A program made the translations under genes and the position numbers. Below the pieces are notes generated by a model, which saw only the letters and a list, made by a program, of their open reading frames with translations, had not been told where the DNA came from and did no database searches. Below are positions 1-64,000 of a DNA stretch of 64,000 bases, in pieces. How positions within the stretch are numbered: the first letter of the stretch is position 1; each line of letters starts with the position of its first letter. Source of the DNA: a virus (taxonomy: Duplodnaviria; Caudoviricetes); the IMG/VR virus record IMGVR_UViG_3300043102_000037, positions 1-64,000 of that record; one strand, 5' to 3'.

Positions 1-880
1 CGATAAAAAAGTAAAAGAAATTCGCATCATTCCAAAAGCAAATGCTAGGTTCTTTGAAATTCAGTATATCTATGAAGCTGAATGTATTCAAAGAAATCTG
101 AACCAATCAAATGCACTGGCACTTGACCTTGGAATAAACAATCTTGTAACCGCAGTATCAAGCGAGGGAAAAACGTTCATCATTGACGGAAAAAGACTGA
201 AATCCATCAATCAATGGTTCAATAAAGAAAATGCCCGTTTACAGAGTATAAAAGACAAACAGAATTTTGGCAAAAAACCGACAAACAGACAAAAAGCTCT
301 TGCCCGTAATCGAAACAATAAAGTAAACGATTATATGAGCAAAGTTGCCAGAAAGATAATCAACTACTGTGTAGCAAACGATATAGGAACACTTGTGGTT
401 GGCTATAACGAAACCTTTCAGCGTAATACAAAAATGGGAAAACAAAATAACCAATCTTTTGTAAATATTTCGTATGGTAAATTTCGTAAAAAGCTGGAAT
501 ATCTCTGTAAACTCAACGGGATAACCTATGTCAAACAGGAAGAAAGTTATACCTCAAAAGCATCTTTTTGGGATAAAGACGAAATCCCTGTATACAATAG
601 TGATAATCCTAAAACTTATACATTCAGCGGAATACGTATTTATCGTGGAATGTATAGATGCAGTAATGGAAAATATTTGAATGCTGATGTAAACGGAGCA
701 TTAAATATTTTAAGAAAAAGTAATGTTGTAGATTTAACCATCTTATACGGTAGAGGCGAAGTGGACACGCCTGTAAGAATAAGGGTTGCCTAGTAATAGG
801 TGGAAACTTAAATACCAAACTTCTTAAATAGGTGTATTAACATCCTAGAAGCCCCATTTCTGTAAAGTGGGGTAGTTCAC
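1..880 (+). mobile_element. IS200/IS605-family (IS1341-like) tnpB element, left part outside the window
   Basis: tnpB frame open from base 2. It is followed by a right-end hairpin (CCCCATTT-CTGT-AAAGTGGGG) and GTAGTTCAC ending at 880. The 3' region is near-identical to the element at 20661-22159. Confidence 0.9.
2..793 (+). CDS. tnpB: TnpB RNA-guided endonuclease (5'-truncated by window edge)
   Basis: Frame 2 reads DKKVKEIRIIPK...ALDLG...VVGYN...QEESYTSK...NADVNGA, continuous with track ORF 335..793. Confidence 0.93.
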   Translation, partial: DKKVKEIRIIPKANARFFEIQYIYEAECIQRNLNQSNALALDLGINNLVTAVSSEGKTFIIDGKRLKSINQWFNKENARLQSIKDKQNFGKKPTNRQKALARNRNNKVNDYMSKVARKIINYCVANDIGTLVVGYNETFQRNTKMGKQNNQSFVNISYGKFRKKLEYLCKLNGITYVKQEESYTSKASFWDKDEIPVYNSDNPKTYTFSGIRIYRGMYRCSNGKYLNADVNGALNILRKSNVVDLTILYGRGEVDTPVRIRVA

Positions 881-898
881 GGAAGGAGTGATGTAAAA

Positions 899-1345
899 TT
901 GGAAATAAGCACAGAAAAAGTTGATAGCTGCCAAGTTACCCACGTCTTATCTGAATTTACAAAGTTTATGAATAAAAAACGGTGTAATATAGAAGATATT
1001 AATGCAGAGCATTTAAAGCAGATTATAGGCGGACAACCTAATGCAGGTAATTTTTATGTTAGCGATGTAAAACCGAATGACGACATAAAACTTGTAATTA
1101 GTAATCGTTACAAAAACTTAGGCATAGTCGATAAAAACAATGCAGGATATGAAAAAGAAAAGATATATTTGAAATGTATTTCTTCGTACTTTAAGCCAAA
1201 ATACACGAGTTTGAATAAAAATAGCCCGTGTGTTACTACGCTTTCTGCTATACATTATCCTGAAACTAAGCAAGAATTAGTAGACACCTGCGATGTATGC
1301 TATTATTCTGCATTAAATAGCAAAATGGACTTGTTGGCGAAATAA
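899..1345 (+). CDS. hypothetical protein
   Basis: 148-aa ORF with RBS GGAAGGAG upstream; no motif recognised. Confidence 0.6.
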   Translation: MEISTEKVDSCQVTHVLSEFTKFMNKKRCNIEDINAEHLKQIIGGQPNAGNFYVSDVKPNDDIKLVISNRYKNLGIVDKNNAGYEKEKIYLKCISSYFKPKYTSLNKNSPCVTTLSAIHYPETKQELVDTCDVCYYSALNSKMDLLAK

Positions 1346-1417
1346 GCTGTCAAAACAATATAGTGTACAAGAGAACAAGAGAGTTAAATTAAAAAAAGAA
1401 AGTAGTGAGTTTTTATT

Positions 1418-1681
1418 ATGAAAAAAAGAATTGGTGTAACAGAATTAAGTAAATTAGTAAAAGAAAAAGTCAAAGAAAATACTGTCGAAGAAATTATCAA
1501 AGCTACGTTCAACGTAATTGAAGAAAGCTGTGCAGAAGATACGGCAATAACAATTAAAGAATTTGGCACATTTGAAAAGAATCATGTAAAAGAAAGAGCA
1601 GGTCGCAATCCAAAGACAGGCGAAAGCATTACTATTGCGGCACATGACGTATTGAAGTTTAAGTCGAAGGTTCGTTATTAA
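1418..1681 (+). CDS. hup: HU/IHF-family DNA-binding protein
   Basis: FGTFE...RAGRNPKTGESITIAA...KFK signature, 87 aa. Confidence 0.92.
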   Translation: MKKRIGVTELSKLVKEKVKENTVEEIIKATFNVIEESCAEDTAITIKEFGTFEKNHVKERAGRNPKTGESITIAAHDVLKFKSKVRY

Positions 1682-1696
1682 TCTAAAGATTAGAAA

Positions 1697-2323
1697 ATGA
1701 ATCTAAAAACTTTTGAACAGCGTAAAAAACTTGTTGAAAAGTACGGCGATGAACAAGTATATATCGTACCGTTTAATTATACTGAACATATAAAAAACGG
1801 CTTAAAAAATACTGACAAAAAATATCTAAAATTCTTATCAGCAGGGCGATATATACTTCGTTCTGATGCCGAAGGCGATATGACTTTTCAGCAAATTATT
1901 CCGTATTCGTATATCGTTTCAGAAGATGAAGAATACTTTATCACTGAACGCATAGGCGGCGAGGAACGCTTAAAAGGAAAATTGAGTATCGGCGTTGGCG
2001 GTCATATTAACCCGTGCGATGGCTATGAAGGGAACTTAGAAGCCGCTATGCGCCGAGAATTAAACGAAGAAATAATATTCCCTTACGATGCTCCAAAATT
2101 TGAATATGTAGGCACTGTAAGAGATTTAGCTTCTTCGACACCAGACCATTTAGGAATAGTGTATAAAATCGTTGTCAAAAACGAGGATAAAGAAAAAGTT
2201 CAAGTAAAAGAAATCTATAATTTAAAAGGAATGTGGCTTAATAAGGAGCAGCTTTTGAATAATTACTTAAAATTTGAAAGCTGGGCAAAATTCATTATTC
2301 AAGCCACTTTAGACACTAAATAA
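1697..2323 (+). CDS. NUDIX-family phosphoesterase
   Basis: FQQIIPY, LSIGVGGHINP, AAMRRELNEE (Nudix-box-like), DHLG motifs. Confidence 0.8.
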   Translation: MNLKTFEQRKKLVEKYGDEQVYIVPFNYTEHIKNGLKNTDKKYLKFLSAGRYILRSDAEGDMTFQQIIPYSYIVSEDEEYFITERIGGEERLKGKLSIGVGGHINPCDGYEGNLEAAMRRELNEEIIFPYDAPKFEYVGTVRDLASSTPDHLGIVYKIVVKNEDKEKVQVKEIYNLKGMWLNKEQLLNNYLKFESWAKFIIQATLDTK

Positions 2324-2324
2324 C

Positions 2325-4499
2325 ATGAATAACGTAAAAGAAACTAAATATGTGCAGAAGCGAGACGGCTCTATCGTTGACTTTGATGAAGATAGGATTT
2401 ATGAAGCTGTTAAAAAAGCGTCAATAAGTTCAGGCGAAAGCGTCAGAATAAGCAATATATTAAAGAAAACGCTAAAGAATCTCGCAACTAAAAATAAGGA
2501 CGTTTATACGGTCGCTGAAATTCAGACAATAGTAGAAAATGCGTTGATGAGCAGCAACTATAAAGATACGGCTCGTGCTTATATCATATATCGTAGTGAG
2601 CATGATAAAGCAAGAGAGAACATGAAAAACCTTATGTCGGCGATGTATGATATTACGTTTAAATCATCAGAAGATGTAAACGATAAGCGCGATAATGCCA
2701 ATATCAATACTGATACGGCTATGGGAGCTATGCTCAAATACGGCACTACAACGTCTAACTATTTCATCGACCATTACATTTTGCCTAAAGATATTGCAGA
2801 AGCACACATTAATGGCTATATACATATTCACGACAAAGACTTCTACGGTCTTACAGAAACGTGCTGTCAGATAGATTTAAGCAAGTTATATAAGAACGGT
2901 TTTAGCACAGGTCATGGGTATTTAAGAACACCAAATAGTATTGCTTCATATGCGTCTTTAGCAGCAATAGCCTTACAAGCCAATCAAAATGAAATGCACG
3001 GAGGACAAGCAATTCCTGCATTTGATTATTATATGGCTGATGGCATTGTAAAAACATTTAAGAAAGAATTTAAGAAAGTATGCTTAATTCTTTCTATTCC
3101 AGAACAGTTTGTTGAAAAAGTATTAAGTTTTATTACTACAATAGACTGTAAAGATATTATCTTTGAATTTCAAAAAGAAAATCTTCTTGATTACGCCAAA
3201 ATAGAAAAAGCATATAACGTAGCTTTAAGCGAAACCGATAAGGCTTGCTATCAAGCCATGGAAGGATTCGTGCATAATCTCAATACGCTTCATTCAAGGA
3301 GCGGCGGTCAAGTACCGTTCAGTTCAATAAATTACGGCACAGATACGTCACCAGAAGGAAGAATGGTCATTAGAAACCTTTTGCTTGCTACGCAGGCAGG
3401 CTTAGGTCATAATGAAACTCCTATATTTCCTGTACAGATATTTAAAGTTAAAGAAGGCATTAACTTTAACGAAGGCGACCCGAATTATGATTTATTTGAA
3501 CTTGCCATGGAAACATCGGCAAAGAGATTATTTCCTAATTTCAGCTTTATAGATTCGCCGTTTAACCTTAAATATTATAAAAAAGGCAATATTGATACTG
3601 AAATAGCTTACATGGGCTGTCGCACAAGGACTATAAGCAACGTAAATGGTCCAGAGATTTGTACAAGCCGAGGCAATTTAAGTTTTACAACTATTATATT
3701 GCCGAAGCTTGCTATTGAATCAGACCATAATATTGATACGTTCTTTGAAAAATTAGACTTTTATCTTGAATTATGCAAAAGACAATTATTGCATAGATTA
3801 AAGATACAGTCTAATAGATACGCCTTCAATTATCCATTTTTAATGGGGCAGGGCGTATGGCTTGACAGCGAAAAGCTGCACCCAGAAGATACCGTTAGAG
3901 AAGTATTAAAGCATGGTTCACTTAGTATAGGCTTTATTGGTCTTGCTGAAACTTTAATAGCTTTGGTAGGAAAGCACCATGGTGAAGATGAAAATGCAAG
4001 AGAATTAGGCTTAAAGATTATTTCTCATATGAGAGATATGACGGATAAGTTTACCGAAGAAACGCATTTAAACTTCGCACTTTTAGCTACGCCAGCCGAA
4101 GGACTTACGGGACGTGCTGCTAAGTTATTGCAGGAACAGTTTGGAATTATCGAAGGAGTTACGGACAAAGATTATTTGACTAACTCATTCCACGTTCCTC
4201 CGTATTACAAAATTAATGCGGCTAATAAAATAGCGATAGAAGCACCTTATCACTCCTTAACTAACGGCGGTCATATAACGTATGTAGAATTTGACGGCGA
4301 CCCGACAAACAATATCGAATCGTTTAAAACCGTCATTAGATACATGAAAGAACAAAATATTGGCTATGGTTCAATAAATCACCCGATAGATAGAGATTCT
4401 AAGTGCGGCTATACAGGAATAATAAATAATGAATGTCCTTGCTGCCATAGAAAAGAAACGGAAATAAGACATACTACCATAAAAAGAATTGAGGAATAA
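2325..4499 (+). CDS. nrdD: anaerobic (class III) ribonucleoside-triphosphate reductase, large chain lacking the glycyl-radical tail
   Basis: N-terminal ATP cone (VQKRDG), GYIHIHD, TCCQI, YMGCRT, RGNLSF, TPAEG, C-terminal CxxC pairs. No RITGY motif. Confidence 0.92.
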   Translation: MNNVKETKYVQKRDGSIVDFDEDRIYEAVKKASISSGESVRISNILKKTLKNLATKNKDVYTVAEIQTIVENALMSSNYKDTARAYIIYRSEHDKARENMKNLMSAMYDITFKSSEDVNDKRDNANINTDTAMGAMLKYGTTTSNYFIDHYILPKDIAEAHINGYIHIHDKDFYGLTETCCQIDLSKLYKNGFSTGHGYLRTPNSIASYASLAAIALQANQNEMHGGQAIPAFDYYMADGIVKTFKKEFKKVCLILSIPEQFVEKVLSFITTIDCKDIIFEFQKENLLDYAKIEKAYNVALSETDKACYQAMEGFVHNLNTLHSRSGGQVPFSSINYGTDTSPEGRMVIRNLLLATQAGLGHNETPIFPVQIFKVKEGINFNEGDPNYDLFELAMETSAKRLFPNFSFIDSPFNLKYYKKGNIDTEIAYMGCRTRTISNVNGPEICTSRGNLSFTTIILPKLAIESDHNIDTFFEKLDFYLELCKRQLLHRLKIQSNRYAFNYPFLMGQGVWLDSEKLHPEDTVREVLKHGSLSIGFIGLAETLIALVGKHHGEDENARELGLKIISHMRDMTDKFTEETHLNFALLATPAEGLTGRAAKLLQEQFGIIEGVTDKDYLTNSFHVPPYYKINAANKIAIEAPYHSLTNGGHITYVEFDGDPTNNIESFKTVIRYMKEQNIGYGSINHPIDRDSKCGYTGIINNECPCCHRKETEIRHTTIKRIEE

Positions 4500-4507
4500 T
4501 AAAAGTA

Positions 4508-4789
4508 ATGAGCGAAAATATTAAATTCAAATCTAATTTAGAAATTAATGACGAATTAAAGGAAAAGTATATCGAAAGAATTAACGGTATGCTTGGCGAA
4601 GGCGAAAAGCTGTTGTCTTTAACTCTTACGTTTAAAGAAGATAGCGATGATGTAGATATTGATTACGCAGTACAGGGTACTAAATTTGAACGTATCAGAC
4701 GCATTACTGGCTATCTTACTGGTACAGTAGACAGATGGAATAATGGCAAGCGCGCTGAACTCAAAGACAGAGTAAAGCACGTTAAATAA
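4508..4789 (+). CDS. stand-alone NrdD glycyl-radical domain protein
   Basis: FERIRRITGYL...DRWNNGKRAELKDRVKH; has its own GAGGA RBS at 4491-4495. Confidence 0.85.
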   Translation: MSENIKFKSNLEINDELKEKYIERINGMLGEGEKLLSLTLTFKEDSDDVDIDYAVQGTKFERIRRITGYLTGTVDRWNNGKRAELKDRVKHVK

Positions 4790-4793
4790 GAAT

Positions 4794-4822
4794 AAAGGCA
4801 GCATTGTAAAACGCTGCCTTTT
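4794..4822. terminator. intrinsic terminator between convergent nrdD and parB
   Basis: AAAGGCAGC-loop-GCTGCCTTTT inverted repeat. Confidence 0.7.
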
Positions 4823-4829
4823 CTGATAA

Positions 4830-6044
4830 TCAATCCATTACGGAAACAATATATTCTTCAATGCGTTTGCGAATTTCTTCGGCATGGTCTTTAGGAACAA
4901 ATAAAAGAAATCCGAACTCGTTGACATCTTTCTGACGAGAAGCAGTGATTGAATATGTCCTTTCGGAGATTTCGATTTTCTGCTTTTCTTTTTCAGAAGG
5001 TATTAACGCTTCTGACGCTTGAATGATTAAATCATTAGGTGTCCCAATGTCTGAATCATTAGCTTTATTATATATAGAGCATGATTTAACAAGCATTTTG
5101 TTATCGTCTTTATAATTGTTAAATAATTCTTCTTGGTATTCGGAAGGCAATTTGCACAGCTTAACAGCAGTAGTAAATTTTAATTGCTTGTTGCTTAACA
5201 TAGCGAAAAACTCAGGAATAAGACTTCTTAACCCGACTTGTTTATAAAAAGAGCTTTCGCTGATATTAGCCTTTTTAGAAAGGTATTGAGCAATATTATT
5301 TATCTTGGTTTTGCCTTGCTCTTTCTGTTTTTGATAGTAATTGTACAAGAAAATATTGCTTGATAATTTGTCCTTAACAGAGAGTTCTTTACGGTCAATA
5401 TAATTGCTCATAATAACGATAGCATGAGCATCTTCATCAGATATTTCTCCGTGGAGATATACTTTAGCAGGAATGGTCGAAAATTTACTTTCATCTTTAG
5501 TAATTTCTCTGGCGTCAAACATAGCCTGCGTACGGTTATTGCCAGACAAGACCTCAAACTTATTATTGTCTTTATCAGTAGCGCGAACAACGATATTGTG
5601 AAATACGCCGAATTTGATTATAGATTCAATAAGTTCTATTTTGCGGTCATGCGGAAATTCAGAAAACGTATTCCAATCATCGCGGCAAAATACGAGAGAA
5701 TCTATTGGAATATTAACGGTAGAATCTTTTTTAGAACCTCCAACTAAATCAACAATTACATCTTCAATAGAGGACGATTGATATTCCTGTTTAGCAGCTT
5801 CAATTTCGACAGCCGTTTTATTAAGCTGTGATTCGTTGTAGACGAGATTTAATTTAGTCTTTTCACGCGCTCCAATGTCTTTGCTGTGTTCAAATGCTTG
5901 GTGCTGAAACATTTTATTGCCAAGCTGCACACTTCCGTTACTGTTTAAAGAGCTGTATGAAAAATTATGTTTTTTAGCCAATTTTAATTGCAACCTCCTT
6001 GAATAAATCTTTAAAAGCCTTAGATACTTTAGCTGATGGAGCAA
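4830..6044 (-). CDS. parB: ParB-family partition protein (true start probably TTG near 5981)
   Basis: ParB/Srx N-terminal domain (IESIIKFGVFHNIVVR...EVLSGNNR) and HTH region; directly downstream of parA. Confidence 0.82.
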   Translation of the reverse strand: MLHQLKYLRLLKIYSRRLQLKLAKKHNFSYSSLNSNGSVQLGNKMFQHQAFEHSKDIGAREKTKLNLVYNESQLNKTAVEIEAAKQEYQSSSIEDVIVDLVGGSKKDSTVNIPIDSLVFCRDDWNTFSEFPHDRKIELIESIIKFGVFHNIVVRATDKDNNKFEVLSGNNRTQAMFDAREITKDESKFSTIPAKVYLHGEISDEDAHAIVIMSNYIDRKELSVKDKLSSNIFLYNYYQKQKEQGKTKINNIAQYLSKKANISESSFYKQVGLRSLIPEFFAMLSNKQLKFTTAVKLCKLPSEYQEELFNNYKDDNKMLVKSCSIYNKANDSDIGTPNDLIIQASEALIPSEKEKQKIEISERTYSITASRQKDVNEFGFLLFVPKDHAEEIRKRIEEYIVSVMD

Positions 6045-6780
6045 ACTTTATAGTAGGCTGATGAACCCTTACGCTTTGTTTAACGCTTTCAGATTGCGGT
6101 ATAACAGTTTCAAATACAGAATAATTCTTTTTGAGTTCTGGAATAACGTCTTTATATATGCTTGTACGCTTATCCAGTCTGTAAGGAATAAAGCCAATAA
6201 ACTGTGTTTTGGCAGCGTTATATCTTCTGAGCGTATCAACGTAATCAATCAATCTCATGCCGCCTGTATCGCTTTGCCCGTCTAAATCAGTAGGAATTAA
6301 AATATAATCAGCTACCTCAAAAATAGGCTTTATTCTGTCAGTAGAACTTGGGTGAGTATCAATAAAGACTATATCGTAATCGCAATTATTACGAAGGTCT
6401 TTCTCTAGGTCTATATAATAATGCTTATTATTGCGAGGACCATTTTGGCATATTTCTACGTCAGCGTCAATGCTGTTAAAACGAAAATCGCCAATCAAAA
6501 TGTCAAGATTTTTATAGCATGATTCTGCTATGTATTCTGAAATGCTTTTATTATCGGCGTTGTTAAAGAAGTATTCATATATTGTCTTATCGGTGGTTTC
6601 AAGACGATTGACGTTTAATCTGTCGGTAGCGTTGCATTGTGCATCGGCATCAATTAAAAGGACTTTATATTTATTAAGAGCCGCTATATATGCCAGATTA
6701 ACAGCGCACGTTGTTTTGCCGTTACCGCCTTTATCGTTTGCGAAAACAATTATTTTAGTATCAGACATGGGGAAAAGCAC
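5974..6780 (-). CDS. parA: ParA/Soj-family ATPase
   Basis: Deviant Walker A KGGNGKTT, LLIDADAQCNAT, YDIVFIDTHP. Confidence 0.92.
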   Translation of the reverse strand: MLFPMSDTKIIVFANDKGGNGKTTCAVNLAYIAALNKYKVLLIDADAQCNATDRLNVNRLETTDKTIYEYFFNNADNKSISEYIAESCYKNLDILIGDFRFNSIDADVEICQNGPRNNKHYYIDLEKDLRNNCDYDIVFIDTHPSSTDRIKPIFEVADYILIPTDLDGQSDTGGMRLIDYVDTLRRYNAAKTQFIGFIPYRLDKRTSIYKDVIPELKKNYSVFETVIPQSESVKQSVRVHQPTIKFAPSAKVSKAFKDLFKEVAIKIG

Positions 6781-6855
6781 CTCCGCTTTTAAAAAAGTAT
6801 GTATAAGGTTAATTATATCATACTGAAATAATTAAAAAAAGAAAGAAGTGATTAT

Positions 6856-7467
6856 ATGAAGACAAAATTCAATAAAATTGATTTTGATTGGGTAAACGTA
6901 AAAAATAAATGCAGAACAACAGTCAATAAGGATTATTCCGATAAAGCCGTAACTGATGAATTTAAGGAGAATATTCTTATTTCAGAACATACGCCTATTC
7001 GGCTATTAAATGTAGATTGGTCTTGGAATAAAATGAAGTCTTGGATAGCCGTCCATTGGGTGCGTCATAAGTGGGAAAAATTCGTTTCTACTCATCGCGA
7101 TGATAGATTTGATAGCGAATATGCGTCAAGAGATGAAATGCCGCAAGGTATAGAAGTAAATTTTGATGGCGTAGCAAATATGCAAAATTTGATAGATACA
7201 GAACGCAAAAGACTATGCTTTATGGCACATAAGAAAACAAAAGCATATGCAGAAGATTTTAAAGTCGCACTTTACAACGAAGGAGAAAAAGAAGCTGCTA
7301 ACGTACTTGTGCCTAACTGTATATATAGAATGGGCTGTCCAGAATTTAAGTCCTGCAAATTTATAGATAAATTCATACAGGATAATAAAGACGTAAACCT
7401 ATTCGATATAAAAGAACGTTATCGAGCATATAACGAATGGTTTTACAAAAATTACAGAGAAAATTAG
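6856..7467 (+). CDS. thyX: flavin-dependent thymidylate synthase, phage-type
   Basis: SEHTPIR, VHWVRHK..FVSTHRDDR (RH..S.R motif), R..RLC, VPNC.YR.GCPE. Confidence 0.72.
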   Translation: MKTKFNKIDFDWVNVKNKCRTTVNKDYSDKAVTDEFKENILISEHTPIRLLNVDWSWNKMKSWIAVHWVRHKWEKFVSTHRDDRFDSEYASRDEMPQGIEVNFDGVANMQNLIDTERKRLCFMAHKKTKAYAEDFKVALYNEGEKEAANVLVPNCIYRMGCPEFKSCKFIDKFIQDNKDVNLFDIKERYRAYNEWFYKNYREN

Positions 7468-7515
7468 AGAAAACTATTTAGAAAGAAGGAGAAGGAAATA
7501 GAGAAGAATAATGAC

Positions 7516-7758
7516 TTGAACTCTCATTACCAAGGAGATATTCAACCTATTGAATATTGTCAATTAGCTTTAACAGTCGAAGAATTTCGCGGTTCTTGCA
7601 AAAAGGACATAATCAAATATGTATCTCGGTGCGGCAAAAAAGACGACCCAATAAAAGAAATTAAAAAAGTAATTGATTACGCTTTTTGGCTGCTGCAAAG
7701 CTATCAAGGAAAAATGATAGACGCAAGAAATACTCCATGGCGAGATTTGACTGATTAA
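7516..7758 (+). CDS. DUF3310-like phage protein
   Basis: SHYQGDIQPIEY...IKYVSRCGKKDDP..EIKK..DY pattern. Confidence 0.75.
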   Translation: MNSHYQGDIQPIEYCQLALTVEEFRGSCKKDIIKYVSRCGKKDDPIKEIKKVIDYAFWLLQSYQGKMIDARNTPWRDLTD

Positions 7759-7841
7759 ATAAGCAATAAAAAATAGAATAGCTATAAATTTGTAAGAGAG
7801 AAAGCGAGAGAACGAAAATTTAAAATGGTGGGACTATAAAT

Positions 7842-8747
7842 ATGTCTAAAACAACGAAATCAATCAGAAAGATGAAATTTAAAGAAAATAAGCATTTAGA
7901 AGATGTATTCCAGAAATTAAATAGTGAGAAGAAAGCAGATATGAAAGAAACGATTAAAAAAGCTATTGCTGTATCAACTATTAACAATGATAAAAATACG
8001 GAAACAGAAAAAGAAGCGGCTGTAACTGGCACAACGAATACAGAAACAAAAGCTGTTATAGATATAGATAAAAATATCGAAGCCGCAGCTAAACAGACAA
8101 CCTCAAAAAAGAAGTCTAAGAAAAATAATAAATCAGCTAATAAAGCAGAAGTTAAAAAGCAAGAAACGAAAAAAGAGCAGGATAAAAAGAAATCGGCTAA
8201 CGTAAAAAATAATCTTCGCGCAGATATAGATTATTATAAGCAGAACGATAAAATGACCGCTCCGTTTGAAAACTTCTATGATAAAGTAAAAGACTGTGTA
8301 GAGGTAATGTCGTTGGTTAAAGATGCTTATAATCATATTGTAACTGAAATAGGTAACGCAGAAAAGGAACGCAATGATTTATTGCATGAAGCAGAAATCA
8401 TATATGAAAATGTCTACAACGGCTGGCTTCGCCATAAGCAAATGCAGCAAGTATTGCAAAGAAGGAGGGCATATAAGGAATTAGAAGAAGATTTGCGACC
8501 TATTGCCGCATTTGTTAAAGAGCATAGTGACGCTTTCGCAAAACTTCAATCGGCAAGCAAAAGCATAGGCAAACATATAGCAGAACGTTCAAGTGAAAAC
8601 AGGACATATATGCCAAGGATAAGGACAGATTTAAAAGTAAGCGAAACATTTAATAATGCTGACGAAGAACAAAAAGAATACATACGAAAGTGTGTAGAAA
8701 AACGCAGGGCTAATAACGCGAGAGTTAAGAAAAAAGCTGTCGTGTAA
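7842..8747 (+). CDS. hypothetical protein, Lys-rich N-terminus and coiled-coil C-terminus
   Basis: 301-aa ORF with RBS; no function recognised. Confidence 0.7.
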   Translation: MSKTTKSIRKMKFKENKHLEDVFQKLNSEKKADMKETIKKAIAVSTINNDKNTETEKEAAVTGTTNTETKAVIDIDKNIEAAAKQTTSKKKSKKNNKSANKAEVKKQETKKEQDKKKSANVKNNLRADIDYYKQNDKMTAPFENFYDKVKDCVEVMSLVKDAYNHIVTEIGNAEKERNDLLHEAEIIYENVYNGWLRHKQMQQVLQRRRAYKELEEDLRPIAAFVKEHSDAFAKLQSASKSIGKHIAERSSENRTYMPRIRTDLKVSETFNNADEEQKEYIRKCVEKRRANNARVKKKAVV

Positions 8748-8786
8748 TTTTTAAAAAAAATAAATAGAGAAAGGGGCTATATTATT

Positions 8787-11672
8787 TTGTACATTTCGCT
8801 TCATAATCACTATACAAATGGCAGTATAGGAGATTCAACCCTCATAACGGAAGATGCCATTAAAAAAGTCAAGTCTTTAAATATTCCTGCAATAGCTATG
8901 ACTGACCATGGTTCATTATCCAATATATATGACTTTTATCAAGTTTGTAAGAAAAACGATATAAAGCCTATTATCGGTATGGAAGCTTATGTAACGCAGG
9001 ATAGAAACATTAAAAATAAAGCTGAATTAAGAGAAAAGAATTACAGGAATTATCACCTTGTTTTATTGGCTATCAACAGCCAAGGCGTAAAAGACTTAAT
9101 AGCAATTCACAATGACGCTCAAATAAACGGTTTATTCGATAAAAGACCAAGAACAGACTTATTCGTATTATCTAAGTACGGCAAAAATATAATAGCATTG
9201 TCTGCTTGCGTAGGAGGGGAAATACCGCAGACAATATTAAACGATAAAGATTGGGTAAATAAATGCGTTAAGAAAATCAACGAATATAAAAACATATTCC
9301 ATGATTTTTATTTAGAATTGCAAATAGGCAATTTTAAAGAACAGATTTTCGTGAATAAAGCATTAGTTTACCTTGCGCATAAAACAAATACCAAACTTGT
9401 AATAACAAACGATGTACATTATTTAAATAAAGAAGATTATTTGATGCACAATTATCATGTTGCGTCATGCAACGCAGGTTTGGCAAAAAGTAAAGCTGAT
9501 GAATTAATTTATCCAGATAAAATATATTATCTTATGGCAGAAGATGAATTAAAGAGCCATGTAGTATACGATGATAAATACGTTACGGAAAAGGTCATAG
9601 ACGAAGCAATATTAAATACAGAGCGAATTGCTGATATGTGCGATGGTAAAATGGATATAGAACTGAGTATGCCGTCATTTAAAGATTTTCTGCCAGAAGG
9701 AAAAACTTCGCAGCAGGTTCTATTAGAGCATTGTACAAAAAGACTAAATTTTATAATCAACAGAGTAGAAGAACCGCACAAATACACTCCAAGATTATTA
9801 ATGGAATTAGATACGATTCATAAAATGCAGTTCGACGATTACTTCTTGATAATTAAAGACATAATAGATACGGCAAAAAAGAACAATATTGCAATAGGAA
9901 CAGGACGAGGGAGCTGTGGCGGCTCTCTCGTTAGTTTTTTATTAGGAATAACGAGAGTTGACCCGATAAAGCATAATCTTATGTTTGAAAGGTTTTTGTC
10001 AGTAAACAGAGCAGGATTACCAGATATAGACTTAGATATTGACGCAAAGAAAAGAGGTTTATTGCAGCAGTTAGTCGTTGAAAGATACGGCTTTAATCAT
10101 TGTTCTAAAGTCTATACCTTGCAATTAAGAAAAGCAAGACAGGCTATTAAAGATGCAGGCAGAGTGTTAGGCATGGATTCAAACTATGTAAACGATGAAA
10201 TATGCAAGCATATTAAAAGAATAGCCAAAACTGATGAATCTGGTGATACTACAATGGTAGAGCCAACTCTCGATGAAGCACTCGATTATTTTGATTCTTT
10301 AAAAGCGATGCGAAACAAGCATAAAGAATTATTCGATGTAGCCATAAAAATGGAGGGTTTCCCTAAAGCAAGTTCTGTCCATGCCGCAGGAATTATAATA
10401 AGCCCAAAGGATTTAAGCACGGTTATTCCGCTTGCAAGACAAAAAACAGATGAGGACGGCGAAGAAGGAAAAATATTAGTATCTACGCTTACTAAAGAAA
10501 GCATAGAGAATTTTGCCGTAAAATTTGACTTATTGGCGTTAAGCACAATAAGCTATGTAGACGACACTTTAAAGATGGCAAATATAAGCGAAAAGGAGAT
10601 TGATTTAGAGAATGAGGATTTTTATAATGACGAAAAAGTTTGGCAGTTAATTTCGTCCGAACTAACATCAGGAATATTTCAAATATCCTCTTACACATAT
10701 AAAAGCCGTATGCCATCTTTGCACCCGCACAGCTTAGATGAATTAGCTGCCTGCCTCGCGCTCGTCAGAGGTCCATGTATAGCGTCTGGACTTGATAAAA
10801 AATATATCAAAATATTAAATCATAAAGGCGTTATTGAACCATTATGCAAAGAATATTATGAAGTAACGAAGAATACTTTCTGTATACCTATTTATCAAGA
10901 ACAAATAATGCTTTTAGCAGTGGCTTTTGGCTTTGACTTGGATACTGGCTATCATTTATTAAAAGCCTGTGCTAAAAAGAAAATTAATAAAATAAAGGAG
11001 TATAAAGAAAAATTAATCTCTTGCGCAATAAATAAAGGAATACCTTTAAATATAGCCCAAAGAGTATGGAAAAACATTGAAGATAGCGGCAAATATTCTT
11101 TTAACGTATCTCATGCAACGTGCTATGCAGTTATGACTTATTTGTCAGCATGGCTAAAGGTTCATTATCCTACTGAATTTATGGCTGCATTTTTAACGCA
11201 TATATTCGAGAAAAAGAAAGACGAAAGAATTAAGCGCGAAATTATAAAGGAGATTATAGATAAAAATATCGCGTTCCTGCCGTTAGACATTAATAAATCA
11301 TCATGGAATTTTACCGTTGAAGATGGTAAAATAAGAATAGGTTTCTCTGCTGTGCAGGGAATCGGAAAGAAAAGCTATAACGTAATGTCTGCTGGCATTC
11401 CTTTTAACAGCCTACAAGAATATCATGACTTTTTTGTAGGCAAAAAGGGCTGCAATAAAACTCCGCAATATATCGCAATATTGAACGGGGCTTTTAATAA
11501 TATTGAAAATACGCCCGTAAAAGAACAAATGGTCAAATATATGACTATAAGAAAAGACAGAGAATTAAAAGAATCTAAGGATATTATCAGTATAGACAGT
11601 ACCCTAAATCAAATAGAGAGATTTTATTTCAAAACTCCTATTATGACTTTCAAGACAAGAAAAGGAGGATAA
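8787..11672 (+). CDS. dnaE: DNA polymerase III alpha subunit (DnaE-type), copy 1
   Basis: PHP motifs (HNH, TDHG, NDVHY), GRGSCGGS, PDIDLD, HAAG, KFDLL, YQEQ, YSFNVSHA. Confidence 0.93.
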   Translation: MYISLHNHYTNGSIGDSTLITEDAIKKVKSLNIPAIAMTDHGSLSNIYDFYQVCKKNDIKPIIGMEAYVTQDRNIKNKAELREKNYRNYHLVLLAINSQGVKDLIAIHNDAQINGLFDKRPRTDLFVLSKYGKNIIALSACVGGEIPQTILNDKDWVNKCVKKINEYKNIFHDFYLELQIGNFKEQIFVNKALVYLAHKTNTKLVITNDVHYLNKEDYLMHNYHVASCNAGLAKSKADELIYPDKIYYLMAEDELKSHVVYDDKYVTEKVIDEAILNTERIADMCDGKMDIELSMPSFKDFLPEGKTSQQVLLEHCTKRLNFIINRVEEPHKYTPRLLMELDTIHKMQFDDYFLIIKDIIDTAKKNNIAIGTGRGSCGGSLVSFLLGITRVDPIKHNLMFERFLSVNRAGLPDIDLDIDAKKRGLLQQLVVERYGFNHCSKVYTLQLRKARQAIKDAGRVLGMDSNYVNDEICKHIKRIAKTDESGDTTMVEPTLDEALDYFDSLKAMRNKHKELFDVAIKMEGFPKASSVHAAGIIISPKDLSTVIPLARQKTDEDGEEGKILVSTLTKESIENFAVKFDLLALSTISYVDDTLKMANISEKEIDLENEDFYNDEKVWQLISSELTSGIFQISSYTYKSRMPSLHPHSLDELAACLALVRGPCIASGLDKKYIKILNHKGVIEPLCKEYYEVTKNTFCIPIYQEQIMLLAVAFGFDLDTGYHLLKACAKKKINKIKEYKEKLISCAINKGIPLNIAQRVWKNIEDSGKYSFNVSHATCYAVMTYLSAWLKVHYPTEFMAAFLTHIFEKKKDERIKREIIKEIIDKNIAFLPLDINKSSWNFTVEDGKIRIGFSAVQGIGKKSYNVMSAGIPFNSLQEYHDFFVGKKGCNKTPQYIAILNGAFNNIENTPVKEQMVKYMTIRKDRELKESKDIISIDSTLNQIERFYFKTPIMTFKTRKGG

Positions 11673-11680
11673 TAAAAAAT

Positions 11681-13396
11681 ATGAACACTGACACTGTTAT
11701 AAGAACAAGAGAATTAAATAAATTGTCGTCCGAAATAAGCACCACTATGCAAAATCTGAGTAATGCTGCTGAAATTTCAAAAAACACGTCCTCAGTAAAT
11801 AATTTAAACGTAATGGTTAAAGATTGGCAAAAAAGATTTATCCACGCGCAAAAAGAACTATCAATAATTTCCGAACGCTGTAATGACAATGAACGCTATA
11901 CAAGACAGATTAGATTAACGACAGACGCTATACAGACAAGTTTAGAAAGAATAGAAAATACTGTATCTAATATTTTACAAAGATTAAAAGAGCCGCAAGA
12001 AGATAACACTCAAGCTAATAACGAAGGATTTTATTCTTCGGCTGATGAAAATATTTTAGATGCGCTGTTTTTAGCATACGATTCAATATTTAATTTAGTT
12101 TCTCTGTATTCTACTGAATATCAGCTAAAAATGTCTTTATGCGCCCAATACGACATTCAAGCAGTAAATGCGCGCGATACTACAACGTGCAATATAAGCA
12201 ATTTAGCATTGGGCGAATTAGCTAATACAATGCTGAATAAAAACAATAGAGAAATCAGTAGAGATTTTAATGTGCTTGTTCAGTATACGACAATGTATAA
12301 TAGCAGTATTGAGGAATTTCAGAACAACGTAAATAATCACGCGCAAATATACGCAGTATCGCAAGACCAACCAGAAATATTAGATAGGCATTTATTTAAG
12401 AAAGTAGCAGTTGGCGACTTTTTAAAAGCAACTATAACAAACGAAGCATTTGACGCTGTATTATTCACTTTACCTGTACAAATTACACGTTCTATTAGCT
12501 ACGATGAAACAGATGATTTATATGACAAGAAAGCGTATATCGAATACAAATATTTATCTAAGGTATATAAATACGTTAAGCAAAATGGTCTTTTTGCTAT
12601 TATAATGCCGTTCTTTAGACTGCATGAACCTGTAACGACATTTTTAGCGCGTAGGTTTTCTTTAATGTATGCCTACGCTTTTCCTAAACTTGATAAGAAT
12701 ATAGCGTTGTTTGTATTCCGCGCTAAAACTGAAACGGAAATAGCTGACAGATTTGACGAACGCGGTGATTTAAATATCCTAAATAATATATATAAAAGTT
12801 ATTTAGACGGCACGATATTCAGCGAAGAAACAGAAAATAGCGATATTGACTTACAGCTATTGGATTATTGCGGATATGATATAGAGTGCTTTAATCGCGA
12901 TACAACACAAGCTAGGCAAATACACTCTTTTTATGGCGAAAAAGTTGACTTGACACAGTATGCGTTTTTATTAAGAGGAATGACTACATCACAAGAAGTA
13001 TTAGACGAATATAAAAAAGAACGCAGCGACGCCGACATTAAACCAATATTGCCTTTATCGTCTGGTCAAGTAGGATTAGCTTTAGCTTCTGGAATAGCTG
13101 ACGGCATTATTACAGACGAATACGGCTATAAACACGTCATAAAAGGCTGCTCATACAAAACTGACGTAATAAAGAAAACTGTAAATTACGCTACAGACGA
13201 GAGTGTTTCTGACAGTATAACGGAGGAAGTAACTAACACAAATACCGTAGAAATAAACTATTTTACGCCTACTGGAGTATATAACAGCATCGGCATGGAT
13301 ACCATGGTAGAAGGCATAAATGAGCCGATTATTGAAGAAATAGGCGTACCGCTTGAAACTAGAAACGGAATGTTTAGAAATAGCGACAGATATTAA
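11681..13396 (+). CDS. DUF6094-like methyltransferase-fold protein with a degenerate catalytic motif
   Basis: GDFL...FDAVLFTLPV (where NPPY is expected), YL....Y.KQNGL....P, and C-terminal PILPLSSGQVGL.LASG..DG...HVIKG; paired with a helicase. Confidence 0.55.
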   Translation: MNTDTVIRTRELNKLSSEISTTMQNLSNAAEISKNTSSVNNLNVMVKDWQKRFIHAQKELSIISERCNDNERYTRQIRLTTDAIQTSLERIENTVSNILQRLKEPQEDNTQANNEGFYSSADENILDALFLAYDSIFNLVSLYSTEYQLKMSLCAQYDIQAVNARDTTTCNISNLALGELANTMLNKNNREISRDFNVLVQYTTMYNSSIEEFQNNVNNHAQIYAVSQDQPEILDRHLFKKVAVGDFLKATITNEAFDAVLFTLPVQITRSISYDETDDLYDKKAYIEYKYLSKVYKYVKQNGLFAIIMPFFRLHEPVTTFLARRFSLMYAYAFPKLDKNIALFVFRAKTETEIADRFDERGDLNILNNIYKSYLDGTIFSEETENSDIDLQLLDYCGYDIECFNRDTTQARQIHSFYGEKVDLTQYAFLLRGMTTSQEVLDEYKKERSDADIKPILPLSSGQVGLALASGIADGIITDEYGYKHVIKGCSYKTDVIKKTVNYATDESVSDSITEEVTNTNTVEINYFTPTGVYNSIGMDTMVEGINEPIIEEIGVPLETRNGMFRNSDRY

Positions 13397-13414
13397 GAAA
13401 GGAGAGAACGTATC

Positions 13415-16400
13415 TTGAAAGAAATATATTCTGATTCCGCAACAAAAACAATTTTAGGCTATGCAAACTCGATTATAAAATGCAATAACGAACTTGTCTA
13501 TTTGTCGGCAGTCGGCAAGCATAAAAACATAAAAAGCATTTTAAATAAAAAATTTACTGTTGCGTGGGATAATTATTTTTTAATAAAAGAAAGATATAAT
13601 TATAAAATCACTAAAATCAATAATGAAATTAGTCATATCATCATTATGCTAAGAGGTTATACGGTAAACACTGGCAGAAATAATAATAACAAAGAAAAAA
13701 ATAGCAAAATATATTATATTCCGCTGTTCTTGCAAGCAGGGAAGAACGCAGGATATTTAAGCGTGAACGAAATATTAACCGATGATGTTATCAATATGTT
13801 TTATAACGAAATCAGCAGAATAAGTACCGTTCCATTTTTAAAAGAATGGACGGTATATATTTTAAGAGAAGCCTTTGCGAATGGCAGAGATTATGTTGCG
13901 TCTTGCACATATAATGATGACACAGCAGTAAATAATGCAGTTTTCGATAGAGGTTTTAACAGTGCAAGAGTAGTGCGTTTTACTCATGACGGCTTAATAG
14001 CTATGATAAGCTACGGGTTGAAAAATAATTATATAACTATTGGCAACAGCTCTAAAGTAGAAACCAACTTAGATACTATAAAATCTTTAGATGAATATTT
14101 AGATTTAAATAAAGACGCGTTAAGCAACAAAATAGTAAATAAGTTTACGCCTAAATTTAATCCTGAAATAGACGATTATGACGACAGCGTAGATGCTTTA
14201 GACAATATCATAAAATATAAGTCGCCTATCGTATTTTACGATGAGCAGAAAAATGCCATTCAGGGCGTAGTAAAGAATATGGACAAATCCAAGCATACTA
14301 TTTTATCAGCAGAGTGCGGTTCTGGCAAAACAAGTATGGCTATTGCAGCTATATGCGCCCACGCAAAAAAGCATAAAAACTCTGCTTTTACAACTTTAGT
14401 TATGTGTCCAAGCCATATTACAGGCAATAATACGGAAGATAAGAATGGCGAAGAAATTATGTCTGAATCTGGTTGGAAGAAAGAAATTGATATGCTCGCT
14501 CCTATGTCAGAATGTATAGTAATTAATTCTTTAGGCGATTTTATTAAACTTGAGGATAAAATAAAGGATAAGACGAGAAAACGCTCTTTATGGATAGTCG
14601 TATCGAAGGATATTGTAAAATCCTCTTATAGTAAAAGACCTGCTGCAAACTTTAAAATGACTTTTACTGGACCCGTTTTCGTATGCCCGCATTGCAATTC
14701 TATCATTCAAGTAAAAGATAAAATAGAGAGTTATGCAAAAGGTAAGCAATACGAACATTATAGCAATGCTCCGCTTACATTCTTTGAAAAAGAAAATAGT
14801 AAAAATGATGCTTGCGTCGTATGTAATGAAAAGCTATGGACAACGCTTAATAAGAATAATACAGGTGATTGGGTAAAGTTTCAAGACGGTTGGTATCATA
14901 AAAAGGCTGTCGAACTATTGGCTAACCAAGATACTGAGAAACCGAGCAACTTTGAAGCAAGTTATAAAAAATATAAAAACGGCACTTTGCCATCTCCGCA
15001 AGCACCTGTAAAATTTAGCATTGGCGAATACATCAGAAAGCATTTTAAGCATGAAATAGACTATCTTATTGCTGATGAAGTACATGAACTCGCCAATGAA
15101 ACTTTGCAAGGCAAGGCATTTGCCGATATTTGCCGTAATGTATGGAAAACGCTTTCACTTACGGGTACTTTATTTAACGGCAGAGCTGATTCAATTTTTT
15201 ATTTGCTTTTTAGAACAAAAAGTAATAAAATGATAAGAGATGGTTATGATTACCACTCTAAGAATAAATTTGCACAAGATTTTGGCGTAACTAAAAAACA
15301 GATTGTAGAGAACGGCAAATTTTTAAATTCGTCAGTATATAATAATGCAAACATTAGACGTTTTGCAACGACAAGCAGAAAAACAATAAGCAATAAGAAA
15401 TTGCCGGGGATAAGTCCTTCTATATTCTCTAAATATCTTATTGACAATACTATTTTCTTAAAGTTAAAAGATATAACCAGTTCTTTATCGCCATACCGTG
15501 AAATACCTATAGCAGTGGAAATGGATACAGAATTAGAAAGTGAATATACGCGCTTAAAAGACGAAGTATCTTCCGTTATTAAACGTGATAATTCAGTTGT
15601 TATTAAACAAGCCAGTCATTTAAACAATGCTTTAATGTATATGAATATGTATTTAGACCAGCCTTATGGTCTTGGTTCTTTAATGGACGAACGAAAAGAT
15701 GATTATTATACTCCAAGAAATTTGTCCGAATCCTTTATTAGGAACAAAGAAGAAGAATTAATCAATATTTGCATGAGAAAGAAAGCAAAAGGCGAAAAGT
15801 TCTTGATATATTATCATTTTACAAATAAGCTTAATATCTGCAATAGATTGAAAGAAGTTTTAAATGACGCAGGCTTGAAAGTAACTGATATGACCAATGC
15901 TGTTAAAAATAATAAGCGGCAGGAATATCTTTTAGAGCAAGCTAAGTATTTTGACGGCGTAGTATTGAATCCTGCATTGATAGAAACTGGCGCAAACTTA
16001 TTGCCGTATACTACGATTATATTCTATGAATACGGCACTAAAGCATTTACTATTAGGCAGACATCAAGAAGAAGTTGGCGTTTGAATCAAAACAAGCCTG
16101 TTGAAGTATATTTCTTATATTATAAAGATACTATACAAGAACAGATGTTATCTTTAATCAGTGCTAAATTAAAAGCAGCAAATGCAATAGAAGGCGACTT
16201 TAATGAATCTGGACTAATTGCGTTAAGCCAAAATGATGATATTGCTACCGAATTAGCTAAGTCATTAATTAATGAATCTGAACGCGATTTAACAGTATCG
16301 GAAGATTCGTTAGAAACGGCAGGCGTATCAGAAGAAGAATTTGCGCGCATTGAGCAAGAAAGATTGGCTAGAGTAAATAACCACGTTAAAAGATTGAATC

Positions 16401-16477
16401 CAAACAATATGACGTTTGCTATCCAAAACAAGGCTAAACAGAGCGCGAATCTAAGCGTTTTAGAAGCATTTGTTTAA
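13415..16477 (+). CDS. SF2 (SNF2/DEAD-like) helicase
   Basis: Walker A AECGSGKT, DEVH, LTGT, LIETG..L, RRSWRLNQ motif VI. Confidence 0.85.
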   Translation: MKEIYSDSATKTILGYANSIIKCNNELVYLSAVGKHKNIKSILNKKFTVAWDNYFLIKERYNYKITKINNEISHIIIMLRGYTVNTGRNNNNKEKNSKIYYIPLFLQAGKNAGYLSVNEILTDDVINMFYNEISRISTVPFLKEWTVYILREAFANGRDYVASCTYNDDTAVNNAVFDRGFNSARVVRFTHDGLIAMISYGLKNNYITIGNSSKVETNLDTIKSLDEYLDLNKDALSNKIVNKFTPKFNPEIDDYDDSVDALDNIIKYKSPIVFYDEQKNAIQGVVKNMDKSKHTILSAECGSGKTSMAIAAICAHAKKHKNSAFTTLVMCPSHITGNNTEDKNGEEIMSESGWKKEIDMLAPMSECIVINSLGDFIKLEDKIKDKTRKRSLWIVVSKDIVKSSYSKRPAANFKMTFTGPVFVCPHCNSIIQVKDKIESYAKGKQYEHYSNAPLTFFEKENSKNDACVVCNEKLWTTLNKNNTGDWVKFQDGWYHKKAVELLANQDTEKPSNFEASYKKYKNGTLPSPQAPVKFSIGEYIRKHFKHEIDYLIADEVHELANETLQGKAFADICRNVWKTLSLTGTLFNGRADSIFYLLFRTKSNKMIRDGYDYHSKNKFAQDFGVTKKQIVENGKFLNSSVYNNANIRRFATTSRKTISNKKLPGISPSIFSKYLIDNTIFLKLKDITSSLSPYREIPIAVEMDTELESEYTRLKDEVSSVIKRDNSVVIKQASHLNNALMYMNMYLDQPYGLGSLMDERKDDYYTPRNLSESFIRNKEEELINICMRKKAKGEKFLIYYHFTNKLNICNRLKEVLNDAGLKVTDMTNAVKNNKRQEYLLEQAKYFDGVVLNPALIETGANLLPYTTIIFYEYGTKAFTIRQTSRRSWRLNQNKPVEVYFLYYKDTIQEQMLSLISAKLKAANAIEGDFNESGLIALSQNDDIATELAKSLINESERDLTVSEDSLETAGVSEEEFARIEQERLARVNNHVKRLNPNNMTFAIQNKAKQSANLSVLEAFV

Positions 16478-16548
16478 AAGCAACAAAATAGGCGGCAGAA
16501 ATCAAAAAAGCTGCCGCCTAAAAAATAAAAAATATAGCGAGGTATGAG

Positions 16549-16851
16549 ATGCTATACTTGAAAAGAATATGTAATCCATGGGATTGGGTACGCTCGTCCG
16601 TAACAAAAAAGCCTATAAAATACCCAGAATATTATTATGAAGATGATGAAGATGGATATATTATAGAATTATCTATTTATCAGCAGGCTAAAAAAAGAGC
16701 GCAGCAGGAAAAGTTTGATTATTCTAAATTACAAAACGCATATAATCAACGAGAATACGAAGAAATGTTAGACGCTTATACTAGAGAATTTTTACTCTCA
16801 AATGTAATGAATAGAAAAGTAGCAAAATATAAGGAGGATTACGATAGTTAA
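16549..16851 (+). CDS. hypothetical protein
   Basis: 100-aa ORF with GAGG RBS, just after a terminator-like hairpin (~16487-16520). Confidence 0.6.
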   Translation: MLYLKRICNPWDWVRSSVTKKPIKYPEYYYEDDEDGYIIELSIYQQAKKRAQQEKFDYSKLQNAYNQREYEEMLDAYTREFLLSNVMNRKVAKYKEDYDS

Positions 16852-16853
16852 AT

Positions 16854-18671
16854 ATGGCTGATACGACAACGGCAAATAATACAGCAAATTCAACAGACAA
16901 AAACAATACTTCAAACAGCAATTCTTCGTCAAGCAATAGTAAATCAGAATTTCAAATAAAAGAATATTATACTGCAACAGACGATGATTTAAAATGTAAT
17001 CATTGCGGACAGTTACCGCCAAACGGTATAGACCCTAACCTAATTCTTTTATTAAACGAAATGTCTACCGTTATGGGCTTTAAAGTACCTATTAGTAATG
17101 CTTACAGATGCCCAGACCATAATGACGAAGTTCCAAATGCAGCTAAACAGTCTTATCATACAAAAGGCATGGCTGCTGATACGCAAAATGGTCAAGGTTG
17201 GTCTAACAGCCAATTATACAGATTAGCTGTACATTTCGGTGCAACTGGCGCAGACGGTTATGAGTGGGGCGTTCATGTAGATGTCCGTAATGGTTTAGTG
17301 CCAGACGGTACTCCTGTAAACTGGAATGATGATGGCAAAAGAGATAGTACAGATGGAGGAACAGAAGAAGCCGAACAAGCATTAGCAAATGCAGGCGTAG
17401 CTAAATCTTCTGCCGCGTCTGTAACCTACTCCAGCGCAGGCGGAGGAACAGGTAACGCAGGTGCTAATTTAAGAAGCATCAAAAAGACAGGCAATCTTCG
17501 CATGGAAGTAAACCCTGTCGGCAAAACATATTGCGAACCTATATATCCAGATTTATTGAGTATCCCCGGAAATATACCTGCAAGTACTGTTGACGTTAGT
17601 AAGTCAACAGCTTCGGCATCGGGCGTAACGTCAGACATGAATTACATAGTGTCTGCTGAAAATAACGGCAAACTGACTGGTTTAGACGTATCTGGATTCG
17701 TAGACCAAGATAAATTAACTGACCGTCAAAAAATATACGATGCGTCAGCAGACCAATATAAAGTTTTTAAGACTTCATCGGGGCTTCCGTTTAATTGCTG
17801 CGACCCTTATCCAGTAGATTTAAAAATAGAAGAATTAGAAACGCATATGCCTAAAGTAAAGGTTGACGGCATATCTTTTAGTAAGCCAGACGGCAATACA
17901 GTTACTTTAGCAGAGCAATTTTTATATGCCGCAGATTCAACAGAAAAAAGAATAGTTAAATTAGAAAATATATTAGCTACTGTTATGCGGTATTGCTTTG
18001 GCATAGGCAGAAGGTTAAATATTAATTGCATATATTATGGCGGTCAAGACAGGTATCAAAAATATAAGTGCATTAGATGTAAGCGCGATGACATGAATGG
18101 TGATGGTCAAATAATGCAAATAGACCAATGCTTGTCATGCACTCGTTATGAGCCGTTCTTAGGACAAACATACGATATTTTAAACGAAGTAGGAGCAAAC
18201 CAAGCAGCTATACTCGATATAGACCAAACAGGTCATATAGATATGCAGGAATACGCTAAACTCACAAAGATAGATAAAAAAGTTACGCAATTAACAGATA
18301 TTAAATTCGACCCTACAAGAAACAAAATTAGAATTGCGACAGACAAACCGTTTAGCTATAATACGAACAATAACGGTGCTAATGTGCCATCTGATTCAAC
18401 AACGGTAGACACTACCGCAGAAGATGAAAGCAAAAAGACTGATACAACAACTACGACAGACGATGATAAAAAGACGGCTGACGCAACGGACGCTACTAAA
18501 AAAGAGGACGCTGCAAAAACTGACGATACAAAAGATACCAATGATACTAATAAAGATACCGAAAAAGATAAAGATAAGACTGAATCGGCTGATAAAAAAG
18601 ACGAATCCTCGTCTAACAGCAGTACAGAAGATAAAAAAGATAATTCTTCCTCTAATACAGAAAACAAATAA
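16854..18671 (+). CDS. probable virion protein with N-terminal peptidase M15 domain and D/T/K-rich tail
   Basis: CNHCG...ISNAYRCPDHN...AAKQSYHTKGMAAD...WGVHVDVR (M15 zinc ligands H, D, H). Confidence 0.75.
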   Translation: MADTTTANNTANSTDKNNTSNSNSSSSNSKSEFQIKEYYTATDDDLKCNHCGQLPPNGIDPNLILLLNEMSTVMGFKVPISNAYRCPDHNDEVPNAAKQSYHTKGMAADTQNGQGWSNSQLYRLAVHFGATGADGYEWGVHVDVRNGLVPDGTPVNWNDDGKRDSTDGGTEEAEQALANAGVAKSSAASVTYSSAGGGTGNAGANLRSIKKTGNLRMEVNPVGKTYCEPIYPDLLSIPGNIPASTVDVSKSTASASGVTSDMNYIVSAENNGKLTGLDVSGFVDQDKLTDRQKIYDASADQYKVFKTSSGLPFNCCDPYPVDLKIEELETHMPKVKVDGISFSKPDGNTVTLAEQFLYAADSTEKRIVKLENILATVMRYCFGIGRRLNINCIYYGGQDRYQKYKCIRCKRDDMNGDGQIMQIDQCLSCTRYEPFLGQTYDILNEVGANQAAILDIDQTGHIDMQEYAKLTKIDKKVTQLTDIKFDPTRNKIRIATDKPFSYNTNNNGANVPSDSTTVDTTAEDESKKTDTTTTTDDDKKTADATDATKKEDAAKTDDTKDTNDTNKDTEKDKDKTESADKKDESSSNSSTEDKKDNSSSNTENK

Positions 18672-18692
18672 GCAAGAAGGTGATTTAATAGA

Positions 18693-20309
18693 ATGAGCGA
18701 TACAGAAAACAAGGATACTTCAACAAAGACTGAAACTCCTACTAAAGACACATCGACAGAAGATAAGAAAGACGACACTTCTTCGTCTGATGAGAAAAAA
18801 GATTCTAACACGACAGAAGTAAAAAAAGATACTGAATCAACAGATAAAAAAGACGAAGACAAAAAAGACAGCAGCGACACTTCTTCTTCTTCTTCTTCCG
18901 ATTCTTCTTCCGATTCTTCTGATTCAAAAACTACTGGTATAGTAATGAATTGGAATCTCGTTCCTGTTGAACAGCAAGTACCGCAAATTAATTGGAAACA
19001 GGATATTAACAGCGATGATAAACCGCTCTCGAAACTTGCTTCTTATCAATGCGGTGCAAGCAATTTAGGCAGTAATGGCTTATTAGGCTGCTCATTGACT
19101 AAAGGTTCAGCTTCTTCTTATATGGAAAAGAATTATGAAGAATTTAAAGCTAATGCCGACAAAGTTTCTGGCTTGCCTGATGAAACAAGCGTAACAAATA
19201 AAATAGATGATTTCTTAGCACAAATGGCTACATTTAATTATCAATTAGATTTAGAATCAGCTTGCTCCAGTATAGGCGCAGACGCAGTATTGATAGCTTC
19301 ATTAATGCTCGTTGAATCTGGCGGTTATCCAGAAGCGTATAACGGCAGTTCTGGTTCGGCAGGGTTAATGCAGTTAAATCCAGACTATTTTTCTTATAGA
19401 AATACAAGTAATGGCTCACAAGACGTTACCATATGCCATAATGACGCCGTTAAAAATATTCAAGAAGGCGTTCCTTACTTAATGAATCAAGTACCTTCCG
19501 AACAAGGGGTAAGCAATATTTGCTGTATATGCAGCGGATATAATTACGGACCGAAAAACTTTATTGATTCATTAGAAAAATCTGGCGATGATAATAGCAG
19601 TTCAAGCACAAAAGCGAAAGCAAAAAGTACAGATTCTTCTTCATCGAGCAGCACAAGTTCTAGCAAGCCTACGATTACAGCAGATACTACATGGTGCGAC
19701 TTATATCCTTACATGGATAAAATACCGACAGAAACGAAACAGTATTTTCCTAAGATAGTGTATGCTTACCATACGTTAGCAACTAAAATTAATGAAAAAA
19801 CTAATATGGATAGCCCAGACGGTCCATGTTTCCCTATTCAAAACGCAGATTTTGAAAAGGCTTACTATATTAAAAAATTCGGAGTACAGAATCAAAATTC
19901 TGGCGTAACTTTAGTAAGTGACGGTATTACAATACAAGTGCCAGAAGGAACATCAGTATTATTGGCTGAAACAGCCTCTATTACAAAAGGTGAAGATAAA
20001 GACGGTTTAAAAGGCAAATATTTAACAGCCAAAATTAAATCAGACAAACTCGACAATTACGAAATAACTTATTGTAATCTTAAATCATATGAAACAGGTG
20101 AAAAAGCATATGACTCTGAATACTATAAAAAAGGCTGCGTAATTGCTAAGAGCGGCACATATAACAAGAAAACAATATTAACTGTCATAGTTAAAAATGC
20201 AAAAGGCGAAGTTATTAACCCTACTGGTTCAGAATTTTGGGCTAAATTAGCTGGCGCATATGACGAAAACGGTAAAAAGTCATTAAAAGATTTCAGCTTT
20301 TCAAGCTAA
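18693..20309 (+). CDS. probable virion lytic transglycosylase (SLT) with degenerate M23-like C-terminus
   Basis: LIASLMLVESGG...AGLMQL...YN.G SLT motifs; C-terminal DGITIQVPEGTSV resembles LytM without the zinc His. Confidence 0.72.
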   Translation: MSDTENKDTSTKTETPTKDTSTEDKKDDTSSSDEKKDSNTTEVKKDTESTDKKDEDKKDSSDTSSSSSSDSSSDSSDSKTTGIVMNWNLVPVEQQVPQINWKQDINSDDKPLSKLASYQCGASNLGSNGLLGCSLTKGSASSYMEKNYEEFKANADKVSGLPDETSVTNKIDDFLAQMATFNYQLDLESACSSIGADAVLIASLMLVESGGYPEAYNGSSGSAGLMQLNPDYFSYRNTSNGSQDVTICHNDAVKNIQEGVPYLMNQVPSEQGVSNICCICSGYNYGPKNFIDSLEKSGDDNSSSSTKAKAKSTDSSSSSSTSSSKPTITADTTWCDLYPYMDKIPTETKQYFPKIVYAYHTLATKINEKTNMDSPDGPCFPIQNADFEKAYYIKKFGVQNQNSGVTLVSDGITIQVPEGTSVLLAETASITKGEDKDGLKGKYLTAKIKSDKLDNYEITYCNLKSYETGEKAYDSEYYKKGCVIAKSGTYNKKTILTVIVKNAKGEVINPTGSEFWAKLAGAYDENGKKSLKDFSFSS

Positions 20310-20660
20310 ATATATACAAACACAAGTCCTTTTATTATAATATAAGAGGGCTTGTTTTTGTGTATAGTAAATTTCACAAAAAATAAATTATAAAACAGGA
20401 GTGAAAAATATAATGAAAAGTACTTGTGAACTTATCGCAACGCTCGGTAACATGATTAAAAACGGCGACATGCCTATTTTGCATTTGTCTATGGCAGCAC
20501 ATTTCAAAGAACTAATCCGATACACTACGATGCAAAAGGTGAAATTAAAGCCATATGCCGTGAGCGATATATCGAAATAGACGGCAGTCAATATTTACGC
20601 ACTGAAAACTATGATAATAGCGTTGAAAATCATGAATCTTTTGTTGTTGAAAAATATTAT

Positions 20661-22159
20661 GTGAACTACCCCCACTTATAGAAGTGGGGGCTTCTAAGAT
20701 GTTAATACACCTATTTAAGAAGTTTGGTATTTAAGTTTCCACCTATTACTAAGCAACCCTTATTCTTACAGGCGTGTCCACTTCGCCTCTACCGTATAAG
20801 ATGTTTAAATCTACAACGCTACTTTTTCTTAAAATATTTAATGCCCCGTTTACATCAGCATTAAGTGTTTTTCCATTAGAACATTTATACATTCCACGAT
20901 AAATACGCATTCCACTGAATGTATAAGTTTTAGAATTATCATTATTGTATACAGGGATTTCGTCTTTATCCCAAAAAGATGCTTTTGAGGTATAACTTTC
21001 TTCCTGCTTGATACAAATGATGTCATTCAGCTCACATAAATATTCTAACTTTTTATGTAACTTACCATATGGAATGTTTACAAAAGTTTGATTGTTAATC
21101 TTTCCCATGGCAGAATTCCTTTGAAAAGTTTCATTATAACCAACTACAAGAGTTCCTATATCGTTTTCTATACAATAATTAATTATCTTTCTGGCAACCT
21201 TACTCATATAATCATTTACTTTATTATTTCGGTTACGAGCAAGAATCTTTTGCCTGTTTGTGGTCTTTTTGCCGTAATGCTGTTTGTCTTTTATACTCTG
21301 TAAACGGGCATTTTCTTTATTAAACCACTGATTAACGGATTTCAATCTTTTTCCGTCAATGATAAATGTTTTTCCTTCGCTCGATGCTGCGGTTATAAGA
21401 TTATTCACTCCTAAGTCAAGAGCCAGTGCTTTATTATGATTAAGATTTCTTTGAATACATTCAGCTTCATAGATATACTGAATTTCAAAGAACCTAGCAT
21501 TTGCTTTTGGAATGATGCGAATTTCTTTTACTTTTTTATCGAGCAAAATAGGTGGAATCGTTATTTCGACAGTTTTATGATTTTTCCTGTAAGCGTTTGA
21601 AAATGGCAACATTAATTTATTGCCGTTTAGTCTTACAAAACCAATTACAAGCGTGGTATGACCATCTTTAGGAAGATATTTAGGTAATTTACAATCTTTA
21701 AAAGCATACTTACCTTTCTTGGCGAGTTTTAGTAATCCAAAAAATGCTTTAAAACTACCATCGACTTCTTTTAATATCTGTTGTGCCATATTTGAATTAA
21801 GCATTCTATAATTTATAGATGTTTTTAAAAGAGCGTAATTTTTCTTATAATTAAGATATTTGTTTTCAGTGAAGTAATATTGCCTTATATTATAGATTGC
21901 TTGATTAGCAAGATTCTTTGCTGTATGACAAAGATACTTTATTGTTTTATAATCTTCCTTTGAAAGATGTTTTACCTGTTGTTTTACCGTAAGGTACATA
22001 GTTTTTCTCCTTTCTAAAGATTTAGAGTAATTTCTCTATATACATATTTATAACATATATTTTATCAAAATTCTATATTTTTAGTAAAATATATGTTATA
22101 ATATATTATTGACATTCATCTCCCACCTATAGAGGTGGGAGTATTCTGTCAAACTTCCG
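20661..22159 (-). mobile_element. IS200/IS605-family non-autonomous tnpB element (no tnpA), 1499 bp
   Basis: Left-end hairpin CTCCCACC-TCTATA-GGTGGGAG after 5'-TTTAT. Right-end hairpin CCCCCAC...GTGGGGG plus GTTCAC. The empty site restores an ORF. Confidence 0.92.
20749..21999 (-). CDS. tnpB: TnpB RNA-guided endonuclease
   Basis: ALDLG, VVGYN, QEESYTSK, NADVNGA; near-identical to the copy at 2..793. Confidence 0.95.
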   Translation of the reverse strand: MYLTVKQQVKHLSKEDYKTIKYLCHTAKNLANQAIYNIRQYYFTENKYLNYKKNYALLKTSINYRMLNSNMAQQILKEVDGSFKAFFGLLKLAKKGKYAFKDCKLPKYLPKDGHTTLVIGFVRLNGNKLMLPFSNAYRKNHKTVEITIPPILLDKKVKEIRIIPKANARFFEIQYIYEAECIQRNLNHNKALALDLGVNNLITAASSEGKTFIIDGKRLKSVNQWFNKENARLQSIKDKQHYGKKTTNRQKILARNRNNKVNDYMSKVARKIINYCIENDIGTLVVGYNETFQRNSAMGKINNQTFVNIPYGKLHKKLEYLCELNDIICIKQEESYTSKASFWDKDEIPVYNNDNSKTYTFSGMRIYRGMYKCSNGKTLNADVNGALNILRKSSVVDLNILYGRGEVDTPVRIRVA

Positions 22160-22309
22160 ATAAATAATAGTATAAGAAAATTTTTCAAGACAACGGTTAC
22201 TTTCAAGGATTTGGAATCAAAAGAAAAAGTGCATGAACTATATGACAAAATTCCATGGGAAGATTGTATAGTTATTTATGTGGACGAACTAAATTAGTAT
22301 TGAGAGGTA

Positions 22310-22579
22310 TTGCAAAATGGACGTACAAAAAGAAAAACAAAATCAGCTAAAACAATGGCAAATAGGTATTTTTCTAGAAAAATCGTCGGCAGAATAATAG
22401 ACATTGTTACGGAAAAAGGCGAATACGCAGTTAAACTAGATACCAGTGTATATATTTTTGAGATGATTGCGGTTGTTTTGCACGATACCATTGATGAGCG
22501 TTGTATGAAAGATTATAGAATACAATATATTAGTAATGATGAGTGCTTAGAATTAAAAGTCCTATTCGATAAAAAATAA
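22310..22579 (+). CDS. hypothetical protein
   Basis: 89-aa ORF with GAGG RBS. Confidence 0.5.
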   Translation: MQNGRTKRKTKSAKTMANRYFSRKIVGRIIDIVTEKGEYAVKLDTSVYIFEMIAVVLHDTIDERCMKDYRIQYISNDECLELKVLFDKK

Positions 22580-22633
22580 CAAGGATTTTTGCATTTTTGT
22601 TGAGAAATAAATCTAATAAAGGAGGTTCACGGC

Positions 22634-23989
22634 ATGAAGTACGAAATTCTAAAAGACGACAATAAAACACTAGATGATGGCACTATTGTCTATCGTATCA
22701 AAGCACTAAAGAATTTTAAAAATATCGAGTATGGACAAATTGGCGGCTATATTAAATCAGCTGACAGCCTCTCACAAGAAGGAGATTGTTGGGTTGGCGG
22801 CGACAGTATGGTATACGGAAATGCAAAAGTAATTGACAATGGCTTTGTTTGCCGTCAAGCAAGAGTATATGATAATGCAATAATTTCTGACAATGCGTCT
22901 GTTCTTGGTGAAGCTACTGTATGCGGAAATGTTAGGATTTATGAAAGCGGGACGGTATCAGGAACAGCCACAATAAAAGACAACTGTTCAGTATACGGTA
23001 ACGGGTTGGTATACGGCAATAGCGTATTGGAAGATGAAGTTGAAGTATTCGGCGATGCTAGAGTATGCTGCTTAAAGAATACTATTCGCGGCATTATCAA
23101 AATACAGGGGACTATGTTTATAAATGATGGCAGCACATTAAGATTAATGCTTAATAATGACTATCATTTAATAGAAGAATCTAACAAGAAATACGAATTG
23201 ACTGACGAAACAGTACAAATAAATGGCTGCACATTGCATAGAATCAAAGCATTAAAAGATATAGACAACGGCTTGAGGGCTGAAAAAGGCGACTTAGGCG
23301 GCTATGTTGAAAACGAAGATAATTTATCGCAATTTAATGATTGTTGGATTGATGGTGATGTATATGTTTTCGACAATGCAGTTGTCCGCGATGACGCTCT
23401 CATATTAGGCGAAGAAGTAGGCAAAGGTCTTGGGAGAACAATGCGAACCTGCATATGCGATAATGCAGTTATAGCAGAAAGAGCAACTATTTACTCTAGA
23501 ACAACTGTGTCTGGAAACGCAATAGTAAAGGGCGATATAACGATAGACGGTTCAAAAACTATGGATAATAATTGTTCAAGCGACGGAGTAAGAATTGCCG
23601 ATAATGCCGTAGTTGACGGCGGTGCTGAAATTTATGATAGCGTAGTCATAATGGATAACGCCAAGGTGAAAATAAATAAAGGACGTATATTCCACAACGT
23701 AGTAATTCGCAATAATGTCAATATTAGTTGCATAAAAGGTGATATTTATGATGATGTTTTATTAGCCGACAATGTTAATATTTCGTCCGTTGATTTAAAT
23801 TTGTTCTATAAAGTAAAGCTGCTAAACAATGTGAAGGTTTTCGATATTGCTAGTATAGAAGATATTACGCTAAAAGATAACGTACAAGTTATGGGACGTT
23901 CAAGAGTAAGTGGTCGCGGTCCGAGTCATGGTCAGCATATCGTAGGCGGTAATCATGTATTCTGCGATTATGACCGCTTAAAAGATTAA
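22634..23989 (+). CDS. left-handed beta-helix (hexapeptide-repeat) phage protein with duplicated N-terminal module
   Basis: Two copies of KYE....T...RIKALK...GG....ED.LSQ..DCW, each followed by [VI]xxNA[VI] repeats. Confidence 0.8.
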   Translation: MKYEILKDDNKTLDDGTIVYRIKALKNFKNIEYGQIGGYIKSADSLSQEGDCWVGGDSMVYGNAKVIDNGFVCRQARVYDNAIISDNASVLGEATVCGNVRIYESGTVSGTATIKDNCSVYGNGLVYGNSVLEDEVEVFGDARVCCLKNTIRGIIKIQGTMFINDGSTLRLMLNNDYHLIEESNKKYELTDETVQINGCTLHRIKALKDIDNGLRAEKGDLGGYVENEDNLSQFNDCWIDGDVYVFDNAVVRDDALILGEEVGKGLGRTMRTCICDNAVIAERATIYSRTTVSGNAIVKGDITIDGSKTMDNNCSSDGVRIADNAVVDGGAEIYDSVVIMDNAKVKINKGRIFHNVVIRNNVNISCIKGDIYDDVLLADNVNISSVDLNLFYKVKLLNNVKVFDIASIEDITLKDNVQVMGRSRVSGRGPSHGQHIVGGNHVFCDYDRLKD

Positions 23990-24097
23990 TTAAGAAGGCG
24001 TAAAAATGACTGTGTATAAAAATAATAATATGCAGAGGAAATAACGTTATTACTGACGCAGACATACCAGAATACTTTATTATGAAGATTGACTAAC

Positions 24098-24137
24098 AAA
24101 AAAGAACGTCTACTTATTGAAGTGGACGTTCTTTTTA
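24098..24137. terminator. bidirectional terminator
   Basis: AAAAAAGAACGTC-loop-GACGTTCTTTTTA. Confidence 0.65.
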
Positions 24138-24172
24138 TATTTTGATACCGTTCCTTTTTCGCAGAAATGACA

Positions 24173-25447
24173 TCACATATATTCTAACTGAAAAGGTGTT
24201 TTTATCTGGAATCCTTCGTATTTCTTGCCGCCGATTACGGCTTGAATATTCATATTAAAATCTAAGAGCATATGTGTTAAATTCTGTTGCGATATTTTAA
24301 CCGTAGATTCATGCGAAGTACACCAGTTTATATATTTGCTCAATTCCGTGGAAGTGGCTAATTTACCGCTGTTTTTGATAATCTCCTGCTGATGGCGCAT
24401 ATTGACGTAAACATACAATTTAAACAAGTATACTTTATCGCTATTTACCAATCTTTGCCAGCCTTTGCCGATGATATTATATTCTCTTTTAAACTCCTGT
24501 AAGGTAATCTCTTTATCAGGTATTTTATGAACGCCAATATCCGAATCGCTAATGCTTTTATCAACGAATTGAGATAATGATTTAATAGTGCCGCTTATCA
24601 TGCTGTCAGAGAACAATTTAAGCTGGGGGTCGTCCTGTAAGATAACAGGAGACAGCTTATTCTCTTTGAATTTATAATGAAATTCGTATGCAATAATTTT
24701 GCGACCGTTCTTAATCGTTATTGGAGAGTTTTTAGTTATCTCTATGCTGCTATTTGAATTTAGGTCTTTAATAGCCGTGGATATAACATTCCTTTTAAAA
24801 TCAGCAGTAGCATTTTTAGCTGTCAAATTAAAATTAAACATCTTAGCTAATTCCTCTATTGTCTGAACTGAAACATAGTATCCATCTTCATTCATTTTAT
24901 TATTGACGTGATTCCCTAAAATACAGTCTATTAAAATAGTAGAATTGAATGTTTTTAACGCTGTTAAATCATCGAGCGTATATCTAAGGCTGCCTATGCT
25001 AATTTTTCTTTTTATAAAACTGGCATATATATAGTTGCTTAAAGTAACTTTTGCTATGCCTTTTTTCTTATCGTATACAATTTCGGGAAAGATATTAGTG
25101 AAGAATCCTTTCCCAGATTTTTCATCAGTTACCCATACACGAGGGCTTTCTTTAATAATTTTTTCGATACTGTCAAAAAAGTGCCTTTTATATGTTCTTG
25201 AAGAACTGATATTATGCTTTTTACAGAATCCAGATACATCAAATAATGCGGAAAACGCCTTAGAAGGGTCGTCCGTAGGCTTAATAAGTGATATGCAATA
25301 ATTATATAGGTCTTTCTGATAACGGTCTAACGTATCTTTAAATATCCATTGAAGAACATCGCCGTCCTTAATGACTAAATCTTTTATGTCATACTTGGCT
25401 ATTTTATTATCGAAGCCTTTATTGATTATTTGCAATTCGCCAGCCAT
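24173..25447 (-). CDS. Rep_3/RepB-family plasmid replication initiator
   Basis: Winged-helix Rep pattern (QKDLY..CIS, FPEI.YD, RY.L.DL..LK, DFKRNVI..AIKDLN, K.GRKI.AYEF); adjacent to an iteron array. Confidence 0.82.
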   Translation of the reverse strand: MAGELQIINKGFDNKIAKYDIKDLVIKDGDVLQWIFKDTLDRYQKDLYNYCISLIKPTDDPSKAFSALFDVSGFCKKHNISSSRTYKRHFFDSIEKIIKESPRVWVTDEKSGKGFFTNIFPEIVYDKKKGIAKVTLSNYIYASFIKRKISIGSLRYTLDDLTALKTFNSTILIDCILGNHVNNKMNEDGYYVSVQTIEELAKMFNFNLTAKNATADFKRNVISTAIKDLNSNSSIEITKNSPITIKNGRKIIAYEFHYKFKENKLSPVILQDDPQLKLFSDSMISGTIKSLSQFVDKSISDSDIGVHKIPDKEITLQEFKREYNIIGKGWQRLVNSDKVYLFKLYVYVNMRHQQEIIKNSGKLATSTELSKYINWCTSHESTVKISQQNLTHMLLDFNMNIQAVIGGKKYEGFQIKTPFQLEYM

Positions 25448-25591
25448 ATCTAAAACCCTTTCAGCAGGAATAAATTTTGTACCTTACGCATACACTAATT
25501 ATTATAGATTACCCTTGACTTTTTAGCAAGCATGGAGTATTTTCCTATTATATAGTTTTATAATAATTATATTTATTATATAATATGCAAA

Positions 25592-26091
25592 CGTTCCTTT
25601 TACGCAGAAATAAGCAATATCAAGCCTTCGCAGCTTGTTTATATCTGTCGAAAAGGAACGCTAAGTGTTTATAACGGCAAAAATATGCCGCAATATCTGT
25701 GAAAAAGGAACGCTATTAAAGCTGTATCGCAAGCACGGCTGTTCCCAATCCGCAGAAAAGCTGCATTATCCACACAAATCTGTTGATAACGCGGTACGAT
25801 TGTTAATAGATTGTGGATAAATAAAGTATATTTTCAACTCTTTTAGGATATACTAGAAATTATTAAAAGTAAAGCGTTCCTTTTACGCAGAAATAGGCGT
25901 TTCAAAACATCAGATATATGGTATGCCGTTTCATTTTCACAGATATTATAAATAAAAAACGTTCCTAATCCGCAGAAAAGCGGCTATTTTAAGTCTGATT
26001 TATGCGTTTTGGGAACGCTTTTATATTATCCACAGGCGATAGCGTTCCTAATCCGCATATATAAAATGATACCGTTCCTTTTTCACAGAAA
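25592..26091. repeat. iteron-type replication origin: about ten 19-bp iterons plus DnaA boxes
   Basis: CGTTCC-N7-CAGAAA-like units at 25592, 25740, 25875, 25927, 25960, 26043, 26073; inverted at ~25643, ~25695, ~26000. TTATCCACA at 25766 and 26026, TGTGGATAA at 25812. One extra iteron at 24149. Confidence 0.85.
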
Positions 26092-26331
26092 TCAATAACT
26101 AAATATTTTGAACATTACCTACGTTGGGAATTGATTGTCTTTTGTGATTATATGCGAGATTTAGATTATTCCGAGAAATCGGCTAATAAAGATTGAAAAA
26201 TATTCAGAGAGTGAGGTGTGGATTTTTCTATTCAAGGTAACATGAATTACCTGTAATAGAAATTAACTAAAAAATAAGAGGTATGTAATCATATATCTAA
26301 AAAGTATGCTATAATAAAAGCATATTGATTT

Positions 26332-27393
26332 TTGGGCGGTGCTGAATATATTATGACGAGAAGAATATCTGATAAGGAATTATTCAAATTTAATAGCGAT
26401 AATCAAATAGAGATTTTATCTACGCCAATTTTTTATGACGTAGAAGATGTATCGCCAGAATTTTTCTTGCAGCACTATAAAGATTTTTTGTGGCAATATA
26501 CGGCTGATGGACAAGCAAGCATGGAAACGCTAAGAAAATACTTTATAAATATAGACCAATTTTTAAGATGGTGCGTTGCCATCAAAAAGAACCCATTCAA
26601 TTTAAAAGAAGCCTATATTATTCAGTACCGCTCTTTATTGTATCAGCGCGGCTATAAACAAGCATCTATTAACGCTAAAATAGCGGCTATTAAAAAGTTC
26701 TATTTTGTAGCCAAGAAGTTAAAAGTAATTAACGAAAATATAGCCGAAGATGTGCATGGCAAAATAGTCTATGACGATGAAAAGAAAATACGCTTTTTAA
26801 CCATACAGCAATTACAGCACGTTATTGACTGCATACCTAAAGACAGAGGTGCATTATATTATAGAAGAATTTCGGCTATGATTGCTATGATGGGTAAAGA
26901 AGGTCTGCGCCGCAAAGAAGTAAGGCTAATGTCATGGGAGGATATTGACTACGAAAATAAAATCATACTGATTAAAGGCAAAGGGCATAACAGATATATC
27001 TATCCTAGTAACGATACGTTTAGCCAATTAGAGCAATATAAAGAAGAATTGGACGCTGAAATACCAATATCTAAACAATATAAAGACGATGTAGGTACAC
27101 CGTGCTTCATATGTATGTCTAATCACGCTAAATTTAAAAGAATAACTCTTGATGGAATCAGCAGCATAACTAAAGATTTGCTTTTAAAAGCAGGTCTAAA
27201 ACAGAAAGGCATATCATGCCACTTATTTAGGCATACATTCGCTGTCCTTCTTTACGCTGCTACTAAAGACCTAAGACTTGTACAAAGCAAAATGGGACAC
27301 ACTGACCCGAAAATAACGTCAAAATACGCTCAAAGCATTGATAATATGCAAAAACGTTTTGATAATGCTATACCAGTAATGTTTAGCGAGTAA
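26332..27393 (+). CDS. tyrosine recombinase (XerC/D-like integrase/resolvase)
   Basis: GLRRKE (Arg), IKGKG (Lys), HLFRH, MGH, KYA (Tyr); N-terminal SAM-like domain. Confidence 0.9.
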   Translation: MGGAEYIMTRRISDKELFKFNSDNQIEILSTPIFYDVEDVSPEFFLQHYKDFLWQYTADGQASMETLRKYFINIDQFLRWCVAIKKNPFNLKEAYIIQYRSLLYQRGYKQASINAKIAAIKKFYFVAKKLKVINENIAEDVHGKIVYDDEKKIRFLTIQQLQHVIDCIPKDRGALYYRRISAMIAMMGKEGLRRKEVRLMSWEDIDYENKIILIKGKGHNRYIYPSNDTFSQLEQYKEELDAEIPISKQYKDDVGTPCFICMSNHAKFKRITLDGISSITKDLLLKAGLKQKGISCHLFRHTFAVLLYAATKDLRLVQSKMGHTDPKITSKYAQSIDNMQKRFDNAIPVMFSE

Positions 27394-27432
27394 GCAATTA
27401 AAATATAAAAAATAAAGGAGATTTAATTAATT

Positions 27433-27642
27433 ATGTATAAATATTTTAGTACACAAAGACCAATTTCTATCGGTACGTTCCCAAAATCAACGGATAATAG
27501 AGTTATCGCTATCGAAAATTTCAATAATCGAAAATACGTTGACGAGATAGGTCGTGAAGCATGGGGACTTATAAAATACGAAAAGCCGCTCTCTGACAAA
27601 CAAATAAATGAATATGAATTAGTCAAAGCAAAAGGAGAATAG
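27433..27642 (+). CDS. small protein resembling the DarA C-terminal (defence-against-restriction) domain
   Basis: YKY.STQRP.SIGTFPK...AWG...YEKPL...QI.EYEL pattern, recognised from memory of this family. Confidence 0.55.
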   Translation: MYKYFSTQRPISIGTFPKSTDNRVIAIENFNNRKYVDEIGREAWGLIKYEKPLSDKQINEYELVKAKGE

Positions 27643-27647
27643 TCAAA

Positions 27648-28136
27648 ATGAAAAAGAGATTGAAAGCTAAAGACTTAAAGATTGGCGATAAAGTATATAT
27701 TCGTTCAAGAGTAACTGGCGAAGAAGAATATACTTCTATTAAAGAGATAAAAAGAGGACTTATCGCTACGGATAATGATTTACTGTTTCTAAAAGACGGC
27801 TTAGATACCAACAGTTTCGGTCTATCACGAAAGATATGGCAAATGTATAGAGATAAGGAAGATTACTTATATTTTGACGAACTCGACAATAAAAAGAATC
27901 GAGTGTTAGCTGACATTAAAAAGATGGAGCTGCCTAATAATGAGAAAATTATAGATGAAATATTTTCGTGCTTTTCAAAAGATGCCTTGGTTAATACCAA
28001 AAGCGATACATCGTTAAAAACGAATAAAATCTTTCAGTGCGCCAGTCATAATATAATCAATAATGTGAAGGACACAGCAGTAGACAAGCTGATAAAAATA
28101 ATAGCAAATCTAAAAAATAAGAAGGAGATATTATAA
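27648..28136 (+). CDS. hypothetical protein
   Basis: N-terminus LKAKDLKIGDKVYI resembles the next ORF. Confidence 0.6.
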   Translation: MKKRLKAKDLKIGDKVYIRSRVTGEEEYTSIKEIKRGLIATDNDLLFLKDGLDTNSFGLSRKIWQMYRDKEDYLYFDELDNKKNRVLADIKKMELPNNEKIIDEIFSCFSKDALVNTKSDTSLKTNKIFQCASHNIINNVKDTAVDKLIKIIANLKNKKEIL

Positions 28137-28321
28137 TGAATCGTACAGAGATAAAACCTTTGACAGCAAAAGAATTAAAGGTTGGTGACAAAATCTATAT
28201 AGCTAACGTGCGCAATTACGATAGTGGCAAGCCGCATTATTGTGCCATTATTGACAAAATAGGCACTAAGTATATAACTATTGACAAAATACTTGGCATC
28301 AACAGCTTTTCAGACGTATAA
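28136..28321 (+). CDS. short or truncated paralogue of the preceding ORF
   Basis: LTAKELKVGDKIYI N-terminus; only 61 aa. Confidence 0.45.
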   Translation: MNRTEIKPLTAKELKVGDKIYIANVRNYDSGKPHYCAIIDKIGTKYITIDKILGINSFSDV

Positions 28322-28350
28322 TAAAAATAAAAAAGAAAGAGGTAACGTAA

Positions 28351-28734
28351 ATGACCGATGAAGAAAAACAATTATTGTGTAAGCATTATTTCGATGCTTA
28401 TACGACATATGAAATTTTAGAACAAATATTTGTAGGTTCGCAAGATTCTGGCGACTATGAAGAAGATGCAGAAGGTAATGAGATTGTACACTATAACGGA
28501 CCAATAGACCCATCATTTGCACTTGATATGTCTAATAAACAGTTTATAACATCTATGTCTATTAAAGAAGTAATGAAGCTGCTTAATATTGACGACAGCG
28601 TTATTGAAAAAATAGAAAATGACGGCAAAAAAATGTGCAAAAAGGCATTAAGACAAATGACATTAACCCAAGTTGAAACTTTTGTAAATAAGATTTACAA
28701 AGGCGAAAAAATAAGCTATGTTAAAAAAGAATAA
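28351..28734 (+). CDS. hypothetical protein
   Basis: 127-aa ORF with AGAGG RBS. Confidence 0.6.
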   Translation: MTDEEKQLLCKHYFDAYTTYEILEQIFVGSQDSGDYEEDAEGNEIVHYNGPIDPSFALDMSNKQFITSMSIKEVMKLLNIDDSVIEKIENDGKKMCKKALRQMTLTQVETFVNKIYKGEKISYVKKE

Positions 28735-28869
28735 TTTGCGTTCTTTTGTTAAATAAACTATAATAAAATCAAAATCCCTTGCGATTTTTTTATAAAATAA
28801 TCTTAATTTTTAGCAGGTGTTTCACCTGCTATTTTTTTAAAAATAAATAAAAATTATTAAAATTTATTA

Positions 28870-28897
28870 TTGACATAATTATAATATATGGTATAAT
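28870..28897 (+). promoter_or_regulatory. consensus sigmaA promoter with extended -10
   Basis: TTGACA (28870-28875), 16-nt spacer, TG-N-TATAAT (-10 hexamer at 28892-28897). Confidence 0.8.
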
Positions 28898-28902
28898 AAG
28901 AA

Positions 28903-29095
28903 TCGTAGAAAGAAATTTCCCAATTTTCTTCAACATTTTCAACACACTCCTTATTTTTTAGTCGAGATTATCTCGACATAGTTTCCTATATTTTCTCCTC
29001 TAAAAAAAGCCTCCTAAAATTTTACTTCACAAGTAAACCTCCACTGAAAAGCCTGCATAGAGATTGCCATTGGTCTTATGTGCAGGCTTTTCTTC
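28903..29095 (+). ncRNA. candidate small RNA with repeated anti-SD (CUCCU) motifs
   Basis: No sizeable + strand ORF between the promoter and the terminator hairpin at 29046-29092. CTCCT-type motifs at 28947, 28995, ~29010, ~29038, with hairpins between them. Confidence 0.55.
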
Positions 29096-29103
29096 ATAAT
29101 GAT

Positions 29104-30586
29104 TAAGCCAGAAAAAACCTATGCTTTAGCATAGAGAACGAATGGCTGTCTGTAAAGAGCCAATCTAAGTTGGCGACAAGTAGTTGTAATTCTTTTTAAC
29201 TTTGGTATGTAATTACTATATAGTAATTATTGAAGAAAGGAGGTAATAATCTTATGGAATATGCAGTACAGAGTAATGTGATTCGAGGTCTGACTAAAGA
29301 ACAGTATCAGATATTAAGGGAATTATGCCAGTATTCTAATAATCTGTATAATGTTGCTTTGTACAATATCAGACAGTATTTCTTTACTCAGAATAAATTT
29401 CTAACCTACGAAAGCAATTATCACGAGTGTAAGGACAATGAAAATTACAGTCTATTACAGGCAGGCGTATCACAGCAGACACTTAAAGTTGTAGACAGGA
29501 GTTTTAAGTCATTTTTCAATTTGCTTAAAAAGTGTAGACAAGGTGAGTATAGATACAATGATGTAAAGATGCCCTACTATCGTAAGAAAGACGATCTGTT
29601 TAATCTTATACTGTCTACAAATGCCATTAGTATAAAAGACGGATTTCTCAAGACCCCTATGAGCAGGGAATACCGTAAACTTAAAGACTTCCATAGTGAT
29701 ATAAAGATACCGTTCCCGAATAGATTAGTCGGTAAAGTTATTAAGGAGATACGCATTTTACCTGTAAATGACGGTAAATATTTCAAGGTTCAGTATGTCT
29801 ATACGGTAAAACAAAGATTACAGCCTTTAGACACAGACAAAGTAATGGCAATAGATATAGGCGTAGAAAATCTTGCCACTTGTGTTTCAAATGTAAGGAC
29901 ACCATTTATAATAGATGGTCGTAAGATTAAATCAATCAACCAGTATTGGAACAAACAGACAGCTTACTATAAAGCTATTGCTATGAAACAGTACAAGACA
30001 TCTAAAATAACAACACGCAGATTGCAGAGATTGACTTTTAAGCGAAATAATCAGGCAAATGATTACATTAAAAAGACTGCAAGATACATCATTAATCAGT
30101 GTTTGGAATATCAGATAGGTATTCTTATTGTAGGATACAACAAAGACTTTAAGCGTTCTGTAAACTTAGGCAAATCTAACAATCAGAATTTTGTACAGCT
30201 TCCAACGGGGAAATTAAGACAGCAGCTAGAATTTCTGTGTTGGAAATACAGTATAAACTACTTAGAAGTTGAGGAAAGTTATACGAGTAAAAGCAGTTTT
30301 TTAGATAATGACGAGTTGCCTGAGTATAAAGCTGAACAGCCATATACAAAATCTTTCAGCGGCAGACGCATAAAAAGAGGTCTGTATCAGACTAAAGACG
30401 GCAGGTTTATAAATGCTGATGTAAATGGTGCATACAACATTCTTAGAAAAGGTAAGCAGGACTTCACTCGTGAGGAACTGTCTAGGGGGCTTTTGGAGAG
30501 TCCGTTACGAATAAGGATTGCCTGACAACAGGTAATATCATACTTCGTAAGAATCCCCGATGCTTTAGCATCGTGGGGAACTTCAA
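29104..30586 (+). mobile_element. IS200/IS605-family non-autonomous tnpB element (left boundary approximate)
   Basis: Both ends share the hairpin ATGC-TTTA-GCAT; right end GGGGAACTTCAA at 30586; no tnpA. Confidence 0.85.
29230..30525 (+). CDS. tnpB: TnpB RNA-guided endonuclease (likely start ATG 29254)
   Basis: AIDIG, IVGYN, VEESYTSK, NADVNGA. Confidence 0.93.
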   Translation: MKKGGNNLMEYAVQSNVIRGLTKEQYQILRELCQYSNNLYNVALYNIRQYFFTQNKFLTYESNYHECKDNENYSLLQAGVSQQTLKVVDRSFKSFFNLLKKCRQGEYRYNDVKMPYYRKKDDLFNLILSTNAISIKDGFLKTPMSREYRKLKDFHSDIKIPFPNRLVGKVIKEIRILPVNDGKYFKVQYVYTVKQRLQPLDTDKVMAIDIGVENLATCVSNVRTPFIIDGRKIKSINQYWNKQTAYYKAIAMKQYKTSKITTRRLQRLTFKRNNQANDYIKKTARYIINQCLEYQIGILIVGYNKDFKRSVNLGKSNNQNFVQLPTGKLRQQLEFLCWKYSINYLEVEESYTSKSSFLDNDELPEYKAEQPYTKSFSGRRIKRGLYQTKDGRFINADVNGAYNILRKGKQDFTREELSRGLLESPLRIRIA

Positions 30587-30633
30587 CGGAAGTTATTTTT
30601 AAATAAAAAATGCCGTAAGAAAAGAGATTTTAA

Positions 30634-30852
30634 ATGAAATCGGAAAAAGAAAAAGAAGAACGAATTGATAAGTTAATGTATAGGCTTTATAAGAACGTGG
30701 ATTTAATTCTGGCAGGCGTTGCTACGGAATCAGAATTAAATAGCGATTTTAATAGAATATACGCCGAATTAAAAGAATTAGGCGTAGACATAAAGCATAC
30801 AGAAATTTTACTTCCAGAGGAAGGTTTAAGTGATAATGAAGCCATTATATGA
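30634..30852 (+). CDS. hypothetical protein
   Basis: 72-aa ORF overlapping the groES start. Confidence 0.5.
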   Translation: MKSEKEKEERIDKLMYRLYKNVDLILAGVATESELNSDFNRIYAELKELGVDIKHTEILLPEEGLSDNEAII

Positions 30853-31114
30853 TAATGTTTTGATTAGACTACCAGAAACGCAAACTAAAACTAATAGCGG
30901 TATATATATTCCAGAATCAGCAGCAGGAAAGCCGCAAACTGGTACTGTCGTAGCTGTTGGCGATGGCAGGATACTGAACAACGGAACGCTGATGCCGCTC
31001 GAAGTCAAGGTTGGCGATGAGATTATTTTTCTTAAGTTCGCAGGCTCGGAAATTATAGAGAATAAAGAAAAGTATCTAATGATTTCCGAAAGAGATATTT
31101 TAGCAATTTTATAA
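30830..31114 (+). CDS. groES: co-chaperonin GroES
   Basis: MKPLYDNVL...SGIYIPE..KPQTGTVVAVGDG...VKVGD.I.F.KFAGSEI...YL.ISERDILA. Confidence 0.93.
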   Translation: MIMKPLYDNVLIRLPETQTKTNSGIYIPESAAGKPQTGTVVAVGDGRILNNGTLMPLEVKVGDEIIFLKFAGSEIIENKEKYLMISERDILAIL

Positions 31115-31122
31115 TTTAAAAA

Positions 31123-31168
31123 ATAAGCAGGTAAAAGGATTTAATTCCTTTTACCTGCTTATTTTTTA
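31123..31168. terminator. bidirectional terminator
   Basis: AAAAAATAAGCAGGTAAAAGGA-loop-TCCTTTTACCTGCTTATTTTTT. Confidence 0.8.
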
Positions 31169-31185
31169 TCCTTTTTGTTCTTCGC

Positions 31186-31851
31186 CTAGAATCTGAACAT
31201 TATTCCTGTTGCTTGTCTGTCTTTATCTCCATATGCCCATACATCTATATATTTGTTTTTTGTTGGTGCTGTTAAAATAGCAGCAGGCTTTTTCTCGTCC
31301 GTTATCCCTACTCCAAGTCCGTAGTGCTTAGTGTTGTCTATTTTAATTGGCTCTATTTTTACGTCTAAGTCTACTTTGCTCGTTTGTTCCAATACTAGCT
31401 TATTATTTTCAAAAACATAGTTTTCATCGTCTGTTTTAGTAAATGTCTGTTCTTCTCCGTTTACTTTTATCGTAAAGTCCGTTTTAGCTATGTTTATTTC
31501 TTCGTCCGTTTTTTCTTTTATTTCTCGTTCTTGTTCAGTAGCTTCTCCCGTGCTGCTGCTAACTGCAATAAATTTTTCGACTACTGTTTCTTTTGGGACG
31601 TATACTATTTGTGTTTTCGTTTCTGCTGTTGCTGTTTCATTACCTTTTATCGTTAGCGGTTCTGTAATTGAGTAATTTTCGTCTGTTTTATCGTTTATGT
31701 GGTCTTGTTCGCTGTCTTTATTAAAATAAGCTGCTAAACTAAATGCTGTATATATCATGCAAAGAATGGCGATTATGATAAACATGTACTTAAAAATATT
31801 TTTAGCGCGTTCTTTTGCGTCTGTGCTTATCGTTATATTCAATTTATCCAA
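31186..31851 (-). CDS. lysis-cassette membrane protein (N-terminal TM helix, beta-rich C-terminus ending in Phe)
   Basis: YMFIIIAILCMIYTAFSLAAYF hydrophobic helix; ends ...ATGIMFRF; downstream of the amidase. Confidence 0.65.
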   Translation of the reverse strand: MDKLNITISTDAKERAKNIFKYMFIIIAILCMIYTAFSLAAYFNKDSEQDHINDKTDENYSITEPLTIKGNETATAETKTQIVYVPKETVVEKFIAVSSSTGEATEQEREIKEKTDEEINIAKTDFTIKVNGEEQTFTKTDDENYVFENNKLVLEQTSKVDLDVKIEPIKIDNTKHYGLGVGITDEKKPAAILTAPTKNKYIDVWAYGDKDRQATGIMFRF

Positions 31852-31938
31852 AAAATTTCACCTGCTTTTTATAAATACAGCCGACATTTAAAAAAGTGTC
31901 GGCTGCGAATTTATTTAAAATTATATTTTATTTTTCGA

Positions 31939-32454
31939 TTACTGCATAGCGTCCGTAATACCGCGCGCTACTGCATGAGCCAGACCTTCGATATTGTTAT
32001 TTAAGAAATTTTCTTCGTCTGGATTAGAAATAAAGCCAAGTTCTACTAAGCAAGCAGGCGCATCAGTATTTTTCAATACATATAAGCTAGTAGACGACTT
32101 CATGCCGCGGTCGATTAAACCGAATGTTTCAACAATCTGGTTCTGTATACAAGAGCCTAATGCCCTGCCTGCATTACTTGAATAGTAATACCAAGTTTCC
32201 GCACCTCTTGCCGACTGATTTTCAGCCGCATTACAGTGAATAGATACGAAGAAATCAGCGTTAAAACTATCGCTCGTATTACATACATAAGCTAAACTGT
32301 CGTCTTGGACTAAAATAGCTTCAACGCCCGCATTAATTAAATCCTGTACGACAATGCCGCCTACCTGCTTAACAATATCAGCTTCGGTAGAATACTGACC
32401 TACTGCACCAGAATCAATCCCCGGACAATGACCTGCGTTTATACATACTCTCAT
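31939..32454 (-). CDS. N-acetylmuramoyl-L-alanine amidase (Amidase_3), endolysin
   Basis: INAGH, E, FVSIHCNA, ACLVELGFISN zinc-amidase motifs. Confidence 0.92.
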   Translation of the reverse strand: MRVCINAGHCPGIDSGAVGQYSTEADIVKQVGGIVVQDLINAGVEAILVQDDSLAYVCNTSDSFNADFFVSIHCNAAENQSARGAETWYYYSSNAGRALGSCIQNQIVETFGLIDRGMKSSTSLYVLKNTDAPACLVELGFISNPDEENFLNNNIEGLAHAVARGITDAMQ

Positions 32455-32498
32455 ATTACTTAAAAACCTCTTTCTCTCTTTTTTTTATTTGTGTTTAT

Positions 32499-33047
32499 CT
32501 AAAATTTACGAAATCTGTCGAAAATAAAATCGGATATTAATTTCTTTTTGCTGTTCATAAAGTTCAAAATATTGGACGCAAAATCTGCTTCTGCTTCTTG
32601 TAAATTCTCCAGTATGCTAACTAATTCAGTAAAAGCCAGATATGGAGGAATTATATAAAGCAACGTGGCAGGGAAATTATAACTCATTAATATCATATCA
32701 GTGCCGCCCGCTGACATAATAATGAAAATATAAGCTAAAATCTTTCCGCTGAATCTATGCTTCATTACGCTTGAATTAATATATCTATCTTTATGTGCTT
32801 CACTGATATTCATAATGCTGTTGATGAAATCACTGTTTTTATGTTTATCTTCTAAATTCTTATGTGATAATGCTATCATCTTTACGACTAAATCAATAAA
32901 GACAAGATAGGCAAATATGTACAAAGCGATGGCGTGGTCGCTGATGGCTAATGCCCATATAGCAGCCATTATCGCTTTGATTAAACACATTTCCTTAAAA
33001 GAGTTAAATGTTAAAATGCTCGCTTCTATTAGCTCTCTTATATTCAT
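32499..33047 (-). CDS. phage holin family protein
   Basis: TM helices, IDLV.K, INSS.M..RF.GKI..Y, Y...TEL.SILENL pattern. Confidence 0.75.
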   Translation of the reverse strand: MNIRELIEASILTFNSFKEMCLIKAIMAAIWALAISDHAIALYIFAYLVFIDLVVKMIALSHKNLEDKHKNSDFINSIMNISEAHKDRYINSSVMKHRFSGKILAYIFIIMSAGGTDMILMSYNFPATLLYIIPPYLAFTELVSILENLQEAEADFASNILNFMNSKKKLISDFIFDRFRKF

Positions 33048-33078
33048 AGTGAGGTGTTGCTTTCTTTAATTTATTTTT

Positions 33079-33357
33079 CTATTTGGTATTTGTAGTGGTA
33101 TGCTGTTCATAGCTGCCGCTTGCGGAATTAAATTTACTGTTAATAAATTTATTCGTCACCTGCGTGCCTAAACCACCGCCGCCTGCAACATAAGCAAGAG
33201 TATCAAAATGCGACCAAGATAAACCAGTAACAACAAGATAAATAACTACGCCCAAAAATACCGCTTCACTTACAATAGCAATAACGCGAGTAAGTGAAGG
33301 CTCATCATTTTCATATATTAAACCTTTTACAAAATCGTACACTTTTTCTTTTAACAT
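33079..33357 (-). CDS. small holin-like membrane protein
   Basis: SLTRVIA...hydrophobic helix...second helix GGGGLG; first gene of the lysis cassette. Confidence 0.55.
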   Translation of the reverse strand: MLKEKVYDFVKGLIYENDEPSLTRVIAIVSEAVFLGVVIYLVVTGLSWSHFDTLAYVAGGGGLGTQVTNKFINSKFNSASGSYEQHTTTNTK

Positions 33358-33516
33358 AAGAAAAAAGCACCTGCCCGTTAAAATATTTTTCGTTATTGAT
33401 TTTACTGCAAAAAACGCTTATCAAAAACTAATTACTGCGCAGACTTTTTCTTATCCACGCTCATACCTTAACATTACGGTGCTTTTTTGTTGTTACTATG
33501 CTATATCTGTGAAAAT

Positions 33517-36148
33517 TTAGTCTAAGGATACTGGCTTAGTATACGTTATTTGCTTATTGTCTTTAGCGTTATTCAGTGGCAGGAATTTGTTGCATATTAA
33601 GCTATTTTTGCCGTCTTTGTCTTTCATGCCGCGCACCATTACTTTATTGCCTATTTTAAAGATTTTTTCTTTATCAGCAATACTAGCATACGTTGACGCG
33701 AATACAACTCCTTCTATAAAGCAGCCATTCCAATTTAACAAGACAAAAAGCATAGGATTATTATTTTTGTCTATATAGTTCTTAATGCCTTTAAAAGTAA
33801 CTTCTTCTCCGAAGAAACCGCCGCTCTTTAAAGCCTCCCATTTTTCTTCGTAAATAACGTGTATAGGCTTATAAGTAATATAAGTGCTTAATGCTTCATC
33901 TTCCATAGCTATACATACGTCTTTATCGTATTTATTGACATCGAATTTTTCTATTTTCTTTTCTTTTCTTAAATCGTATAATTCATTCAATAATGCGTAT
34001 CTATTGCTGTTAAATGAATCAAATGCGCCTGCCTTTATTAAATTTGTTGCTACTGTTTTATTAAAAGATTTTTTCGGTATTCTGTTAAAGGCATCTTCTA
34101 AAGAAGAATACGGAGCATTTTTCATAATTTCAATAGTAGCGGCTTTAACGCCTGCTACACTGGATAAGCCATATAAAATCTCTCTTGTTTTAGGAGAAGG
34201 TGTAAAGTTATTTTTAGATATGCTTATATTAGGGCATTTTATATTAATGCCGAATCTTTTTGCTACTTTTACATACTTGCCGCGTTTTTCTTTATTTTCT
34301 TCAACGGATAATAATGCTGCGAAAAATTCAACAGGATAATGTACTTTAAGCCATGCTGTAAGCATTGTTATATATGTGTATGACGCACTATGGCTTTTAT
34401 TAAAAGCGTATGCAGCAAAACCGAGCATATAATTCCAATACTTCATAAATTCTTCTTCTGTATAGCCGTTTTTAATAGCACCTTTAATTTCATTTCCGTA
34501 ATGCGGTTTTCCAGTTAATTTATCGTAGTCATACCAAGGAGCATTAGTATCATTTTCCCAACCATCTGGTCCTTCTTTATTTATTTTGCCGTATAAATGG
34601 CAGCGTCTTAGCATTTCCATTTTATCGACTTTCTTTTTAGCTACTATTTTTCGCGTAAGAGAATCAGCCTGTCCATCGTCAAATCCAGAAACTATTTTAG
34701 ATATAAGCATTATTTGTTCTTGGTATATAATAATTCCGTATGTGCTGTTCAATACTTCTTCACAGCCGCGTATAGGATATTCTATTTTTTCATTGCCGTG
34801 CTTTCTTTTTATATACATAGTATGAAAGCCTGCTGACAGAGGACCCGGACGAAGTAATGCTGTTAAGGCTACCAAATCATCAAAACAAGTTGGCTTTAGC
34901 ATACCGAGATTAGGCTTAAACGTCTTTTCCGATTCCATCTGAAATATTCCATCGCTTTCTTTGTCAGTAAGCATTTTAAATATTTCTTCGTCTTTCATAT
35001 CAACGGATTTATAAAGCCATTCAAAATCCTTATCCTCTCCTATTGATTTAAGCGTCATATTTATTACAGATAACGTTTTTAAGCCTAATATATCGAATTT
35101 TACTAAGCCGAGTTCCTCTACTTCAACGCCTGTATATAGCGTTATAATAGTTCCTGTTTTTTTATCTTTTCTTAAAGGCACTACATCAGATATAGGACAT
35201 GGAGTTATAAGCACACCTGATGCGTGTACTCCAAGATGGCGCATACAGCCTTCAAACTTTCTGGCTAATCTAAATACTTCTTTATATTTATTTTCTAACT
35301 CCTCAAATGTTTTATATATTTCTGGGGCTGTTTCTTTTAAATCGTCATAATCCTTAAAAGTAGACTTTTCTAAATCTATCGGAATATCGCTTAACGCTTT
35401 TGTTAAATTATTGCTTTCTACATAGCTTACGCCTAATACTTTAGCAAAATCTTTAATGCCAGACGCTACACCTAAAGCAGACCATGCTCCAATATGCGAT
35501 ACGTTTTCTTTGCCGTATTTTTCTTCAAAGTATTCAATTACTCTATGACGGTTAAAGTAGTCAAAGTCTAAATCAATATCTGGATAACCTGTCCTGTCTT
35601 TGGTTAAAAAGCGTGAAAACATTAAATTATGCTCTATCGGGTTAATGTTACTCGTTACTCCGATTAAAAATAATACGACAGAGCCGCCCGCGCTGCCTCT
35701 GCCCGGACCTACTACTATGTCGTTTTTTTTGCACCATTGGACGTAATCCTGCACTATGAGCATATAATCAGCAAAGCCTTTAGAGTTAATTACTTCTAAT
35801 TCGTAATCTATTCTTTGCTGATACTTTACTATATTTATTTCTGGGTGCTTTTTATAGTATGCGTACAATCCTTGATATGCTTTTATAGTAAGTATGTCTG
35901 ACGCTGATACTCCATTGGACGCTATTTGCGGCAATAATGTTTTTTCACTGCCTATTTTTATGTCGTCAGATATTCTTTCTGCTAATTCGTTCGTTGTATC
36001 TAAGCTATTAAGATAAAACTTTGTATATTCTTTTCTGTCGCAATCCATTTCATTTAATTGCTGATTAAAATAATATATCATTTCAGCTCTATTTCTTAGC
36101 CAAAAATCATTCGAGTATTTCATTCTATCGTTATCGCTTTTAAATTGT
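33517..36148 (-). CDS. dnaE: DnaE polymerase copy 2, 3' exon (catalytic core to OB-like tail)
   Basis: GRGSAGGS, PDIDLD, HASG, KFDILGL, YQEQ, AFNKSHS. The frame stays open upstream of ATG 36123 (GQFKSDNDR) to the element junction. Confidence 0.9.
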
Positions 36149-36149
36149 C

Positions 36150-36327
36150 CTGATATATAAACTTTATAATTATTTATAAACGCTCAAAAAATTATAAGCT
36201 TGTTTCCTTGTTCAACGTGTCCGTTTTGGATTGTATTGCTACAATCTACTTACGTTTGTATGACACTCCAAAGGCGTAAATTCGGCGTTATCAACACCTA
36301 CATATTAGCATAATCTTGATATTGACT
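36150..36327 (-). ncRNA. probable omegaRNA scaffold / IS607 right end
   Basis: Non-coding 3' region of tnpB with stem-forming segments (CCGAATTTACGCCTTTGG; GATTGTAGCAATACAATC) running to the right junction. Confidence 0.65.
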
Positions 36328-37476
36328 CTATGCTAATTGATAGTTTGCTAAATTAATACTAGCGTTCTTATCTCTATCCAAAGTGAAACCACACACATCA
36401 CAGTGATACGTTCTATCCTTGAGTTTTAAATCTTTCTTGATGTTTTCACAACAGGAACACATCTTGCTTGACGGATAGAACCTATCAGCCTGAATGAACC
36501 TAATTCCGTACTTTTCGGACTTGTACTTCATAAAGCTAATGAACTGATAGAATCCCTGTTCTGCTATGGCTTTTGAAAGATGCTTGTTTTTCAACATACC
36601 TGTGACGTTTAAGTCTTCCATAACTATTCTCGATGGCTTGGTTTTCGCAATCAAATTAGTTACTTGGTGGTTATAGTCTAGGCGGATGTTCTTCAACTTT
36701 TCGTGTATAAGCTTGATTATTCGCTCTAGTTTTAAGATGTTTTGAGTCTTAACATACCTATTACCTTGGCGGTTCTTCTCATACTTCCTCGAAACTTGAC
36801 GTTGCAATCTTCTAAGTCTCTTTTTCAACTTTCTAATCTTTTGAGTTTTGTTGATATTTCCAAAAGGACTGTCGAAATTGCTAACAGTCGCAAGTTCCTT
36901 GATGCCTAAGTCAATTCCTACAGATAAGTTCTCATACAGTTCTAAAGGTTGGTTTTCATACTCAATACCTAAAGACAAATACCAGTATCGCCCATTAAAT
37001 TTTATTCTTGGATTGTATACTGATATTTTATCTTTCTTGTAATTGCCTTTAGGCAGCCTATTTTCGTCACTTATCTTGACTACACCAATCTTCTCAAGTT
37101 GTATTTGACTATCCGTAACCTTGAACTTAGTTGGTAAGTGATAGAAAGATATAGTGCTTTTCTTCTTTGACTTATGTCTAGGATACTTAGCAGCTTTCTT
37201 GAAGAACTTACTTCTAGCATTGTCAAAGTCTTTTATAGCTTGTTGTGGTATCTCTGATGAGACTTCTTTAAGCCATGGGTATTTGTTAGAGTTCCTAATC
37301 TTAGTGAAGTGCTTTCGCATAGCACCAATGCTTACAGATTTTCCGTATAGTTTATAATAAGTTTCGGAAAATCTTAACGCCCAGTTGTACGCAAATCGCA
37401 TAACACCTGCTGATTTCCACATTAAAGTCTCTTGCTCTTTCGTTGGATAGAGTTTGACTTTTATGCCTTTAATCAT
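36328..37476 (-). CDS. tnpB: TnpB (IS607-associated) RNA-guided endonuclease
   Basis: GIDLG, VMEDL, DRDKNA RuvC triad intact; CSCC...CDVC zinc finger. Confidence 0.95.
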   Translation of the reverse strand: MIKGIKVKLYPTKEQETLMWKSAGVMRFAYNWALRFSETYYKLYGKSVSIGAMRKHFTKIRNSNKYPWLKEVSSEIPQQAIKDFDNARSKFFKKAAKYPRHKSKKKSTISFYHLPTKFKVTDSQIQLEKIGVVKISDENRLPKGNYKKDKISVYNPRIKFNGRYWYLSLGIEYENQPLELYENLSVGIDLGIKELATVSNFDSPFGNINKTQKIRKLKKRLRRLQRQVSRKYEKNRQGNRYVKTQNILKLERIIKLIHEKLKNIRLDYNHQVTNLIAKTKPSRIVMEDLNVTGMLKNKHLSKAIAEQGFYQFISFMKYKSEKYGIRFIQADRFYPSSKMCSCCENIKKDLKLKDRTYHCDVCGFTLDRDKNASINLANYQLA

Positions 37477-38080
37477 CTTCAGACAACTCCTTAATTATCT
37501 TTTTGGTTTTATTAGCTCTTTTTCCTTGTAATCTACAACTGAATATAGTTATTATTTGGATTAAATCTTCGACAATTTCTTCTTCGTCACTTCTTTCGGT
37601 GCTATCAATTATTTCAATCTCAACACTCTTAGACATACAAATATTTTCTATTAATTCGTATCCAAATCTAACCAATCTATCCTTATATAGAATTATGATT
37701 TTAGAAACTTCCTCATTTAAAACCATACTCATAAGCTTGTTCAAGCCTTTATTTTGATAATTAATTCCGCTACCTATATCCGAGATTATTGAAAACTGAT
37801 AGCCTTTAGCATACATATACATCTTGACGTTTTCAATTTGCCTATCTAAAGCTTCTTTTTGCTTTTGACTAGACACTCTACAGTAGCCTATTGTCTGCTT
37901 AGATTTTACTTTCTCACCATTATAAATTTTAAGTTGTTCATCGGTATAATAGCGATAACCTGTCACCTCATCCACATACGCAGGTTTTAGTTTACCACTT
38001 TTATCCCAATTTCTTAAAGTTTGTTCTGTACGATTTATTAATTTAGCAAATTGTCCTATGGAATATTTTCTAATTTCCAT
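37469..38080 (-). CDS. tnpA: IS607 transposase (MerR-like HTH + serine recombinase)
   Basis: YSIGQFAK...TLRNWD HTH; GYCRVSS..QK; DIGSGIN; YKDRLVRFG. Confidence 0.95.
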   Translation of the reverse strand: MEIRKYSIGQFAKLINRTEQTLRNWDKSGKLKPAYVDEVTGYRYYTDEQLKIYNGEKVKSKQTIGYCRVSSQKQKEALDRQIENVKMYMYAKGYQFSIISDIGSGINYQNKGLNKLMSMVLNEEVSKIIILYKDRLVRFGYELIENICMSKSVEIEIIDSTERSDEEEIVEDLIQIITIFSCRLQGKRANKTKKIIKELSEDD

Positions 38081-38171
38081 GCTTTATCACCTCTTGTACT
38101 AATTACAACATAAACATTGTAATATGTCAAGAGTTATTTTGAGTATTTATAAATAATTATAAAGTTTATAT

Positions 38172-38598
38172 CTTTTACTATAGAACGCAACTTCTATAAC
38201 GCTATTTCGCTCGCGCTAATAGCCACTCTCTTTCGAGACGTGCAAAGACTATTTCTTCACCCTCACCATTACGAGTTAGGGGCAAACCGCTTCCACTACC
38301 ATAAGCTTGTAGTGTACTCCATCTCTGGATAGTCGTTGAAGTTTCTCCGTGCCTTGCGGTTTAGGAGTTTACCTGCATGAACAACCATTGTTATCGGTTA
38401 TTTAGGATTTAACCTTGTAACCATCCTTACGTTGTTTCTACTTTCGTACCATCGTAGCGTGATTTCTCCACTACTGTGGTGTAAGGCTTTAGGTATTACC
38501 TGCAATTCAATTTGTGTGCTACGCTCGTTTCCGAACGTACCCAGCCGAAAACTCTATAATTTTATGGTTTTATTATAGTTAACTATAAAGTTTTCAAT
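38172..38598 (-). ncRNA. group I intron ribozyme core
   Basis: P AAUUGCAGGUAA (38507-38496), Q UUCAUGCAG (38381-38373), R UUCAACGACUA (38340-38330), S AAGAAAUAGUCU (38257-38246). P7 GACUA/UAGUC, P3 CAAAUUG/CGGUUUG, P1 CAGU/GCUG with terminal U.G. Confidence 0.9.
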
Positions 38599-39428
38599 AC
38601 TGTATTTACGCATAATAAAGAATCATGGTCGTCATGGTCGCTTTCTTTTAAATAGTGTACGTCATTAGTAGCTATTGTTTTTATGTCGTGCTTTTTAGAC
38701 ATTTTCATATAAAATAAATTAGTTGCATATTGCCTGTCTAAACATAACGGCTGAATTTCTAAATAGAACCTGTCGCCAAACACTTCTTTAAAAGCGAGAA
38801 TTGCTTTTTCAGCTTCATCTTTTTTATTGTCGGCTATCAAATGTGAAAAATAACTGCCTATACAAGCCGCTGTACATATAATGCCTTCACTATACTTTTT
38901 AATCATTTCTAAATCGCATACAAATCTGCCGTTATATAAGCATTTTAAAGCGGCTTCACTTTGAAGTTTAACGAGATTATTCCAACCAGTTTGATTAATA
39001 GCCAGAAATAAAATGTGATATTGCGTCATGCAATATTCATAAGGTTCTATTTCTTTTTTATATTTCTTGTATATATCTTTAAATGATTTATTATCCGTTA
39101 TCTCTGGCAGATTTAAGTCAAGATTAAGGCTGTCATTACGATAGTCATTATAAGCTATTTTATGGCGTTCTTCCGCCGATAGTGCCATAATATTAGTGTC
39201 TGGAGTATAATACATCTCTACGCCGAGTATAGGCTTAATATCATTTAATTTGCATTGTGTTTGGAAAGCATATGTGCCGCCCAAATGATTGTGGTCTGTT
39301 ATCGCAATAGCTTTCATATTAAATTCTTTCGCCCTGTTTATAAGTTCATCTAAACGGCAAGCACCGTCCAATAAAGAATATATGGTATGTACATGAAGAT
39401 GTACAAAATTCTTTTCTTCTTTTGACAT
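38599..39428 (-). CDS. dnaE: DnaE polymerase copy 2, 5' exon (PHP domain)
   Basis: HLHVH, AITDH, HILFLA, NDVHY...HDSLLCVNT; the track ORF runs only a few codons into the element. Confidence 0.9.
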
Positions 39429-39450
39429 TATTCAAAACCTGCCTTTCTTT

Positions 39451-41214
39451 TTATTGATTTGCCATGTTCATATCAAGTATTTTTAAAGTAGGCGATTCGC
39501 CGTCTTTTTCTAAGAAACTCTGTTCTACATTATAGTATATGTCTACAATGCTGTCTTTCTTTAAATTATAAGTGGTGATATAGTCTATAAAATTCTTAAA
39601 CCAGATTTTTATATGGCTGCCATCTTCGGCGGAAAAGGTTACCCAATAATTTGCTATATTCTTTTTCGTTGCTGAAAAATCAGTTATTTTGCATTTTGAA
39701 CGGAATACAGTGTTAATATCTTTTGAATTAGGAACGAGCGTCCTTAAAAGAAATAAGACATGGCTTAAATAAGTAAATGAACTAATCGTACAAACATATT
39801 CATTTGCTATTTCTTCGCCTACCGTTACACTTTCTAATGCTTCACGATATTTAGCTGATAAATAGACTAAGAGCGATTGTAAATCATTTTGTTTAATATT
39901 TAAGGCGCAGGCTTGTGAATGACCTGCTACGCCTATTTCTTTCTGCGTATTATAAGCAAATTCAAGCATATTATTTCTTATATCGAATATGGCTAAACTT
40001 CTGCATGAGCCAGACAATATGCCGTCATAATTGCTGTATACTATCGCAGGAGTGCTAAAGTGTTCCAATAGCTTATTAGCTATTAAGCCATGCAAACCTT
40101 TTGGATATTGCGTAGCGTCAAAGGCTGCTACTAGAAGGTTTTCGTTATTATTCATTTGCTTTTCTATATCTTTAATAGCTATTTCAGCTACTTTATTAGT
40201 CATAGACTTTCTATATTCGTTGCATTTATCTAAGAATAATATGCCTTTTTCTATATCTAATCTTTCTTTGAGATAAAAGCAAGCTGCGGCTTTACCGCAA
40301 TAGCCTAACCTGCCTGCCGCATTTAATAACGGAGCAATAGTAAACGCTATATCAGAATAATAAATACTTCTATTCGATTTCTTATATTGCTTTAGCAGCC
40401 GTAAAAACTGATTATCTAATTTGCTGTATTTCTTATTATTGTTAAGCGTACTTAAACCCATTAAGATATAAGCAATATTTTCTTCAATACCGTATATAGG
40501 CATCATGTCGGCAATAGTGCCTAACATTAGAGCTATTATTATGCCGTTCATTTCTAAATAATCATTTATCTTAGCTTCTTTTAATAAAGCCGTGCCTACA
40601 TGGTATGCTACCCCTACTCCTGCTAAATAAGACCTTTCTAAGTCATTGTAGCATGGGTTACATATATAAGGCGTATTTAATTTCTGTGATAAGTCAGGTT
40701 CGTGGTGGTCGGTTATTACCACATCTATATTATGCTTTGCTAAATAATCGACTTCCTCATACTGGGTTATTCCGTTGTCAGTAGTTATAACAAGACCGCA
40801 TTTATTTTCAGCCATCTTTTTACAAAAATCCATATTCAAGCCATATCCGTCTTTTCGCTCTGGATAATGAATCATCAGCTTTGAATTAGACTTATATTTT
40901 TCAATAACCGTCTGCACTGCTTTGTACATTACATAGCCAGATGTAAGTCCGTCTACGTCATAGTCGCTGAATATCGCTATATTGCTGCCATTCTGTATAT
41001 GTTCAAGAATATGCTTGCCGCAATATTCAGCGTTGTTTATGAACTTAAACTTAGTCCTCATATAATCAAATGGATATTTAGCAAGCATCTTTACCGTATC
41101 TGGCGATATTCCAGTATTATAAGCTAAACAAGCTGCGAAAGCGTCATTGTTTAAGGCGGTATAATACTCTCGTAATTTGCCTTTATCAAATTCCTGTTGT
41201 TGCCACATATTCAA
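39451..41214 (-). CDS. recJ: RecJ-like DHH ssDNA exonuclease
   Basis: SDYDVDG, TTDNG, TDHH, GTIADMMP, NAAGRLG, GSCRS, GHSQA. Confidence 0.9.
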   Translation of the reverse strand: MNMWQQQEFDKGKLREYYTALNNDAFAACLAYNTGISPDTVKMLAKYPFDYMRTKFKFINNAEYCGKHILEHIQNGSNIAIFSDYDVDGLTSGYVMYKAVQTVIEKYKSNSKLMIHYPERKDGYGLNMDFCKKMAENKCGLVITTDNGITQYEEVDYLAKHNIDVVITDHHEPDLSQKLNTPYICNPCYNDLERSYLAGVGVAYHVGTALLKEAKINDYLEMNGIIIALMLGTIADMMPIYGIEENIAYILMGLSTLNNNKKYSKLDNQFLRLLKQYKKSNRSIYYSDIAFTIAPLLNAAGRLGYCGKAAACFYLKERLDIEKGILFLDKCNEYRKSMTNKVAEIAIKDIEKQMNNNENLLVAAFDATQYPKGLHGLIANKLLEHFSTPAIVYSNYDGILSGSCRSLAIFDIRNNMLEFAYNTQKEIGVAGHSQACALNIKQNDLQSLLVYLSAKYREALESVTVGEEIANEYVCTISSFTYLSHVLFLLRTLVPNSKDINTVFRSKCKITDFSATKKNIANYWVTFSAEDGSHIKIWFKNFIDYITTYNLKKDSIVDIYYNVEQSFLEKDGESPTLKILDMNMANQ

Positions 41215-41377
41215 TTTCCCCCTAAAACTTAATATGATACCATTTTAGTTTAAAAAAGTCAAAAAGTCAAATACAGAATATCTATCGTTAGAAAAATTTT
41301 GATTATACCTAGCTATCAAAAACAAAAAATCCACTCGATTTTTTATTCTATCGAATGGATTTCACTGACAGGTCTAT

Positions 41378-42436
41378 TTAATTTATGCCAATAGCTTTTT
41401 TGCCGCTTCTTCTATTACGTTTAATCGTTGATACGTCAATGCCTTTTTTGGCAGCTAATTTTTCTAAGCATTTTCTTCTTTTGGTGTTTACCGTATTGAT
41501 GTGCATACCTATTGATTCAGCAATTTGCGAATCATTCCAACCTGCAAGATAATACTTAGATAAAATATTTCTTTCCTCTGGCGTAAACATTGAAAAAATA
41601 TCAGAGCAGGTATCGCCTTTTACCCAACTTAAATCGGGTACGCCATTTTCATCTTCATATACTTCATCTTCGTAAACGGTGTCATATGTAGCATTGGATA
41701 AAGCAAATTCTTCATAAGGCATTTTCTTATAATGAAAATTCAGTATTTCCTTTTGATACGGCTTTACTATCTTTCTAGCTACCGTATAATTAAAAGAATG
41801 ATATAAGAACGTGCAGAAGTTTTTGCCTACGTTATTATACCTTTGAGCGAGATATAATACCATTTCGCTTAAATCTGCTTCGATATTTTCTTTATCCTGC
41901 TTGCCGTATCCTTCGCATATGAAGTTGAATTTGGCGGTTATTTGGTCTTTTATGTCTTTGCTAATATTCTTATTCCATAAGCATTTTTTTATAAATGACG
42001 ATTCAAGGAATAAGCTAACGAAGATTTTTTGCTCTTGGTCGTTGAAATTAATTTGACCTGTTTTAAAGAGCGATATATATTTCTTAATCATCGGCTTAAA
42101 ACTCATTACGAGTTTTAACGCCGCTTTGTTTGCGTTCTCTTTTATTTCTTTTGATGCGTTTTCATTAAAGCCATCACAAACTCTTTTGCCCGTACTTTCT
42201 TTAATCGAATACTTAAATTGCTTTTGGTATTCCATTACCGCATCGTCTATTTCCTGCCAACTTCTTTTATCTTCGGCTAAGTCATTTAATTGACCGAAGT
42301 AATCTGCGTATACTGTGTAAGCGGAAAAGCCAAAATCCTCATCATCTTCTGGAATGATGGCATCTCCGCTTTGTGTTGGCAGTTCACGATTTTTTTTGTT
42401 TTTACTTCTCTTTTTAGGTTCTTTGTCTTTACTCAT
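41378..42436 (-). CDS. sigma70-family RNA polymerase sigma-factor-like protein
   Basis: C-terminal region-4 HTH (TPEERNIL..YY..GWNDSQIAE.IGMH.NTV...R); region-2-like middle part. Confidence 0.65.
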   Translation of the reverse strand: MSKDKEPKKRSKNKKNRELPTQSGDAIIPEDDEDFGFSAYTVYADYFGQLNDLAEDKRSWQEIDDAVMEYQKQFKYSIKESTGKRVCDGFNENASKEIKENANKAALKLVMSFKPMIKKYISLFKTGQINFNDQEQKIFVSLFLESSFIKKCLWNKNISKDIKDQITAKFNFICEGYGKQDKENIEADLSEMVLYLAQRYNNVGKNFCTFLYHSFNYTVARKIVKPYQKEILNFHYKKMPYEEFALSNATYDTVYEDEVYEDENGVPDLSWVKGDTCSDIFSMFTPEERNILSKYYLAGWNDSQIAESIGMHINTVNTKRRKCLEKLAAKKGIDVSTIKRNRRSGKKAIGIN

Positions 42437-42483
42437 GTTCTATTCTTGTCAAACTTTGAAGTATTTATTTTTCTCTTATTTCT

Positions 42484-43059
42484 CTATTTATTTACTTTCT
42501 TTTTACTTTGTTTCTTTAGCTTTGCGTACTCATTAGAAGTACACCATTTTTTATCTTTAGCTATATATTTATAGCAGACAAGGTTAAGGTTTGGATAGAC
42601 GTATTCAAATAGCTTTTTCTTTATTTTGAATACGTCTGTTTCTATTCCCTTAACGTCTATAACGTCTGTCTTGCCGTCTATGCCATGGACGACAAAATCA
42701 GCGAAATACGATATTTTTCGTATAGTCTGATTATTTTTTTTAAAAGCAGGTTGAAGAACGAACTCTTTTTGCAATTCAAACGACTTAATTTTCTTGGCTT
42801 TCGCACTTTTAAGAAGTAATATGTAGAATCTGCTCTCTATGATAGAGTCAAATAATATGTCGTCAATATATACCTTTTTATTGCCTAATTTACTGGTATG
42901 CTCGTCTTTTGAACTCGGAAGTAAAAAAGATTTAATTAAACCGTTTTTTTGGTATTCTTCTAATTCCAAAGAATAATCTTTTAATGATTTACTGGAGTAT
43001 TTACTTGTCTTTGCTGCTGATGAAGATGCAGCCGTTTTCTTCCTGCTTTTAAATGGCAT
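42484..43059 (-). CDS. DUF1064-like PD-(D/E)XK endonuclease
   Basis: FDS..E..FY, ELQ..F.LQP.F, Y.ADF, DVKG..TDVFKIKKKLF. Confidence 0.8.
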   Translation of the reverse strand: MPFKSRKKTAASSSAAKTSKYSSKSLKDYSLELEEYQKNGLIKSFLLPSSKDEHTSKLGNKKVYIDDILFDSIIESRFYILLLKSAKAKKIKSFELQKEFVLQPAFKKNNQTIRKISYFADFVVHGIDGKTDVIDVKGIETDVFKIKKKLFEYVYPNLNLVCYKYIAKDKKWCTSNEYAKLKKQSKKKVNK

Positions 43060-43073
43060 TTAAATCACCGTTT

Positions 43074-43238
43074 TTACTTATTCGTTTTCGTTTTACAAGC
43101 CGATTTAGCTTTGGTCTTGCAAGCGGATTTAGTCGATTTTGTTTTACAAGCCGACTTAGATTTTGTCTTGCAAGCAGATTTAATATTGCTGCTCATACTT
43201 GTTGGCATCGTTGCTTCTTTAACTTTGTTAATAATCAT
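43074..43238 (-). CDS. 54-aa peptide with four KSACKTK repeats (SCIFF/ranthipeptide-like); not in the ORF track
   Basis: MIINKVKEATMPTSMSSNIKSACKTKSKSACKTKSTKSACKTKAKSACKTKTNK*. RBS AAGGGTGG at 43254-43247. Repeats differ only at synonymous positions; co-oriented and tightly packed between operon genes. Confidence 0.85.
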   Translation of the reverse strand: MIINKVKEATMPTSMSSNIKSACKTKSKSACKTKSTKSACKTKAKSACKTKTNK

Positions 43239-43240
43239 CG

Positions 43241-43981
43241 CTATGACCACCCTTTACAATAATGTTTTGCCCTGCATGAACTGCAAAGCGGAGAACTTCG
43301 AGGATAAATAATGTTTTGTCTAATGCTTTTCACTACATTTTTTAGTATCTTATCTAATCTCTGATAGTCCATAGCGTTTCTTGTAGTGTAAAAATCTTTG
43401 TTATGCTTTACACTGTGCCATCGGCAGCCCAATATTCGTTTGCCGTATTTTTTCTCAAATACAGCGCAGTCAATAGTAACTTTTAAATCCAAGTCTATAT
43501 CAGCCTGTTCTCTTATTTTGCTGCTAAAATCCAATACAAGAAACTCTAAATTATCTTTCTCATTTACCATAATAGTATTCATTACGCCGCTAAGAGATAT
43601 TATATGATAATCGGCAGGATTTTTACTGCCGTTATTTATTTCATAGATATAAGGCATTTGTTCGCTTGCTATGCGAAGTTCTCTATTAGCCGCCCAATTA
43701 TACATGGCATTTAATAGCCCTAATCCTTCTATATTTCTCTTAGAGTTGATAATGTCTGTATTCGCCTTGCTAATCATATCCCATTTGCGTTTAACATCAT
43801 ACATGGGCATTATTTTGTTATTCATTAGCTGCAAGAAGAATCCAGACGCTACTTTACTAAGCAATTTATTAAAACTTTGCGTTTCGCTTACCGTAAAATC
43901 ATTTGCGTATCTAAAATAGTAATATACGGGGCATTTCATATAATCAATAAGCTGCTTTTCAGTTATCTTTGAGGTAATCAT
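43241..43981 (-). CDS. PD-(D/E)XK (RecB/Cas4-like) nuclease-fold protein
   Basis: N-terminal Y..CP and C-terminal PR...C..C..K..C cysteine cluster. Confidence 0.6.
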   Translation of the reverse strand: MITSKITEKQLIDYMKCPVYYYFRYANDFTVSETQSFNKLLSKVASGFFLQLMNNKIMPMYDVKRKWDMISKANTDIINSKRNIEGLGLLNAMYNWAANRELRIASEQMPYIYEINNGSKNPADYHIISLSGVMNTIMVNEKDNLEFLVLDFSSKIREQADIDLDLKVTIDCAVFEKKYGKRILGCRWHSVKHNKDFYTTRNAMDYQRLDKILKNVVKSIRQNIIYPRSSPLCSSCRAKHYCKGWS

Positions 43982-43995
43982 TTTTTATTTATATA

Positions 43996-44631
43996 TTAAT
44001 TGCTTACCTGCGGCTCTACGCTAAGTTCCATATCCAAATCATCTGGATATACATGATATTTTTCAATATCGTTATGAAGCAGGTACTCATGGTAATACCA
44101 CCATAATACTTCTGCTAGAATCTGCGTAGGCTGCCCCTGTACAGGTCTGCAACGCTGAATTGGAGTATCTTCGCCTAATTGTGCTTCAACTATTTCAAAG
44201 ACGTAATCAAAAGCAAGCGGAGGTGTATATTCGTTAATATGTTTCTGTACTATTTCGTTCAGCTTAAATCTTGCGGCAAATATTCTTTCGCAGACAAGCG
44301 ACTTTTCCATATTACATTCATTTTCTTCCAACAGCAAATAAGTAATTCTGTCGAAAAAAACATTGTGAATCATGCAGGCTGTAATAGCCATATCGCATTG
44401 TTTGTTATTGATTTGGTCGCTGATAAGTTTAAGGCTTTTAAGCCTGTCTATCATTTCTAACGTAGCCCCAATAGCGTGCATTGCTTTTGTATCTGTTGAC
44501 GTATAATATACAGAATGAACGTCTTTTATAAAACTAACAAATTCTTTATTGCCAATATGCGAAAAGATGTATTCGTAATCATCATCAGCAAATTGGTCTA
44601 TGGTAGTGTCAACTGATGTTTCTGACATCAA
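43996..44631 (-). CDS. HD-fold-like protein with degenerate motif
   Basis: H...V...D.AI.AC.IHN (HD replaced by HN). Confidence 0.4.
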   Translation of the reverse strand: MMSETSVDTTIDQFADDDYEYIFSHIGNKEFVSFIKDVHSVYYTSTDTKAMHAIGATLEMIDRLKSLKLISDQINNKQCDMAITACMIHNVFFDRITYLLLEENECNMEKSLVCERIFAARFKLNEIVQKHINEYTPPLAFDYVFEIVEAQLGEDTPIQRCRPVQGQPTQILAEVLWWYYHEYLLHNDIEKYHVYPDDLDMELSVEPQVSN

Positions 44632-44680
44632 AAAATCCTTCTCTCTTTTTTTTAAGTATTTTCTCGATTTTTGTCTATAT

Positions 44681-45028
44681 TCAATTATTGTACGTCTGAA
44701 CGGCTTCGCATACGTCCGCTAAATATTCAACAAAGTCATTAGCGCGTACTATACTATTTTTATCCGAACTTTGTACAAACTCATTCTTCTTTTTTATTTT
44801 GTCTAAATCTATTGTTTCTCTTAATATCATTTTAGCTAAATTCTTTTCGTTATGCAGACTGTTTTCGCATACGTTGAATTTAGCATTTTCTTTATAACAT
44901 CTATCACATTTTATATAGCTTGAATCATAAGCACGGCAACCATAACACAATGGGCATTTTTGATAATTAGGACAATTATCTATCCAACCTTTTACATCGC
45001 GGTATGATTTAGGTTTATATCTTTGCAA
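44681..45028 (-). CDS. Cys-rich hypothetical protein
   Basis: CPNY..CP.C..C...C..C pattern. Confidence 0.55.
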   Translation of the reverse strand: MQRYKPKSYRDVKGWIDNCPNYQKCPLCYGCRAYDSSYIKCDRCYKENAKFNVCENSLHNEKNLAKMILRETIDLDKIKKKNEFVQSSDKNSIVRANDFVEYLADVCEAVQTYNN

Positions 45029-45099
45029 TTTATTTTCTAACCTTTTTGAATCCTAATTTTTGATTTTTTATACTTATATTTTAATAGCTTTATTGCTTT

Positions 45100-45444
45100 T
45101 TATTTGCGTTTGCTATCTTCTTTAAGCGTAAGCGTATTAACCGCTATTGTGTCCATATCTTCAACGGATTCCGCTGCCGTGCTGCTGCTAATATCAGAAC
45201 CGAATATTAAATCATGCTGCTTTTTAATGCAATCTGGACAAATAACAATATGCTTGTTATGCTGCATAGCGATGTCTACTACTTTTTTGCCTGTAAGGCT
45301 GCCGCTCAATGTCTGCTCGGCTTTCGGCTCAGTCATTTTTCCCTGTCTTACAAGCCTATTTTTACATATGATACAGATGTCGTAAGAATCTCCGTATCTT
45401 ACGTTTTCGCCTATTTTCATAGCGTCTTTAAAGTCAATTATCAA
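45100..45444 (-). CDS. hypothetical protein with two CxxC pairs
   Basis: CIIC...CPDC zinc-finger-like. Confidence 0.55.
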   Translation of the reverse strand: MIIDFKDAMKIGENVRYGDSYDICIICKNRLVRQGKMTEPKAEQTLSGSLTGKKVVDIAMQHNKHIVICPDCIKKQHDLIFGSDISSSTAAESVEDMDTIAVNTLTLKEDSKRK

Positions 45445-45468
45445 AACAAATCACCTATCTTTCTAAAA

Positions 45469-46656
45469 TCACAAACTATAAATTTTATTGTCGTATTCTT
45501 CGGTACGTTTTTTATCGCACTCAGTTACAAGAGAATAGTTAGGCACAAAATAATGATATGTTCTTTCTTTAAAAGAAGATGCCTTATTTTTAGCCCAGTG
45601 CATTTCTATTATAGGCATTTTACCTTCTACGTTAGGCATTTCATAAGAAAGGATTGCCCTTTGACCATTTCTGCTTACATCATTGTTTATTAAGAATATT
45701 GCTGTTGCGTCATATTCGTATTCGCCAGATTCTTTTAAATCAGATAACGAAACTTTTTTGCCGCCAGTATTCTTAATAGTATGATGGCTTGCAAAAACAG
45801 GGCAATCCAATACATCAAATGCCCAAGATTTAACTAACTGTGAAACGTAATCATTCTTCTCTTTAGTTGACTTAAATTTTACGGTGTCTGGTTTAATGTC
45901 TACAAGTGAATCTATGCAGACTAAAATATTATTTTCTTGGTCTAAACTTTTAACATACGCTTTAACCATTTGAGCGTGTTTTATCAGCTTTTCAGCGTAA
46001 GGCACTTCTTTTCTCTCAACGATAAGCATATGTTTAGCAAGTTCTTGTAACTCTCTTAATCCTTCTTCTCTAAGCATGAGCATTTCAGCACTTTTAGCAG
46101 AATCATCATCACAGCAGGCTACGCTTTCTTCATAGCGAATAGGTTTAGCTGATACAGAGATTGGTATACGTTTTCTCATCGAAAGAACGCGAGGGATAAC
46201 CTGCTGCTTTGAATCATCTAATGAATAGTAAACGAGAAACAGCTTGTTAGGTTCATGAATACATAGAGCGTGTGCAAGATTTAACATTAAGGCTGTTTTG
46301 CCGCTGTTAGGCGGTCCTGCGAATATATAAAATCCCGTGGATAGCCCCTCCATTTTTTCGCTGAATATTGGAAAGGCTGGACTTTCATATCCTTTGCCCG
46401 TTTCTCTTGCTTTTACGTCAAATTCGGCAAAATTGTCTTTAGATACTTGAATAAAGTCCTGCATACATACTTCGTATTTGTCTTTGGATTCCTGTAGTAC
46501 TTTATGGAGTAGTGTAGGCTGTTCTTCTGACTTATTTTCCGTATCAGAAATATCGTCTGGGTTGCTTTCCGTTATCTCTGGCGGCAATTCTATATCTAAA
46601 AAATTATCGTCAAATTCTATGTTGTTTCCTTCATCACCCATTTTGCCGTTCCTCAT
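45469..46656 (-). CDS. DnaB-like replicative helicase
   Basis: Walker A GPPNSGKT, YYSLDD, IDSL, LKESG..EYDA, KNK. Confidence 0.85.
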   Translation of the reverse strand: MRNGKMGDEGNNIEFDDNFLDIELPPEITESNPDDISDTENKSEEQPTLLHKVLQESKDKYEVCMQDFIQVSKDNFAEFDVKARETGKGYESPAFPIFSEKMEGLSTGFYIFAGPPNSGKTALMLNLAHALCIHEPNKLFLVYYSLDDSKQQVIPRVLSMRKRIPISVSAKPIRYEESVACCDDDSAKSAEMLMLREEGLRELQELAKHMLIVERKEVPYAEKLIKHAQMVKAYVKSLDQENNILVCIDSLVDIKPDTVKFKSTKEKNDYVSQLVKSWAFDVLDCPVFASHHTIKNTGGKKVSLSDLKESGEYEYDATAIFLINNDVSRNGQRAILSYEMPNVEGKMPIIEMHWAKNKASSFKERTYHYFVPNYSLVTECDKKRTEEYDNKIYSL

Positions 46657-46672
46657 TTCACTAAAATCATAA

Positions 46673-47737
46673 TTATTTAGCTATCGAGAGTGCAAAGCTG
46701 CACGATTCGCTATTGCATAATCCATATTCTTTATATGCTGCGCAACCGTACCGCTTGCCGTCCGAAAGCATTTTTACCGCACTTAATGCACACAACTCTA
46801 TTTCCTTCTCTGGCAGAGGTGGACTATTATTGTTATTCCACTCTTTTAAAATCTCTATGCTCTCTAATTTAGGATAACCTGCCTGCAATAAACTTGACGC
46901 TATTAATATAAGCGTATTATTACGGTTACCTTCCTGCACGGAAGTTTTAAGCAGCTTAATAGCGCAAGGCAAAAGCGGTCTTTTTTCGGAAGGAATGAAC
47001 ACAGGTTTCTTGTGTTCGTTTAACTTGCTCTCTTTATCAGCTTCTATCAAATGCAGAATATTTTCATACGCAGCTTTTGATTCTTCACGCTTATTTACCT
47101 TCTTTTTAATAACGCCTTGCGGCTTAGAAGAATATTCAAGCAAATCATTCCTTGAAAAAGAGTAAAATTGCTTTTCATTTATCTGCACTTTATAAAGACC
47201 TGTTTTAGAATTAATAGTATTAACCATTCTTATCAGGCGCACTCTGTCATAAATCTTAGTGTCTATATAATCATTAGTATCGCTTACTATTCTTTTAAAA
47301 TAAACGACTATGCTTTTATATATGTCATTTAGATTTTTAACGGGAGATATGCCGAATATTGTTGCAGGTATTATAAAGTGAAAGCCTTTGCTTCCAGAAA
47401 AATATATCTTTATTTCATTTTCCTGCAAAAGAAGTTTTACCTTCAATAAGCATAATAGCTTTTTCGCAGTGTCGTGTAATAAAGCGTACCCTTCATTGGT
47501 AGATAAATCGCCGTCAATGTCGAAATATAAATCAGAGTAGAGATTAGCAGTTTTACGATTATCGTTATTGTCAAAGCTATAAGTACATACATAAACGTCC
47601 GTATTATTGCACTCGGCTTTTAACCTGCTGACTTTTTTAATGTAGTCGCTTTGGGCTGCATTACATATAATATTTCTTCTAAAAATATCATTTTTAAGCC
47701 TGCCGCCGAGTTCTATAAACCAAGAGTTATTTGGCAT
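46673..47737 (-). CDS. archaeo-eukaryotic primase (Prim-Pol) with PriCT-1-like domain
   Basis: LYFDID, YFSGSKGFH, R..RM, EGNRNNTL...PPL...E. Confidence 0.85.
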   Translation of the reverse strand: MPNNSWFIELGGRLKNDIFRRNIICNAAQSDYIKKVSRLKAECNNTDVYVCTYSFDNNDNRKTANLYSDLYFDIDGDLSTNEGYALLHDTAKKLLCLLKVKLLLQENEIKIYFSGSKGFHFIIPATIFGISPVKNLNDIYKSIVVYFKRIVSDTNDYIDTKIYDRVRLIRMVNTINSKTGLYKVQINEKQFYSFSRNDLLEYSSKPQGVIKKKVNKREESKAAYENILHLIEADKESKLNEHKKPVFIPSEKRPLLPCAIKLLKTSVQEGNRNNTLILIASSLLQAGYPKLESIEILKEWNNNNSPPLPEKEIELCALSAVKMLSDGKRYGCAAYKEYGLCNSESCSFALSIAK

Positions 47738-48380
47738 CGAATCGCCATATAACGCGATTGGCTTTTTTCTGTTTTGCTTCGCTTATAGCAAATGACAATT
47801 CCTCTAATACTTCCCTGCTATTGATTTCTATATCTAATATATTCGTTATATAATTATTCTTATCTCTGCACCTGTCGATAAGGCACAAAACAAAGTCAAG
47901 TCCAGATATTCCCGACAGCTTATCGTACTTTCCTACAAGGTACGCAAGCGAACCAGAATCTCTTTTACGGTCTGCAATCTGTGCAAAAGACGAGCCAAGA
48001 TTATTTAATGCGTAATCAAATAAATCTTTGATTGTATATTTGCTTTTAATCTCAACATAAAAAGGCTCTTTATTCATGCGACCGTTAATGACATCAACTT
48101 TATTGTCTTTAGAGCGTAATTGCAGTTCGTGGTGATAGTACCATACATCTTTCAATGTAATGCTCTTTTGCCATAGAGAATTTGGTAAGTTCTTTGGAGA
48201 GATGATTTTATCATTTGCGCATTGACTAAATACATCTAAAATCTCGTCTGAAGTTACTTTAGATTCATAAAGATGGTCTATCATCGCCTGTGTTATATTA
48301 CGCTCTCTGTCAGTAGGATAAGGATAATTGCCGACATAATTAGAAAAGAAAAACTCTGAATTTAATTTCTTCATTTCCAT
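47727..48380 (-). CDS. hypothetical protein
   Basis: 217-aa ORF overlapping the primase start. Confidence 0.65.
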   Translation of the reverse strand: MEMKKLNSEFFFSNYVGNYPYPTDRERNITQAMIDHLYESKVTSDEILDVFSQCANDKIISPKNLPNSLWQKSITLKDVWYYHHELQLRSKDNKVDVINGRMNKEPFYVEIKSKYTIKDLFDYALNNLGSSFAQIADRKRDSGSLAYLVGKYDKLSGISGLDFVLCLIDRCRDKNNYITNILDIEINSREVLEELSFAISEAKQKKANRVIWRFDAK

Positions 48381-48493
48381 TTACCCCTTACAATTTCCGC
48401 TTTTTTGATATTTAGTTGCCTACGACTACTATATTAACACAGTTTAACTTGAATGTAAAGATTTTTTTGAATAGTGAAAAATTTGTTTTTCTG

Positions 48494-49543
48494 CTAGTTA
48501 GATTCTTTATTGGTAATTGTCGGCACAAAAGATATAATTGATGTGCTGATTGGCAATTTTAAATAAAAAGATTTGATATTACTGGAAATATATTGAGGAT
48601 TAAGCTGTGTTGATACGTTGAGCTGCTTAGATAAAACTCCGTCACTGTATTCACGATAAATTTCTCCATCTTCGTTTGAAATTGTTGTTGCTGTATCTCC
48701 ATACTGACTTCGGACTGTAAGGTTATCGTATATATATGATATATAGTCATCGCTGTCAACTTTTGCTACGATATATGAGCCATCGGCAAAGTCTGCATTT
48801 AAAAAATAAAGATGCCTTAAACCAAAAACATATTTGCCATCGCTATTTTTATATTTAAGCGTTATTTCAAATTCTACTTTACTTATTTTCGTTTTTTCGC
48901 TAAGTATTATCCTCATTCTGCCTACATCTTCGACAGTGGATAATCTTTGGCTTAACGTGCCATCGTCTATGCCTGTATATTCATATACGTCTACGCTGTC
49001 AATGTCAAATGAGCCTGCAAGGTAAGGCGATATTTCTATCATATTTGCGGTAGTATCGCCTAAGCCAATATCGGTTATCTGAATAGAAATAGTCAGCTTA
49101 TTTGTATCGTATTCATTTAAAATGCTTTGCTTATTAGTTATTGAATCGTGCATTAAAAAATACTTCATATTATCGTCTAATTGTTCATTGACGTATACAG
49201 CTACATTGTTTTTAAAAATAACGCCCTGCGTTCCTATATAATTTAAAATATTGCGCGGAGTTTTAGTAAGTTTCGGGTGGATAGTCATACCGAATGAATC
49301 ATATTGTCCGCTTACGTTTGAATTATTGGCTAAAATTACGCAGTCATTTGACGTACCAGTCTTTACCGAATCTTTAATAGCCAATACGTTTTGCGATATG
49401 TATTCATGCTCATTTAATAAAATCTTTAGCTTATTTTCTATATTAGTCTTTATAGTATTGATGGAATCTTTTGTACTCTCTATTTTATTTTTTACGTTAT
49501 TAAATTCTTCCATCATTTCTGATGTCGTAAGTTTCTGTATCAT
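48494..49543 (-). CDS. putative virion structural protein
   Basis: Acidic, beta-rich; last gene of a tightly packed operon of similar composition. Function inferred from context only. Confidence 0.4.
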   Translation of the reverse strand: MIQKLTTSEMMEEFNNVKNKIESTKDSINTIKTNIENKLKILLNEHEYISQNVLAIKDSVKTGTSNDCVILANNSNVSGQYDSFGMTIHPKLTKTPRNILNYIGTQGVIFKNNVAVYVNEQLDDNMKYFLMHDSITNKQSILNEYDTNKLTISIQITDIGLGDTTANMIEISPYLAGSFDIDSVDVYEYTGIDDGTLSQRLSTVEDVGRMRIILSEKTKISKVEFEITLKYKNSDGKYVFGLRHLYFLNADFADGSYIVAKVDSDDYISYIYDNLTVRSQYGDTATTISNEDGEIYREYSDGVLSKQLNVSTQLNPQYISSNIKSFYLKLPISTSIISFVPTITNKESN

Positions 49544-49550
49544 ATTCTTT

Positions 49551-49775
49551 TTACCTTAACCCCTCTTTCTCTAACGAGATTAATAAATCCATATTCGTGC
49601 TTTTTTCTAAAAGCGTGTCTATTTTATCGTTAAATTCGTTCATAGTGCTTTTATCGCCGTCATTGATTAATTTAATCATGTCCTGTACGTCATTATGAAA
49701 TTGAAATATATTTAAAACGAATTTATCATATTCGTAAGGTCCTCTATAACGAAGGTTATATAAAATCATGTTCAC
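49551..49775 (-). CDS. hypothetical protein
   Basis: 74-aa ORF, start RYRGPYEYDKF, coupled to neighbours. Confidence 0.55.
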   Translation of the reverse strand: MNMILYNLRYRGPYEYDKFVLNIFQFHNDVQDMIKLINDGDKSTMNEFNDKIDTLLEKSTNMDLLISLEKEGLR

Positions 49776-50944
49776 ACTGATTCCTTTGCTTTAATAGCTA
49801 ATGAATTTACTTCAAATGCGTTAATATCTATGCCAGATATATAAACCTTAACATCTTCAAAAGTTTGTACTCCAAGCGGCTTTTCTTCGATTACATAAAA
49901 GTCTTTGCCGTCCGTTAAATTCATAACGTAAAGACTTTCATCTATTACGCTTGAAGTTTCTTTTTTAGCGTATATAATGCCATCGCTAGTAAAGTTAAAT
50001 TCGCTGTCCGCTGGCATTTCTATACTAAAGAAGGCTACATCTTCTGTTATGTCCACATAATAGTCATTGAAGTTTTTATATATTGGCTCGATTGAAAAAT
50101 CGAATTTTATATATGTCGCATTGATTAAATAAAATGTGTATGTTGTTTGTAAATCAGAAGATATGTCGTTTAAGTATTCATATTCATATAAAGACTTTGT
50201 AACGCCCTCTGTTTTTAATATATTGCCGTAAGACGAGTATACGCGATAATCATACGAAGAATTAGCGATGAGAGAAACATCGTCTATTTTAAAAGATGAG
50301 CCTACGTTTTCTTCTTCGTCTAATTCGTATGTATATGTAGTACTCATAGCTTCACCATTTAATTTAATCGTATCATAATTTACGCTATGCGGTGAAAGAG
50401 TATAATCACCGAATTTCAATAAGACGTTTGAATTATTGAATCCGTTGCCGTCAATAATAAAAGATACTATGCTCAAATCCGATAGAGTAAAATCTGCTAA
50501 GGAGATAACGGCATTTTGATTGTTTATTTCTATATCAAAACCGCTGTCTTGATATAATACAGTATTGCCTAAAGAGGTGCTGTTTAGCAGCGTATCAGCT
50601 TTTTTCTCATATGAATCAGCCATGTTTTCAAGCGACATTAAATAGCAATCGCAATATTTCTCTAATTCGTAATACTTATTGACGCTTATTTCGTAAATGA
50701 GTTCATAGATTATTTTTAAATCAGAATAGATATAAAATAAATCTTGATTGAATTTGTCCGTGTCAAACGGCTCATCAGCGTCAACATTATCATAGTCGAA
50801 TATGCTTAATCTCGTATCTATATCCTCTACTAAGGATTCTATATATTCTTTATTAGGATATTCGCTATTATTTTTTATAAAATTATTGATTAGCTCATTT
50901 CTAAAGAAATTAGCTTTCTTTATTTTTTCTAAGTAATCTGCCAT
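49772..50944 (-). CDS. putative virion structural protein
   Basis: Acidic 390-aa ORF within the operon. Confidence 0.4.
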   Translation of the reverse strand: MADYLEKIKKANFFRNELINNFIKNNSEYPNKEYIESLVEDIDTRLSIFDYDNVDADEPFDTDKFNQDLFYIYSDLKIIYELIYEISVNKYYELEKYCDCYLMSLENMADSYEKKADTLLNSTSLGNTVLYQDSGFDIEINNQNAVISLADFTLSDLSIVSFIIDGNGFNNSNVLLKFGDYTLSPHSVNYDTIKLNGEAMSTTYTYELDEEENVGSSFKIDDVSLIANSSYDYRVYSSYGNILKTEGVTKSLYEYEYLNDISSDLQTTYTFYLINATYIKFDFSIEPIYKNFNDYYVDITEDVAFFSIEMPADSEFNFTSDGIIYAKKETSSVIDESLYVMNLTDGKDFYVIEEKPLGVQTFEDVKVYISGIDINAFEVNSLAIKAKESV

Positions 50945-50950
50945 ATCTTT

Positions 50951-52324
50951 CTAATTATCCGTTTCTTTTAAGTTCGTAAAGCATAATTTAAGATTAGTCA
51001 AATACGGAGTAGCGTAATCGTTGTAAGGCGTCATAGTAATTTTAAGCTGCAACGCTTTTATTGATTCGTCTATGTGCTCTATAATATCGTTATAATTATA
51101 TTTGTACGAATAGCTTATATATTTAGTGCCGCTTTTATTGCTGTTCATCGGTACTACTTCGTATTCTTCTCCGTTGACGATTAAAGTATAAGTTATATAG
51201 TTATTATTCGATTCAAAATAACTTGGTATGTATTCATCAGCGTAAATTGATACCGTATCCATTTCCGCGCCGTCTGCTACTAAATCAGTAGTGATAAATA
51301 CGCTGTCGCTTGAATACTCGTTATAAAAAGCTGTAACCCCATTTATAGATATTACTTTTCGCCTAACGTCATTCATTGTGGTAATGCCGCCGTTCGTATT
51401 TTCGTAGCCAAATTCTTCACTATATTCTTGATTAGACTGGAATACTATTTTAAATAAATTCGTTTCTGGAAAGCTATAATAGCCATTTAATCCGTTGTCG
51501 GCATTATTGCCGAATGAGCTTACAAAGGTTTTTCCGTTATCAGCCGATGTTAATATGTCTTTAATGATTAATACTTCTAAATCGCTGTCGATTTTAATAG
51601 AATTTACAAGCGAAGATTCAGCCGAAAAAGTTACCGAACATAAAGCAGGAATATTATCTGAATTTACCGCCGCTATATATTTTGTCTGCCCATATAAACG
51701 AGAATATTCAAATGACGTATATTCCGAACCGTCCGTTAAATATTCTAAATCATCAGTGGGGAGATAATCGCTTATAAATTCATTATCTTCTATAACGTAT
51801 TTATTGCCTGCATATCCGTTGCCTTGTACATCAATAGCCGTTATAACTACTTCAGTTTCCGTATCTACTCCGCAGGTAATAGTACCGTTATTATCTATTG
51901 TATATGTACCGCTTAAATCGCTTTCTCCTATGCTGATAGCATTATCTATGTAATTATATGAAGAAACGATTGTATTCAACGATTGCAGCCTGTTGCTTTC
52001 GTTAATCAATTTTTGATTAAGTATTCCTACTCTATTTCTTACATCTTCTATAAGAGTATTATATTTATCAGCAATAGCCATTATTTCGCTGTCAGCTGCT
52101 AATAAATCTATCGCTATATCGGACGCTATTCCGTTTATTTTATCCATAGTAGGCGCGCTCTCTGGGTGTATATATTCGTATGTATAAACTGGATTATACA
52201 TACTGTCTTTAAATTCATTATATAAGCGTTTGCCTTTTTCTTTTTCATATTCGCTGTCGCTATTTACTAGCGTATCAACATAGCTGTTTTTAATTGTTTC
52301 TAAACTAAGTCCGCTGTCTGCCAT
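50951..52324 (-). CDS. putative virion structural protein
   Basis: Acidic 457-aa ORF; N-terminal coiled coil then beta-rich region. Confidence 0.4.
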   Translation of the reverse strand: MADSGLSLETIKNSYVDTLVNSDSEYEKEKGKRLYNEFKDSMYNPVYTYEYIHPESAPTMDKINGIASDIAIDLLAADSEIMAIADKYNTLIEDVRNRVGILNQKLINESNRLQSLNTIVSSYNYIDNAISIGESDLSGTYTIDNNGTITCGVDTETEVVITAIDVQGNGYAGNKYVIEDNEFISDYLPTDDLEYLTDGSEYTSFEYSRLYGQTKYIAAVNSDNIPALCSVTFSAESSLVNSIKIDSDLEVLIIKDILTSADNGKTFVSSFGNNADNGLNGYYSFPETNLFKIVFQSNQEYSEEFGYENTNGGITTMNDVRRKVISINGVTAFYNEYSSDSVFITTDLVADGAEMDTVSIYADEYIPSYFESNNNYITYTLIVNGEEYEVVPMNSNKSGTKYISYSYKYNYNDIIEHIDESIKALQLKITMTPYNDYATPYLTNLKLCFTNLKETDN

Positions 52325-52330
52325 ATAATT

Positions 52331-53185
52331 CTATGCCTCTACTATATAAAGCGATTTTAATACTGGCGGTATGTCGCCGCCGTTTAATATTCTAAACACT
52401 ATCTTGACTGAAATGCTTTCATTATATGTATAATGGAAGAAAGCATCATCACCGACAGTATAAGAAACAGAAAAAAGGCTATCGCTACTGTTAATTTCGC
52501 TATCTGGTACGAATCGCGTATCAAAGCCTTCAAACGATTTTTCATTAATTACATCTTTCCTTCCAAATGGCATTATAGGATATTCGTTATTGCCGTCTAT
52601 AATGCTATATTCTATGCTCGTGCCGTCTGGTATATTATCCTCTACAACAAGGATAACGTCAGTATTTTTAGCTACGCTTATATTCTCTAAGATAAAAGCA
52701 GAATCGGAATAATACGCTCTTTTTTGTGCCGTAAAATCATCTATGCCAAAATAATATGTATAATACTGTTCTTGAATTGTTTCGGTACTGTCGTTTTCTA
52801 AAATATCGTCAAACGCTAAATCATCATCGTTGTTAATATAAACAAGGCTTGATGTTTCATCATCGTCTGATGTTGTAAGTATCGTATATTCTTGAAAATC
52901 AGTATAAGGAATTGTTTCACTGCTATTCGTTACGACAAATTCATACTGTTCGCTAATACCTGTCTGAATAACATTTAACGTGCTTTCGTCCATAATAAGC
53001 GTACAATTTTCAGGCGGCGTAAGCGCAGCTGTGCTTAACGTGTTTTTAGATACTATGCCGCCAGAAATAAGGCTGTAAATAGAATCTTCGTCTGTCGTTA
53101 AATATGCGGTAGTCGTAGATTCGTCAGTATCGTTATCCGTAACCGTCTTAGTGTATATGTCTGTTATTTTTAATTTTACGCTCAT
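52331..53185 (-). CDS. putative virion structural protein
   Basis: Acidic 284-aa ORF within the operon. Confidence 0.4.
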   Translation of the reverse strand: MSVKLKITDIYTKTVTDNDTDESTTTAYLTTDEDSIYSLISGGIVSKNTLSTAALTPPENCTLIMDESTLNVIQTGISEQYEFVVTNSSETIPYTDFQEYTILTTSDDDETSSLVYINNDDDLAFDDILENDSTETIQEQYYTYYFGIDDFTAQKRAYYSDSAFILENISVAKNTDVILVVEDNIPDGTSIEYSIIDGNNEYPIMPFGRKDVINEKSFEGFDTRFVPDSEINSSDSLFSVSYTVGDDAFFHYTYNESISVKIVFRILNGGDIPPVLKSLYIVEA

Positions 53186-54015
53186 AGATAATTAAGCTCG
53201 CTTTCGTAAATGCCGTTTTTAATATTGCTGATATATTTTTCGTAGTCTAAGCCATCGGTGCTTGAATACGGCAGACAGTCAACTATCTTTTTAGCGTAAT
53301 CGCGGCTATTCAAAGCTATTTTTATGCCTTTTATATATTCAGCGTTAAACATATTATCGACTTCGATTAATTCATTATTGCTGTTAATCAGCATAACAGA
53401 ATCAACATCGCATTTAGACGTATCTATGTTTATAAAATTAACAGGCGTATTTTTATCAAACAGCACAGTTAAAGTTTCGTTTATTCCGTTTCTTGATATA
53501 TCCTCTACTATATAATAACTCCTGTACCTATTAATTGGCAATGGTGAATTTTTATAGTAGATGTTATCGCTTTTAACGTCTACGCTATTTACTGCTGCCG
53601 TATTTGCTACGGTAAAAGCACTGGTAACACAGCTAAAGGAATTGTCGGCATTTTTTAATATCGTGCCGTCTCTATCTCTTATTATTTTAGACGTATTCGT
53701 ATTGAAAGATGCAACGCTTACGCTTTTCTTTGATTCCTCATAAGAATTTAATAAAGTGTCTATTTTGCGTTCAGCCTCTTTATATGCAGCACTTTTCTTT
53801 TTAAAAGTGTCTTGTATGTAGCTTTCAACGAAATTATGCAAATCTTCAAGTTTTCGTATTTTAGTATAAAGAGTAGTCAGTCTATCTTCTATATTCTCAA
53901 ATAATTCGTCAGCCTTTTCCTTGCTGACGGTTTCTGAAAAAGAGCCTATTGTATAGTCAAGGCTAGTATTTATTTCTTCAAGAGTATCTGAAAGTTCTTG
54001 CGATGTTCGTATCAT
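53182..54015 (-). CDS. putative virion structural protein
   Basis: 277-aa ORF with N-terminal coiled coil. Confidence 0.4.
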   Translation of the reverse strand: MIRTSQELSDTLEEINTSLDYTIGSFSETVSKEKADELFENIEDRLTTLYTKIRKLEDLHNFVESYIQDTFKKKSAAYKEAERKIDTLLNSYEESKKSVSVASFNTNTSKIIRDRDGTILKNADNSFSCVTSAFTVANTAAVNSVDVKSDNIYYKNSPLPINRYRSYYIVEDISRNGINETLTVLFDKNTPVNFINIDTSKCDVDSVMLINSNNELIEVDNMFNAEYIKGIKIALNSRDYAKKIVDCLPYSSTDGLDYEKYISNIKNGIYESELNYL

Positions 54016-54146
54016 TTAAGTTTCTTAGCCTTTCTTTTTATTTCTCTTATTTATTTTGCGTTGCCCTTATTATTACTCGTAAAATAAGGGATTCTATCAA
54101 ACAATAAGGGCTTACCTAAAAAAGCAAGCCCTCTAAAAATGTTATA

Positions 54147-56402
54147 TTATTTTGACGCCAAGATTTTTTCCTGCGTCTGAATATCGTATACCTTATCGCT
54201 TGAAAGCGTTAAGTCATGTATAATACCCATTCTTAAAGGCAGGGAGTTAAGACCTACGGACTGCGTAGTTGTGTAAGACGATTCCTCGTCTATGCCGTCT
54301 TCGCCGCTCCATATAATCTGTAATTCAAGCTGATTAAAGAAAGCTGGCGAACCTTCTTCCGTTAAAAAATCGCCCTCAAAGATTAATCTGTCGGAATAAA
54401 CGTCTTTATCGTATTTAATACCGTCTGGGATTATTGCTTTTAAAGTCAAGTAAATCTTTTGCGTATCATATACTTTATAGTTATAAACTTGATTGCCGTT
54501 TGAATCAAGTTCTACATAGCCGTATCTTTTTCCCTTAACAGAGATAATATAAGGCGAAGGATAAACCATATCTTTAGGTCTTACATAGGCAGGCGTATCA
54601 ATAGCAACAATATTGCCAGATGCGCCAGTATTGCCAGTCGTAATAGTATTGCCTACTACAACGTCTGGATATGTAATTGTATCGGTAAGAACGTTATTAA
54701 CATCTCTTAATTCATACGGCTTATACATCTTACGTTTTAAATCCATAACAGAGGCATTTATAGCATTTGCGTTTGCCGAATAATAGCTGTCGCATTGAAC
54801 GTCAAATGAAGATTGCACGGCAGAGCCAAATACGTCTGCATTAGTTATATTGGCAGACCACTTGCCGCCCTCTCTATAAACTCTCATTTGTACTCTTACG
54901 CGGCTAATGCCTTCTGGATATTTGCTGTTAATAATAGCTGAATAAAGACCGTTTTTGTAAGGAATCATTTGCTTATAGACAGCTTCTTTTAAAGTAACGG
55001 CATAATATAAATCGCTATTATTTAAAGCGTCATTTGTAGTTAAGGCATTACTTGAAGATGTGCTGCCCTGTTCTACATAATTGTATACGATATTGTTTAA
55101 TTCCAAATCGCCGTAAGTTCCGTCAGAGCGTTCATTTTGCAGGAACATAAAATCAGCGTGAATATTCGCGTCTGCATATTCAGCTACAAGAATCATAACG
55201 TATTTTACTTTATAGCCTTGCTCGTCTAATCTGTCAAGCACAGGATAGCCGCCGTCTAAATCCGAATTAAAGAAACTAAACGTAACTATGCTTTGACCGA
55301 TTGTCGGGTCTAAAGTAACTGGATTAGACTTTGCAAAAAAGTGCATTTTTAACGCGCCGCTTGAATCCTTATCGCCATATTTATACATACTTTCAGCGTC
55401 AGCAGGATTTTTAAAGTTATTTATGTCCTGTTGGTCGATAACGTATAATCTGTAAGTAGGATTGCCTTTAACGGTTAAATATTGAAGTTCTATTTTAGTT
55501 AAAAAGCCTAATTTACGTTCTGGTATTCTAAAAGAATAGCCGTAACCGCTCTGCATTACTTTTACAGGCTTTTTAATAACGAAATGAGCATCATCGTCTA
55601 ATCCGCTGTAATATTCAGTATTGCCCGGAGTTCTTTCTTTATCCTTTGCAAAATAAAAATTGCCGTCACGGGATATGCCCATAGTTTTATATATTTCAAC
55701 ATTAGTTACGTTTAAATTAGAACCAGTCAAAGGTTCGACAAACGTAAAATAAGTATCTAATTTACTAGCAATTTGCCTTACTTCAATTTTATCTATATCT
55801 TTATATCTGATTACGACAAAATCTTTATCGTCAATTTTAACCGCCGTGTCAGTATGGAGAATCATATCTTTAGAAGTAACGGCAACTGGCTCATCGTCTA
55901 TTACGTCATATTCATAAGGCTTATATTCATCTCTGAATATATCTGTATAGCCCATATGATTTTCGGTATTTTTTAATAAGCCGTTTTTCATTAATTCATT
56001 TTTGAGCATATAGACTTCATCTCTTAAATCAGCTATTTCATCGGCATAATAATGCGAATTATAAATAAGCTGATTTTTAACAGAGCTGCCTTCTGCTGTC
56101 GTCATATAATAAGACGGAGGATAATTGCCTAAGTTATCCGCATTTCTTACCGTAGTCCTGTCGGCAGGAGACGTCGCAACAGCTATGTTGCTGCTTTGTA
56201 TTCCGTCAACCATGTCGGTATCGTCAGAGCGTATAATCTGATTATAATACTGCTGGTCAACGAGTTCATTTATATTTTGATTTAATCGTTTAGACGCATC
56301 TAATCTTTTAACATGGCTGTAAACAGTAACTAAATTGTCGTTTATATCGTCCATGTTTAAAGAAGATGCACTAGGTTTAATATAATTTGCCAAAGTATTC
56401 AC
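54147..56402 (-). CDS. large putative virion structural protein
   Basis: 751-aa ORF abutting the 1089-aa ORF. Confidence 0.45.
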   Translation of the reverse strand: MNTLANYIKPSASSLNMDDINDNLVTVYSHVKRLDASKRLNQNINELVDQQYYNQIIRSDDTDMVDGIQSSNIAVATSPADRTTVRNADNLGNYPPSYYMTTAEGSSVKNQLIYNSHYYADEIADLRDEVYMLKNELMKNGLLKNTENHMGYTDIFRDEYKPYEYDVIDDEPVAVTSKDMILHTDTAVKIDDKDFVVIRYKDIDKIEVRQIASKLDTYFTFVEPLTGSNLNVTNVEIYKTMGISRDGNFYFAKDKERTPGNTEYYSGLDDDAHFVIKKPVKVMQSGYGYSFRIPERKLGFLTKIELQYLTVKGNPTYRLYVIDQQDINNFKNPADAESMYKYGDKDSSGALKMHFFAKSNPVTLDPTIGQSIVTFSFFNSDLDGGYPVLDRLDEQGYKVKYVMILVAEYADANIHADFMFLQNERSDGTYGDLELNNIVYNYVEQGSTSSSNALTTNDALNNSDLYYAVTLKEAVYKQMIPYKNGLYSAIINSKYPEGISRVRVQMRVYREGGKWSANITNADVFGSAVQSSFDVQCDSYYSANANAINASVMDLKRKMYKPYELRDVNNVLTDTITYPDVVVGNTITTGNTGASGNIVAIDTPAYVRPKDMVYPSPYIISVKGKRYGYVELDSNGNQVYNYKVYDTQKIYLTLKAIIPDGIKYDKDVYSDRLIFEGDFLTEEGSPAFFNQLELQIIWSGEDGIDEESSYTTTQSVGLNSLPLRMGIIHDLTLSSDKVYDIQTQEKILASK

Positions 56403-59400
56403 TTACCTCCATGCTAAGGTTATTTTAGCGTTTGCGTGCTGATAAGCTGCGCCGTCATGTCTTAATAAATAAAGCTGATTAGCTGCTGAATTGCCAGTTA
56501 AGAAATTATACATTTCATCGTTATTTATTATGTCGCAAGTATTTTGGTCGCTTATCATTATAGAACCGCGAGAAAGATTGATATGATAGCCTTCATTCTT
56601 TTTCGCGCCAAAATATAGACCGTTTATAAAAATCATTATTTCGTCTACTGCTTCTAATATGGTCATGTCTATATCGTAGTCAGTAGGATTTATTTCATAT
56701 GTCGGGAATTTATTTATTTCGATTGTTTTAGTCTGACGCGTATCTTCTCTGACTTCTACTAAAATATAGTCTGGCTGATTATGCGTCTGCGTAAACGTGT
56801 TGCCGTATAAATCAGCAAACGTCTGTACAGGATAATTTTTATTGCTGCCAATAATAGTTGCGTCATTAAATGAAAACGTGTAGTTATCGTGCAGCGTATA
56901 TGAATCTTCTGGCTGCCTAATCCCATTGACGTATATAGTAACTCTCCCCGGATATAGCGATACTGGATTCGTTAGAGTAAGCCTATTGCCATTAGAATCA
57001 TAAGAGTATTTAGTAGAATACATATTTACTACATTAGGAGCAATATTCTTTTCGGTAATTACAGTTCTTGAACATGGCGCGCTTGCATCATGCTCTGGCT
57101 TTTCTACTACGACAGTAACGTAATGCGGATAATTGTCGCCGCCTACTGGGAACGGCAGAGTAAAGCCTGTCCCGTTTGCGTATTCAATAATGCCTGCGAC
57201 ATCATCTGTATCTGGATACATTCTAATGCCGTCTACCCATACCATTAATGAATTTGTATTGGGGTTAAAAGCACAAGGAGTATTAAAATCAGTTTGAGGA
57301 TTTGCTCCTATCGGAATTTCATAATTTTGAATAACTAAAGGCTGCTCAACTTCTGCATTAGCCGTTGTAAATGCGTATATATCTATTAAATCAGTAGTCG
57401 AATACTTTATATTAAAGCTAATGCTTTTTAAACCGTTTTTATATGATTCAGTAATATTTTTTATATTGGCTATTTCGTTAGGCTGCGCAATATAGACGTA
57501 TTTTTTATTGTCTTTATCATAATAATAGTAATCGAAGTATTCTTCGTTTTCGTCTATAATGCCGTTTGTTAAATCGGTATTTACTTGCCTTACTATCTGG
57601 TTATTATTTATTTCGTTGCTGTAAATATCTTTGCCTATTTCGCTTGCCGATACATACGGAATAGATTCTTTTCTTGAAAGCAATAAATGACCGTTAAGAT
57701 ATACAAGCGTATCGCTTAATGAACCAACGCCTAAAGCAGGCATTAATTTTGATTCATCGTAAAGCCAGTTGTATTTGTCTTTAATTATAATAAATTCACA
57801 GTCGTCAGATAATCCATCACGCATTAAATCATTGCCGTTTAATTCGCCGTTGGCTATTTTAATATCAATATCAGCGGCATATGTTTTATCCGTCCTGTAT
57901 TTTTCAATATCTATTTCATTATCCTGCGTACCCGTATAGACGTAAATATAGCCATCATTGTGGTCTACATATACTTCTTCTTTTTTAAGGAGTAATCCGT
58001 TCACAAACAAAATTACATTATCATCATCAGTAATTTCGTTTTTGTCAAATTTAATAGCGTATACAGTAGCAGGTATATTGTAATAACAGCTTAAAGCACT
58101 TCGTTCAACTTTAGGTATCGTATATGTAGAAACAAAATCTGAAGATGTAGTGCCTTTAGGAATATAGCCAGCTTTATAAAATAAATCCTCGTCTTTTTCA
58201 GCGTCATATAAATCTAAAACAGACCAAGCCATATCTATTTTAGCATTGGGAACATAAAAATATCCGTTGCTGTCTATTGTATAGGAATCGTATTGTGCTT
58301 CGCCATTGATAAATAATAACGGGTGCTTATAAGTTTTAAGCGGTTTTATTATGCCGCGATTCATCACGTCAATATATCTTATATAGCCGTATTCTCTTTT
58401 AGGAACGTGCAGGAAAGATACTTCTAAATCAGTTACATCTTCTTCAAAAGATATAGTCTGATTATATGAATCGTCAGTGAAATAAGGATTTTCTAAACTA
58501 AGACCTTCAACGAATGGCGCAATCGGTCCTGCGTAATCTTGAATATAATAAATATTCTTTACGTCAAGCGTAGATACATGATTCATTGTGCCTGTTGATT
58601 TAAGCCAGCTAAATTCATAAGTTATAGCAAGCACATAATCATAGTTTTGGGCGGCATGGTATTCTAATAAAATGCCATCTTCAACGATAGTATAATCTTT
58701 TTCGCCTGCGTTTCCTTCTTCATCTACGCCGTCAGGTACTAGAAAATCGCCTAAATTGCTGTTAAATTTAAAACCATAGTATTCTGTATTGGCTGCTGAA
58801 ACTTGTATTTTAGGATTAACTTTATCTACTCTAATCAGTCGCTTGATTATTTTAGTAATTCTCCCCGGATTTATATGAACCAAAGAAGGAGTTTTATCTT
58901 TTATAAAGTCTTTAGAATATTGGATACAGGTTTTATTTACTTCTTCGTATTCAGTAGAATCAAGCGTCCTATCTAAAAATATGCGCGCATAATCTAGCTG
59001 CGGCACAAGCATTTGACTTTTTAAATTAGCGGGAAGTTCGGGTATCTCTGGAAGTGATTCAGTAGACGTTTTCGTAGTTAAATCCCATTTTACAGTATTG
59101 CCGTTAGCATCAGTAATAATTGCATCTTTAGCATTATTCTTAGCGTCAAGCATACCTTGCAAGTATTGTCTGGCAGCTTTTTTATAAGCCGTTATATCAT
59201 CGTCTAAAACAACGGTATTGCCTATCTTCCATAAAGGAGAAGTCAATAAAAAGTTTTTAAATACGTCTAAGCTAAACTGAGAACCGTCCTGCGTTAATGC
59301 CTTAATAGGCTGCCAAGTAGTGCCGTCATAATAGCATAATACTCCTTGATGAATCCATAGCTGCCCTTTAAGAGGACTGCTAGGCGGCAATATGTCTGTG

Positions 59401-59672
59401 AGGTGTTCTATGAGAGCGAATTTATTTTCGTAAAAATTTCGCCATTTATTATTATTTTTATCAAACCATTTTAATTCGTTATTTTCACGGTTAAACCATT
59501 GAGAGCTGTCCATTGTACCGTTAGGCTCATTAACAGCTAAAGGATTTAATAGCGTATCTAAATAATGTTCAAGAATTTTATACTGCCTATGAAGTTCTTC
59601 GTTGTATAATTGCTCTGAACCTCTGCCAGAATTAAAATTCCTGTTATATAAAGTAGCGATGTATCTCACCAA
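56403..59672 (-). CDS. large putative virion (tail/baseplate-like) protein
   Basis: 1089 aa with recurring [FY][IVL][ND]G[LI] beta-module motifs. Confidence 0.5.
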   Translation of the reverse strand: MVRYIATLYNRNFNSGRGSEQLYNEELHRQYKILEHYLDTLLNPLAVNEPNGTMDSSQWFNRENNELKWFDKNNNKWRNFYENKFALIEHLTDILPPSSPLKGQLWIHQGVLCYYDGTTWQPIKALTQDGSQFSLDVFKNFLLTSPLWKIGNTVVLDDDITAYKKAARQYLQGMLDAKNNAKDAIITDANGNTVKWDLTTKTSTESLPEIPELPANLKSQMLVPQLDYARIFLDRTLDSTEYEEVNKTCIQYSKDFIKDKTPSLVHINPGRITKIIKRLIRVDKVNPKIQVSAANTEYYGFKFNSNLGDFLVPDGVDEEGNAGEKDYTIVEDGILLEYHAAQNYDYVLAITYEFSWLKSTGTMNHVSTLDVKNIYYIQDYAGPIAPFVEGLSLENPYFTDDSYNQTISFEEDVTDLEVSFLHVPKREYGYIRYIDVMNRGIIKPLKTYKHPLLFINGEAQYDSYTIDSNGYFYVPNAKIDMAWSVLDLYDAEKDEDLFYKAGYIPKGTTSSDFVSTYTIPKVERSALSCYYNIPATVYAIKFDKNEITDDDNVILFVNGLLLKKEEVYVDHNDGYIYVYTGTQDNEIDIEKYRTDKTYAADIDIKIANGELNGNDLMRDGLSDDCEFIIIKDKYNWLYDESKLMPALGVGSLSDTLVYLNGHLLLSRKESIPYVSASEIGKDIYSNEINNNQIVRQVNTDLTNGIIDENEEYFDYYYYDKDNKKYVYIAQPNEIANIKNITESYKNGLKSISFNIKYSTTDLIDIYAFTTANAEVEQPLVIQNYEIPIGANPQTDFNTPCAFNPNTNSLMVWVDGIRMYPDTDDVAGIIEYANGTGFTLPFPVGGDNYPHYVTVVVEKPEHDASAPCSRTVITEKNIAPNVVNMYSTKYSYDSNGNRLTLTNPVSLYPGRVTIYVNGIRQPEDSYTLHDNYTFSFNDATIIGSNKNYPVQTFADLYGNTFTQTHNQPDYILVEVREDTRQTKTIEINKFPTYEINPTDYDIDMTILEAVDEIMIFINGLYFGAKKNEGYHINLSRGSIMISDQNTCDIINNDEMYNFLTGNSAANQLYLLRHDGAAYQHANAKITLAWR

Positions 59673-59756
59673 CTTTCAAAATTCTTTTAAAAATAAGTGC
59701 TTATCTAATCTCTTATTACGCAGGATTAAGTTAAATTTTAGCTATGTAAAGTATAA

Positions 59757-59790
59757 TAAAAAATAGAGAGTTTAAACTCTCTATTTTTTT
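59757..59790. terminator. terminator downstream of the Zorya operon
   Basis: AAAAAATAGAGAG-TTTAAA-CTCTCTATTTTTT. Confidence 0.75.
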
Positions 59791-59792
59791 AC

Positions 59793-60695
59793 CTACCCGT
59801 TTGTTATACGCGAATGGCACCTTCGACACAATACTTGCAGGTTTTCTATGTTATTATGAGCAGGATTGCGGTCTATATGATGTATCTCTAAAAATCGCGA
59901 ATCAAAATTTGCGTTGCATATTTGGCATTTGAACCATACACTCTTTTTAAGCTCGTATTTCATCTTTGGAGTTAAACTATATTTGTATTCCAGAGCGTTA
60001 GCAGCATGATATTTGGGCAAATTCTTTTTGCTAAAATCGTATTTAGAACCCATTCTGTTTTTAGCGAACTTCACATATGATTCAAAATTAAAGTTATTAG
60101 CTATTTTTTCTCTGTTGCTTTTTCTATATTTGTTATCGTCCTTCCACCATTCTTCTTTAGGAAGGCAAAATCGTCTAAATTGATTCCAATTCAAACGATG
60201 CAGACAGCTTTGGCATACTCTTAATTTTTCGTCGCCAGCGAATAGAATATTGTCGAAATTATCCCATTCTTTTTTTATAATCTCAAAAAATCCAGTTGAG
60301 CGTTGCGTCATTACATATCGGCTTTTGAGTCTTCCTTCTTCGTCTGCCTTTTTAAGATTATCACAATAACACAAATGAACTACTGGAGGTTTTCTTTCTT
60401 CTTTACCAGAGCTATTTAATTTTACTATATGTTCTTTTATATAAACAAATGTCGGTCTTTGCATAAAGACAAATAATTCATTAGTGCCAAACTTCATAAC
60501 GTCAGGCATTTCACTTAAATATCCTTCTATATTGATACCTGTCGTTATGAGCATTTGATACTGCTGCGCAGATTCACTATCAAAGAAAATATCCTGCGCT
60601 GCTTCGCTAAGTTCTTTTTTTGTTATATTCATTTTTTGAATTATTTTATTAAAGCCTTGCATATAATCAGTTATATTTTTGTCTTTCGCGCTCAT
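59793..60695 (-). CDS. zorE: Zorya type II HNH nuclease ZorE
   Basis: VHLCYC..L.....GR..RY..T..S.G.F, L.VC..CL..LNW, C..C...LEIHHIDRN..HN..ENL..LC..CH. Confidence 0.8.
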   Translation of the reverse strand: MSAKDKNITDYMQGFNKIIQKMNITKKELSEAAQDIFFDSESAQQYQMLITTGINIEGYLSEMPDVMKFGTNELFVFMQRPTFVYIKEHIVKLNSSGKEERKPPVVHLCYCDNLKKADEEGRLKSRYVMTQRSTGFFEIIKKEWDNFDNILFAGDEKLRVCQSCLHRLNWNQFRRFCLPKEEWWKDDNKYRKSNREKIANNFNFESYVKFAKNRMGSKYDFSKKNLPKYHAANALEYKYSLTPKMKYELKKSVWFKCQICNANFDSRFLEIHHIDRNPAHNNIENLQVLCRRCHSRITNG

Positions 60696-61342
60696 TTGAA
60701 GAAGTCCTCCAATTCTTTCATAACTGTTATCTCTGGAACAAATTCAACTCGCCTTGATTCGTTGTGATTGCCAGTAGCTTTACTGTATGAATAACCGTTA
60801 GCAGATACTTTTTCAATTAGCCATCGCTTTTCTTCTACACTGCTCGATATAGAGAAAATATAGCTTAATACATTTCTTGCTCTATCCTGCGATAATTTCA
60901 TATTGTAAAAATAGGCGTAATCTTCGCTTGTATTAGAACCCCACTCTTTAGAAGCGTATCCGTCAATATGAATACTTACAACCCTGTCTTTGTATTTGTC
61001 GCTGCTTATTAGTGTCATGTATCTTGGGAAAAAGTTATTCAATATGTCCTGAAATTGCGGAGTTGGATTTGATTCATTCTTTTCAAAAAATGTTACTGGC
61101 GGCTTGAAAAATACGACAGACGCATTGTCTTGACTTATCTCTGCTCCCCACCTAGACAATTCATCATCGCTGAACTCGCGCCTTAAATCAGCTATTAAAT
61201 CTTTTTGCGTATTTTGATAGCCTTTGATAATCATTTCCCCTCTAGCTAAGAAAGCAATACTTATAAACAGGAAAATAATCATTAAACCAGTCATAAGGTC
61301 GGAGATTGATTCCCATATATTATCTTGTTTTTTATGCAGCAT
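60692..61342 (-). CDS. zorB: Zorya MotB/OmpA-like protein ZorB
   Basis: W.SISDLM.GLM..FLF TM helix with conserved Asp; OmpA-like IDGYAS...NMKLSQDRA..V...RRVE. Confidence 0.88.
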   Translation of the reverse strand: MLHKKQDNIWESISDLMTGLMIIFLFISIAFLARGEMIIKGYQNTQKDLIADLRREFSDDELSRWGAEISQDNASVVFFKPPVTFFEKNESNPTPQFQDILNNFFPRYMTLISSDKYKDRVVSIHIDGYASKEWGSNTSEDYAYFYNMKLSQDRARNVLSYIFSISSSVEEKRWLIEKVSANGYSYSKATGNHNESRRVEFVPEITVMKELEDFFK

Positions 61343-61346
61343 AATA

Positions 61347-63428
61347 TTATTTACCTGCCTTTTTCTGATTTAATAAATCGTCTACTTCGTTAATCTTAGA
61401 AACTAACGCCTCATAATTCTCAATCATTTTGGTTGTTATGGATAGCATAGCAGCACCGAGTTTTTCTATTTGGTCTGTCGATGCTTTATTCAATGCTTCT
61501 AATTGAGGTTTAAGAAATTCATTAATAGCGTCTACTGAAAGATTAATATTTGTCCCAATATGTTCTCTAATTTCATCGCTTATAACTTTGGAATTATTTT
61601 CGATTGTATCTTTTATATCGCCAGACGCTTGACTGATAATTTCGGCAGCATTTTTAGTAACTTCATTTAAATTTTCAAGATCGTTTTTAATATCTTGAGA
61701 TACAGCAAGAGATTGTTGTCTGCATTCAGCTACCTTTGCTTTCGTTATTTTTAGTTCTTTTTCTATATCATCGTCGTATGTTTCAATAGTTTTTTCTAAA
61801 TCACCAAACGAATCCATTAATTTTTTAGTAGATATGTTTAAATTGCTCATTGGGATAGTCACTATTCCAACTATACTGCTCATAAGTTTGTCAATTCTTC
61901 CTTTAAAATCGTCAGTTGTTTGATATAATAAATCACCAAATTTTTTATTTGTTTCTGTAATTTTTTCGTTATATTGTTCTTGTAGTGATTCGGCATATCC
62001 TGTAAAATTACGGCTCATCTTTCCTGCTTCATCTATAATTGACTTATTTATCTTTCCTTTAGCTTCAATTAAATCCTCGCTTAATGTTTCAATGGAATTT
62101 TTATAACCTTCCAATGTTTTAACGTATGAAGTAATTTCTGATGAAGCCTGCATTATTTTGACCATATCTGCCGAAATATTTTCGTGCGTTTTTACACTTT
62201 TTCCAATAACATCGTTTAATGATTTTACAATATTAGGCATATCATTTGCGAAATTATAAAATGCTGAATTAACAGTTCTTAGCTCTTGTGTTGATATTTC
62301 AACAGTATCTTTATAATCTTTTTGCCATTCTAGCATTTTTCCAACAGCTATATTTAGTTCCTTAAAATTATCGCCAAATTGTTCGGTAAGTTTTGCATTA
62401 AAGTCTTTTATTGTTTCACTTAACGCTTTAATAAATTGCTCGCTGTTGTTCTTAGCCATATCCTCTAAGAACTTATCAAATGATTCTACCATATTATTTA
62501 TACATTCATTGTTTTTTTCAAGAGTATTTTTATTTTCATCATTTATATTTAACAGCTTATCGTTAAAATCTTTATTCTGCTTATTAGCTGCATCTGAGTT
62601 TTCTACTATTTTTTCCTGCAAATCAGCCATGTTTTTTATACTGTCGTTAAATTGGCTAAGTTTTTCAGATTGCTTTTCAATCATTTGCTCAATGTTACGA
62701 TTAAGCCTTTGAAGTTTTTCGCTTTGCTCTTTTGAGTTGGCATTTATTGCGTCCATCAGATTTGTTATTTGTTTACTCTGATTTTGAGATGCTTTTACGA
62801 AATTAGCTATCATAGTGCTTTGTGTTTGTATTGCACGATTTAAGGAGGAAATTTCTCCGCTAAAATTTTTCAAAAAAGTATCTGGCGATGCGTTTTGTGC
62901 CTGTTGGACAAAAGTAAGAATAGCTCTTGTAGAATCATTTGTATTTTGGCTCATTGCCGCGAGTGAATTTTTGACTTCGCCAATGCTTATATCTGTACGT
63001 TGTTGAACTTCGTTGCTGTGCTCGATAGCCTTAACCAATGCTTCATTTGTATTTTTGATATTATTTAGCAACACGTTAGTTTCAACCTCAAGATTTTTTT
63101 CATCTTTAAAATCCTTATATTCTGCGCCAGCTTGAAAATTTTTAATTACAATACTGAATAACATACCTATTATGGAAGTAAAAAACGCTGTTTTCATACC
63201 CTCTAGCAGCATAGGTATGCTTTCTTGAATATTCCTTGAATCAAAATAATAAAGTGATATAGTTATGCCAATAAACGTAAATAATACGCCTATTGTAACT
63301 ACGATGCCTGCTGCATTATCAATTCTTCCGTTTTTTGTTAAATTCCTTCGCGAACAGAAAGTGATTATACAACAAATAATAAAGCAAATAAAAACCATAA
63401 TGTTAGAAAAACTAAACACGACACGCAC
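61347..63428 (-). CDS. zorA: Zorya MotA-like protein ZorA with long coiled-coil tail
   Basis: T.GVLFTFIGI..SL..FD...I..SI..LLEGMKTAF.TSI.G, then a >500-aa heptad-rich tail. Confidence 0.88.
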   Translation of the reverse strand: MRVVFSFSNIMVFICFIICCIITFCSRRNLTKNGRIDNAAGIVVTIGVLFTFIGITISLYYFDSRNIQESIPMLLEGMKTAFFTSIIGMLFSIVIKNFQAGAEYKDFKDEKNLEVETNVLLNNIKNTNEALVKAIEHSNEVQQRTDISIGEVKNSLAAMSQNTNDSTRAILTFVQQAQNASPDTFLKNFSGEISSLNRAIQTQSTMIANFVKASQNQSKQITNLMDAINANSKEQSEKLQRLNRNIEQMIEKQSEKLSQFNDSIKNMADLQEKIVENSDAANKQNKDFNDKLLNINDENKNTLEKNNECINNMVESFDKFLEDMAKNNSEQFIKALSETIKDFNAKLTEQFGDNFKELNIAVGKMLEWQKDYKDTVEISTQELRTVNSAFYNFANDMPNIVKSLNDVIGKSVKTHENISADMVKIMQASSEITSYVKTLEGYKNSIETLSEDLIEAKGKINKSIIDEAGKMSRNFTGYAESLQEQYNEKITETNKKFGDLLYQTTDDFKGRIDKLMSSIVGIVTIPMSNLNISTKKLMDSFGDLEKTIETYDDDIEKELKITKAKVAECRQQSLAVSQDIKNDLENLNEVTKNAAEIISQASGDIKDTIENNSKVISDEIREHIGTNINLSVDAINEFLKPQLEALNKASTDQIEKLGAAMLSITTKMIENYEALVSKINEVDDLLNQKKAGK

Positions 63429-63600
63429 CTCTTTCTTTTTTATTTATATGTAATATTTTGTGCCTGTATTTATTTTTTGACATTAAATTGGAAAATCCTT
63501 TATAAAGCATATAAAAATAGCCATATATCGCTAATTTTTTAAGATTAACGCATATGGCTATTAAAAAACACAGGTATTAAATTAAAATGAATCTAGTGAA

Positions 63601-63798
63601 TCACCAATCACCGCCTATATCGCCGTTAAAATCCTCAAAGCCAGTATCGCCATCATCAAAGATACTGTAATCAAAATCGTCTTGGTCGTTATAGTCAGTA
63701 TCATTATCTTCATATTGCTTATAACCATTATGCTGATAATGAGTTTGAGGTATTTTCTTTTTCTTGTCGTCTAACATAGCAAATCGCTCCTTTTTCAT
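63601..63798 (-). CDS. small hypothetical protein with acidic tail
   Basis: 65-aa ORF; AAGGAG RBS suggests a start at the second Met. Confidence 0.45.
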   Translation of the reverse strand: MKKERFAMLDDKKKKIPQTHYQHNGYKQYEDNDTDYNDQDDFDYSIFDDGDTGFEDFNGDIGGDW

Positions 63799-63805
63799 TT
63801 AGAAT

Positions 63806-64000
63806 TTAAAACTCATCTTCCTTATTTGGAAGAATACCTGAACCAAATTGCATATCATCATTATAGTATTCTATATTATTATAATAACCATAAGCAGGTT
63901 CTCTGTGAACGTGATGATTACATTTACAAGCACCGCACAGTGGACATATATAATAACCACATTTTTCACACTGTTGGCATTCTCTTGAATCAATAACTTT
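63806..64000 (-). CDS. Cys-rich zinc-ribbon protein, 5'-truncated by the window edge
   Basis: Manual translation KVIDSRECQQCEKCGYYICPLCGACKCNHH...EDEF*. Confidence 0.6.
   Translation of the reverse strand, partial: KVIDSRECQQCEKCGYYICPLCGACKCNHHVHREPAYGYYNNIEYYNDDMQFGSGILPNKEDEF

Follow-up and report, generated by a model that had tools for sequence, protein, structure and literature searches.

The gene dnaE2, one of two dnaE genes in the window (64,000 nucleotides, positions 1 to 64,000 of IMG/VR record IMGVR_UViG_3300043102_000037), is interrupted by an IStron. The reading that we favor, and regard as probable, is that an intact group B (IS607-family) IStron transposed into the sequence ACAG/G of this phage gene (slashes mark element boundaries) and would operate by the splicing and guide RNA mechanism proposed below. 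The sequence argues for a real IStron that is probably active. In this natural element the sequences of all four components (ribozyme, transposase, nuclease and guide RNA) are intact. It resides within a core gene of DNA replication in a large, uncultivated phage; tape-measure genes harbor two of its sister copies.

Boundaries of the element and the host gene

The insert occupies positions 36150–38599 (2450 nt) of the minus strand, which carries both dnaE2 exons and all parts of the IStron. An earlier note on this DNA had given the same coordinates. The element starts TATTGAAAAC... and ends ...TATATATCAG, ends that are common to its sister copies. Exon 1 (38600–39428, minus strand) ends ...GTAAATACAG and encodes a PHP domain (PF02811, E 6.8e-43). 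Exon 2 (33517–36149, minus strand) encodes the Pol III alpha NTPase, finger and HHH domains and the PDIDLDF motif. The Pfam domains of the exons place the insertion between the PHP and polymerase domains, where the earlier note had put it.

With the element taken out, the host gene regains its exact reading frame. Joining 38600 to 36149 produces ACA GGA CAA within a 1153-aa frame with zero internal stops, and the polymerase motifs are retained in the exons. The joined protein was compared with L016, the DnaE of a related phage, which is uninterrupted and 1122 aa long. The two are 48% identical over 1144 aa and colinear, exon 1 included, with no gap across the splice junction. The restored frame and this colinearity confirm the proposed location of an IStron inside dnaE2. 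The boundaries are defined and the set of parts is complete.

A second dnaE of the same phage, dnaE1 (8787–11672), is intact and encodes 961 aa. At the homologous site it reads AAC GCA GGT, so that CAGG is present while the guide described below is unmatched, just as the earlier note had reported. The nearest uninterrupted homologue has neither the ACAG motif nor the guide target. The host had been called a phage replicative polymerase gene; phage dnaE is correct, while "replicative" is uncertain given another intact dnaE in the same phage, beside which dnaE2 could be dispensable. A DnaE naturally made as two polypeptides was considered and rejected: dnaE1 and L016 each consist of one continuous frame, and the ATG at 36123 lacks a preceding ribosome-binding site.

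Transposase, nuclease and guide RNA

The tnpA gene (37469–38080, minus strand) encodes a 203-aa IS607-type serine recombinase with Pfam MerR HTH and Resolvase domains and the catalytic RVSS motif. Its PDB matches were 3lhk (MJ0014, E 6e-33), ISC1904 ORF1 (E 7e-31) and ISC1926 TnpA (E 2e-29). The tnpB gene (36328–37476, minus strand) encodes a predicted RNA-guided nuclease of 382 aa with HTH_OrfB_IS605, OrfB_IS605 and Cas12f1-like TNB domains in Pfam. Its GIDLG, MEDLN and DRDKNA sequences align with the RuvC motifs (D-E-D residues), and a CxxC...CxxC zinc finger is present. The best PDB match was 8iaz (384 aa, E 1e-66), taken as the ISFba1 TnpB structure because PMC11061315 cites the entry; ISDra2 TnpB followed with E 3e-35. 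Both genes are intact, catalytic motifs included, and lie on the intron strand. The Pfam and PDB matches thus bear out the IS607 tnpA and tnpB assigned earlier from the sequence.

Just downstream of tnpB lies a RAGATH-18 RNA (36204–36274, minus strand; RF03064, 69.6 bits, gathering score 44.9), which forms the core of the omegaRNA/reRNA scaffold. The 3' part of the scaffold (36150–36203, minus strand) contains the 3' arm of an inverted repeat (IR; 36155–36189) and terminates in AUCAG. The last G, G36150, is both the predicted 3' splice site and the right end of the element, and this right-end sequence is conserved in sister copies L004 and L006. By analogy with IS607 TnpB systems (PMC11061315; 10.1101/2023.11.20.567912), the putative 20-nt guide follows directly as the first 20 nt of exon 2, GACAATTTAAAAGCGATAAC (36130–36149, minus strand), which is exactly the guide quoted in the earlier note. 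The sole near match to the guide target within the window is the self site, with TCAG replacing ACAG (T instead of A at position −4).

The 5' arm of the inverted repeat (38137–38171, minus strand; 35 nt) is an internal copy of the IS607 end motif and is 94% complementary to the 3' arm. The resulting AU-rich stem pairs 33/35 nt, is ∼89% A/T and encloses the 2-kb tnpA-tnpB gene loop. Its predicted duplex energy is −35 kcal/mol, versus −5 for a local hairpin within the 3' arm, and L006 has one compensatory change. A left-end copy of the 21-nt end motif lies inside P2 of the intron (38573–38593, minus strand), forming inverted repeat I2 with 36159–36179 (86%) and direct repeat D4 with 38147–38167. 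A point against the favored reading comes from the internal promoter, whose −10 box reads TGTAAT in the window element and TATAAT in the sister copies.

Sister copies and mobility

Three sister IStrons were found at other sites, two in phage tape-measure genes (L004 and L006) and one on a Ruminococcus MAG contig (L031). The 5' junction is ACAG/TA... at all four unrelated sites, that of the window included. The right ends of L004 and L006 are ...ATCAG/, as in the window, while that of L031 runs off its contig. A close relative, L032, has the ends ACGG/...TCGG/. As in dnaE2, the tape-measure exons of L004 and L006 join in frame once the element is removed. Since the sister copies share the same ends at different sites, the intron and the transposon are mobile as one unit. 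The target motif appears to be ACAG, judging from the four 5' flanks. Together with the Rfam, Pfam and PDB matches and the colinearity with the uninterrupted homologue, the sister copies establish the IS607-type IStron proposed in the earlier note.

These ends bear on the idea that a plain IS607 element later invaded a group I intron already resident in dnaE2, so that only the IS part (38171–36150) is mobile. The internal end-motif copy and the right end do form a near-perfect 35-bp inverted repeat resembling IS607 ends. BcISt1 is reported to excise its IS part alone (PMC4227781), and the L004 locus has an ORF-less intron (6092–6471) whose core is 92% identical to that of the window. However, the unit with the shared 5' end at four unrelated sites comprises intron plus IS, the L004 and L006 right ends also agree, and the true left end bears its own copy of the end motif. 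We give this history very little credence; it probably describes the origin of the IStron family rather than its present state.

Relatives and uninterrupted alleles were also sought. Megablast of the locus against isolated phages gave no match. Neither the end of exon 1 nor the start of exon 2, used as exact queries, led to an IStron-free dnaE2 allele, a negative that counts against the favored reading, and a search for the empty tape-measure junction of L004 did not find it. A 20-mer spanning the empty dnaE2 junction had 5 matches in viral and metagenome contigs; these were rejected as chance matches of 20–21 nt without DnaE homology. A 26-nt intron-core pattern, used to gauge the size of the intron family, retrieved only two sister contigs that were already known. 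No dnaE2 homologue was found in the records holding L004, L005 and L006, and no tape-measure homologue in the record of the window.

The group I intron

The intron core, P2 to P9, lies at 38224–38573 on the minus strand (Rfam RF00028), with R = UUCAACGACUA, S = GAAGAAAUAGUC and a P9 GAAA hairpin. In a search of 421 nt, Intron_gpI matched 38573–38224 over the full model (1–253) with 46.6 bits (E 7e-11), 3.4 bits under the gathering score of 50, and a genome search agreed. The intron was absent from the Rfam results of the whole-window scan and of a 3-kb scan; only the narrow search found it. The ORF-less intron of L004 scored 53.2 bits, above the gathering score. The group I core that the earlier note had seen upstream of tnpA and tnpB is therefore supported by a full-length match to the kind of covariance model it had suggested, at a score below gathering.

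RNAalifold on an alignment of 3 copies (A1) revealed compensatory changes at 13 base pairs of the core. When the window element was compared with its L006 counterpart, identity was highest for the intron (85%), ahead of tnpA (78%), the omega region (75%) and tnpB (74%).

This conservation is relevant to the possibility that the insertion is dead, with dnaE2 inactivated, no splicing, and the phage replicating with dnaE1. The second intact dnaE and the Intron_gpI score below the gathering cut-off would fit such a history, and a recent insertion could appear intact without selection. Yet the two exons form open, in-frame sequences that are colinear with the homologue and keep their catalytic motifs; no part of the element is better conserved than the ribozyme, which also has compensatory pairs; and the tape-measure exons around the sister copies are also still in frame. 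We consider a dead insertion very unlikely, and favor a functional IStron.

The same alignment predicted P1 and an enclosed P2 (38542–38602, minus strand; P2 hairpin 38595–38547). In P1, CAG/U (38602–38599) pairs with GCUG (38545–38542), and the U.G wobble falls at intron position +1. This arrangement matches that described for group B IStrons (PMC4227781, PMC13565253). The 5' exon terminates in G instead of U, which weighs against the favored reading. If the canonical U.G rule were nevertheless kept, cuts would fall after U38599 and G36149 and the product would contain Val (ACA GUA CAA), while DNA excision would leave Gly. The position of the wobble is compatible with such a shift, and at the dnaE2 site a second G follows CAG, so that the shifted product is in frame. 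In L004 and L006, however, CAG is followed by A or C and the shift would break the tape-measure frames, and BcISt1 has been shown experimentally to splice after G (PMC4227781; PMC13565253). Shifted splicing is thus unlikely, and splicing after the exon G is preferred.

Proposed mechanism

The mechanism suggested in the earlier note, competition between splicing and omegaRNA formation together with TnpB-guided homing into IStron-free alleles, is the published model for IS607 IStrons (bioRxiv 10.1101/2023.11.20.567912), and it is plausible that it applies here. Taken as a whole, the interpretation in that note is supported in part. The dnaE2 pre-mRNA would be transcribed through the element. The AU-rich stem (38171–38137 with 36189–36155) would close the tnpA-tnpB loop and carry the terminal G36150 to the ribozyme core, and splicing after exon G38600 would then yield ...CVNT-G-QFKS... 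in DnaE2. When unspliced and bound by TnpB, the 3' region would instead serve as a guide RNA in which the RAGATH-18 scaffold and the 3' IR arm are followed by ∼20 nt from the start of exon 2. The two outcomes would be mutually exclusive because splicing severs the scaffold from the guide. The guide may direct cutting of an IStron-free allele bearing ACAG followed by the exon 2 sequence, and a copy that carries the IStron would then act as the repair template, so that the element is reinstalled or spread. TnpA would shift the element between ACAG sites via the AG core dinucleotide.

The copies in dnaE2 and in tape-measure genes suggest that IStrons circulate among essential phage genes, where splicing would be needed for the phage to tolerate them. 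More tentatively, and as a possibility that we rate below an even chance, TnpB with its exon-derived guide could act in this AG-core, ACAG-motif IStron lineage of phages as a homing endonuclease that is programmed by RNA and works between phages infecting the same cell. Cleavage of dnaE2 or tape-measure alleles that lack the IStron would let the element be copied in or exclude a competitor. That TnpB can drive the homing of introns from one co-infecting genome to another has so far been put forward only in reviews, and the locus offers a concrete system in which to test it.

Comparison with known systems

Group B IStrons, phage-borne ones included, were described in 2014 (PMC4227781). They comprise BcISt1, CbISt1-4 (two of them in the C. 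botulinum phages c-st and D-1873), CboIStron and CseIStron (PMC4227781; 10.1101/2023.11.20.567912). The well-preserved element of the window adds to these and represents neither a new kind of system nor a new mechanism. It shares with them the order of parts (a group I intron at the 5' end, then IS607 tnpA, a serine recombinase, then tnpB), a 5' exon ending in G and a U.G pair that lies one position into the intron, a 3' end that is both splice site and scaffold-guide junction, and insertion in protein-coding genes, including phage genes. Its 35-nt, ∼89% A/T stem corresponds to the long AU-rich stem (15–34 bp, >80% AU) that encloses the ORFs of group B members. Typical members have a GG-ending site and a CGG terminus, (A/T)GGG/...CGG/; the window element instead has ACAG/...CAG/, with the core dinucleotide AG and the probable target motif ACAG. 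Its host gene, a phage dnaE, differs from those of the listed elements, and its TnpB is ∼54% identical to the c-st copy.

The one described group B IStron inserted after AG and ending CAG is CsISt1 of Clostridium sporogenes (PMC4227781), and the window element belongs to this rarer AG/CAG-ended type. Compared by description, CsISt1 is reported with ORF B only and from a bacterial chromosome, whereas both ORFs are intact here and the host is a phage. Close relatives with CAG versus CGG ends provide a natural contrast for the choice of target motif and core dinucleotide.

IS607 TnpB systems with a RAGATH-18-derived reRNA, such as ISFba1 (PMC11061315), likewise have RAGATH-18 downstream of a tnpB with RuvC D/E/D residues and a zinc finger. 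Their published target motifs are AGGAG, GAGGG or TGGG (PMC11061315), compared with the putative ACAG here, and unlike them the window element is fused to an intron.

Group I introns that carry homing endonucleases and occupy replication genes of phages, for example that of PhiPA3 (PMC11620839), also combine a self-splicing intron (predicted in our case) with a nuclease. The PhiPA3-type intron resides in an essential phage gene and its nuclease can cut intron-less alleles of co-infecting phages (PMC11620839). Exon-guided TnpB homing, if true, would correspond, with RNA as the guide, to the homing and interference competition that intron endonucleases mediate in phages. Unlike the PhiPA3-type endonucleases, the nuclease of the window element would be guided by RNA, the flanking exon would determine its target, and a transposase is also present.

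The interrupted DnaE gene

The window comes from an 89.5-kb IMG/VR virus record with an estimated completeness of 38%. All features of the IStron locus lie on the minus strand. They are a frame with a PHP domain (38583-39428, E 7e-43), a 203 aa protein with MerR-HTH and Resolvase domains (tnpA, 37469-38080), a 382 aa protein with three TnpB domains (tnpB, 36328-37476), and an 868 aa frame with Pol III alpha NTPase, finger and HHH domains (33517-36123). The left border was placed at 38600/38599 (...GTAAATACAG/TATTGAAAAC..., the slash separating element from flank) and the right border at 36150/36149 (...TATATATCAG/GACAATTTAAAAGC...). Because CAG is present at both ends, the DNA cross-over can be placed only to within 3 nt; the excision product is identical whichever point is taken. 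Joining 38600 to 36149 produces a 1153 aa DnaE2 frame without internal stops, which retains the N-terminal HxH and the PDIDLDF polymerase motif. This product is 48% identical over 1144 aa to an uninterrupted 1122 aa DnaE from viral contig L016, and the alignment is gapless at the junction (LLCVNT-GQFKSDNDRMKYSNDFW vs LLCIGTNKKKNDTNRMKYSNDFW). The closest isolate polymerase is 35% identical.

The same phage carries a second, intact DnaE-type gene, dnaE1 (8787-11672, plus strand), whose 961 aa product is 30% identical to DnaE2 and contains a PDIDLD motif. In related large phages the dnaE2 orthologue is broken at a different position by an insert of ~1.3 kb (L017:6015-7336, also L018) encoding a 329 aa LAGLIDADG protein, either an intron or an intein, while the L016 orthologue is uninterrupted. 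Judged from these sequences, the dnaE2-type polymerase gene draws different selfish elements.

The group I ribozyme and its predicted splice site

The earlier note had claimed a full group I core. Rfam scans of the whole window and of a 3-kb stretch returned no group I intron. A 421-nt search, repeated once, matched the full length of the Intron_gpI model at 38573-38224 with 46.6 bits (E 7e-11), below the gathering score of 50. In this core R (UUCAACGACUA) and S (GAAGAAAUAGUC) take their classical form, P3 to P8 are present and a GAAA loop caps P9; the claim holds on this basis. When three IStron copies were aligned, RNAalifold found compensatory changes at 13 pairs. The intron is also the best conserved part of the element, with 85% identity between the window and L006, a phage contig with a sister copy, compared with 78% for tnpA, 74% for tnpB and 75% for the omega region.

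The predicted P1 pairs CAG/U (38602-38599) with GCUG (38545-38542), so that the exon G would lie opposite C and the first intron base would form a U.G wobble. The P1 described for group B IStrons has the same arrangement, and one of these, BcISt1, was shown by experiment to splice after G (PMC4227781; PMC13565253). Were the U.G at intron +1, which RNAalifold does predict, to mark a canonical U-ended 5' exon, the splice site would be shifted and the mRNA would encode Val instead of Gly at the junction. We consider this improbable, since an equivalent shift would put the sister copies in L006 and in a second phage contig, L004, out of frame, and since BcISt1 splices after G. Splicing after G, encoding Gly, is the preferred reading.

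Related cores were found elsewhere. An ORF-less group I intron (L004:6092-6471; 53.2 bits, full model, above the curated cut-off) sits in the same tape-measure gene as the L004 IStron, ~760 nt downstream of it and close to the 3' end of the gene. It shares 92% core identity with the IStron, while P1-P2, P7.1/7.2 and P9 differ and the inverted-repeat stem is absent; the comparison suggests that ribozyme cores are exchanged between plain introns and IStrons. The IStron core also matches unannotated gene-splitting gaps in isolated phages, such as that in the portal gene of Staphylococcus phage SA11 (NC_019511.1; L019:2422-3048, core match 2501-2629). This gap contains a RAGATH-18 motif (2917-3006, 60.6 bits) and no tnpB, and its sequence suggests that an IStron in this Silviavirus has given rise to a derivative without ORFs.

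The transposon part

TnpA contains an RVSS motif and matches the serine-recombinase catalytic domains of the IS607 family (3lhk MJ0014, E 6e-33; ISC1904 ORF1, E 7e-31; ISC1926 TnpA, E 2e-29). TnpB matches PDB 8iaz (E 1e-66) and ISDra2 TnpB (E 3e-35); its GIDLG, MEDLN and DRDKNA align with RuvC motifs, and CxxC...CxxC is present. The RAGATH-18 motif, which serves IS607 TnpB guide RNAs as their scaffold (PMC11061315), was found 53 nt downstream of tnpB (69.6 bits).

A 35-nt inverted repeat (38171-38137 with 36189-36155) is 94% complementary and ~89% A/T, with a predicted RNA duplex of -35 kcal/mol compared with -5 for the local hairpin of the 3' arm. Only AUCAG separates it from the 3' splice site. 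An assembly scar was considered and rejected: the repeat is the long AU-rich stem by which group B IStrons are defined (PMC4227781). A third copy of the 21-nt end motif lies within P2 at the true left end (38593-38573), a placement that fits TnpA recognition of the entire IStron. Upstream of tnpA is a promoter-like site (38102-38130, minus strand) reading TTGACA-17-TGTAAT, where L004 and L006 have TTGACA-17-TATAAT; in the window copy, expression of tnpA and tnpB from the element's promoter may be weaker.

The guide and its targets

The guide quoted in the earlier note is indeed the sequence just past the right end (36149-36130), and dnaE1 has, as was also stated there, CAGG at the homologous place and no match to the guide. 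With up to 3 mismatches allowed, the sole site for ACAG plus guide within the window is the element's own right junction. That junction reads TCAG, so self and target would differ at position -4. The L016 DnaE gene has ACAA and does not match the guide target. Sequence searches found no IStron-free allele of this dnaE2, and homing is therefore proposed only by analogy with the model published for IS607 IStrons (10.1101/2023.11.20.567912). Within the same transcript, 13 nt of the guide region (36130-36142) are 92% complementary to 37947-37959 inside tnpA, probably by chance.

Sister copies

The whole element recurs at 95% identity in L004 and at 75% in L006, each time inside a tape-measure gene, with flanks TTTACAG/...ATCAG/AGTAAT and TTAACAG/...ATCAG/CACAAT, respectively; in both the exons join in frame. 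A fourth copy, on Ruminococcus MAG contig L031, follows GAGACAG/, and the contig ends before its right end. The four copies share the 5' flank ACAG, and the window, L004 and L006 share the right end ATCAG.

A related IStron in a Turicibacter MAG (L032:2739-4870) has a 76% identical intron and the ends ACGG/...TCGG/, so that the AG-ended type is closely related to the usual GG-ended one. Set against ACAG/...TCAG/, these ends are a natural switch of the core dinucleotide among close relatives, and the target motif has probably switched as well. A tnpB-only remnant (L005:3924-5330; TnpB 87% identical) keeps the last ~80 nt of tnpA and has no intron and no left end. It ends ATCGG rather than ATCAG and is intergenic in an unrelated, GC-richer phage contig.

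Comparison with known IStrons

The earlier note's observation of an IS607-type IStron in a phage dnaE, and its identification, are borne out; the mechanism it proposed is unproven. The element belongs to an already known class. TnpB homologues with 50-56% identity are present in 179 isolated phage records, including c-st, D-1873, Bacillus phages, Fusobacterium phages and Twort-like phages. C. botulinum phages have been known to carry IS607 IStrons since a 2014 publication. The AG-ended pattern is already described for CsISt1 (PMC4227781), and a 2026 review (PMC13565253) considers the idea that TnpB could drive the homing of IStron introns. The present element adds a host gene, the DnaE of a new large-phage lineage, an AG-ended IStron with its gene set complete, and evidence that a lineage of IStrons borne by phages hits essential genes.

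Follow-up and report, generated by a model that had tools for sequence, protein, structure and literature searches.

Between two nuclease genes of an uncultured, jumbo-type phage lies a short minus-strand reading frame whose product repeats the heptapeptide KSACKTK four times. The locus was analysed within a window of 64 kb, which is part of an IMG/VR record of 89,488 bp with an estimated completeness of 38%. As the repeated motif contains the pentapeptide SACKT, which is also present in the precursors of the clostridial ranthipeptide SCIFF, a preliminary description of this DNA had proposed that the phage multiplies the motif as a mimic that hijacks or jams a maturase of its host, and had offered as an alternative a basic, Cys-bearing peptide that binds DNA or metal. 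The locus therefore raises the questions of whether the frame is a gene at all, whether its product belongs with SCIFF, and which function its composition and its position in the genome would best support.

A small reading frame in the replication operon

The reading frame encodes 54 residues and fills an otherwise empty gap of 181 nt in a long minus-strand operon, in which the neighbouring genes encode a primase, a DnaB-like helicase, a Cas4-like nuclease, a DUF1064 protein, a sigma-70-like factor and a RecJ-like exonuclease; DnaE also belongs to this replication/recombination module (features and coordinates in Table 1). When the upstream strings of all operon genes are compared, the string AAGGGTGG preceding the ATG ranks among the best Shine-Dalgarno matches of the operon. 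Neither a promoter nor a terminator belonging to the frame itself was found above shuffle expectation, and a frameshift fusion to the DUF1064 gene is ruled out by stop codons in the DUF1064 frame just 5' of its ATG.

The encoded peptide has a mass of 5.8 kDa, a pI of 10.2 and a net charge of about +13, and contains 15 Lys, 4 Cys, a single Glu and no Gly. Following a non-repetitive head, its tail of 35 residues includes 13 Lys, 6 Ser, 6 Thr, 5 Ala and the 4 Cys, being formed by four KSACKTK units joined by S, ST and A and closed by TNK at the C-terminal end. At the DNA level the array corresponds to a double unit of 51 nt present in 2.1 copies with 87% matches (Tandem Repeats Finder). The coordinates, strand, translation and four codon strings of the preliminary description proved exact, and so did its count of 15 Lys and its assignment of a ribosome binding site to the frame.

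Concerning the bacterium that this phage infects, the nearest relatives of the phage IS607 TnpB are encoded in gut Clostridia MAGs, with 71% identity to that of a Ruminococcus MAG, followed by those of Turicibacter, Lachnospiraceae, Clostridium and Intestinibacter. One of the related contigs originates from a bovine metagenome, and together with the TnpB relatives this suggests that the host is probably a gut or rumen Firmicute, an assignment that is weak.

Table 1. Features of the small-gene locus in the window and corresponding loci of related phages.
Feature	Position	Strand	Remarks
54-aa ORF, including TAA stop	43074..43238	(-)	19-aa head and 35-aa Lys/Ser/Thr/Ala/Cys tail; gene call in Logan contig L193
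Shine-Dalgarno-like AAGGGTGG	43247..43254	(-)	8 nt 5' of the ATG, within the final codons of the upstream nuclease gene; from upstream strings of all operon genes
Non-repeat head, codons 1-19	43182..43238	(-)	sole acidic residue Glu8, in V-K-E
KSACKTK unit 1	43161..43181	(-)	
KSACKTK unit 2	43137..43157	(-)	
KSACKTK unit 3	43110..43130	(-)	
KSACKTK unit 4	43086..43106	(-)	
Antisense 66-aa ORF, TTG start	43111-43311	(+)	VLQADL x4, then hydrophobic helix; no Shine-Dalgarno sequence; codon model -1.2 bits
Cas4-like PD-(D/E)XK nuclease	43241..43981	(-)	C-terminal Cys cluster; stop 2 nt before the peptide ATG; weak Pfam PF12705 match; sister-phage orthologues 30-38% identity
DUF1064 / PHROG 190 'Holliday junction resolvase'	42484..43059	(-)	basic 55-aa N-terminal extension; ATG 14 nt past the peptide stop
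Sigma-70-like factor	41378..42436	(-)	last in the conserved order nuclease, small ORF, DUF1064, sigma
L082, slot peptide of the most distant locus	2262-2402	(+)	47 aa, Lys-rich, 4 Cys; DUF1064 absent
L059 (G004), slot protein	3190-3711	(+)	173 aa, regulator-like
L178, slot	2335-2529	(+)	64-aa protein with 8 Cys, accompanied by an HNH gene
L030, extra ORF	1913-2113	(+)	66 aa, Cys-containing
Slot peptide / head maturation protease loci			L061/L075 (G001), L063/L073 (G002), L071/L076 (G003); protease alone L072 (G005)

Coding constraint and the choice of strand

Comparison of the four 21-nt cores reveals five variable columns, all five of which fall at codon position 3, and every core encodes an identical KSACKTK; the probability that five variable sites fall in one phase is about 0.003. 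When the changes are placed on the duplication tree, the core events amount to 7 synonymous and 0 non-synonymous, an outcome with a probability of about 1.6e-5 under equal mutation and of 4.6e-4 if only transitions are considered. Between the linkers of the two 51-nt halves there are three differences, none of them synonymous.

The preliminary description had taken the synonymous differences as a sign of selection on the peptide. The synonymy and the coding constraint are indeed evident, but the strand is left ambiguous, a point that had been missed: in one plus-strand frame, with VLQADL as its fourfold repeat, the same five sites again fall at the wobble position, so that the repeat differences are equally synonymous there. 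Since this holds in both frames, the pattern shows a constraint of coding type but leaves the choice of strand to other evidence. With a codon model derived from 41 long ORFs of the genome, the minus ORF scores +7.9 bits versus -1.2 bits for the plus ORF, the reference values per 54 codons being 20.5 ± 6.9 for true frames and -32 ± 15 for wobble-aligned antisense frames; inside the repeats alone the model does not separate the two frames (-0.2 vs +0.9 bits). The minus strand is favoured by its ATG with a Shine-Dalgarno sequence, by the exact fit into the gap of the minus-strand operon, by the codon model and by the fact that one public gene caller predicts the 54-aa ORF on contig L193. It is also favoured by the situation in the related phages, every one of which has at this slot a same-strand small ORF with a strong Shine-Dalgarno sequence.

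Readings in which the functional product is something other than the minus-strand peptide are very unlikely in our judgement, whether the plus ORF is taken to be the gene, the repeats to act as DNA in the manner of iterons, or the ORF to be young and functionless. Such readings draw on the equal synonymy of the VLQADL frame, on the inability of the codon model to part the frames within the repeats, and on the iteron-like appearance of four direct repeats within a replication module. Nevertheless, the only start codon of the plus ORF is a TTG inside the array, it runs antisense into the nuclease gene, and apart from its negative score and missing Shine-Dalgarno sequence it resembles the hydrophobic shadow that Lys codons usually cast on the antisense strand. 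A constraint acting purely at the DNA level, in turn, would not confine the variable sites to a single codon phase, and the constant presence of a same-strand small ORF in the sister-phage slot also argues against these readings.

An RNA family or an unusual RNA fold is ruled out as an explanation, as Rfam gave no match in the region and the fold z-score is 0.45. Strains from six metagenomes (L191-L196) differ at no position of either the 165-nt small ORF or the 576-nt DUF1064 gene, compared with as many as 8 SNPs within the nuclease gene of 741 nt, numbers which are too small for significance; as the copies of the small ORF on these six further contigs are identical, population variation is uninformative.

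An orphan peptide in a conserved slot

A word-indexed search of 5.8 billion proteins returned no homologue of the peptide, and exhaustive phmmer against 1.84 billion representatives returned a single match, a spurious one to a 2733-aa protein composed of 64-aa repeats. There was likewise no match by tblastn in 50,697 phage records, no usable match in the ESM Atlas and none in the PDB at E≤10; the exact sequence was absent upon look-up, and PHROGs, Pfam and NCBIfam yielded nothing except a sub-threshold match to SCIFF. Scans of IMG/VR DNA for patterns encoding KSACKTK, or two ACKT units 12 nt apart, recovered only chance or out-of-frame matches. The peptide is an orphan, without a sequence homologue in any of the collections searched.

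Its position, on the other hand, is shared. The order nuclease, small ORF (31-55 aa), DUF1064 and sigma factor is kept in related jumbo phages, represented by contigs of 100-250 kb on which the nuclease orthologues have 30-38% and the DUF1064 orthologues 35-54% identity, and five related contigs (G001-G005) have the same head protease. The 54-aa ORF occupies the equivalent place, on the strand of its neighbours, with the Cas4-like nuclease on one side and DUF1064 and the sigma factor on the other. Eleven distinct slot peptides of 31-55 aa were compared (L058, L063, L071, L030, L098, L130, L180, L181, L184, L201 and L202), and these have in common an N-terminal motif of about 13 residues, I/L-E-I/L-x-E-Y/R-x-G-x-x-P-K, followed by freely variable tails of low complexity. 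The tails are Lys/Thr-rich and repetitive in L058, L063, L071, L098 and L130, and mixed or acidic in the nearest DUF1064 relatives (48-54% identity: L180, L181, L184, L201 and L202). None of the eleven peptides bearing the motif contains Cys.

The window peptide resembles this group in slot, strand, size and the arrangement of a short head and a low-complexity tail, but it has four Cys and lacks the motif that the others carry, some of them with acidic tails. Scored against the motif it reaches -15 (ungapped) or -3 (gapped) with the PSSM and -1.5 bits with the HMM, ranking about 365th of 2234 six-frame segments, which rules it out as a member of the sister-phage slot family. Judging from these comparisons, it is a positional analogue, which has either diverged past recognition or replaced the original occupant. 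In fact, the occupants of the slot vary considerably elsewhere as well: the most distant locus (L082), which lacks a DUF1064 gene, has there a Lys-rich four-Cys peptide, G004 a regulator-like protein of 173 aa, and L178 an HNH gene together with a 64-aa protein with eight Cys, and in L030 an additional Cys-containing ORF is found. Small genes turn over with particular frequency at the site that follows the Cas4-like nuclease.

The DUF1064 proteins of this clade themselves carry N-terminal tails rich in Lys, Thr, Ser and Arg (in the window, at 42484-43059 (-), and at L058 3353-3889, L059 3746-4183, L063 308-814 and L181 2501-3109), which are absent from the DUF1064 of ordinary 40-kb siphophages. 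The DUF1064 tail of G004, a genome devoid of a slot peptide, is similar in composition to the repeats of the window peptide.

A terminus shared with the head protease in sister phages

In each of the genomes G001, G002 and G003 the same N-terminal decapeptide (MAIEI[KR]E..) occurs on exactly two genes, those of the slot peptide and of the head maturation protease, and a control with the reversed pattern gave 0. In these three genomes the protease is fused to an acidic, scaffold-like tail, and synonymous codons at several positions of the shared decapeptide co-vary within genomes. By analogy with phage T4, the decapeptide may be a capsid-targeting or processing signal similar to the T4 CTS, or else it may reflect gene conversion. 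The internal proteins of T4 are basic and carry an N-terminal capsid-targeting propeptide of 10-19 residues that is cut at (L/I)xE, and a site of this kind is also present close to the N-terminus of T4 gp21 (PMC9026906).

A comparable arrangement could be imagined for the window peptide, in which a propeptide ending in V-K-E at residues 6-8 would direct the peptide to the prohead, the head protease would cut it there, and the basic tail would be packaged with the DNA. This reading is supported by the precedent of T4, by the restriction of the decapeptide to slot peptide and head protease in the sister phages, and by the fact that the only Glu of the window peptide stands precisely in an h-K-E context. 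We consider it unlikely nonetheless: the sister-phage motif is absent from the window peptide, no second ORF with the N-terminus of the peptide exists on the contig, the gene is located in the replication operon rather than in a head module, and capsid targeting is an inference even for the sister phages. Moreover, the 89-kb contig does not encode the head protease, the protein with which the N-terminus would have to be compared. Like the T4 proteins IPI-III (PMC9026906), the window peptide is small, basic and of phage origin, and a putative short segment at its N-terminus ends in hydrophobic-x-Glu; there is no sequence relation, and the window gene differs in its location in a replication operon and in lacking the targeting motif of the sister phages.

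Comparison with SCIFF

The facts about SCIFF on which the mimic had been built are sound. Precursors encoded beside TIGR03974 maturases in one Lachnospiraceae and one Clostridium genome (L094 and L095) do contain CQSACKTSC, and the Cys-Thr cross-link attributed to CteB agrees with the literature, according to which the co-expressed enzyme forms a Cys32-Thr34 C-gamma thioether in SCIFF, that is, in the C-K-T of SACKT (review, PMC8326336). The same review describes docking of the SCIFF leader to the RRE domain of the maturase in the form of a beta strand (PMC8326336). In common with SCIFF (TIGR03973 / PF13165), the phage peptide has the SACKT motif, which in SCIFF holds the cross-link, and a small size, and its probable host clade, the Clostridia, carries the SCIFF system.

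A distinct scenario results from all other aspects of the comparison. The SCIFF HMMs give the 54-aa peptide 7.6 bits, far under their cut-offs, with E 3.7 for NCBIfam TIGR03973 (cut-off 50) and E 4.9 for Pfam PF13165 (cut-off 27), and BLASTP against a genuine SCIFF gives E 0.43, with only the low-complexity cores being aligned. Whereas SCIFF places six Cys within about 45 residues, in a C-x2-C-x3-C-x3-C-x3-C ladder that follows GG, the phage peptide has four Cys spaced 8/9/8 and no Gly. SCIFF starts with a leader of the type MKHIK[TS][IV]N..., used for docking to the RRE domain, which the phage peptide does not have, its head agreeing with the MKHIK-type leader at 2 of 8 residues. As to charge, the core of SCIFF is close to neutral, unlike the strongly basic phage peptide, in which the motif is moreover tandemly repeated. 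Finally, SCIFF is encoded beside a radical-SAM/SPASM maturase, and no such gene is adjacent to the phage ORF; the absence of a radical-SAM gene noted earlier for the window extends to the complete record of 89,488 bp, in which neither TIGR03974 nor PF04055 has a match, although the phage may have a copy farther away, as this record covers about 38% of the genome. The 54-aa peptide is not a member of the SCIFF family.

This does not by itself decide on the proposal that the peptide, without being a SCIFF, offers four SACKT sites as a substrate or competitive inhibitor of the ranthipeptide maturase of the host and in this way perturbs a SCIFF-dependent signal, which we regard as quite unlikely. 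SACKT is identical to residues 30-34 of the SCIFF precursors retrieved, the thioether formed by CteB lies in exactly the C-K-T that the phage repeats, KSACKTK is kept four times under purifying selection, and SCIFF is the only family reported by either HMM library, with a non-significant score. In addition, SCIFF maturases scoring above the curated cut-off are present in three of the five Clostridia genomes that harbour the nearest relatives of the phage IS607 TnpB, which speaks against hosts of this kind lacking SCIFF systems, the host assignment itself being weak. One of the genomes analysed, a Ruminococcus-labelled MAG (G006), contains a SCIFF maturase (L093, 717 bits) with a 242-aa membrane protein upstream and no SCIFF-like precursor ORF in the 1.5-kb flanks.

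Set against this, the mimic has the pentapeptide as its sole support, and this was spotted post hoc. By our own estimate, in tails rich in Lys, Ser, Ala and Thr, as found in the sister peptides, a single Cys flanked by four such residues gives SACKT in about 1 of 256 cases. The low scores, the Cys spacing of 8/9/8 instead of six Cys at intervals of 2-5, the lack of a GGCG.C element and of a leader, and the charge all count against the mimic. There is no maturase, peptidase or exporter on the contig, and in the two near-complete sister phages the radical-SAM proteins are only small ones (167-243 aa), none of them a SPASM maturase. The tblastn search gave no relative in the phage records, and the patterns in IMG/VR revealed no other phage with a KSACKTK or ACKT-repeat peptide. 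In the slot peptides of related phages Cys is mostly absent, an observation which counts only weakly against the mimic, given that these are positional counterparts rather than sequence homologues. In its most specific form, the proposal would be that of a leaderless-type decoy that displays four Cys-Lys-Thr sites of the near-universal host SCIFF, and that a maturase of gut or rumen Clostridia modifies or is titrated by; this version appears to us slightly less probable still. The string SACKTK also occurs once elsewhere in the window, at position 10427 (+), inside dnaE1 and out of frame, apparently by chance, which shows that the pentapeptide can arise randomly in an AT-rich genome.

Nature of the peptide

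The explanation that we tentatively prefer, while giving it somewhat less than an even chance, is that of a lineage-specific, disordered polycation which binds nucleic acid in replication, recombination or condensation, and whose thiols would be available for metal- or redox-dependent cross-links. According to this proposal, translation of the small gene, probably coupled to that of both flanking nuclease genes, would yield an intrinsically disordered polycation of about +13, which would bind nucleic acid electrostatically while the phage DNA is replicated, recombined or condensed. It would act similarly to the Lys/Ala/Ser/Thr-rich tails of H1-like and HU-tail proteins, to protamines and to the internal proteins of T4, with one thiol per repeat allowing metal- or redox-dependent cross-linking. 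That the frame is expressed as such a peptide is suggested by the wobble-only variation of the cores, the gene-like junctions, the location of all neighbours on the same strand and the codon model, and by the fact that no RNA family or unusual fold accounts for the region. The nature of the product is suggested by the Lys-rich composition of the tail, the pI and the replication/recombination module, as well as by the Lys/Thr-rich repetitive tails of five slot peptides, the Lys/Thr/Ser-rich tails of DUF1064 and the four-Cys peptide of L082. The putative basic, Cys-bearing peptide that had been named earlier as the alternative fits composition and genomic context better than the mimic does, and comes near to the explanation preferred here.

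Polycationic, repetitive DNA-binding tails are found in the C-terminus of histone H1, in the tail of mycobacterial HupB and in chlamydial Hc2, and there are Cys-bearing protamines in which Cys is used for cross-linking. The window peptide is similar to these in being polycationic, of low complexity and tandemly repeated, with Lys-rich repeats of 8-9 residues present four times in the tail. The tails of H1, HupB and Hc2 are, however, attached to a folded domain, whereas the window peptide is a free-standing putative DNA binder of 54 aa, and it uses Lys rather than Arg and has one strictly conserved Cys per 8-9 residues. A Cys preserved in each repeat is not typical of plain polycationic tails, and the preferred explanation leaves it unaccounted for. 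Two further observations go against this explanation: as the slot tails of the nearest DUF1064 relatives are mixed or acidic, basicity of the tail is not conserved among slot peptides, and the window peptide, which lacks the slot motif, may be a non-orthologous replacement that serves another purpose.

Other functions can be derived from the neighbourhood and from the Cys residues. The tight start and stop junctions with both neighbours and the conserved order of nuclease, small ORF and DUF1064 would suit an accessory or coupling element, the peptide tethering or regulating DUF1064 or the Cas4-like nuclease, or its translation serving mainly to couple that of DUF1064. This is improbable, as the partners are separable, a slot peptide existing without DUF1064 in L082 and DUF1064 existing with a 173-aa slot protein in G004, and as pure coupling would not hold the residues of the heptad under purifying selection. 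A small metal-binding protein, in which the four Cys, one from each repeat, jointly ligate a Zn or Fe-S centre and fold the tail, would make use of the exact number of four invariant Cys, and the adjoining nuclease is of the Cas4 type with a Cys cluster of its own. The probability of such a centre is nevertheless very low, since neither zinc ribbons nor knuckles have a pattern of 8/9/8 without CxxC pairs, since Pfam, NCBIfam, PHROGs and PDB show no match, and since the strong charge repulsion would oppose a compact fold.

Implications

The locus is a well-documented case of a hidden small phage gene, of a sort that most gene callers miss. It encodes an orphan polycationic Cys-repeat peptide, situated in a hot spot of small-gene turnover within the replication operon of an uncultured group of Firmicutes phages of about 150-250 kb. 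If the slot peptides of this group were capsid-targeted cargo, to which the terminus in common with the head protease points in the sister phages, the principle known from T4 would extend to Gram-positive jumbo phages and would provide a handle for packaging foreign proteins. If the Cys repeats were enzymatically cross-linked, this would represent the use or the sabotage of host RiPP chemistry by a virus, and a decoy of the SCIFF maturase, if true, would be the first instance of a virus interfering with a bacterial signal based on a RiPP.

Follow-up and report, generated by a model that had tools for sequence, protein, structure and literature searches.

Genetic organization of the locus

The window analysed here is the whole stretch of 64,000 nucleotides that begins an IMG/VR virus record (IMGVR_UViG_3300043102_000037), itself a linear virus fragment of 89.5 kb that is about 38% complete. 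The phage is a gut-type, 0305phi8-36-like jumbo phage. Its gene series runs from a primase, a DnaB helicase and a RecB-like nuclease through a 54-aa basic peptide to DUF1064, sigma-like, RecJ-like and DnaE proteins. The nuclease is a homologue of the 0305phi8-36 ORF190 RecB, and the only cultured-phage matches of the helicase and the nuclease were Bacillus phage 0305phi8-36, its relatives and Moorella phage MTATph1. The features around the peptide gene are as follows.

43241..43981, minus strand: upstream PD-(D/E)XK / RecB-like nuclease gene, used as synteny anchor (Pfam PDDEXK_1, E=0.008, below cut-off)
43246..43254, minus strand: Shine-Dalgarno-like AAGGGTGGT, 7 nt before the ATG and within the final codons of the upstream gene
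43074..43238, minus strand: 54-aa basic peptide ORF (ATG at 43238, TAA ending at 43074; gene call in assembly L001)
43182..43238, minus strand: N-terminal 19 residues, with traces only of the family motif and a weak likeness to the Selenomonadaceae SCIFF leader
43161..43181, minus strand: KSACKTK copy 1, residues 20-26
43137..43157, minus strand: KSACKTK copy 2, residues 28-34, whose Cys31 is in register with SCIFF Cys32
43110..43130, minus strand: KSACKTK copy 3, residues 37-43, preceded by an S-T-K linker common to L112 and L125; codons like copy 1
43086..43106, minus strand: KSACKTK copy 4, residues 45-51; codons like copy 2
42484..43059, minus strand: downstream DUF1064 gene (Pfam DUF1064, E=5e-31)

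The DUF1064 protein (42484-43059, minus strand) carries a basic Ser/Ala/Lys-rich N-terminal extension, which is also basic in most relatives, and two basic low-complexity stretches are thus encoded back to back. Elsewhere in the window, the dnaE gene (33517-39428, minus strand) is interrupted by an IS607-type TnpA/TnpB pair that splits the PHP from the catalytic part. A GroES (Cpn10)-like gene lies at 30830-31114 on the plus strand; such genes are common in the phage family (L113, L117, L198, L206, L207 and L216), in several cases a few genes away from the position of the peptide. The record (G000) also encodes a 1338-aa protein with a cold-shock-like domain at its start (63806-67822, minus strand), followed by a membrane/OmpA-like/HNH-type cassette (59793-63428).

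The nearest match of the endolysin among plasmid records was from Selenomonas ruminantium (45.6%), and in a comparison with 401 genomes most of its best matches were LpxC-positive. A Negativicutes host is therefore likely, the endolysin being the single gene from which the host was deduced. No DNA or spacer match was found between 20 kb of the window and 262 Selenomonadaceae genomes, a result that carries no weight either way. The IS607 TnpB was considered as a host marker and dropped, since it belongs to a mobile element and its best match (71%) was in Ruminococcus.

The 54-aa ORF and its internal repeats

The ORF starts 2 nt past the stop of the upstream gene and ends 14 nt before the DUF1064 start. 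The same 54-aa gene is called in a near-identical independent assembly (L001), and a comparable Shine-Dalgarno-like sequence, AGGGTGGT, is found at the sister locus L112. The original prediction, made from the letters of the window, had proposed an ORF of this size with its own ribosome binding site; both hold, on the minus strand, which it had left unstated. A scan for promoters and terminators gave no excess above shuffled sequences. An artefact or an opposite-strand reading was excluded by the minus-strand operon, the Shine-Dalgarno site, the synonymous-only repeat differences described below and the conserved position of the ORF in related phages. The ORF is confirmed as a real gene for a small basic protein that was previously unannotated.

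The peptide contains 15 Lys (28%) and 4 Cys, with a net charge of +14 and a pI of 10.2. Its 19 N-terminal residues are followed by four copies of KSACKTK joined by the linkers S, ST and A, so that successive Cys are 8, 9 and 8 residues apart; the four copies, the codons quoted for them and the number of Lys agree with the first description. When the copies were compared pairwise, 21 out of 21 differences fell at third codon positions and were synonymous, although the copies had been chosen by amino-acid identity, which introduces some bias toward this outcome. The differences occupy five variable codon columns, and three Ser codons and three Thr codons are in use. Since the copies differ only synonymously and at third positions, KSACKTK, including its Ser and Thr, appears to be a translated and constrained motif, in agreement with the selection on the peptide that had been proposed. 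TGC AAG is common to copies 1 and 3, and TCG GCT TGT AAA to copies 2 and 4; because the copies pair in this way, a two-copy unit was probably duplicated.

A family of small peptides at the same position in related phages

A direct search with the peptide gave no match in 5.8 billion proteins, cultured phages, PHROGs or the ESM Atlas, and relatives were gathered through the neighbouring genes (synteny). At 20 distinct related loci, an ORF of 31-54 aa lies just downstream of the nuclease gene, mostly with a clear Shine-Dalgarno site. These phages have the slot, and a peptide family occupies it. ORFs in the slot after the RecB-like gene were recorded for L107, L112, L113, L117-L133, L161, L196, L198, L204, L206 and L207, and were often overlooked by gene callers (L113, L117, L206). 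No slot peptide was found at L127, and the L114 contig ends too early to cover the slot. No Pfam, NCBIfam or PHROG model names the family. At L204, an RRXRR/HNH (IscB-like) element (1546-2790) separates the slot peptide from DUF1064.

The sole element common across the family is an N-terminal motif, (I/L/V)-x-E-x-x-G-x-x-P, whose Glu and Gly are kept under varied codons. The tails are variable and mostly Lys-rich, with net charges from -7 to +11. Four of the 20 members are net-acidic (-3 to -7), and nucleic-acid binding therefore cannot be the function of the whole family. The motif might instead form a short strand that binds a partner, such as a nuclease encoded nearby or a protein of the host, with the tail as a variable extension. 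The 54-aa peptide would then be a family member in decay, its repeats being of little importance except for their charge or a translational coupling to DUF1064. Such a role would agree with the family-wide motif and the wide range of charge, and coupling with an ORF so tightly wedged between its neighbours. However, the motif is eroded in this peptide while its repeats have undergone only synonymous change; a dispensable tail should show the reverse. Several relatives also have other genes inserted beside the slot ORF, which argues against pure coupling. This explanation is considered improbable.

Cysteine is absent from 17 of the 20 slot peptides. The other three carry Cys repeats, with two copies in L112 (EACKK and EACKD) and KKCAP, EACA and EACKT in L125 and L130; all have Glu where SCIFF precursors have an invariant Ser, and Thr is mostly absent. 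SACKT itself occurs in none of the 20 (0/20). The original prediction had named a failure of homologues to conserve Cys and Thr among the points that would tell against it, and this is largely what was seen, as the few members with Cys have EACK or EACA.

Homology of the 54-aa peptide to the family through its Cys-bearing tail is well supported by sequence comparison. Local alignment with L125 and L130 gave scores of 73 and 70 (shuffle means about 41, p<0.001), and STKEACK is common to L112 and L125 (score 76, p<0.001). The alignment with L112 was borderline (p=0.06), and a profile built from 17 slot peptides did not recognise the peptide (-5.8 bits, p=0.6), because its N-terminal motif is eroded to traces (V-K-E or M-I-x-N). 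In the nuclease tree, L112 is the sister phage (100/99 support), and the two peptides begin with M-I-L-N and M-I-I-N (L112 and the 54-aa peptide, respectively). The same tree places the Cys motif in two separate branches, one with this phage and L112 and the other with L125 and L130, and the starred branches force two changes; this distribution may reflect retention with losses, exchange or convergence.

The Cys could themselves be the working part of the peptide: spaced by 8-9 residues in a basic chain, they might bind a metal or an Fe-S centre, or cross-link chains through disulfide or thiol chemistry. ACK repeats with Cys do occur in both branches, L125 and L130 share the 8-residue spacing with the 54-aa peptide, and the Cys were kept through TGC/TGT change. 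Against this, most homologues lack Cys altogether, neither CxxC nor any other known metal-site spacing is found in the sequence, and the cytoplasm of anaerobes disfavours disulfides. A working role for the Cys is thus rather unlikely.

Comparison with SCIFF ranthipeptide precursors

The original prediction had taken SACKT for the modified motif of SCIFF ranthipeptides, and as a description of the motif this is correct. SACKT was present in 32/32 SCIFF precursors fetched, and the reported thioether cross-link of CteA joins Cys32 to Thr34 within it (PMC8326336). The leader of CteA attaches to the RRE of the maturase as a beta-strand (PMC8326336; PMC6231123), and the link of SCIFF ranthipeptides to quorum sensing, also claimed at the outset, is found in the literature together with one to sporulation (PMC8102284). 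In one lineage, the slot peptide could have been remodelled to imitate the SCIFF precursor of the host, although this is doubtful. Its N-terminus would dock on the maturase RRE, and its four SACKT motifs would be cross-linked by, or would titrate, the host radical-SAM enzyme, a quite unlikely mechanism by which the ranthipeptide signal would be jammed or forged.

SCIFF (TIGR03973) was the only NCBIfam match of the peptide, and no Pfam match was found. Residues 3-36 align to model positions 3-36, but the score was 7.6 bits (E=3.7) against a cut-off of 50 bits, and the suggested HMM check thus gave no support for membership. A SCIFF profile built for this study scored the peptide above shuffled sequences (p=0.002). 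Like the peptide, SCIFF precursors (CteA, Tte1186a) contain SACKT and are of similar length, and with copy 2 in register Ile4, Val7, Cys24, SACKT and Thr37 coincide. In that register, 8/26 near-invariant positions match, five of the eight being SACKT itself. Lys2, His3, Thr6, Gly19-Gly20 and Cys21/28/36/43 are missing, so that of the leader K-H-I-x-T and the Gly-Gly only Ile4 and Val7 are kept. SCIFF precursors have six Cys in a CxxCxxxCxxxCxxxC...C ladder, whereas the peptide has two of the six in register and no ladder; it also differs by its net charge, its four tandem copies and the absence of an adjacent TIGR03974 maturase gene. Alignment with six SCIFF precursors gave scores of 45-53 (p 0.012-0.055), lower than those with L125 and L130.

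The N-terminal 18 residues scored 9.0 against Selenomonadaceae leaders, for which true leaders reach 27-78; the Cys-free slot peptide L119 reached 12.6, and 2.8% of 250 phage ORF N-termini attain the score of the peptide. In fixed register, the fit to Selenomonadaceae leaders (p=0.014, uncorrected and one of four possible registers) was better than that to other Bacillota leaders (p=0.056), but with free register p rose to 0.14. SACKT is one substitution away from the EACKT of the family, and EACKT occurs in no SCIFF.

The likely hosts do have the SCIFF system. The SCIFF precursor was found in 58/61 genomes of the likely host family, and the maturase, whose presence in hosts the original prediction had proposed to check, in 5/5 of the genomes with the best endolysin matches. 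However, SCIFF is present in 123/151 genomes of the phylum, and its presence in the host is therefore non-discriminating. As had been noted for the window, no radical-SAM gene was found, and this holds for the 89.5-kb record (about 38% complete). No SCIFF maturase scored above cut-off in five near-complete relatives, among them the two that have Cys peptides, and neither a SCIFF precursor nor a maturase is encoded by the complete relatives with such peptides. Modelling of a complex between the peptide and the SCIFF maturase of Selenomonas ruminantium scored 0.00 in a run whose controls were not folded, and this score speaks neither for nor against binding. In a related complete phage (L253 and L261, G464:C1:45687-49229), a cluster of three radical-SAM genes was observed, one of which reached 145 bits with the SCIFF-maturase model, short of the cut-off; the cluster is possibly phage-borne and RiPP-like, and the slot peptide there has no Cys.

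Scanning the DNA of IMG/VR for patterns (pairs of SACKT, KSTKEACK, KSACKTKxK and KEACKTK) returned chance matches or only L125 and L130 again; the SACKT-pair scan covered TGT as first codon, with 80 of 105 stretches listed. Among the matches listed, these scans gave neither another viral KSACKTK peptide nor any further phage ORF with SACKT repeats of the kind that the original prediction had proposed to look for. A scan of 201 Selenomonadaceae genomes for ACK pairs gave no comparable peptide among the matches.

The peptide is not a SCIFF, and mimicry is no function of the family, because the model score, the leader, the Cys ladder and SACKT in homologues are all lacking. Mimicry is conceivable only as an invention of this phage lineage. 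For it speak the cross-linked motif itself, with Ser and Thr kept despite synonymous change in 4/4 copies, the alignment to the SCIFF model, the weak fit of the N-terminus to leaders of the likely host group, the presence of SCIFF in the hosts and the loss of the family N-terminal motif; against it stand the missing leader determinants, the Cys in 3/20 homologues, with Glu for the invariant Ser, and the closer L125 and L130. That such an invention took place is hardly probable. If it did, this would amount to a novel type of phage-host interference and would provide a probe for the poorly known role of the SCIFF peptide. An ancestral basic peptide would then have become a four-site decoy, encoded by a phage on its own, that imitates a RiPP substrate and hijacks or titrates the radical-SAM maturase of a Negativicutes host, an outcome to which only a small chance is given; the literature searches turned up no comparable case.

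A putative nucleic-acid-binding repeat peptide

Taken together, these features point most to a lineage-specific tandem expansion of the ACK motif of the family, predicted to yield a histone-H1-like polycation that binds, compacts or shields phage nucleic acid. The probability of this reading is put at roughly 0.47. The peptide would be the version, in this phage, of an undescribed family of small proteins that 0305phi8-36-like jumbo phages of anaerobic Bacillota encode between the RecB-like nuclease and DUF1064, in their DNA replication/recombination operon. In the lineage studied here, the inherited S-T-K-[E]-A-C-K motif would have changed its Glu to Ser, duplication of the two-copy unit would have raised the number of copies to four, and the family N-terminal motif would have eroded. 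The product would be a disordered polycation of +14 with regularly spaced Lys pairs. It would most likely bind phage DNA or RNA independently of sequence, as histone-H1-like proteins do with their Lys-rich repeats, so that nucleic acid might be compacted or shielded during replication, with the Cys as optional cross-linkers. The SACKT shared with SCIFF would be a by-product of a single substitution.

The basic-peptide reading is preferred because ORFs occupy the same slot at 20 loci, mostly with Lys-rich tails, and because the alignment with L125 and L130 is better than that with SCIFF. It also draws on the pI, the two-copy duplication, the synonymous-only copies and the precedent of Hc1 and Hc2. 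Counting against it are the failure of the slot profile to recognise the peptide, the borderline L112 alignment and the acidic members; moreover, a plain polycation has no obvious need for Ser, Ala, Cys and Thr to be exact in 4/4 copies. A DNA-binding type of peptide is nevertheless more likely than a decoy of the host SCIFF, as judged from the sequence comparisons above. The basic DNA- or metal-binding peptide that the original prediction had offered as its alternative thus fits better than the mimicry it had favoured, on evidence drawn from sequence.

What is new here is an unnamed family of small jumbo-phage proteins, together with one member that has an expanded Cys repeat. On the basic-peptide reading, the core replication operon of jumbo phages from gut and rumen would gain an undescribed and widespread small-protein family, and the case would illustrate how expansion of repeats can bring about a short motif shared with a RiPP.

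Comparison with known systems

In the closest cultured phage group, the equivalent slot is occupied by ORF191 of Bacillus phage 0305phi8-36, a small ORF of 45 aa between the RecB and RuvC genes. Unlike the 54-aa peptide, ORF191 has neither Cys nor repeats, and the likeness seen is one of position.

A further parallel comes from Chlamydia. Hc2 binds DNA via Lys-rich repeats whose copy number is variable and expands by duplication, and Hc1 has a conserved N-terminus and a Lys-rich, DNA-binding tail (PMC2848022). Hc2 is much longer (165-237 aa against 54 aa), the peptide is phage-encoded, and, unlike Hc1 and Hc2, some members of the slot family are acidic. The likeness seen is one of composition and repeats: short Lys-rich repeats that grow by duplication, as in the 54-aa peptide, and a conserved N-terminus followed by a basic tail, as in the family.
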